Shown here piece after piece: positions 1 to 64,000 of a DNA stretch of 64,000 nt (within the stretch, counting starts at the first letter, position 1; every line of letters begins with the position of its first letter). Both the position numbers and the translations under genes were made by a program. Below the pieces are notes generated by a model, which saw only the letters and a program-made list of their open reading frames with translations, had not been told where the DNA came from and ran no database searches. This DNA comes from Saccostrea cucullata (lineage: Eukaryota), in assembly GCF_032062105.1 (NCBI RefSeq), contig NW_026925088.1, positions 62,001-126,000 of the forward strand, given 5' to 3'.

Positions 1-132
1 TACCTACATATTATCTCTCTAAATAGTCAAGAAAAATTCATTCAAAATTTTCAACCACTCTCAGGCTTTGACTCTGATTAAATATAAAAAAAAATAACTT
101 TGTTGACAATATTTTGTTTGACCCTGAAATTT

Positions 133-142
133 AACCGGAAGT
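133..142 (+). promoter_or_regulatory. ETS/GABP-type motif upstream of CCDC137
   Basis: AACCGGAAGT lies ~70 bp before the ATG; this motif is typical of housekeeping promoters. Confidence 0.4.
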
Positions 143-209
143 TTGACTGGCGCTGTAATCCCAAAACCAAATTCTCCGAAAACTCGCATGTCCACACAAA
201 ACTGTAAAA

Positions 210-3200
210 ATGGGAAAGCTTGGAAAATTACAAAAGAGCAGAAAACACAAAAAATTAAAGAATGTAGGTGCTGAATATGTCAATGAGTATAGGGGGTAAG
301 TTATTTCTTATTCTCATTCAGATACGGAAATAAACAGGATAATTTAGATAAAACTTGCAAAGGAATACTTATCAGCTCGAATTTCTTCAGCTATTGTAAA
401 GTATTGTTATGATTTTATACGTTAGAATTTTATGTTTTGATACCAACAAGTACATGTGATTTTTATAGGAAGCCTTCCAATTTAGCACCAACAAGTAGTG
501 AACAAGATGTACCCAAGAAAGTGAAAAACATCATGAAATATCAAGGAAAAACACCACGACAAATACAGAAAGAATATATTCAAAATAACAGCAAGAAAGG
601 TATATGATAGTATATGTCATGTTTCTTTATTTTTGAAGTGTAGATCAGTAAGTGATCAGTGTAGCAGTGTTTTCCTTAACTTGAGGCTTAAGAAACGGTT
701 ACTGGCCAAATTACCAAATACATGTATACCGATTTGAAATTTGAAACAGAGGTTTTCTTTCCATTAATCTACATTCATGTGTTTTCTGTCTCGTACACCA
801 TTTAGTGTAGCGTAATGGAGAGAAAAACTCTGGGTTCCGACTTTAGCATGCAGGTACATGTACTGCATTCCTTGCATGGAGAGTGTTCATGTCTAAGTAA
901 TGGTTGGACCCATTCTATCTAAGTGTTTTAGAGCTAATCGGAGCAAGATTCTTCAATACTAAAAATTTTGTAACAATGTCACCAATCTTAATCCTCCCAG
1001 TGTCATCTGGCATTACATGATAATACTTTGTCAGTATTAATGCATTTTGGATGCGTTTTGTCTTACTCTTGCTTCACCAAAAAAATGTCTTTGAGATTAA
1101 TTATATGTAAAACTCGTTTAGTATGAACACGGATATTGCGAATTTATGGATATAGCAAAGTCGTCTTGGATCCCGAGCTATATTAATTTAACGAATTCCT
1201 TATACGGATTTAATGAATTATGGGTATAAGTCCCAGTGACTTTGTTATAACGGAGTTTTACTGTACTTGTTTTATGTAGGAAAGAAACATGTTTACATGG
1301 AGCGGGGAATGACAAGACCTATGTCCGAGGCTCCAAAATTTGTACAAGGAAAGAGAGAAAAGAGTAAAGATTTCATGAAAAGGGTAGAAGTAGAGACAAG
1401 AAAAGTCCTACACCGACATCAACTGTCCCAGAAATTTAAGGTTAGTGTATGATTCAGAAATAGAATTTGTGGTCCTTGGGGTAAATCATGTCAACAAAGT
1501 CATTGATTGTCAACTCAGGGTGATCATGGATGTTTTGTGGTTCATTTCAAGAGAAGGTTTAAGGGTTCTTTTATAATATTGAAATAAAATGGGTACAATC
1601 GAGCCACTTTGATTAAAGTTATGAGTAAGACTTAGATGGCTAGAGTTATGCCCCTTGGACTTAGAAAAAAATCAATTATTTGCAGTTTTCGTTTATTTTC
1701 TTTGCAGCAATTGCATATCCTGAAATAAAATTCAGTATACAGATTTATCATAAAAATATCTAGGTCAAGTTCTGTTTTGGGTACGATTGAGCCATCTTTG
1801 ATAGAGTTATGTCCTTTGGACTTAAAAAAAATTCCAATTATGGGGGGAGGAGGCATAAGTATTGTACAAACATCTCTTTTTATCAATTTTGAAGTGTAGA
1901 AATGTTTTTTTTTTTCAATTATTTCTTTGATTAAATATACCATGGATTAATGTTATTTAGGCAAAACTATTTTAAATGAATAGGAATTGTAACTATAAAT
2001 TACATAATATTACACTGACATGTACAAGTGATTTACTTTGTTGTTTCAGATGGATATGGATGCCTTAGAAGCAGGAGAAATTAAACGGCACAAGAAAAAG
2101 ATGAGTGAAAAGCAGAAAGAGTAAATAAATTAAATAAAAAAATAACTTTTCATATGATTTCAAATTGAATTCCATGAAATTCAATTTTCTACATAATTTT
2201 GTTAAAGTCGTAAAGTACGAGAAAAAGAAAGTTGAAATTGATTATGATGTCATAATGGATCTAGAACCAAAAAATTAGTCAAAAGTCATTTACTAGTATT
2301 AAAACACCAATTACTGATATTGAAACATTGATGTATTTTCCTGATCTTGCTATATGACAGTACTTACTGACAATTATTTATACTCTGTAGGAGATTGCAA
2401 CAGAAAAAGCAGAAAAAGTCTGAAAAGAAGAGAAAGAATGTGAATGAATTTGATGACTTTGAAGGTAAATTGTGTAATGGAAATGAAACTTTATGTTATG
2501 TATGCTAGTCATTTCTTTTTGAGGTGCTCTTGCTGCTGAACTTAAGTTTAAGCATTAATTATTTTAATACTTAATTCAGACAGAGTAAAGTTTGGCGAGG
2601 TGGCCAATGAGCCCCCATCCCTTACAGCTCTACCCAGGAAAGCCATCAAGGAGGAATCTGTCCCCAGGGTAAGTCACCAAGGGGGGCCCAAACTCGAGGA
2701 TTTTATAGAAGACGCCTGTTTTGTCTGTTGTCTTAACATCTTCACAAATAGATTTTTCCCAGAATTTCTTATTCAATTTCACCTGCATTTGTCACAAAGA
2801 ATCCTTGGTGTTTGGGATTAAATTAAGGACCTCTAACCTTTTCTCAGTGGGATAGTAGAGAAATATTGAGAATAGGGTAGGGTATTTCAAAGTCTTTTCA
2901 ATAACCACTGATTCAGAAATTGTTCAACCCTATAGTCCCTGGTGTTAGAATCCATATATGAAAAACAGAACATGCAGCTACATGTATAGGTTAAATATAA
3001 TGCACTTTGGTGACCGTTTAGGTCCATCGGAAGCATGAAAGCTGAAAATACATGTAGTTTTGAAAAATAGGAATCATGAGAATTTCATGAATAAAAATGT
3101 ACATTTTTTATTCATTTATATAATATTTATTTCAGCCTGGGAAGAAATCATTACTTCTGAAGGAGATAATAGCAGATAATGCTTCTGTTACTCCATCTAG

Positions 3201-3348
3201 TGTGGGATCATCATCCAAGCGTGAAATTGGACAATCAATCAAGCGTAAACATATGTCACTGGCACAACAGAGTATTATGGACAGAGAAAGAGAGAATGCA
3301 ATAATGTTATATAGACAGCAAAGACAGAAAAAATTAAAAACCTTTTGA
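210..3348 (+). CDS. CCDC137: Coiled-coil domain-containing protein 137 (nucleolar), 7 coding exons, 274 aa
   Basis: Exons 210-295, 469-599, 1280-1440, 2050-2120, 2391-2464, 2580-2668, 3136-3348. All introns are GT-AG and phases join into one 825-nt ORF. The Lys-rich protein carries CCDC137-like motifs NLAP..EQDVP, DRVKFGEVANEPPSLTALPRK, PGKKSLLLK and SLAQQSIMDRERENAIMLYR. Confidence 0.9.
1105..1264. mobile_element. Short TIR element (Tc1/mariner-like MITE) in CCDC137 intron 2
   Basis: Imperfect terminal inverted repeats GTAAAACTCGTT ... AACGGAGTTTTACTGTA. Confidence 0.45.
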
Positions 3349-3408
3349 CACAATGTATTTTGATTTAATTGATCTTTAAAACAAAGCCATTTTTTTCAAA
3401 AATAAATA

Positions 3409-3610
3409 TTTTTAGCTCACCTGAACCAGAAGCTGAAGTGAGCTTTTCTGATTGAAGAGTATTTGGTGTCTATCTGTCTGTCTGTTTGTCATCTGCAAAA
3501 TTTTCACAACTAGAACATCCTAGCCAAATTCAACAAAACCTGCTGAAAGCATCCTTGTGTGAAAGGGTTCAAGTTTCTTCAAATGAAGGGCCACATCCAT
3601 TCTCAAGTTA
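3409..3610 (+). mobile_element. 5' fragment of pearl/HINE (non-autonomous Helentron) element
   Basis: TTTTTAGCTCACCTGA...AGTGAGCTTTTCTGAT plus (GTCT)n; same family as 48300-49360. Confidence 0.6.
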
Positions 3611-3924
3611 TTGAGCGGTTTGATTTACTTTATTATTCTATTAATTAAAAATCCCTCTGATTGTACACACAAGTGTTCTGAAGTTAACAGTAAGGATGCC
3701 AGTGTTCCCCATTGTCAACACACACGTATGTTGTCTTCAGAGACCAGATCTTCCAACAAAGACTGTGCTCCTTCATCAACTGACTTGTTTTATATTTCTA
3801 AAGCAAAATTTATTAAAAACGATATGAAGAAGAAGAAAATTGCTGTGGTCTTTATCTCAACATTTTTTGTCTCAATGTGTTTTCAAGTAACAATAGCTAG
3901 TTTCATCCATATGTTGACTTGATA

Positions 3925-4090
3925 TATCTCAGTGAACTTGAAATAAAGGACTCCACAGAATCTGTCATACGTGTATTTGTTTAATACATGTATTCCGATG
4001 TTTTACTGAATGTAGACGATAAAGGTCAAACTAACAACTAAATTGTTTGACAAACAAGATGACTTCAGTTTTTTCATCGTCAACTTTTAG
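3925..4090 (+). mobile_element. Penelope-like RT fragment
   Basis: Decayed ELEIKDSTES...LTTKLFDKQDDFSFFIVNF, matching the larger copies at 10.2-11.1 kb and 18.8-21.5 kb. Confidence 0.55.
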
Positions 4091-4353
4091 TTATGTAGTA
4101 ATATTTCTCTCTAAATAGTGTTCAAATACATTATTAAACATGCTCTTAACAAATACAAATTGATAATTTACTGACAAAAGCCATCCCCTCTCCAGTTCAA
4201 TTTCTTGCCACTTTGGTGATAAAATGTTTAAATACTTTATTATTTTTATATAATTATTATCAACCATATGCATTGGAAGATTGAAAGGGCGGGGTGTGGG
4301 TGGGTGGGGGATCTGCACAAGGTCGTTCACCTTCTTTTATCACGTGTAGACAA

Positions 4354-6494
4354 AAACTAAATATAGATTACTGTAATGTAAAGAACACTGATATACAAAA
4401 CCCGTACTTTTATTTTCAAGGGAAAAGTAAAAACCCAGAATTTGAAAAATCCGGATTTTATTATAAAATTTTACTTTCTAAAAAGAAACAAAAACCAATA
4501 ATGGAAACTAAATGGTCAAAAGAATTCAATAGAATGAATGGACAATGGAAAAATATCTATACAGCTAAGATACTAAATACTTCTGATAAACAGATAACAG
4601 AATTTAATTTTAAACTTTTACACAGCCAACTGAATTGTAATTTAATATCATGTTAATAAATGGAATAAAGAGGTGGCAAAAAATTGTACATCTTGCGGAC
4701 AAGTAGAATATATTAAACACTTAATTTTTGAATGTGCAGACTCAAAATGAGTATGGGAAAAAATATCTCAAGTATTGAATTTAAATCTATCCTAAAAACA
4801 TATTGTTGTAGGATTTTATAATGAGTTCAATAAGACAACAATGATTTTTAATAATGTCATATCAATTGTGGGATACAAAATATATAAATATAAAATGAAA
4901 TGTAGGTTGCAAAACGAAATAGTAAATGCAAATGCAATGTTAATTTTTTTGAAATCGTCTTTGTATCAGTATTTTTAATAGCAAAGAATGCAAAAAGTAT
5001 GGCAAGCCCTTTTACTATTTATTCGTGAAATAAAAATTTTCTCTCAACAAGAGAGATATCTCTCTAGCATATAGATATATCTCTTTAGCTTATAGAGATA
5101 TGACGAAAAGAGATATCTTATACCTTAGAGAGATATCTCTTTAAACAAAAGAGATATCTCTTTATGTGAGAGAGATATCTCTTTTACTTAGAGAGATATC
5201 TTTATAAGCTAGAGAGATATCTCTTTAAGCGAGAGAGATATCTCTTAAAGTTAGAGAGATATCTCTTATCGAGGTCAAAAAAGATATCTTTCTTAGTTAC
5301 AGAGATATCTGTAGATTTTCAGAAAGAGATATCTTTATAAGCTAAAGAGATATATCTTTTTCCAGTGATGCTTAAAATGGAATAATTAATTCTCCACTTT
5401 AAAACAAAAGTGAAACAGGAAGTAAAGTCTCTGGAATAGTTTCGATGTTATAAGAAAAAAGACTGAGCAATTAGCAATTACCCAGAATAATACATGTACT
5501 GTAGACAAAAATGCTATAAATCCTTTACTTGAAACAAAAAATAATAATGGTAACTTCGTTGATAAAAATGCTTAAAGTTTAATATTCAGGAAAACGAAAG
5601 CATACATGTATATATAATCTCAAATGCAATGGACCGAATTTTCTCAGCTTATGAAATAATCAACTATTTCTAATTTGAGTATCCGTCAATATACTTCCGG
5701 TAAGGGAGAAGTCATTTTGGAAACATGAAGAGAGATATCTCTTTTTGAGAATAGACACGTTTAAAAGATATCTTTTCACTTTAAGAGATATCTCTTAAGA
5801 TAAATGAAAGATATCTCTTTTACTTAAAATAAAGATATCTCTTTCTCCAAAAGTAAAAGAGATATTGTGAAAGAGATATCTCTTTAACGTTTAAATCTCT
5901 TTTACGTAAGAGATATCTCTAAAGGAGAAAGAGATATCTTTACAAGTGGAAGAAATATCTCTCTAATAAAAAGAGATATCTCTCTAAGTATAAGAGATAT
6001 CTCTCCAAGTTTAACAGATATCTCTTTCTCATAGAGATATCTCTTTAAAATGAGAGATATCTAGGTATCTTATTTTTTAAGAGATATCTCCCTAAAATGA
6101 GAGATATCTCTGTAATTTTAAGATAAATTTTATTTTCCGAATAAATAGTAAAAGGGCTTGCCATAAAAAAGTGTTAAATCCAATTACCATCTTTTAAAAA
6201 AAGTTAGCAGATGAACTATAATTCTTTTCTATATATGTTGTAATTAAATAGATATTATATCTATATATTTATTTGATATAAAATGTTTTTCAATGAAATA
6301 TTTATGTCTATTTGTGAAAATGAAATTTTAGTAATGATAAATAACCATGTGTAAATTTTTGTAAATTGAATATTGACAAATATACCGATCCAGGGAGCTC
6401 CTGGCACCCCAGGTGAGGTATTAACCGAGGGCCTCTGAGAAAGTCTTGACTCAAACTTTGTTGTTTGTTATTGGAAATAAATGTATTTAAAAAA
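4354..6494 (+). mobile_element. 5'-truncated L1/Tx1-clade LINE (ORF2 C-terminus + 3'UTR + A tail)
   Basis: Decayed C-terminal zinc-knuckle region (FNFKLLH...NCTSCGQVEYIKHLIFEC...VW), AATAAA and A-tail at ~6476-6494, and a 15-bp TSD ATCACGTGTAGACAA at 4339-4353 and 6495-6509. Interrupted by the element at 4998-6165. Confidence 0.8.
4998..6165. mobile_element. Non-autonomous TIR DNA element with TATGGC termini, 6-bp TSD and internal GAGATATCTC palindrome arrays
   Basis: 28-bp perfect TIR TATGGCAAGCCCTTTTACTATTTATTCG / CGAATAAATAGTAAAAGGGCTTGCCATA; AAAAAG duplicated at 4992-4997 and 6166-6171. Confidence 0.85.
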
Positions 6495-7174
6495 ATCACG
6501 TGTAGACAATTTGACAAACAATAATACAGGAGGAACAATTAATGTTATATCAAAGATTTTGTTTATACACATATAAATGCAAATTCTATTTTCAAGATTA
6601 AACTAATAAATACTATATAAAACTATTTTTGAACATTAATTTTTATTTATTAAATATCAGTATAAGTAATGTTGCAATGCAATAAGATAATCCAGTATCT
6701 TCCCACAGATGAAAAATACTCTTTTATTAATATCTCATCATATGTGTCACTCAAAGACTTTTCATATCTTTGTCAATATACATGTATATGTATATTTAAG
6801 CATCTTCATTTTTAACATGTTTAATCACAAGTTAAACAAGAATCCTCAAATAAATACATATACTGAGTATTTGGGAAATTGAGGTAGCATATCTGATTAA
6901 TAAAAGAGAAACGCTTGACTCATTTTAAAAGAGGGATTTTCAAAACTTCATAAATATTTATCAATTGCATGATTTCAAAATACCTGTGAATTAGATAACC
7001 AAAGAAAATGTTCTCCCATTATAATCATTATTTTATTGAATTTGGTACATAAATAAAAGAGGGAGGGAAAACCTGCATTCTTCCTATTGAAAGGGAATTA
7101 AAATGATTGGATAAAGAGTACCGCTTTATTAAAGCATAGAAAATGCACTCAAATATCACCATGAGAATAACGCA

Positions 7175-8532
7175 CTATTTATTCAGTGTTACATTGTCAT
7201 ATTCTTCTTTGGAGATTTGTCTGAAGGCTTTTCTTCGGTTGTCCTGTCTACTGGTGTCTTTCAGGGGTTTCCCCGGCTTTGCCCCACGCTTATCTTTTAC
7301 GTCACTGTTCCTGTTTACCTCAACTACTTTAACATAATCTGAACGTTGACCCTGCTTTAATGTCCCACAACACGTCCCTAGTTCTTCTGAAGAAGTTGAT
7401 TCTTGTGACGAACCATTGTTTTGCTCCCCATCGCACTGGTTGTAATTTGTATGTTTTTGTCTAAATTTAGCTTTCAAATGTCTACAGTAACATGTAAACG
7501 ACCTCCAGTAAACCTTCTCTAATTCTTCTGAAAGGCTAAGGTGGCCTTGTTTGAGTGATTCCACCATACATTCATATAATGAAGGGTTGGTCCTCAAAGC
7601 ATCACAAAATTTCACCCATTGTTTCGTACAATCTTCACAGCTCAGAATACTTTCAGCAATTGTTGCTTCTATTAGCTTTTTCTGGTAGAAAGTGTCTATG
7701 ATTTCATACACTTTCACATTAATTTTTATTCTGCACACAACACATTTCAATTTGACATCGTCGATATAACCTTCCTGTACTTTAACACTGTAAGCATCAC
7801 GTAAACGTTTTGCAAGAAGTGGATATGCTTCTTCAAGAGAATTGATAAAATGCCTGAAACTTTGTACATCGCGATTTTGTAACCTAAACAAGAGAGCACG
7901 CGATTGGCTACTTCGATTATCCTCCCCCGCGCTGGAGCTCGTGTCGCGTATTGCCTCAGCTTCGCTGGACAGAAAAACTTTAGTTTCAACTAAATAGTCC
8001 AAGACATTCGTAGTGCGTAAATCAATGTCCATTAGAGCTTTATGTTCCTCTTTTAATACGTCTTTATGAACATCAATGTCAAGTGATGGTAGAACTATGT
8101 AAAAAAAAAAAAAAAAAAAAAGAAATATTATTTGCATGAAAAACACATCGTGAATATTAAATAGCTATAATTTTTTTCATAACTTCAAAGAAATTTTATC
8201 ATCTTGCAGGATAAGCAGAATTGTACTTACGATCTGATAGAATAGACGTCCACGATCCTCCACTGCTACAGGAGGACACCGTGTTCGAAAGATCAGGATG
8301 TCGCGAGAACTTGTTTGTAGATATTGTATGAAGCCGAATTTCACTTTGGAGATCGCTTACTTGGACTTGGAGTTCTTGAAGTTTAAGTAAAACTTGATTG
8401 AGGGTGTTTTCCGACTGTGACAAATTGAAAGGAGAAGAAAACCTCAATTTTTAATTTTTGATATTTTTTCTATTAAAATACGTATGGAAATTAAAAATAA
8501 ATTAATGTTACCTCTACATCTTTGGTTCCCAT
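7175..8532 (-). CDS. CARD-domain protein A: coiled-coil + CARD + Cys-bracketed CARD-like domain + basic tail (~374 aa)
   Basis: Exons 8532-8512 (MGTKDVE, in-frame TAA directly before the ATG), 8414-8231 and 8094-7175, with GT-AG introns in phases 0 and 1. CARD pattern VLKEEHKALMDIDLRTTNVLDYLVETKVFLSSEAEAI...SQSRALLFRLQNRDVQSFRHFINSLEEAYPLLAKRL. The ORF-track N-terminus (MFFMQIIF...) is intron polypyrimidine tract. The first exon is less certain. Confidence 0.8.
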
Positions 8533-8907
8533 TTAAAATGCTCACATAGACATGTACACTGTGGTAACATTTGATTCTGCAAGGGTGACGACGTCTTCCT
8601 AAATGTAAAACAGGATGTTTACAGGTGTGTTTTCCCATCTGTTTTCGATTTTACGGAGGGAGATACCGTGGGTATTTTAAATCAGCGTGACAGTGCACAT
8701 AAAATCAGGGACACCTAGCTCTTGTAACACCAAATTTTCCATATCTTTATTTTAGAGCAAATATGCAGAAGTATTATTAAGTGCAACGAAATTATCAAAC
8801 CTGATAGTAAGTAATAAAGGCCATAAATGACATTATACTATAAATCTAGAGTCGGGTTAATAAAACATCTTGTCGTTAGACTCTCTTGACCGATAAAGTG
8901 GTTTATA

Positions 8908-9100
8908 TACCGTATACATATTGCGGATTTCTTGGCGGATGTAAAATTTGGCGTTGCCTATGCTAATAATTTTTGCGTAAATTTAGCGGATTTTTGCATA
9001 TGAACACTAAGAGTAATGAATATTTTAGTGATCAGCGGGCTACCATTAAAACGCCAAAATAAGCGAAAATTAGCACCCCGCTAAAATAAGTCGCTATGCA
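8908..9100. mobile_element. Degenerate MITE-like remnant
   Basis: TACCGTATA..GCGG / CCGCTAAAAT..CGCTATGCAG ends with internal TTTGGCG/CGCCAAA inverted motifs. Confidence 0.35.
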
Positions 9101-10189
9101 GAAAAAAATCATTGTGACTTGTGCAAAAACGTCTGGTTGATCCTTCAACTTTGAAGTTCAAATGCGGCATCCGAATCATGTTATATTTCCCAATCATAAT
9201 AAGGAGCACAGCGCGTGTGACCGTTCGACAGGAGATGCTCACTCCTCCATGGCACCTGATCCCACCTCTGATGATTCATAGTTTATTTCGTTTATTTTTT
9301 CCCATAAAGGTTCTGCATTAAACGCAACGATGTTATGTCACATTCATTAATATCAGTGCATTTCAGTATGTGAGGGGAAACTTTGTTAGCATTCCACTGA
9401 AAACTTGCAAACAAGGAAGACTTTTAAAGCTATAAATCAGTTTTTATATCTTTTAAATCTGAAATAAGACACTGTAATGTTTTTGTGATATTTATTCTGC
9501 ACTGAATAACATTAGAGATGTGTTATCCATATTTATTAAGAGACAACAAACAGAAATAAAGCTCAAACCTTTAAATTCTTACTTCTATTGCTCCAAAATT
9601 AAAATGATCTTGATGCTGAACGTGATGTTCTTGCTTAATATATTTAACATTACACAGAATCTCGAGAAAAGTTTTAAAAATCTGAAAAAACCTTTAACAT
9701 GTAAAATGAAATATAAAGGACATACAGAGTAGGCAGGCAACGGGAAATCGTATTGCACAATTAGTTGTAGATTCATTTTAATCAGACACCCTCGATCAAA
9801 TTGGGCTAGAATCAGGGGAAGATTTTACGAAATGTGCGTTCACTATAACAGGGGAAACTGGACATGTTATAGTGATACTGAATCTTTACCCTAATAATTC
9901 ACTTTTGATTGTTTGAATATATGTGAAGTCTGCAAGGATTAAGATGGAACCACAATTTAGGGTCATGTTTTTTATTTGAATAAAAGCGTGACACTCTTTT
10001 AAAATCTGATGAAAATGAAACAACAACAACGGCATTGTTGCCACAAGTATCATCTACGAGAACGTTGAGGTCCATGAGCCTCTTGTTACCTTTGCTTCGC
10101 TTTCAAATATTGAGCAAATGCATAAGATTTTCCTCTGGTGTTTTCATCAAATCATTATGACAAATCTAGAAATTCACAAATTAAACAAT

Positions 10190-11100
10190 ACAAAATTTGA
10201 GTAGAGCAAACACGGTACTTCAAAATATCAGAAGTGGGATCAGGTGCCATTTGGGAGTGAGCATATCCCCTGCCCATCGGTCACACCCGCCGTGTGCTCC
10301 TTGGCATGATCGGGAAATATCGGAAAATTCGTCGACAATTCAGTGTGTAAAATAATGTCCTAACAATTAGTATGAAAAACGTCAGTCAGCATTTGACTCA
10401 ATGATAAATTGTATTTGCTAACAAGATCATTACTAGTATATCGACCAAAGAACTTACTAAAATGATGACTTTAAACGAGACTGCTGATATTCTTGTTTCA
10501 GCAACCTGTTTGTCATTAATTTACCTCGTTTTAGAAAGTGTTCATACGTAGAGCATGCTCTTGCGTATCGAATCAACTGAGAGAAGTTAACGTCATCACG
10601 TTTATCATAAAGCATGGTTGTTAGATTACAATTAATTTTGTCTCTTTCAAGTAAAATATCTAAATATGAAACAGATGTGTCAGACTCTGTGGTATCTTTT
10701 ATTTCAAGCTCACTGCGATACATGGCGATATATCGTATCAACATAAGAATGGAAATAACCATTCTAGATTGACAATCGTCGATATACATGTATCTGCATG
10801 TAAATGTCAAGCTGAAGGCGACAGCAAGTGGTTCTTCTTTTCACGTATAAGATTTTGGACAAATAATAACAGGGTGGAATTGGTACCCATGGGAATTCCA
10901 ATAGATTGTAGGAAAACCTGGTCTATAATAACCACATAGATATTGTCAATCAAAAACTCAAACACATGTTAATGTCAACTTCAGAGAACTTGTGTCTACA
11001 ATCAGAATGGTTTTAACAAGATAATTTTGCTAATGACCAATGATAAGGTAAGTAAATTTACGAGTTCCATTTTTATTGAAAAAACAGTTTGTCAATGATA
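10190..11100 (-). mobile_element. Penelope-like retroelement fragment (RT C-terminal half + 3' end; Naiad-like motifs)
   Basis: GIPMGTN, YIDD, SYLDILL, LYDKRDD and SQLIRYARACS motifs with frameshifts; conserved 3' module GGCGGGTGTGACCG...GGCACCTGATCCCAC. Confidence 0.8.
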
Positions 11101-12391
11101 TAAAAAAAAAAAATTGTGGGGAATAAAGTGAAAAGTGGTAAGTTTTATGTTATTAATTTTGGTAAAATTTTGTGAGTTCGAATTTTCAAATAGTTCCTTG
11201 GAATTTCTAAGTATCAACATCTGATTTACTGCGTAAGCTCAATGCATGCTGATTTAGCCTCTTTCCCTGGCCATCCCATAAGAGAAACGGGTAAATGGTG
11301 GGGTTTTTTTCCAATGCAGACTAATGTCTGTACCTATTATATTTGTTAAAAAATTATTTTAAAATTTTCTGATATTTAATGACAAGACTTTCAAATATCC
11401 CTTTGACGTAGAGTTACTTTTATATCGGTTTGTCATCGTATACTACTGAGTTAAAGTTAGATTTAAAACAATGTAACCAATATTGATAAAGATCTTAATT
11501 AATAAGTAAACATGTTTACAAGTATGTTAAACTTGGGCGGAAATTAGGATCTATTTTTATGATATAAATAATATATTGGAAGTTTCTGCTTTCGAATAAA
11601 TTATAATCTTGCACACGACCATTGACTTACATTAATAAATACTTTTGACAACTTTTAAAATTCTTTTTAAAAATGACAATTGATTATTTAGAGAATTATT
11701 TGAATTATTTGCTTAGTATAATTTGTAACCAATTACTAAAACATTTCATAACGTAACTGAAATAAAAATTTTATAAAAATCTTAAATTAAGGAACAACAA
11801 CGTTAACTCGCAACAAGTTTATAAGGAACCGGACTTCCATGTACGACATGTAAAAGATGTTCAAACAAGTTAAGTTGTAAGCCAACAAAGCTGTCACCAC
11901 TCAATGAAATGTACATTTATTTTAAAAACATTTTAATGAAATCGTCACGTGAATTATGCGTCAAGTATCGTATAAATACACAATTTTTAAAAAGAATTAC
12001 TTTTTTTTCATATGCAGAGATAAGAACTTTGTAAAAATAACAGAACAAACTACATGTAAATCCAAGGCAATTTATACGTTTGAAGAAATACACAGATGTT
12101 GAGTAAAAAGGGTAATGTAACCGTCTTCCAGCTTCTGTTGCAATAGAAGCATATGTAAGGGTTCGTATAAATACAGCAAACTTGCTTGGTATCATATTTT
12201 TTATGACCCCTTTAAGCTTATGGTATTTATTTGTATGTTGTAATATCCCCTCGCCCATTGATATGTTAATAATCATATGATCATGATGGGGAACATCTCA
12301 TTGACTTTCTGTTTGAAAATTTTCATCCTTCATCAAAAACTGTCTTTATGGGTGTTTGTTTCTTTATTGCTCATTCGGTTATCTTCAATGT

Positions 12392-15300
12392 CTAGCTTTC
12401 TTCACATTTCAGCTTGGATTCCCTTTTCTTTATCGCTTGTCTATGAAATTTTTCTCTAAATCCGGATTCACTGAATCTGCTCACAAATTCCATAGAAGCA
12501 GTTTGTTGTTGTTCGCGTTCAGTTGCGTCGACGTCTATGTCAGATAGGACTTTACTTACACCCAGTTCGATGGAAACATCGCTATGTTCAACTGGGGATT
12601 GGGGAACTGTTTCTATTTTGGTTGATTCTTCACGCTTTCGTTTTGCAGATAACCGTTTACAAAAACAGTTAAATTTTGGCATGTCTTTAACTTTGATTAG
12701 CTCCTCTGACAAACTTTTGTACTTTGGCAAAAGTGAATCTGCTAGTGTCATAATGGCGTCTACATTTTTAATATAAGGCTTCAGTTGTTCCCAGCCCGTC
12801 CTAAGATCCCCACATTGGTTGATGTCTCTCATTGTCTTTGATTGTATGAACTTTTGGCTGTAAAATTTGTCTATGACATCACGTGGGTGAACGTTTTCTA
12901 TAATTTTACACACAGTACATGTTAGACGTCCATTTTTCTTCTCTTTGTACATTATACTTAATGATCTTTTTAACGATTTGTGAAGATGGTTGTGGTCACT
13001 TTCTAAAGCATCAACAAAACTGAGAAATGGGCCGTGACCGCGCTGTTCTAACAGTAACAGAAGGCTTCTGGTTTGATCTTTCTTTCCCCCTCCCCTCCTC
13101 TTTATTTCCTCTGCATCGCTCGCCGTAATGGCGTCATCTGCAATTAACTTGTCGAGGACATCTGTACTGTTTGGATCGAAGTCTTTCAAAATATTTTCAT
13201 GTTCTTGAATAAGAACCTCTTTGTATACATTGGCACATGCACTTGGAAGATCTGCAATCACAAACTAAATATGCTTATCATATATTGAAACAAAGAACAC
13301 GTCCATTGAAAAATGAATGGGACACTTATCTATAGTATTTTATTTTACATACCGGTATTTTGGTAGAAAATTTACCTTCAATTGGTATGTGGAAGGATCC
13401 ATCACTGCTACTGCTACTGTATAGAGAATCTTCACTACAACAAACCGCAGCAAACCTCCTTAGACGGGGCTTGCTGGGTCCACTCGTCAAGGTCTTGGCA
13501 GTTTGTTTAACGACTCTATTTAAATTTCTCTGTTCATCATCAAACAACTGTTCGATATTTGAGACTCGCCTCGTGAGAACATCAAGTTTTTCATTGGTGG
13601 TTTGAAGCTGGCTCGAAAATTTTTCCTCCAACTTTTGAAATTGCTCATCAAGTAGATACTGGAATATATATTATTGTTTTAAGTGTGAAGAAAGTGTAAT
13701 TTGGAGAAAAAAGATTTTTCTTGAAACACTATAGGAATGATTTATTCTTTATATTCTTTACGTTCAAGCCCTGTATCAATAAATGGTTAAAAAGATGCTT
13801 TTGAAATGAATGAATGTTGTTTTATTTTGTTATTGGAATGTTGAAACTTGAGAGAGAGAGAGAGAAAGATAGAGAGAGAGATTTGTACCCCCGTTCTCGA
13901 AGATTGGGGTACATATTTTTCTTTGATTTTTGAACAAGAGACTCTTCCTTAAGTATTTAACCTTATCTTAACTCGTTAGTGGCTATATTTCACATATGTA
14001 TTTCTTTTGGTAAGACTTTCTGTTTGCCAGAGTTAACTTATTAACCCTCGCCTTAGAGATTTACCTGCTTTTGAAAAACTTTGACCATAACTTCTTGTGA
14101 CAAGACATATTCCTTTGTTTAAGCTTTTTTTATATGTTGACCTTTTAATTTGACTCGTATTCGAGCCATACGGGGACATCAGTGTTGCATAAACACACTA
14201 GTTTAAAATAATGAAAAAAGTTTTCTCGATGCATATTTACGCAGAGTATGCACTAAACCCTATGTAAACATTGTCATTCCATGCGATGATATATTAATTG
14301 AACATATTTACCAAGAAGGCGTTATCCCTACTTGTTCCTGGTTATAGCTCTAATCAGTCAAACTACTCCTGTTGACATGTTTATATAAGGTGCAGATATA
14401 AAATTAAGGAAATTTTTAAAGATGTTTAACTTAATACATCTAAAAATATAAAAATCGGAGACTTTTCATTTAAATATTTATTTATTTATCGTTCGTTTAA
14501 ATCTCCTTTTGATTTATTACCATTTAAAATGTATGAGGGTATTTCATATATGTAGACTACCATAAATTCTAGGCCCCAAAGTATTGTAAGAAAAATACAA
14601 GTACTTTTTATTACTTTTACACAAGACAGGTGAAAAGTTCATTCATAATTTCAGAAGGGCAATTACTATTTATCACTGGAAACAATTTATTACCAAAAGA
14701 AATCAAGTCATCCAATACCTTTAGCTTTTCTACAATATCCCCTGGTCCTTCTTCAAAACTGTAAGAAAGAACACATTTTTATTTAAGAAAACAAATCCAA
14801 AACTTATTTAAAAGTACATATTAAAATTTATTTTCTGTACAGTAATGCAGCAAAGGCTAGTTCAAATTCAATTTTTTAGATTAATGAAGAAGAATATAAT
14901 ACAACTAGAGCAAAGCTCGTTGCAAAGCAACGAGTAGGTCTTCCGTCCTGTTTTGACCGGAAGTGACGTCAACAAAAGAAAGCAATGAGCTTAGTCGTCT
15001 CCAGTCACTTTATAATTTCAATTTTGTATCAAAACCTTAAAAAATAAGCTATTTTTGGCTACTTCCGGTTTGACCGGAAGTGATGTCGACGGACGGAAAA
15101 TTAGGTTTTATGCTCCCAGTGACATATGTTACCCAAAAACTTGTCAAGAACGGCAAAAATATGCATTTTCTGACTACTTCCGGTTTGACCGGAAGTGACG
15201 TCGCTGGACGCATTTTGACGACTTCAATAGATTAAGCTTGACATTTTGAACAACTTTGCTTCTTGGATGTATTACAAATTCTCAATACTTTTTGAGATAT

Positions 15301-15846
15301 CTGGAAAAAACTTTTGGCCCCTCTAGATCCCTTAATTTAGGGGTAAGCCCTTTTTTCGAGATATTATTTGAAAGATCTTGTGATGCTGCACAAATTTTGT
15401 TCTACATATTTTAACAAAATATTTTTAGTTTAGAAGATAAAAAGCAAAATATGTGTAAATTTTCGCTCTTTTAGGCGTTCTAATTTTTGACCCCTATATA
15501 GCATCATTTTGAATAGAGAAATCGAAAACAAAAACAGCTATGCACAACTTCAATCCTTCTATTATCTAAAATCAGTAGAATTTCTGCTCCAGCTTTAGCC
15601 GTCTCTGAGCCTTTGTCTGGAAACGAAAGCCTATAAATTTTCGTTTAAAGGGAAATAACTCAAAACCGGAAGTGACTTTTTGAAATTTTAGATAGCATTC
15701 TGAAAGAGTTTAGTAAAGTCTATAAACTCTGAAAATTTGAGCAAAATCCATTGAGAAATGAGTGAAATATGAGGCCTCAAAGTCGGCGTCTAGGAAAAGG
15801 AAAAAAAAAGAATAATAAGAATAATCTTAATCATCAGAATCAGTAG

Positions 15847-15880
<34 letters not shown>

Positions 15881-17798
15881 TCAATAAAGTGATCGGTCGG
15901 CAGGGGATGGTTTCTACTTCATTGCACCTGATCCCATTTCATGATGTTTTGGAGATCCGTGTTTGCTTTGCTCCTATTTTGTATTGTTTTATGGACTTTT
16001 GAGCTTAAATACTGTTCGTTATCTTCATATATTTCAATCAACTTTGTGAAGAGAACTTTCAATTGCAAGGATTTCAGATAACAAATTATTTTACATGTGA
16101 AAAAACAAATTAGGGTGCTAATTACAATTTACCTTCTTTACAGCAACAGCAAAGATTTGTGGAATCTAAAGGTTTTGATTAACTAATAGAAATGTATAAA
16201 ACTTTTATATATTTCTATTAATTAATCAAGATAAAAGGTAACTCCATTTTAAAAAGTATGGATGATTTTCAGTAAATCATTGCTGTGAGTAAGTAAATGA
16301 TTCATTTGGTATAATACACATGGCATGTATACTGTTAAAGACTTTCTGTAAGTTAAATGCCAAGTGCATGCAAGAATTACTAGTATGTGATGTATCAGGG
16401 AAAGTTTGCTGTTAATTAAAAAAAATTAATCTAATATACTGTCAACATTTTATGTGTCAAAGACAGTTGGGTAAAGGCTAAAACTGTTTAAAAGAATATG
16501 AGATGCTATGTAGCACAAACTGACCCTCATCTTATACTCTTTTTAATATCTGTCTATCAAATCCTCCCCCTACGTACCGTCTTGTTTGAATTTTTATTGG
16601 CAAAAACAAAAAAAAATATGCAAGAATATAGATGATAAAAAAATAATAATTTAGCGGCAACTCAATTTGCATTCTTTAGAATTATATTGACATTTTTTAC
16701 TATTTAATTTTCAAAATAAATGAACATTTTTCATTGCAACATCATTTTGCATTTGAAATCTTCAATAAATACATAAAAAATAAAATTTCTTCAAAAAAAA
16801 AATCAAATAAGATTTGTACCTGTAATATTTAAATTTACAGTTTCATTATTTTTTTAAGAAACAGAAAAATACGATGAGAATTATAACTAGGGTTAAATCA
16901 ACTTCTGACATGAATAAAAGTTATTAAAGATTTTCTCCGTCTATGGAAGCAGGTATTAACTGTGTATATTTATCTGTTATCAGTTGATTCATAACTTAAC
17001 AAGTTTACAAAGGAAACAATTCTTATTGGTGAACTATTTGTCTACTTTTCTTATTTATAAAAGAGACAAAATGATACATGCAAGTACTATGCATTTTTCA
17101 GTATCCGTTTTATTAAATTAAATAGGGCATTCTGTCACAAGGCTACATGTCGCTTGAGTGCCCATGAAGTAACCATTGAACAATAAATACATTGAACAAC
17201 GCCCATTTCTTTAGAAACGAGAAAGGAATAAATAACACACTTCCCGCGACAAGCAACATGAGTTACATTGAAATTAAGAGTATACATTGTTCTTATTACA
17301 ATTGGAAGCATAATTATGATTTTATCATGTTTATTGGAGTTAGCAACAACATCGAACATGCTTACCTATGACTCTGACCTCCAGGTATTGATCATTTTTT
17401 TTTTTGAAGTTGTTTTTCCAAACAGAAAATGTTACCACTTCAATGCGCTTCATTGTAACAATGTCTGCGGTATACATTGTCTTACAATGGAGCTACAGCA
17501 AAACATATCCATTGACTCTGACCTCCTGAGATTTTTTTTTTGAAGTTGTTTTTGAAAATAAGTTTATACACTGTAAAGATTTAAATGCAAGTAGTCTCTA
17601 AAACTTTAAAGCGCCCTCATTGTGATCTTATTTGAGATAGGGTATCTATAAATATAACATGTCAGTTTTATATACGTTTACTTTAATCAGTTCTTTATTT
17701 TAAATGAACCTTTCTCGAGACAGATTCATTATATTTTATCTTAATTTAAATCTAAACATGGCAACTTACCCCGAATCTGACTTCTGCAGACCTGCCAT
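12392..17798 (-). CDS. CARD-domain protein B, paralog of A: DSG motif + coiled-coil + CARD + Cys-bracketed CARD-like domain + tail (~403 aa)
   Basis: Exons 17798-17770 (MAGLQKSDSG), 14758-14719 (FEEGPGDIVEKLK), 13658-13376 and 13251-12392; GT-AG introns in phases 2, 0, 1 give one 1212-nt ORF. CARD: VLIQEHENILKDFDPNSTDVLDKLIADDAITASDAEEI...DQTRSLLLLLEQRGHGPFLSFVDALESDHNHLHKSL. The intron before the CARD exon has the same position and phase as in gene A. Confidence 0.82.
13850..13880. repeat. (GA)n microsatellite
   Basis: Direct reading. Confidence 0.9.
14903..15880 (-). mobile_element. HINE / non-autonomous Helentron-like element in CARD-B intron 1
   Basis: Subterminal IR AGGTCTTCCGT/ACGGAAGACCT, terminal hairpin CTCGTTGC-AAA-GCAACGAG, (AAT)n tract and internal TTGACCGGAAGTGA repeats. 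Confidence 0.75.
15890..16035 (+). mobile_element. 3'-end fragment of the Penelope-like family
   Basis: Similar to 18800-18930 (reverse complement) and 9205-9270. Confidence 0.55.
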
Positions 17799-17963
17799 GT
17801 TACCGCGATACAGGACGGGTATTTCCAGATTGCTTGTTTAACGCATTATCATGCACCTTTTATTTACATTTTGAAGCGGGACGATTCAAACTATTATTTT
17901 ACTTAAAAGGGGGTGGCTTTTTATTCAGTAATTTACAAAATGTTGTCAAAACAAATGGATTCA

Positions 17964-18452
17964 TTTTATTATACCCCTGCTTGAAAAGAGGGGCGGTACA
18001 TAGTGATCGGAATGTCCGTCCGTCGGTTCGTCCGTCTGTTACGCGTTGGGGTACCCATCTCTTATCTGCAACTCCTCTTTTACCACAGAATGAATCTAAT
18101 GAGATTTTCACAGAATTTTCGTTATACAGAATACCATATTGAACCTCTTATTTTACTTTTTGGTCTGACACCTGTTTTAGGTTTCTTAGAGCAAAACATT
18201 GACACTGCCATCCTTTCTATTATATTGAAGGGTACCCATCTCATATCCGCAACTCCTGCTATACCACCAAATAAAATTTAATGATACTTTCACAGATTCT
18301 TAATTACATAATTGTGCACCTTCTATCATTTTTTGATCTGACACTTATTTCGGGTCTCTCGGAGCAAAACATGGAATTTACATCATACCCCGGTAACTAT
18401 ATGGGAGGCGGGGTATCATAATGTGAGTTCATTGCTCACAGTACTCCTAGTT
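17964..18452 (+). mobile_element. HINE-like element
   Basis: TTATACCCC.. start, (GTCC)n tract, 3' hairpin TGTGAG...CTCACA + CTAGTT. A second copy lies reversed at 34676-34982. Confidence 0.7.
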
Positions 18453-19167
18453 CTTAATTTTGGATCCTTCAATCTATACATATACAGTGCAAATATGAAA
18501 TGTTTTTGTGTCAAATTAAGAATACATTTAATGATAGTAATATTGTTTGAATTCAGATTTACCTATTTTTGTTTCTTTAGCAAGTATTGTTTTCCCCTTT
18601 CAAATTTTGATCAAAAAAGAGGGAAAATAAAAATATGTATCAAATCATCCCCTACCGTCCTGTTTGAATTTTTATTGGAAAAAATATCGATTGCAAGAAT
18701 ATAGATGAAAAAGAGTTAAGCTGGAGATAATAATATAGCAGCAACTCAATTTGCATTCTTAACAGTTATATTGGCTTTTTTAGAATGAAACGTATGGAGA
18801 TAACAGTATTCAAGTTCAAATGTCCATAAAACAATACAAAATAGGAGCAAAGCAAATACGGACCTCAAAAGCATCATTGGTTGGACCAGGTTCCATGAAG
18901 GAGTGAGCATCCCCCTGCTGACCGGTCCCACCCGTCGTGTGTTCCTTGTCATGATCGGGAAATAATGAAAAAATCCGTCGTCAATTCAGTGTGTACTTAA
19001 TGGCCTAAGAATTAGTATGAAAAATGTCAGTCAGCATTTGACCTAATGATAAATTGTATTTGCTAGAAAGTCATTGTATCGACCATAGAACTTACAAAAT
19101 AATTTAAACGAGACTGCTGATATTCTTGTTTAAGCAACTTGTTTGTCAATATTTTACCTCGTTTTAA

Positions 19168-20953
19168 GGGGGCCGACTATAGTTTTATTGTGTGAAAACT
19201 ACAAATAGCGAAACTCTTCATTTTTATACCATTTATAACTTACATTAACTTCAGTGTACATGCAAAGTTTGGGGGAAATCTACCGTCCAGGTATTTTGAG
19301 GGACCGTCTCAAAATACAGGTTCATTTACTATAGGATTATACTGTAAAACGAGAATATTTGGCGCACTACTAATTTTAGCGCCTTTGGCGCAAGAACCCC
19401 TGAGCGCTAAAATTTATTGTGCGCTAAAGGATTTCTAAATATCATTTTTTTTTTTGTTCAAAGCTTTTACATAAGTACATGTAAACCGGAACGCGCGATT
19501 ACGTAATGTCAAAGGTTCAATGGATTTTATAAACACACTAGCACTGTACATGGTAGGATTAATCGAGAAAGTTCTGCCAAATTATAATTTAATTAAACTA
19601 TTGTTACCCCGGTAGTTGTTACCCAATTCTCGTCATTAGCACCTTCAAAGTTTGGCTTCTCGGCGTGTCAATCATCTATCGCCTTGAGGTAAACAATGAT
19701 CAAGCATGGCGATTGAGCTAGCAGACAACACCTGATTAGGATTACCGTTTTATCGAAGTAATTATCTGTCGATGCATGCATTGTTTTAATATGATTTAAA
19801 TGAGAAAATACTCAATTTCTTTTAATTGAAAATAGAAATAAAATAAATTTTTATATTGTGCCACGTCCATGTGATAGCAACACGTACCGCGGTAAAGTTA
19901 ACTAACGAATGTTAACTGATATACGGGAGTACTAATGTGTTTCCGTGCTTGACTAACAAAAAAATCAAATACGGGTGTGGATAAAAAAACAAAATATCAC
20001 ATTTATATATTTTACTGACAAGTGCAAGCGCTAAATTTATTTTATGACATTCCCACTTGCGTTTGCGCTAAAATACGTATGCGCCAAATTTTCTCGTTTT
20101 ACAGTATAGGAAAATGCCAATTTTTAGCACTTTAAAGTAAATTATACAAATACTACAATAAACATTTTGTTCAAACTATAATATTTGATGAGTAATACTA
20201 TATTATACAATATATGTAAAAAACACAATATTCTACCGTCTTGTTACCAGAGGGGGCATCTCAAAATGCAAAAAATTAGCAAATTTTACTATTTTTATAT
20301 ATATTAAAAATATGAAGTAAACAATGGTATTTTACTTATATCATTGTTCAAATACAACTATTTTTCAAAGTGCTAATTGGAGGTCTTTGATAGCAAATGC
20401 TTAATTAAAAATACATATCTCAAACTTGCTTTCAAACTTTCAAGATGACAAGTATCATTTTTAACCATCAGCCTTCCTTCATTAAAACGATTAATCCAAT
20501 CATTAATTGAATTTATAGGAACTCATTTATCTCAATAAACTGTGTACAAATTATGTATTTGATACTGAAGAGGGATTTCTAAGATATTACAATAAACGTT
20601 TGTTGAACGAGTTCGACTGAGACAACCATTTTTCGTCACAAGTTTGACGTCATTTTTCACAAACAAGGAAAGAAACTTTTTCAATAATATTTTTATTACC
20701 CGAATTTTTTTGAAGAGGTACAGATTATATAACGTCAAAAACACACTGCAAACGTCAAAAACACACTACCTATCAATTGCAAAATCGGTTAAAAAATCAG
20801 TAATATCAAATTGTAATTACATTTTTATACCTATAATTTCTTAATTTTGTTTAATTTTAATAATTAAGCGAAAAAAGTTGCATTAAAACAGTAAATACGC
20901 TTCATTTTACTATGATGCGCGAAATATTGCAATGGAAACTATAGTCGGCCCCC
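19168..20953. mobile_element. Kolobok-like non-autonomous DNA transposon
   Basis: TIR GGGGGCCGACTATAGTTT / AAACTATAGTCGGCCCCC; TTAA TSD at 19164-19167 and 20954-20957. Purine (GG) termini favour Kolobok over piggyBac. Confidence 0.8.
19340..20106. mobile_element. TA-flanked MITE nested in the Kolobok-like element
   Basis: TIR TACTGTAAAACGAGAATATTTGGCGCA / TGCGCCAAATTTTCTCGTTTTACAGTA, flanked by TA. Confidence 0.75.
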
Positions 20954-21529
20954 TTAAAAATTGTAGATCATGCTTTTGCGTATCGAAACAGCCGAGATAT
21001 ATAAATCCTGTATGCAGGTGATGACGGTATATTGATGCATAAGTGAGGGAAGTTGACAATTAAAAAGTTAAAACCATCTCGTTTGTCATGAAGCTTGGTT
21101 GTTAGATTACCATTTACGCCCTTTTCAAGTGAAATATCCAAATGCGAAACAGATGTGTCAGACTCTGAGGCATCTTTTATTTCAAGCTCAACGGGAAATA
21201 TCGTATCGACATAAGAATGGAGATAGCCATTGTTAATTGACAATACGTCGTTGATATATACAAATGTCGAGTTGTACATTTCACTTATAAGATTCTATAC
21301 AAACTCTGCTTCATATGAATACAAAAATAGGTCTGCTAATAACGGGGCGCAATTAGTACCCATTAGAATTCCAATATACCGTTGGAAATCCTGGTCTCCA
21401 AAAACCACAAAGATACATGTATTGTCAATCAGAAACTCGAGCATCTATTTATTATCAAGATCAGAGTACTTGTATGTACAATCAGAATGTTTTACTATGC
21501 AAAAAAAAAAACCAATAAACTAATTGTGT

Positions 21530-22445
21530 GCAAGAATATAGATTTATAATAAAGTTAAGCAGAAGATTAAAATTTAGCGGCAACTAAATTTGAATTCTTA
21601 ACAATTATATCGACATATTTTACTATAAAATTTTCTAAAACATTGATCATTTTTTATTTCGACATCAATTTGCTTTTGAAATCTTTAGGAAATGCATAAA
21701 AAATACATGTAAATTTATTATAGTTCTGTACTTGTAAGATTTAAAAATACCGTTTTATTATTTTCTAAAGGAACGGGAAAACATATGAAAAAAGATGAGA
21801 ATATTAAGCTTATATCTGCTTCTTGTATTATTATATTAGTCATTTTTTTCCCTCTATCGAAGCATATGTATTTACTGTGTCTATTTCATGACATAATTAT
21901 CTGTGCAATTTTTGGTATCCTTTATATTAAAATTAAATAGGGCATTCGATCAAAAGGCTGTATGTCGCTTGAATGCCCATGAAGTAACCATTGAACAATA
22001 AGTAACAATGTCTCTGGTTTGTCTTTCCAAAGCAGCTACATCAAACCATGTTCTTTGAATTTCAATTGACCTGCTGAATTATTTTTATTCATTTTAAAAA
22101 TCATTTTATACACTAAAGATTTAAAAGCAAGCAGTCTTTAAAACTGGCCGACGCCCTCAGTTTGATCTTACCTGAGGTAGAGCATATATAAATGTAAGAT
22201 ATCAATTTTACTTACATTTACTTTTATTTAATCAGTTCTTTATTTTGATTGAACCTTTCTCGAGACAGATTCATTATATTTTATCTTAATTTAAATCTAA
22301 ACTTGGTAGCTTACCCAGAATCTGCCTTCTGCAGACCTGCCATGCTCCAGCGACGCAGGCCAGGTATTTGCAGACTGCTTGTTTAACGCATTATCACCTT
22401 GTACTTATTTTCTGAAGCGGGACGATTCAAACTATTATTTTACTT
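21530..22445. repeat. Segmental duplicate of ~16620-17905 including CARD-B exon 1 and promoter
   Basis: Collinear similarity throughout, e.g. AAATAGGGCATTC...GCCCATGAAGTAACCATTGAACAATAA, a 52-bp identical block 17706-17757 = 22251-22302, and GAAGCGGGACGATTCAAACTATTATTTTACTTA. A third partial copy lies at ~18640-18783. Confidence 0.85.
22315..22343 (-). CDS. Duplicate (alternative) first coding exon of CARD gene: MAGLQKADSG
   Basis: ATG GCA GGT CTG CAG AAG GCA GAT TCT GG|GTAAG: intact ATG and donor, same length (29 nt) and phase as 17798-17770. Confidence 0.65.
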
Positions 22446-22823
22446 AGAGGGATTTGAAGTAATTCGCCATACATTGAAGCCTTGATAGCTTGGTAGTAAA
22501 TTTAAGTCTGAACAAACACAATAATTAATATACACACAAAAAATCAAAGTCTTAGACTTATTAAAATCAGCGGCTTTTTCAATATAAATGGAGCGTTGGA
22601 AATATTCAAAACAATTTTGTACGGAAACATTATGGCTTTACAAACAGGTACTTAAAGTTGATACTAAAATGACGCTTAAGCTCGGGGTCATCAATATCTA
22701 CATGTACATGTATCATGTATGTATTTTTTTAACTGCAGAACTCTAGCGATATGGTTGTATATATTATTCTTTGAACAAAGCGCTACAGATCCCGTAATGC
22801 AAATAATGTGTAATTTAAGGCGC

Positions 22824-23168
22824 AAGATTTGCTGCGCACTGTTTGGAAATATTTCTCCACATTCCAACATTGGTAAATCATCTACCTTTCCCTCATACTT
22901 CTAGAACATTTTTTAATAAACTATATGAGTATTTTATACACCTCCCATAGCTTGAGAGTCGTCTCTACAAGCGATAAACTTGCTTGAATTAGAATTTTCC
23001 CTCAGACAATTCAAATCAAGCCAGTTTATCGCCTGTTAAGGTAACTACAAATGGTTAAGAGGAGGATAAAATATATAAATTGGATTAAGAATATGTCTGA
23101 ATTACGAGGTGAACGGTAGATGATTTACCAAGTGGAGAAATTCTCCCAAACAGTGCGCAATAAATCTT
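22824..23168. mobile_element. Foldback/palindromic MITE-like element
   Basis: Arms TGCGCACTGTTTGG..TTCTCCAC..TTGGTAAATCATCTACC / GGTAGATGATTTACCAAGTGGAGAA..CCAAACAGTGCGCA, and inner GCGATAAACT/AGTTTATCGC. Confidence 0.7.
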
Positions 23169-23439
23169 TGGAATCATTTTAATTCGTGGATCAGTGTTCG
23201 TGGTAAGCAAAATTTTGTGGGTTCCTTGAGGTGTTCTTTCTTGGGTAACTCACATATACAGAAGATTCAATAACAATGTTTACAAAAATTAATGTTCGTA
23301 GGGATGCAAATTCGTGGATAAGGATAGCTCACAATCATTGGTCCCCACGAACATTGAAGATTTCACAGTATATAAAACTATAACGCACCAGTTCTGAACT
23401 AGTAGCTTTTGGAGATAAAGTCTTGAACTATCTATTTGA

Positions 23440-23835
23440 TTTACTTACTATTACCTACATATGCTTGCTACCCCTTTTTGGGTATGTACCGCTGACAAGA
23501 TACCCCCAGGCCCCTCTATCCTGAGCAATACTTTCTATTTCTTTTCAGGTCTTGTCTCTTGCCAGGTGTGCATTGGCTTATCTCTCTTACGTTTTTCTTG
23601 GGGTTCCAGGATAGGGCTTGTCTTATGATGTTATTGTGGGCCTTGCTTAAAGTGTGTCCTATCCAGCTCCACCTTCTCTGCATTCCTAGTATTTCTTCTA
23701 TTGGGCATTGGTTTGTTCTGTGCTACAAATCGATTTTGCTAATTTTGTCGGGCCATCTAACCTGGAGGATGCTTCTCAGACAAGAGTTGATGAATGTTTT
23801 GGATCCTGTTTGTCATGGTAACAGTCATCCTCCAT
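23440..23835 (-). mobile_element. RTE-type LINE 3' fragment
   Basis: Decayed CLRSILQVRWPDKISKIDL...[10 protein letters not shown]...RQALSWNP, with a (TAAG)-like tail. Confidence 0.65.
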
Positions 23836-24144
23836 GACGAGAACAGCCTTGTAGGAATTACTTAAGGGTTTAATTGCGCCCTTTATAACTTTTACTGATA
23901 TATAAAGGAAGTCTCTTGCTTTGGCCATCATTTCTACATTCTGATTTATTGACGGCTTTTTATCAATACACAACATAAATTTTCAAGATTTTGATTCAAG
24001 AATTGAAAAATAAGTTGCTGATAATAGAATATCAATATTTCGCAAATTCTATTGAAGATATCCAGTAATGTTGTTAGCAAATGCAATCTATCGTTTACTG
24101 GCCTATTTTTATTCAAATTGTGAGGCCATTATTTTCACACTGAA

Positions 24145-24790
24145 TTGTCTTCCGACGACATTGCCCTACTTTCATCAGCAATGAACCATCTTCAGTCTAA
24201 AACAACCATATTGGAAGAAAAATCCGCAAAAGTTGGGTTGAAGCTGAATGCCAAGAATTGCAAAGTGATAAAGATAAAAAGCAAGAGTGAAATCAGCCTG
24301 CCAGTTGGAAACAGCGAAGCCGACGAGGCGGACAACTTTACCTACCTCGGCGCCAATATCACTAAGAATGGAGATGGGACTTCTGACATAAGGAAGAGGA
24401 TAGCACTGGCCGGTGCATCCTTCAGGCGACTAGCAAACATCTGGAACACTACAGACAGTCTAAAGATTTCTTTCAGTAGAAAGATAAAAGTCTCCCTCTT
24501 TAGGAGTCTGTTCCTCCCTGCATTGCTATATGGATGCTAGACTTGGAAGTTTACCAAGACAGAGGAAAAGAAGATTGACAACTTTTAAAACACGGTGTCT
24601 CAGAAGGATTCTTATGGTCAGATGGCAGCAGCATATCCCAAACAAGACTGTTCTGGAGATGGTAGATGTAGAAAGCATCAGTGGTGAGGTGAGGAGGAGG
24701 AGATAGAATTGGATCGGCCATGTGCTTAGAAAGGACCCAACAGATGACTGTGTTGTGGCCCTCGGGTAGACACCTGAAGGGAGAAGTAAG
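24145..24790 (+). mobile_element. RTE-type LINE RT/C-terminal fragment
   Basis: DDIALL...GLKLNAK...FTYLGANI...DIRKRIALA...LLYGC, followed by a frameshifted WIGHVLRK. Confidence 0.75.
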
Positions 24791-25267
24791 CAAGATCTTG
24801 GTTGTTAGATTACCATTAACGTCTTTATGATGCAAATTAAGAGTCCCAAGTTGTTGTTTTTTTATTATTCAACAAATAGCATTCATGTTCCTCCTCCCTT
24901 CTTACATTGATAACAGAAATGAAGGTGACATTACAAGCCAAATGCTGTAGCTAAGAGAAAAAATGAGGCTCGCTGAACTGAACAGATTGTAACATGTGTA
25001 ATTTTTGTCTTTTGACCTGAGTTTGCTAACTGTGTTGTCAAGGAACTATTTTATATACCATTTCTGAATTGTATGTTTGCGATCGGAGGCCTACATGCTT
25101 TTGTGTCCATATATGCATTTCTTAATTAATAGTTAATTTTTAAAAATGTTCTCCATCGATTTTTTTTTTAATAAACTAACTTACTCGTTATTTTGGTTTT
25201 ATAAAATGTGTTTTGAGAAGAGCCCTAGAACTACTACTTCCATAGACGCGTACTAGGGCCCACCACT

Positions 25268-27354
25268 TTTGTAGGTCACCTGAGTAAACTCAGGTGACAT
25301 ATTGCTATAGATGATATCTGTTTTCGTCCGTCGTCGTCGTGCGTTGTGCGTTGTGTGTTAACATTTGAACATTTTCAGCTTCTTCTCTGCAACCGCTCAA
25401 CCAATTTTGGCATATAGCATCTATGGGTGAAGGGGAACAAAAATTATTGATTTAATGGTCCCTGTCCCCTGGGACCTGAGGGGTTGGGCAAAAACCACTA
25501 AAATTAATGCAATCTTTCAAAATCTTCTTCTTTACTCCTGGACATCAAGCAGTCAAACTACTGTCATGATTGTAATCAGTATTGAGTCCTCTAACAAAAT
25601 TGTGGATTTCATGGCCCCAGGGTCGGGGTTGTAATGCTAGTGCCGAATTAAATAGATTACATTGTGAAAATGCATTATTTCTTTGAAATCTTCTAAGCTC
25701 CTGAGCATTAAATAAACTAACCAATTACATAGTTATGTTAAATAAGACTGCCTCTTCCAAAATTGTTAATTTTATGGCCCCGGGATCAAGGGTTCTAGTG
25801 CTAGGGCAGGGCTATAGATTCACATTGATAGGTGAATATGCACGATTTCTTTGAAAATTTTCTTCTCTGCTCCTGGGTTTTAAACAAATTAGCCAAGTAC
25901 ATAGTTATGATGAGGAAGGAAGCCTCTTTCAAACTTGTGAATCTCATGGCCCCCGGGTTGAGGTTCAAATGTAGGGCGGGGCTCTACGGATTACGTAATG
26001 AAAATGCATAAATTCTTTGAAAATCTTCTCTGCTCTTGGGTATCAAATAAACTAACTAGGTACATAGTTACAATGAGAAAGAATGTCTCTTCCAAATTTG
26101 TGAATTTTATGGCCCCTTGGTCGCGGGTTCTGGTGTTAGGGCAGGGCTCTATTGATTATATAGTGAAAATACATTCTTTAAAATTCTTCTTCTCTGTTCC
26201 TTGGTATTTATGGCACGCCAAATTCACAAAAATGAGCTAAACACAGTTTCACAGTTGATAAACTAGGTTTATCGACTGTAAACTATAATTTACAAACCGT
26301 AAACTATAGTTAACAATTCGATAACTATAGTTTTCATCTGTAAAACTAAATTTAATGGTTGTTAACTATACTTTACGAATGCTAATTTTAGTTTATTTAT
26401 CAGTAATAAAACGTTAACAATAGATTTTGTTGATGAACATAGATTCACATGAACTATGTAAAACATAGTTCACAAATGAAACTATATTTACAATCTATAG
26501 TTAAGAGTGTAAACTAGTTTAGTGCAAATGATTGTTTTCATGCAAATGATTTTTTTTAAGTATAGTTTACGGTTCTGAAACATAGATTATCGTGTTAACT
26601 ATGGTTTACAGATGTAAAATATAGACTAACGTTGTTAAATAAAGTTTACAGTCCGTAAACTATAATTTACAACCGATAAACCTACCTGTAGTTTATCGAC
26701 TGTGAAAGTATGTTTAGCTCATTTTTGTGAATTTGGCGTGTCATAGGTATTACATAAACTAACCAATACAAAGATATGTTGAATAAAGCTGCCTCTTCCA
26801 AAATTATGAATTTCATGGCATGGCCCTTGGGTCAGGGGTTCTGGTGTTTTAGGGCAGGCTCTAATAAGTAATGAGAATATATCACTATTTAGTGAAAATT
26901 CATTAATTCTTTGAAAATCTTCTCCTTTGCTTCTTGGTATTATGCCAATTATCTAATTACATATTCATGAAATCTTAGGAAAGGTGTCTCTTCCAAAATG
27001 GTTAATTTCAGGACCCCTGGCTCTTTGGTATTAATCAACCATTTATGATATAATAAAATTGATGATAAAATTTCCAAAATTTTGAAATATGTGGCCCAAG
27101 GGTCTGTGGTTCCTGTGATGTGGGGTGCAAAACTGGTTATAAACTGGAAATGCATTTTCTCTTTGTTACTCTGATCTACCTCTGGGTATAAAGTAAACAG
27201 AGTAACCATGCTAAGTGTGTAGTAATAAAAGCAATGGTGCCTCTTTCAAAGTTGTGAATTTCATGGCCTTTGGTTTAAAATTTGAATCAAATTCAATTGT
27301 TGGAAAGTGGTTACATGATACTCAGGTGACCTATAAGGCCCGTGGGCCTCTTGT
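25268..27354 (+). mobile_element. Helentron/HINE element with tandem ~165-bp satellite-like units
   Basis: Start AGGTCACCTGAG-TAAA-CTCAGGTGAC, (CGT)n/(TGCGTTG) tract, ATGGCCCC units spaced ~162-173 bp, end CTCAGGTGACC..AGGCCCGTGGGCCTCTTGT. Confidence 0.8.
26209..26745. mobile_element. Second TATGGC-ended TIR element with 6-bp TSD and internal AAACTATAGTTT-like arrays
   Basis: Long TIR TATGGCACGCCAAATTCACAAAAATGAGCTAAACA / TGTTTAGCTCATTTTTGTGAATTTGGCGTGTCATA; GGTATT duplicated at 26203-26208 and 26746-26751. Confidence 0.85.
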
Positions 27355-28483
27355 GTCAAACATAACTTTCTTTCTACCATAGAAATGAATGACCGATCCC
27401 AACCTTTTTTGTTCTTGAATAGTAAAACAAGGACTTCCTTAATACTACAAATATCAGAATAAATCTCGCACTGTTGGAAAGAGAAAATAATTACGATAAA
27501 ATAATATACAGAATTTTTTTATTGGTTGTACCAACTTTTTGATAGAAATGAAATCAATGCGGGGGCAACATGTTATATGTCAAAATGCTAAATTCTGGTG
27601 ATTACCTCCCACCCCACCCCACCCTCCCGCCAAAATACTTAAAATTGGTTTGTAAAAAAAAAAATGCACAACATGTAAATATGAATCTAAAATAATGGAA
27701 ATTCAAGCATGATTATGGTGTATTTTGTTGCCATGGCAACTGAAATGATATTTTTATAATCATTTTCAGAAACTACACAATACCTGCTTTCAGAATATAT
27801 ATATATACATTGGTAAATACAAAAATTGCAAGAAATACTCAAAAAATGGATTGAAATCTTAATATCAATTTGTCCAGAAATGCTTAAAATCTATGCCATG
27901 GAAGGGGTTAATAGGTAATAACACCATTTGAAATTAAAAAAAAAAAGTGATATCACAAGATTGAATATGTGATTTTATATACTTAATGGCATTAATTCTA
28001 CAACGGCTCCTCATACTTAGCACATTTTCTTTATGAGGTATTTTAGGAGGGTTTTACAAAAGTTATCGTTTTTAGTGGGGGGGGGGGGGCGGCCAGAGAA
28101 TTTTTTTTTTACCCCCTTGACAAGCAAAAAAAAAAAAGGGGGATAAAAAGTTACCTGAAGTCAAAAAAAAAAAATTCCTGAATTCTCCCTTGCAGTTTGA
28201 ATAGAAAATTACTCTGATTTAACATGTTTAAACTAAGTTTTGCCAAGTTTGTCTTGCAAAACAAAATTTAACTAAGTGGGGCATCCGTTGTAGGGAAAAT
28301 CACTTGAATAAGGTTATAAATAACTTGCATGTGCTCTCCATATTTAATTGCTGAAATTAATTGCTGGGCCATATATTCACAATATACTCTTGGCAGTCTA
28401 GTTTCGTTTTGCAAAAATGTGGAAATAACGGAACTTTCGATCTATCTTTGATTCCCGTGATTGTAAACTTCTTAAGTGAAAGC

Positions 28484-30377
28484 ATGGATGTCGTAGTAAG
28501 TACTTTTTTTCTTAACAGAAACTGATTATTTATCATGTTTATATATACTAGTGATGTTCAGGCCATATAGTTAGCAACATCTCTTTGTTAGTGGACTGTT
28601 AAATACATGCTTATTCTGTATATAACATTTGGTTTTCTTGATAATTATAAATCTCTTTAAAAATTTTGATATAAAGAGTTTTGATATAATTGGTCCAACG
28701 TTTCTAAAAATATCCCAAAACAGGAAATTCTAAAACTAAATATATATACAGGAGATTTTTAAAATGTTGTCGTCTGCTGTGGGTAGTTGACGGACAGTTT
28801 GTCCGTTTTCATAAAAAAAAATGATTATGGAAAGTCGTGAATTCATTTTCATTTTGTGAGTACATTTATTTTCTTTGGTGAACGTAAATCAAAAGAAAGC
28901 ACCGCGTGTCCCTTGAGAAATATTGATGAATTTTTACAGAAACCCTGTTTTTTCATTGTGATTTATAATAATATAGAATAATATCACAAGAAATATGAAT
29001 TCTGTTACAGGGAGTCAAGTTCATTTATTCTCTCAAAACTTAGCTCAGTTCAATTAAATTATTAACGATAAATGTTCAAACTACAAGAAAATGTGGAGGA
29101 ATTAGAGTTACTGTATTTCATTGCTCAGTGCTTAACATTATTTATTAATTTATTATAAACATATAAAAGAAAATGTCTGAATCGACGTATTTCAGATTAA
29201 TCAAGGCAGTGTGGACGAAGAAGAGCAAGAGGCTACGGATAATATAAAGAGAGTTCAAGGTCAAATTAACGAGCTGATCAACATACTGAATACGAATGTT
29301 GAGGCGCTACAGAAGAGAGGTGGGAATTTGGAAACATTGGAGGGTCTCGCAGATCAACTGTATGAAAAGGTCATTTTTCAAATTTAACAGAATGTTTCAT
29401 GCAGAATTTTACATACTCTAAGAGAAATAACAGTAAATGTTATATACTGTAAATCACGTTTTATTCGGAGAACTTTATTTTTGTGTAATTAGAGAAATAA
29501 TTAAAAGTATTCCTTATAATTATATGTTATGAAAATAGCCCTAATAAAGAATATGCTATATTATAAAATGTTTGTCTATGTATATTATAAAATGTTTGTC
29601 AATAATTTATTTTTTTGGTTTATATTGGATTTTATCTCGCTTGGTATTTCAAACTTGCTGGAATATCAATGATTAATTTGTATTAGAAAATTTTCATTCA
29701 AAAGTTTATAATAGCAGAAAAAGTACTTTCATCTTTAGAGAAAAATTCAATTCATACTTAAAGATAAATTTAATATATAGCTTCAGAAATAACCACACTT
29801 ATTCATAGAAAATTGCCATTTATGTTTACAGAGAAAATTCAATCAAAACTTCAGGAAAAAAGTGAAAGTCACACAGGAATTCAAGTCAAAGTTAATGACA
29901 AGATCCTTTCATGCCTATAGAAAAATTACTATAATCGTTTACTAATTTTTGAAGAAAAAAAATCCTATGATACCTATTATGGGGTATGCTTACTGAAATT
30001 TTCATTCTTTCTTTCAGCGAAATTCAAATCATACAGAAAAAAATTCTATCGTCACGCACAAAAAAAAAAATTTCCTACTTTCAGAGAAATTTCAAATTCA
30101 AAAATCTTTTCTACAGCGACAGAAAACTGCATTCATTTCTGACATACTTACCAAAAAATTCCAATTATTTATTTTAAACAATTACAAACAAAATTTTTGT
30201 CTGATTTATTTGTTTGTGTTACAGGCCGGTGAATTCAAGGTGGTCACGAGAAGAATGAGGTACAAACACATGGCCAGAAACAACAAGTGGTGCCTGTTGT
30301 CCGCGGTGCTCGCCTTCCTCCTCGTGGGACTAATTATAGGAGTGGTGGTTTTAGGAATAAAGCTATCGTCCGCGTAG
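28484..30377 (+). CDS. Synaptobrevin/VAMP-family R-SNARE (112 aa, C-terminal TM anchor)
   Basis: Exons 28484-28495 (MDVV|GTAAGT), 29196-29369 and 30225-30377, all phase 0. SNARE helix IKRVQGQINELINILNTNVEALQKRGGNLETLEGLADQLYEKAGEF with the zero-layer Arg; TM WCLLSAVLAFLLVGLIIGVVVLGI; AATAAA at 30851. Missed by the ORF track because the exons are short. Confidence 0.88.
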
Positions 30378-31342
30378 CTAGAGTCATGTACTTAAAACTT
30401 CGGGAGATACGGGTGTGTGTTGGGGTTAGCTACTGCATGTCTGTGTAGTTTGATTACATGAAATTTTACATTTACTGTGACTCTAATACAATGTATGTGG
30501 AGCCAGTGATATAGAAACTTGTATATGTACAAGGATTTCCCATGTTCTAAGTATGACTCTTGAAGCCAGTGATATATTTGTACAAAGATTATCCATGTAT
30601 TGTGGCTCTTGAAGCCAGTGATAAAGAACTGGTGAGCGTTGTGGCCAGTGGACCTCTGTACTTATTCTTTGCTTACGAGCTGCAGAATAGGTTTTTGTAC
30701 TTATATGTATGATGTACTAGTAGATAAAATACAAATTGTCTTTTTATTGTATATCTTTTATATTTTATACATGCTTGAATGTGCATCCGTCGTTATAGGC
30801 AATTCTGTACTTATTATACTAATTGCGGTATTTTTGCTCTGTTTATTTAAAATAAATATCGTGTGTGGTTGTATTTTGTTGTTTTATTAGGGTTAGCAAT
30901 TAGTTATTGATTAAATTAATATGATGTGGTACTCTATAAGGTTTGTTAAAAGATGCTTAGTGGAGTTTCTTTTACATTCGACAGCTGACTTTTACATTTT
31001 AGTAACTGGAGTTTGTCTCTGTTTAAATTGTAGTTCTAAGTCAGTCGTGACTCTTCGATTGTAAAAGTAAGTCTCTTCATAAAACTCCAGTATGAACTTT
31101 TCTGACTTTAGATTTCTTATATATTATATGTAGGAATTTAATTATCATAATGAAAAAAAAAGTTATAAAACAATAAAAAGCGTACCGACCATGGGAACAA
31201 ATCTTCCAAAAAAATATCAAGAACAGCAAAGCCGTGATTAATTAAAAGATTATGGAAGAATTCTCAGAAAGTGTATGTTTCAAATTTATTCAAATCATGG
31301 CCCCTGGGGGTATAAGGTAGGGTCACAATAAAATTGAAAGTT

Positions 31343-31491
31343 CAGTGGCGGATTCTGGAATCTTGAAAAGGGGGACCAGTTTGAGGTCAGGGTAAGGGCC
31401 AACAGCCACACCCTAAAAAACGGTTTATGAAATCTTATGTATATATTTTGGATACAAAAGGGGGTCCTTGGGCACTCTTAATCCGCCAGTG
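31343..31491. mobile_element. Small MITE
   Basis: TIR CAGTGGCGGATT / AATCCGCCAGTG with AAGTT repeated on both flanks. Confidence 0.6.
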
Positions 31492-31913
31492 AAGTTTTAC
31501 ATTGAAATATATGTAATATAAAAATTGCTGATGACGTATCCTCTAGTTCTATGTCTACCATTCTGCGGCCACAGTCTACCACTGGTGATACTGCCACTTC
31601 CGTGCGCTTCCCAATTAAAAAATAAGATTTAATTCTCTACAGTTCCAAAGTACATTACAGAATCTCTGGGGATTTTCAGACAGGTCTAAAAACTTTTTTT
31701 TCTTTTCACACCCGATGCTGCATGCGTTTACAATGCAGCCTATAAAAGTTACTTCAAGTAACCGAAAAGTTACTTTAAATTCGTTCTAGGTAAATGGAAC
31801 CCTTGTAAGAAAATAAATGATTCGTTTTGAACCGATTACATTATAGGCCTATACCCGGCTATACCAACTGGAATCGGTTGTCTATATTAATATTGTCTTA
31901 CTTTGTACGTGTA

Positions 31914-33180
31914 ATTATGTTCCCCAAACGGAGTTTGGGAACATATTGTTTTTACTCGGTTTCTTATTATTATTATTATTATTATTATTCTTTTTTTTCT
32001 TCTTTGTTCTCCGGTACTTTTTTTGTCCGCGAGTGTTCTCAGAAACTGTTCACCCAACTGAGCTAAAACCTTTTTAGGGTTAATAGGTGTGTAGTGTAGG
32101 TGTGCAACACGAAGGTTATTTTGCGCGCATACGCATGCACGTGCGGGCGCGTGAAATGAGTGAAATGACGGATATACTTTATATAGCCATAACTTTAACA
32201 TTTTTTGATGAAATATTTTAAAACTCATTTAATAAGGATATATTCATAGTGTAGATAATGTGACACTGTCAAATTAGCACGAACTCACGCGCATGCACGT
32301 GCGCTTCGCTCTGATTGGCTGAAACAGAAATCTCAATATCTTTTCTGTTTTTTGACAAAATGCTATGAAATTTAAAATATAGGCATACTTTAGGATGTAC
32401 TACAATATGATATATAACAATTGTCATGTAAACACGCGCATGCACGTGCGCTGCAATCTGATTGGCTTAAACTTTAAATGGCTATAACTCCCTTGTTTTT
32501 CAACGAAACAGTATGGGATTTAGAACATAGACAAACATAATGGACTCCCACAAGGAGGTATGGTCGTCATGCACAGGCATGCACGTGTGCTTTGCTGTGA
32601 TTCGCTGAAACAAAAATCGCAATATCTTTTTTTAATTTTTGACGAAATGCTTTAAGATTTTAAACATAATCATGCATTAGGATGTCCTACAATATGATAC
32701 ATAACAGTTGTCATGAAAACATGTGCATACACGTGCGCTGCAATCTGATTGGCTTAAACTTAAAATGGCAATAACTTCCTCGTTTTTCAACCAAACAGGA
32801 TGGGATTTAGAACATAGACAAACATAACAGACTCCTACAAGAAAATATGGTCGACATGCACGCACGTGCGTGCACGTGAAATGAGTAAATTTACAAATAC
32901 ACTAGATTAAAACGTATTTTTTAATACTTTTGGATAAAACGCTGTAATTTCTAGTATATAAATAGTGTAGACAAGATGATAAGGTCATTACGCACATGCA
33001 TTCAAATGCGCATGCGTGCAATGCATAAATTTGAATATACTGAATATACTTTTGGGAAACATTGTTATAGTCTAAAAGGCATAGAGTTCGTCTTATTTAA
33101 TGAAGCTTTAAGGCACCAAAAGGGAGTTGGGGAGCGTTTGGGGAACATCTGTAACGGTTCCCGTTACAATTAGCCCTAGT
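31914..33180 (+). mobile_element. HINE / non-autonomous Helentron-like element
   Basis: SubTIR ATGTTCCCCAAACG / CGTTTGGGGAACAT, (ATT)n microsatellite, internal GCATGCACGTG tandem units, 3' hairpin TGTAACGG-TTC-CCGTTACA + CTAGTT. Confidence 0.8.
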
Positions 33181-33482
33181 TATATATGTTATATGTTTAT
33201 GTTCATTTATGTTCATAGGGCCATGATTTGATAATAAATCTTTTTTTTCTATTTCATACTAGGAAAGTCGCTCGTCCATGAGCATCCCCCCCCCAAAAAA
33301 AAAACTAGCGGAATAGTTATTCATGTTTGACTTCTTTTAATTATATTTAGAAAATCAATATTTAAAAGATTTCGAGTCGGGTTTATTTTGTGGTTACGGT
33401 TTCCGTTTATAAATTTTGATATGGTATTTACTCGTATTTTCCTCACTGTACATGAACCAAGTGAGCAAAATATGGATTGAAA

Positions 33483-33497
33483 ATGCAAATCGGAAGT
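33483..33497 (+). promoter_or_regulatory. Octamer + ETS motif upstream of H1 gene
   Basis: ATGCAAAT immediately followed by CGGAAGT, ~110 bp before the ATG. Confidence 0.35.
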
Positions 33498-33599
33498 GAA
33501 GTTTCAATCCGATGTTTTCGAGGACGTCCGCGTTTATAGTATATATTTCGTAACTCGACCTCGAGGCATTTCCCTTAGACTTCACACGAGGAAGGAACA

Positions 33600-34403
33600 A
33601 TGGCGTCTCCGACGAAATCTCCCACTAAGAAACCTGCCGCCAAAAGCGCCCCTAAACTCCATCCGACCTTCCTGGACATGGCCATTGAAGCCATTCAGGC
33701 CAATACAGACACCAAAGGCGCCTCCGTGCCATCAATCCGGAATTACATTACTGAAAAATATAAGACTGTAGACCCTACGACAGTTCGCTTCCACCTCAAA
33801 CAAGCTCTGGCGAAGGGCGTGGAGAAAAACATGATCTTAAAAACTAAAAAATCCGAAGAAAGACCCATCATGACCAGCAGATTCAAAGTGAACAAGGTTA
33901 AAAAAGCGGCAGAGAAAAAGAAACGGACGGACAGCGAAAACAAAAAGGCGGCAAAACCAAAGGAGACCAAGAAAAAGGAGACGGCAGCCAAGAAAACCAA
34001 ACCCAAGGCCACGAAACCAAAGGCGCCTAAAGCAGCAGCGAAGTCGCCTAAGCCTAAAGCTAAGAAGTCTCCAGCGAAGGTGAAGAAAACACCTGTCAAG
34101 GTCGTCAAACCAAAGGTAACTCCATTTTTATTTTCATTTTTAATAGCAAAAACGCAAACTATTGATAAAGATGAATTGAAAATATACCATAACGTAATGT
34201 GGCATTGTAGAAATGTTGATGCGACAGATTAAAAACTTGTTAAAGGCTGGCATTTGATGATTTGTGGCGCCAAATCATCATGAATGGCAAATATTGAATT
34301 ACACATAGATTTATGTACAGAAAATGATACATTTCAGTTGTTTTAATATTTTCAGACTCCAAAGAGGCCACAAAGTGTGAAGAAAATGAAGAAGGCTAAG
34401 TGA
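33600..34403 (+). CDS. Linker histone H1, oocyte/embryo type (B4/H1M/H1foo-like), 187 aa
   Basis: Exons 33600-34115 and 34356-34403 (phase 0, GT-AG). Winged-helix globular domain HPTFLDMAIEAI...KGASVPSIRNYITEKYKTVDPTTVRFHLKQALAKGVEK with the B4-type TVDP and RFK signature; K/A/P-rich tail with S/TPxK sites. Confidence 0.9.
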
Positions 34404-34675
34404 GAGCTATTGGAACCAAGGTGCGTTACTGTAAATAGAATGACTGCAAGGAAGTGTTCGATTGGATTTATATATCTACTGGTGCTTTAACTTATTCAAT
34501 GTATGGGAGATGACATTGGGTGATTGGTGCTGAGAATTTTTATTTTACTTTGTTTTAATATGTGACTGCAAATGGCTACATTACACAAGTGTGCATTTTC
34601 AATTTTTAGATAAAGGTTTCTTAAATTTTGGGTTGTTATGTTTATCTCATGGAAATAGTTGTGCACAGCAAAATG

Positions 34676-34982
34676 AACTAGAGGTACTGTGAGCATCGAG
34701 CTCACTAAATGATACCCCCCGCCTCCCATATGATTACAATGGAAAAGTTCATGTTTTGTTGTGTCCAGGAAACCCAAAATATGTGTCGGATCAAAAAGTA
34801 AAATAGGAGGTGCACAATGGCAATATATAATAAAGATTCTGTGAAAGTTTCATTATATTTCACTCAGTGGTATAAGAGGAGTTGCGGATAAGAGATGGGT
34901 ACCCCAAAGCGTAACAGACAGACGGACGGACGGAAATACCGATTACTATACACCCTCCCACTTTTCAAGCGGGGGATATAAT
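34676..34982 (-). mobile_element. HINE-like element (same family as 17964-18452)
   Basis: Reverse-complement similarity including the (GACG)n tract and terminal hairpin. Confidence 0.7.
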
Positions 34983-35109
34983 GAAATTCATTGATTAAAG
35001 ATATCTGCAAGTGTTTAAGCTATAATATCTTAGTACATGAATCCATCATGTGAATGATAATAAATTCTGAAGTATCGTTTTGGAAAAGCATCCAAGAACA
35101 AAAAATAAG

Positions 35110-35489
35110 TCATATTGGTATGGAAGCATGCTCTGGAAGAATCTAAATTTATTCAAATATGGCGACCTCAAGTTTGGTGGGGCTGCAACGGGGGGTTGGA
35201 GTTTTACATTGGAATAACTGGGGGGGGGGGGGCGGGGTGAAAATATTTTATGGAAATGACATGATTTTAAGAAACTTGAATCTACCATGCTTGGAGTTGC
35301 TACCAATGTTGATACATGGCTATAAATGATGGCCATGCTGTTTTCTGAGTATTTTTCACCCCCACCCCCCCATTATTCTAATGTAAAACTCCAATCCCCA
35401 TTGCAATCCCACCTTACAACTTGTGCTTGTCATTTGAATAAATTTAGATTCTCAATGTGCTACCAGAGCATGCTTCCATACCTATATGA
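35110..35489. repeat. Inverted repeat of pearl-satellite-derived arms (~135 bp arms, ~105 bp spacer)
   Basis: CATATTGGTATGGAAGCATGCTCTGG...GGAGTTTTACATT...GGGGTGAAAA versus TTTTCACCCC...AATGTAAAACTCC...CCAGAGCATGCTTCCATACCTATATG. Confidence 0.7.
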
Positions 35490-62300: not shown

Positions 62301-64000
62301 CTCTTGAGGCGGTTGAGATGAGGAAATGCATGATCATGATTTAACTGATATTCTGATAAAACATATGCTATTTTCAAAATATCTATTATTGCTTTTTTAA
62401 CACATCACATAACAGATTCTTTCAAGAAATAAAAGATATTTCAATCGGCATGAATGAGGCCATTGACCTTTACTTAAACGGAAAATATAAAACCATTTTC
62501 AGGAAAACAGCAAAACTTGCTTTGTAAAGCCGTACATCATGCTTAGGCATACATCATGCTTTATAGAGAAATTGTTCTAAGATTAATAAATATGACACTT
62601 ATATTGAAATGAACACATTGTAAGATTTTGAGAGCTGTTCTTTATCAAGGACAGAGTATAAAGTGTTTTCACTACATGAATGTAACGTGTGGTAGTTGCA
62701 TAACAGCATTCCTTTGATTGCCTTGGAGTTTACCATGGAAACCTGTAGTGCTTTCTGGGCCCCACCCTTTCCTTATTTACTGCATCTATTTGCTGAGTTT
62801 ATGTTTTGTGTATAGTACCAGCTTCATTTGGGTCTCTGTTCAAATTGTCTTGGCAATGGATATTCCATGATAATTCCCTAGCTTTTAGAGGCAGTATCTT
62901 GTAAAATTGTAGATTTTGGCGTATTTTAATCATGCTCACGTACTACGCTTTTAAGAAATAATTATGCTGGGTGTGACAACTTCCTCAATGTCAAGAAATA
63001 CTTTAAATAAAGTATTATAATTGATGAGAATATTTTTTTCCCATCAATTTGAATTCGTACCCTGAGTCCTTTCAGTATTTTTTTTTTTCGCCTTTCTTAT
63101 CAATAGAATTTGTAATAGATACCAGCAACAAATGACATTTTACTGACGATTCTCCTACGATATGGCAGCTTCTGGGGTCCGTTATCTTGTAGAAGACCCC
63201 ACTAATGTCAGGACTGACAAGGGCATTCCGCTGCTGAAGAATGCTCCTGATACTGGGAGTTAGGCAGATCAGATGTGTGCCAGAAATAAAGGGCCCCACT
63301 AAATGGCTTCTTGTTATGTTATCTCTTAAATGTGATGGGTGACCTCCCTTTCTCAAGTGATTAAGATTCTAGTTGGCAAGGGAAATAACTCTGTCAATAT
63401 GCATAGAATACAATTATAATTTCTTTCCCATGAAAAAAGGTTATAAAATTTTTTTTTGAGTTTTTTATAAAATTGAATTATAAATTCGTATTTGTGGGAA
63501 TTTATCCTTACTTTATGTATATTAATTGTTTATGTTATGCAGAAAGTGTAACAAACGATACAAAAGACTGCAACTTCTTAAAATAGATTATTTCCCATGT
63601 AGGAGTCAGAGGGGGTAGTTTAAATTAAAAATTTGCGTCAACACTTGGGAGCTTTTCTGTGACATCGATTCAGCATAACAAAGACTTGTGTTATTGTTGT
63701 CAATGATCGATTACCAAGGCATGCAAGAAATAGCAGCTCCACCCAAAAAAATCACAAGCCTGTATAAATATTCTCCAAGTACATCTCTCTGCAGGAGAGA
63801 GGAATCTACAGGGGATCTGTTTTAGAATGGATTAAACAATAGCAGGCTGGGCTCAACAGAGAATATTGTACAAGGCTTTTATAAATACTACCATAAAATG
63901 TCATTTAGAATGCATTTATAAATAAAAAAATACTACCATAAATTTTGGTGCTTCATATAAGATTTTATTTGAAAATCTTAGCAGGAACAAAAAAACTGTT

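What the first reader, a model, noticed from the sequence alone, without database searches (positions are those of the whole stretch)
7175..13658. Tandem pair of coiled-coil/CARD/CARD proteins whose second CARD is bracketed by a putative zinc clasp (CxxC...CxC)
Seen: two diverged paralogs share exon structure and architecture. After a clear CARD comes a second ~85-aa helical unit with a CARD-like pattern (I..NV....IID.FY....I ... W..... L..SL....SLSEEL). In both proteins this unit starts with CxxC (KCVVCRI / TCTVCKI) and ends with FxCxC (FTCYCR / FNCFCK), although overall identity is low. Established: death-fold N- and C-termini lie close together, and tandem CARDs nucleate signalling filaments (RIG-I/MDA5, NOD2). 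Inference: the four Cys form a Zn site that staples helix 1 to helix 6. This would be a metal/redox-sensitive CARD in a stand-alone adaptor or decoy with no helicase, NACHT, caspase or TM domain. I do not recognise this architecture as a named family.
Basis: partly seen in the sequence, partly recalled or inferred. Interest (0 to 1): 0.8.

Follow-up and report, generated by a model that had tools for sequence, protein, structure and literature searches.

The report
Tandem-CARD oyster adaptors with cysteine clasp
Two neighbouring oyster genes encode adaptor proteins with two death-fold (CARD) modules, and the second module is bracketed by four cysteines that are almost never lost across molluscs, most likely a zinc site, which defines an unnamed mollusc-wide protein family.

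Summary
The window is Saccostrea cucullata DNA. Two minus-strand paralogs, LOC134268029 (374 aa) and LOC134268045 (403 aa), are 32% identical and share intron position and phase. Each has a helical N-terminal exon and one large exon encoding a Pfam CARD followed by a second unit of about 90 aa.

The second unit is a real CARD:
- Profile-profile comparison with CARD1 gives 97.7% probability (E 1.4e-12).
- An AlphaFold model (pLDDT 86.7) is a six-helix bundle.
- Its 34 best matches among 48,161 PDB chains are all CARDs (Z 11.3 to 7.7).

The CxxC...CxC cysteines are among the eight most conserved columns in 54 homologous domains with 31% mean identity (54, 53, 53 and 50 of 54). Every member with a taxon label is a mollusc, from five bivalve orders and two gastropod lineages. 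None has a curated name, and I found no paper on them. The oyster genome holds at least 15 such loci.

A zinc clasp is the best reading, but it is inferred. The tools gave no coordinates, so the Cys geometry could not be measured, and metal content needs the bench. Known precedents are zinc binding by the CARD9 CARD and the CD4/Lck CxC+CxxC zinc clasp.

Verdict: a new variant of a known kind, of moderate to good interest.

The parts
8512..8532 (-). Gene 1 (LOC134268029, P0001) coding exon 1, MGTKDVE
   Evidence: Its translation equals P0001 aa 1-7 and a gtaaca donor follows.
8231..8414 (-). Gene 1 coding exon 2: N-terminal long helix (putative coiled coil) and Ser-rich linker
   Evidence: Equals P0001 aa 8-68, with a tcacag acceptor and gtaagt donor. 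AF2 models a helix at residues 4-41 with pLDDT 54-73.
7175..8094 (-). Gene 1 coding exon 3: CARD1, clasp-CARD, basic helix and disordered tail, with the stop codon
   Evidence: Equals P0001 aa 70-374 and is entered through a phase-1 intron.
7796..8062 (-). Gene 1 CARD1 (P0001 aa 80-168)
   Evidence: Pfam PF00619, E 3.4e-13, 49.8 bits against a cut-off of 23.9.
7484..7744 (-). Gene 1 second CARD with the Cys clasp (P0001 aa 186-272). CxxC codons are at 7733-7744 and CxC codons at 7484-7492.
   Evidence: hhalign against CARD1 97.7%. AF2 six-helix bundle, pLDDT 86.7. CARDs fill the top of the structure searches.
17770..17798 (-). Gene 2 (LOC134268045, P0004) coding exon 1, MAGLQKSDS(G)
   Evidence: Equals P0004 aa 1-9 and a gtaagt donor follows.
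14719..14758 (-). Gene 2 coding exon 2
   Evidence: Equals P0004 aa 11-23, with a ttacag acceptor and gtattg donor.
13376..13658 (-). Gene 2 coding exon 3: helical/coiled-coil segment and SSSSDGSF linker
   Evidence: Equals P0004 aa 24-117, with a ttccag acceptor and gtaaat donor.
12392..13251 (-). Gene 2 coding exon 4: CARD1, clasp-CARD, basic helix and tail, with the stop codon
   Evidence: Equals P0004 aa 119-403 and is entered through a phase-1 intron.
12968..13216 (-). Gene 2 CARD1
   Evidence: Pfam PF00619, E 8.4e-11, 42.2 bits against a cut-off of 23.9, on ORF residues 16-98.
12659..12919 (-). Gene 2 second CARD with the Cys clasp (P0004 aa 229-315). CxxC codons are at 12908-12919 and CxC codons at 12659-12667.
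   Evidence: Aligned with the gene 1 domain.
12578..12595 (-). Gene 2 PVEHSD, a match to the TRAF6-binding consensus PxExx(aromatic/acidic)
   Evidence: The motif is conserved as P[VI]EHS[EDY] in 11 of 12 members of the oyster gene 2 orthogroup. It is absent from gene 1 and is not family-wide. This is a consensus match only.

Best explanation
The two genes are tandem paralogs of a mollusc-wide, so far unnamed family of cytosolic death-fold adaptors.

Each protein has the following parts, in order:
- an N-terminal helical (probably coiled-coil) oligomerising segment;
- a canonical CARD;
- a second, divergent CARD;
- a short basic helix;
- a disordered Ser/Thr-rich tail with short conserved motifs.

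The second CARD carries a CxxC at the N-terminal cap of helix 1. A CxC sits 8-10 residues after helix 6, at the cap of a seventh helix. The most likely role of these four cysteines is to bind one Zn2+ in a Cys4 site. That site would tie the C-terminal extension back onto the start of helix 1 and so lock the fold of a CARD that has drifted far from the consensus.

The pair of CARDs would then act as in other tandem-CARD proteins. Once brought together by the N-terminal helix or by an upstream sensor, they would form a helical seed. That seed would recruit CARD-bearing partners such as caspases, RLRs or other adaptors. The tail would recruit downstream factors; in gene 2 it holds a conserved TRAF6-type motif.

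Shown: the gene models, paralogy, CARD1, the CARD fold and homology of domain 2, Cys conservation, family range and the lack of a name.
Inferred: zinc binding, oligomerisation, signalling partners and an immune or apoptotic role.
For: Paralogy and gene models.

CARD1: Pfam above cut-off in all 15 oyster homologs and in 38 of 40 distant members.

Domain 2 is a CARD:
- hhalign A3 against A5 gives Prob 97.7, E 1.4e-12, over 74 columns.
- Pfam CARD is sub-threshold but spans nearly the full profile, positions 15-84 of 85, E 5e-4 to 1e-3.
- The domain 2 HMM weakly hits CARD1 of the same proteins.
- The AF2 model of the domain alone has pLDDT 86.7 and pTM 0.77, with six helices plus a seventh.
- VIA-align against 48,161 chains puts CARDs in the first 34 places, Z 11.3 to 7.7, covering model residues 10-90. 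DD and DED follow lower down.
- Foldseek and Atlas agree.

Cysteines:
- They are present in 54/54, 53/54, 53/54 and 50/54 sequences, at 31% mean column identity.
- One outlier (P0049) has lost both residues of the CxC together.
- The model is confident around the CxC, with pLDDT 88 for residues 91-100.
- Both half-sites sit at helix N-termini, which is the usual place for zinc knuckles (established knowledge).
- There is no signal peptide or TM, so the thiols are in the reducing cytosol (sequences).

Precedents:
- The CARD9 CARD binds Zn2+ with sub-nanomolar affinity, and this restrains filament formation (PMC6624267; PDB 6e25 is among the structural hits).
- CxC+CxxC form the CD4/Lck zinc clasp, and CxC...CxxC the Hsp33 zinc centre (my own knowledge).

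Family:
- 48 proteins at E<=1e-3 among 1.84 billion representatives.
- All labelled members are Mollusca.
- At least 15 loci in this genome.
- Fusions to TIR and to a C-terminal hydrophobic anchor point to innate-immune signalling.
Against: - No coordinates were available, so the distance between the CxxC and the CxC in the model is unknown. AF2 does not model metals.
- CxC is an uncommon zinc half-site.
- There are no expression, interaction or metal data.
- The full-length model from only 15 sequences gave pLDDT of only about 66 around the CxC.
- The two CARDs do not superpose on RIG-I/MDA5 2CARD as a rigid pair, rmsd about 18 A. A RIG-I-like lock-washer is therefore analogy only.
- The N-terminal helix is missing from many distant family members, so it is not a family-defining part.
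- The TRAF6-type motif is confined to one orthogroup.
Confidence: 0.55

Rival explanations
1. The four cysteines do not form an intramolecular staple. Instead they work between molecules or as a thiol switch. Either the CxxC of one chain and the CxC of another share a zinc, as in the CD4/Lck zinc clasp, giving dimers or daisy chains. Or they form reversible disulfides that gate CARD polymerisation under oxidative stress.
For: The CD4/Lck clasp uses exactly CxC+CxxC between two chains (my own knowledge). CARD9 and NOD1 CARDs form domain-swapped dimers, and the NOD1 dimers are disulfide-clinched (PDB 4e9m; PMC6624267). Conservation fits any joint function of the four residues.
Against: The start of helix 1 and the end of helix 6 lie on the same side of a death fold (established knowledge). 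AF2 places the CxC segment with pLDDT 88 in a monomer model. An intramolecular site is therefore the simpler reading. The cytosol disfavours stable disulfides.
Confidence: 0.2
2. The proteins are inhibitors rather than signal-forward adaptors, like CARD-only proteins. The clasped second CARD is a rigid pseudo-CARD that caps or masks CARD1, or caps the filaments of partners.
For: They have no effector domain. The gene 1 clade sits on a long branch, which fits a fast-evolving regulator. In CARD9, zinc binding restrains filament growth.
Against: The tails carry conserved linear motifs: P[VI]EHS[EDY] and a basic C-terminal motif. Relatives are fused to TIR or to a membrane anchor. Both features are typical of signal-forward adaptors.
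Confidence: 0.15
3. The cysteines serve something other than zinc or redox control, for example an iron-sulfur cluster, another metal (oysters accumulate Zn and Cu), or lipidation.
For: Only the conservation of four Cys, which does not identify the ligand.
Against: The spacing and the helix-cap positions are those of structural zinc sites. The strict CxxC and CxC spacing is not needed for palmitoylation. No Fe-S assembly context is known for death folds (my own knowledge).
Confidence: 0.05

Closest known systems
RIG-I / MDA5 N-terminal tandem CARDs (2CARD)
   Same: Two consecutive CARD folds in one chain. Foldseek aligns the full-length model to RIG-I and MDA5 2CARD over 189-216 columns. The domain 2 model matches duck RIG-I CARD at Z 9.4 and the second CARD of MDA5 at Z 9.0.
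   Different: There is no helicase or C-terminal RNA-binding domain. The relative orientation of the two CARDs is not shared, rmsd about 18 A. RLR CARDs have no Cys4 bracket.
CARD9 CARD, a zinc-binding CARD (PDB 6e25; Holliday et al. 2018/2019)
   Same: It is a CARD whose stability and polymerisation depend on a bound Zn2+ near the start of helix 1 (PMC6624267). It is a structural match, Z 9.0, rmsd 2.5 over 79 residues.
   Different: CARD9 uses Cys10 and His73 within the canonical six helices. Here four Cys lie at the helix 1 cap and in a post-helix-6 extension, and they are conserved across a phylum. In CARD9 the coiled coil follows the CARD; here the helix precedes it.
CD4/CD8-Lck zinc clasp and the Hsp33 zinc centre
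   Same: One CxC and one CxxC together supply four thiolates to one Zn2+. The Hsp33 site is redox-sensitive (my own knowledge).
   Different: The folds are unrelated. The CD4/Lck site lies between two chains. No sequence or structural relation was detected here.
Oyster MAVS (CgMAVS, KY630189; Huang et al. 2017)
   Same: It is a mollusc adaptor with a CARD followed by a second death-fold domain. It recruits TRAF6 (PMC5557890).
   Different: The second domain of CgMAVS is a Death domain. Read by eye from the supplementary cDNA, it has no CxxC...CxC bracket. CgMAVS also has a C-terminal TM, which the two window proteins lack. CgMAVS is therefore not a member of this family. One unionid family member (P0038) does end in a hydrophobic anchor.
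CgCARDCP-1 (Wang et al. 2018, Fish Shellfish Immunol 79:120, PMID 29751033)
   Same: It is an oyster 'CARD containing protein', reported by its title to take part in LPS recognition and NF-kB activation (cited).
   Different: The paper and the sequence are not held, so membership could not be tested. No protein with that name sits in the C. gigas clusters of this family.

Membership tests
CARD (Pfam PF00619), first domain | The Pfam profile scores above the gathering cut-off (23.9 bits) | tested here: met
   Gene 1 scores 50.4 bits and gene 2 scores 42.2 bits. All 15 oyster homologs match, as do 38 of 40 distant members.
CARD (Pfam PF00619), second domain | The Pfam profile scores above the gathering cut-off | tested here: not met
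   The domain alone scores 19.1 bits, E 1.3e-3. Only 4 of 13 members match at E<=10, with a best E of 4.7e-4.
CARD subfamily of the death-fold superfamily, second domain | A six-helix antiparallel bundle whose nearest structures are CARDs rather than DD, DED or PYD | tested here: met
   The AF2 model has six helices and pLDDT 86.7. In the VIA-align search, ranks 1-34 are CARDs or CARD-template designs (Z 11.3-7.7). The first DD is at rank 35 with Z 7.7. This rests on a predicted model, not a solved structure.
CARD subfamily, second domain | Sequence homology to bona fide CARDs | tested here: met
   hhalign of the domain 2 profile against the CARD1 profile gives Prob 97.7%, E 1.4e-12, over 74 columns.
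RIG-I-like receptors | [quoted passage not shown] | tested here: not met
   No helicase or regulatory-domain hits in Pfam. The proteins are 374 and 403 aa long.
MAVS / CgMAVS | A single N-terminal CARD and a C-terminal transmembrane anchor | tested here: not met
   The C-termini are hydrophilic. The second domain of CgMAVS is a DD without the Cys bracket.
CARD-coiled-coil proteins (CARD9/CARMA) | An N-terminal CARD directly followed by a long coiled coil | tested here: not met
   The long helix lies N-terminal to CARD1 (residues 4-41). Nothing coiled-coil-like follows the CARDs.
Structural Cys4 zinc site ('zinc clasp') | Four conserved Cys in two closely spaced pairs | tested here: met
   CxxC and CxC are conserved in 54/54, 53/54, 53/54 and 50/54 sequences.
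Structural Cys4 zinc site ('zinc clasp') | The four S-gamma atoms lie within tetrahedral reach of one ion | not testable with these tools
   Structure prediction returns no coordinates. Only secondary structure and pLDDT are available.
Structural Cys4 zinc site ('zinc clasp') | Stoichiometric zinc in the purified domain | not testable with these tools
   This is a bench measurement.
CARD9-type zinc site | Ligands equivalent to CARD9 Cys10 and His73 | tested here: inconclusive
   VIA-align maps model residues 10-88 onto 6e25 residues 15-97. CARD9 Cys10 therefore falls outside the aligned core, and the CxC lies beyond it. No residue-level alignment was returned.

The most novel reading that the evidence does not exclude
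The Cys4-bracketed CARD is a metal- or redox-gated polymerisation module. Zinc occupancy or thiol oxidation would decide whether the second CARD is folded and competent to seed filaments. A mollusc-specific family of innate-immune adaptors, with at least 15 genes in one oyster, would then couple cellular zinc or oxidative state to CARD signalling. These animals accumulate very large amounts of zinc.
Probability: 0.2. Interest if true: 0.8.

Novelty: new variant of a known kind. Interest (0 to 1): 0.55.

Why it matters
CARDs are the polymerising switches of apoptosis and innate immunity. How zinc tunes CARD9 filament formation is explicitly stated to be unresolved (PMC6624267).

A whole family in which four cysteines bracket a CARD and are kept more strictly than almost any core residue offers a natural, probably obligate, metal-bound CARD for studying that question.

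It also adds an unnamed, expanded adaptor family to the bivalve immune repertoire. The oyster orthologs (C. gigas LOC105327447/8, C. virginica LOC111118310, O. edulis LOC130054382 and LOC125670130) are currently annotated only as 'uncharacterized'. Relatives fused to TIR or to a membrane anchor suggest where the family plugs into signalling.

Tried and rejected
I did not try another route and did not use read laying, so expression and splice junctions rest on the NCBI models and on transcript-length Logan contigs of homologs.
- Cys-Cys distances.
- Profile search of domain 2 against PDB sequences. The hits were weak. The best is a coiled-coil spike mimic and looks spurious. Two designed proteins built on the Apaf-1 CARD template were useful only as a lead.
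- Pfam CpXC hit (E 0.02). Rejected as a side effect of the CxxC.
- The fish protein P0023 among the profile hits. It is a PYRIN-repeat/FIIND/CARD protein matched over the second half of the profile only, without the Cys. It is not a member.
- CgMAVS as the family's known member. Rejected, because its second domain is a Death domain without the Cys bracket and it has a TM. I read that sequence by eye from an OCR'd supplement and did not pass it to any tool.
- CgCARDCP-1. The paper and sequence are not held, so the question stays open.
- TRAF6-type motif as a family trait. Rejected, because it is confined to the gene 2 orthogroup.
- Taxon of the unnamed ENA and Logan members.
- Literature search by locus and UniProt identifiers found nothing.
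- Joining exons. The spliced proteins used (P0001 and P0004) were returned by the database search with single-exon queries, and each exon was checked against them separately.

Full report
**What is there**

The window is AT-rich eukaryotic DNA. These are LOC134268029 (P0001, 374 aa) and LOC134268045 (P0004, 403 aa).

The spliced proteins are those the database returned for single-exon queries, and every exon was checked separately against them.
- Gene 1 exons: 8532-8512, 8414-8231 and 8094-7175.
- Gene 2 exons: 17798-17770, 14758-14719, 13658-13376 and 13251-12392.

All boundaries are AG/GT. In both genes a phase-0 intron precedes the helical exon. A phase-1 intron sits just before the 'LPS' that opens the last exon. 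That exon encodes both CARDs and the tail in one piece.

Its span leaves out gene 2's first two coding exons; gene 1's short first exon lies inside the span but went unrecognised.

**The observation**

The two last-exon products align at 32% identity over 224 residues (E 3e-29), with CxxC and CxC in register. Pfam CARD is above its gathering cut-off in both, at 50.4 and 42.2 bits against 23.9.

**Is the second unit a CARD?**

Pfam alone says 'not quite'. The domain on its own scores 19.1 bits (E 1.3e-3), although it covers profile positions 15-84 of 85. Four independent lines say yes.

1. A profile of 54 second domains (A3) compared with a profile of 45 first CARDs from the same proteins (A5) gives hhalign probability 97.7%, E 1.4e-12, over 74 columns from helix 1b to helix 6. 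The near-invariant Asp of helix 2 is aligned in both.
2. The domain 2 HMM weakly finds CARD1 within the same proteins.
3. AlphaFold2 on the domain alone with the 54-sequence alignment gives pLDDT 86.7 and pTM 0.77. The helices are at 12-19, 23-31, 37-44, 49-62, 64-75 and 79-86, with a seventh at 97-111.
4. That model was aligned to each of 48,161 PDB representatives. The first 34 places are CARDs or designs on the Apaf-1 CARD template: CED-3/CED-4, Apaf-1, NLRC4, CARD9, caspase-9, ASC, RIG-I, MDA5, NOD1 and BinCARD. Their Z runs from 11.3 down to 7.7 over model residues 10-90. Death and death-effector domains follow at lower Z.

Foldseek on PDB and the ESM Atlas shape search give the same picture. 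The tool warns that helical bundles can reach Z of about 13 by chance. Here the uniformity of the list and the agreement with hhalign carry the conclusion, not the Z value alone.

**The cysteines**

Among 15 oyster homologs the four Cys are invariant.

A profile of the domain was scored against 1.84 billion representatives. I spent the costly search because the novelty claim rests on absence of relatives. It found 48 proteins at E<=1e-3. Thirty-six of the 43 new hits (P0016-P0058) carry C-x2-C, then 60-110 residues, then C-x-C.

In the 54-domain alignment, mean column identity is 31%. The Cys columns are occupied by Cys in 54, 53, 53 and 50 sequences. They rank 1st, 2nd, 4th and 8th of all columns, alongside W53, D27, L74 and V20. 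One outlier (P0049) has lost both residues of the CxC together.

In the model, C11 lies just before helix 1 and C14 in its first turn. C95 lies in the loop 8-10 residues after helix 6, and C97 is the first residue of helix 7. The block containing the CxC has pLDDT 88.

The loop between helix 6 and the CxC varies in length by about five residues. A hydrophobic residue two positions before the CxC is kept. This is what a tether to a fixed anchor would look like.

**Why zinc, and how sure**

The proteins have no signal peptide or membrane span, and CARDs are cytosolic. Stable disulfides are therefore unlikely. Two closely spaced Cys pairs at helix N-termini are the classic layout of structural zinc sites (established knowledge). 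The start of helix 1 and the end of helix 6 lie on the same side of a death fold (established knowledge).

There are three precedents.
- CxC plus CxxC together bind one zinc in the CD4/Lck 'zinc clasp' (my own knowledge).
- CxC...CxxC form the redox-sensitive zinc centre of Hsp33 (my own knowledge).
- The CARD9 CARD binds Zn2+ with sub-nanomolar affinity through Cys10 and His73, and this restrains filament formation by a mechanism the authors call unresolved (PMC6624267). The zinc-bound CARD9 CARD (6e25) is among the structural matches.

The decisive geometry test could not be run, because no tool returns coordinates. Metal content is a bench question. I put the intramolecular Cys4 zinc clasp at about 0.55-0.6. 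An intermolecular or redox version is at about 0.2.

**The family**

All members with a taxon label are molluscs.
- Oysters: Saccostrea cucullata and S. echinata, Ostrea edulis, Crassostrea/Magallana gigas and angulata, and C. virginica.
- Other bivalves: Pinctada, Tegillarca, Pecten and Sinanodonta.
- Gastropods: three Haliotis species and Gigantopelta.

Their names are 'uncharacterized protein', 'CARD domain-containing protein', 'hypothetical protein' and one misleading 'FK506-binding protein 5-like'. Thirty-eight of 40 distant members have a Pfam CARD directly before the clasp-CARD, so the two-CARD module is the family's core.

The S. cucullata assembly has at least 15 loci with a strong match, although some may be haplotigs.

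Gene 1 orthologs exist in S. echinata and O. edulis. They form a well supported, long-branched clade (99/99). Gene 2 orthologs exist in all oysters sampled. The tandem duplication is therefore older than the Saccostrea-Ostrea split. The deeper branching is unresolved.

Variants are informative.
- A Haliotis rubra protein has two clasp-CARD units and a TIR domain.
- A Sinanodonta protein ends in a hydrophobic tail anchor, as MAVS does.

The N-terminal helix is present in the oyster, Tegillarca and some other members, but many distant members start directly with CARD1.

**Tails**

The CxC is followed by a basic stretch, for example KRLSAKRKRE, which is modelled as helix 7. Then comes a disordered Ser/Thr-rich tail.

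In the gene 2 orthogroup, a P[VI]EHS[EDY] motif lies 22 residues after the CxC. It matches the TRAF6-binding consensus and is conserved in 11 of 12 members. It is absent from gene 1 and is not a family trait. A basic C-terminal motif (GFRxKFHRQAIKKR) recurs in looser form in Pinctada and Tegillarca. These are leads, not evidence of binding.

**Comparison with what is known**

The proteins work most like tandem-CARD nucleators (RIG-I/MDA5 2CARD) joined to a BCL10- or MAVS-style tail. They are members of none of these families.
- They have no helicase.
- They have no TM.
- The long helix precedes rather than follows the CARD, unlike CARD9/CARMA.
- The two CARDs do not superpose on RIG-I 2CARD as a rigid body, rmsd about 18 A.

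The cloned oyster MAVS has a CARD, a Death domain and a TM (PMC5557890). Its cDNA in the supplement, read by eye, shows an ordinary Death domain without the Cys bracket.

One oyster 'CARD containing protein', CgCARDCP-1, has been studied functionally for LPS recognition and NF-kB activation according to its title. Neither the paper nor the sequence is held. No protein of that name is in the C. gigas clusters of this family. Whether it belongs here stays open.

Searches for the locus and UniProt identifiers of the oyster orthologs found no paper.

**Limits**

The homologs' transcript-length Logan contigs suggest that they are transcribed.

The fold evidence rests on predicted models. The taxon of the unnamed ENA and Logan members is unknown; the one contig fetched is a metagenome scaffold.

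**Verdict**

The tandem-CARD reading is supported, and the family is real, mollusc-wide and unnamed. The zinc clasp is the best explanation, but it remains inferred.

This is a new variant of a known kind: a Cys4-bracketed CARD in a new tandem-CARD adaptor family. Interest is 0.55.

Noticed in passing
window 22314-22343 (-): This is a second copy of gene 2's first coding exon. It encodes MAGLQKADSG, against MAGLQKSDSG at 17769-17798. It matches the N-terminus of the S. echinata ortholog P0005 exactly.
   Followed up: partly
window 33600-34232 (+): An intronless 210-aa ORF with a Pfam linker histone H1/H5 domain (E 3.4e-17).
   Followed up: partly
window 24145-24540 (+): An ORF fragment with a sub-threshold reverse transcriptase (RVT_1) match (E 1.9e-4). 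It is probably a decayed retroelement.
   Followed up: no
window 12422-12463 (-), P0004 aa 381-394: The basic C-terminal motif GFREKFHRQAIKKR is conserved in all gene 2 orthologs. It recurs in looser form in Pinctada (GFNRKALRKK), Tegillarca (VFHRRAFKRRKRE) and gene 1 (RRKAFRQISK). Its function is unknown.
   Followed up: partly
window 13385-13408 (-), P0004 about aa 107-114: A Ser-rich motif, SSSSDGSF, lies between the N-terminal helix and CARD1. It is conserved in the oyster gene 2 group and in Tegillarca (DSSSSDGSF). It may be a phosphorylation or degron site.
   Followed up: no
P0031 (Haliotis rubra LOC124273048), residues 200-285, 431-514 and 647-731: Two clasp-CARD units, each with CxxC...CxC, followed by a TIR domain. 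This architecture links the module to TIR signalling.
   Followed up: partly
P0038 (Sinanodonta woodiana), C-terminus: A CARD, a clasp-CARD and a long tail that ends in a hydrophobic stretch resembling a tail anchor. The layout is MAVS-like.
   Followed up: no
G000:C13668:147833-151402 and other contigs: At least 15 strong clasp-CARD loci occur in the S. cucullata assembly, including a second close pair 3 kb apart on contig C13668. Some may be haplotigs.
   Followed up: no
L001 (ENA ERZ23499351 metagenome scaffold), 2001-4400: An intronless 799-aa family member sits on a 5.2-kb scaffold of a metagenome assembly. This looks like eukaryotic DNA, presumably molluscan, in a metagenome. The organism is unknown.
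   Followed up: no
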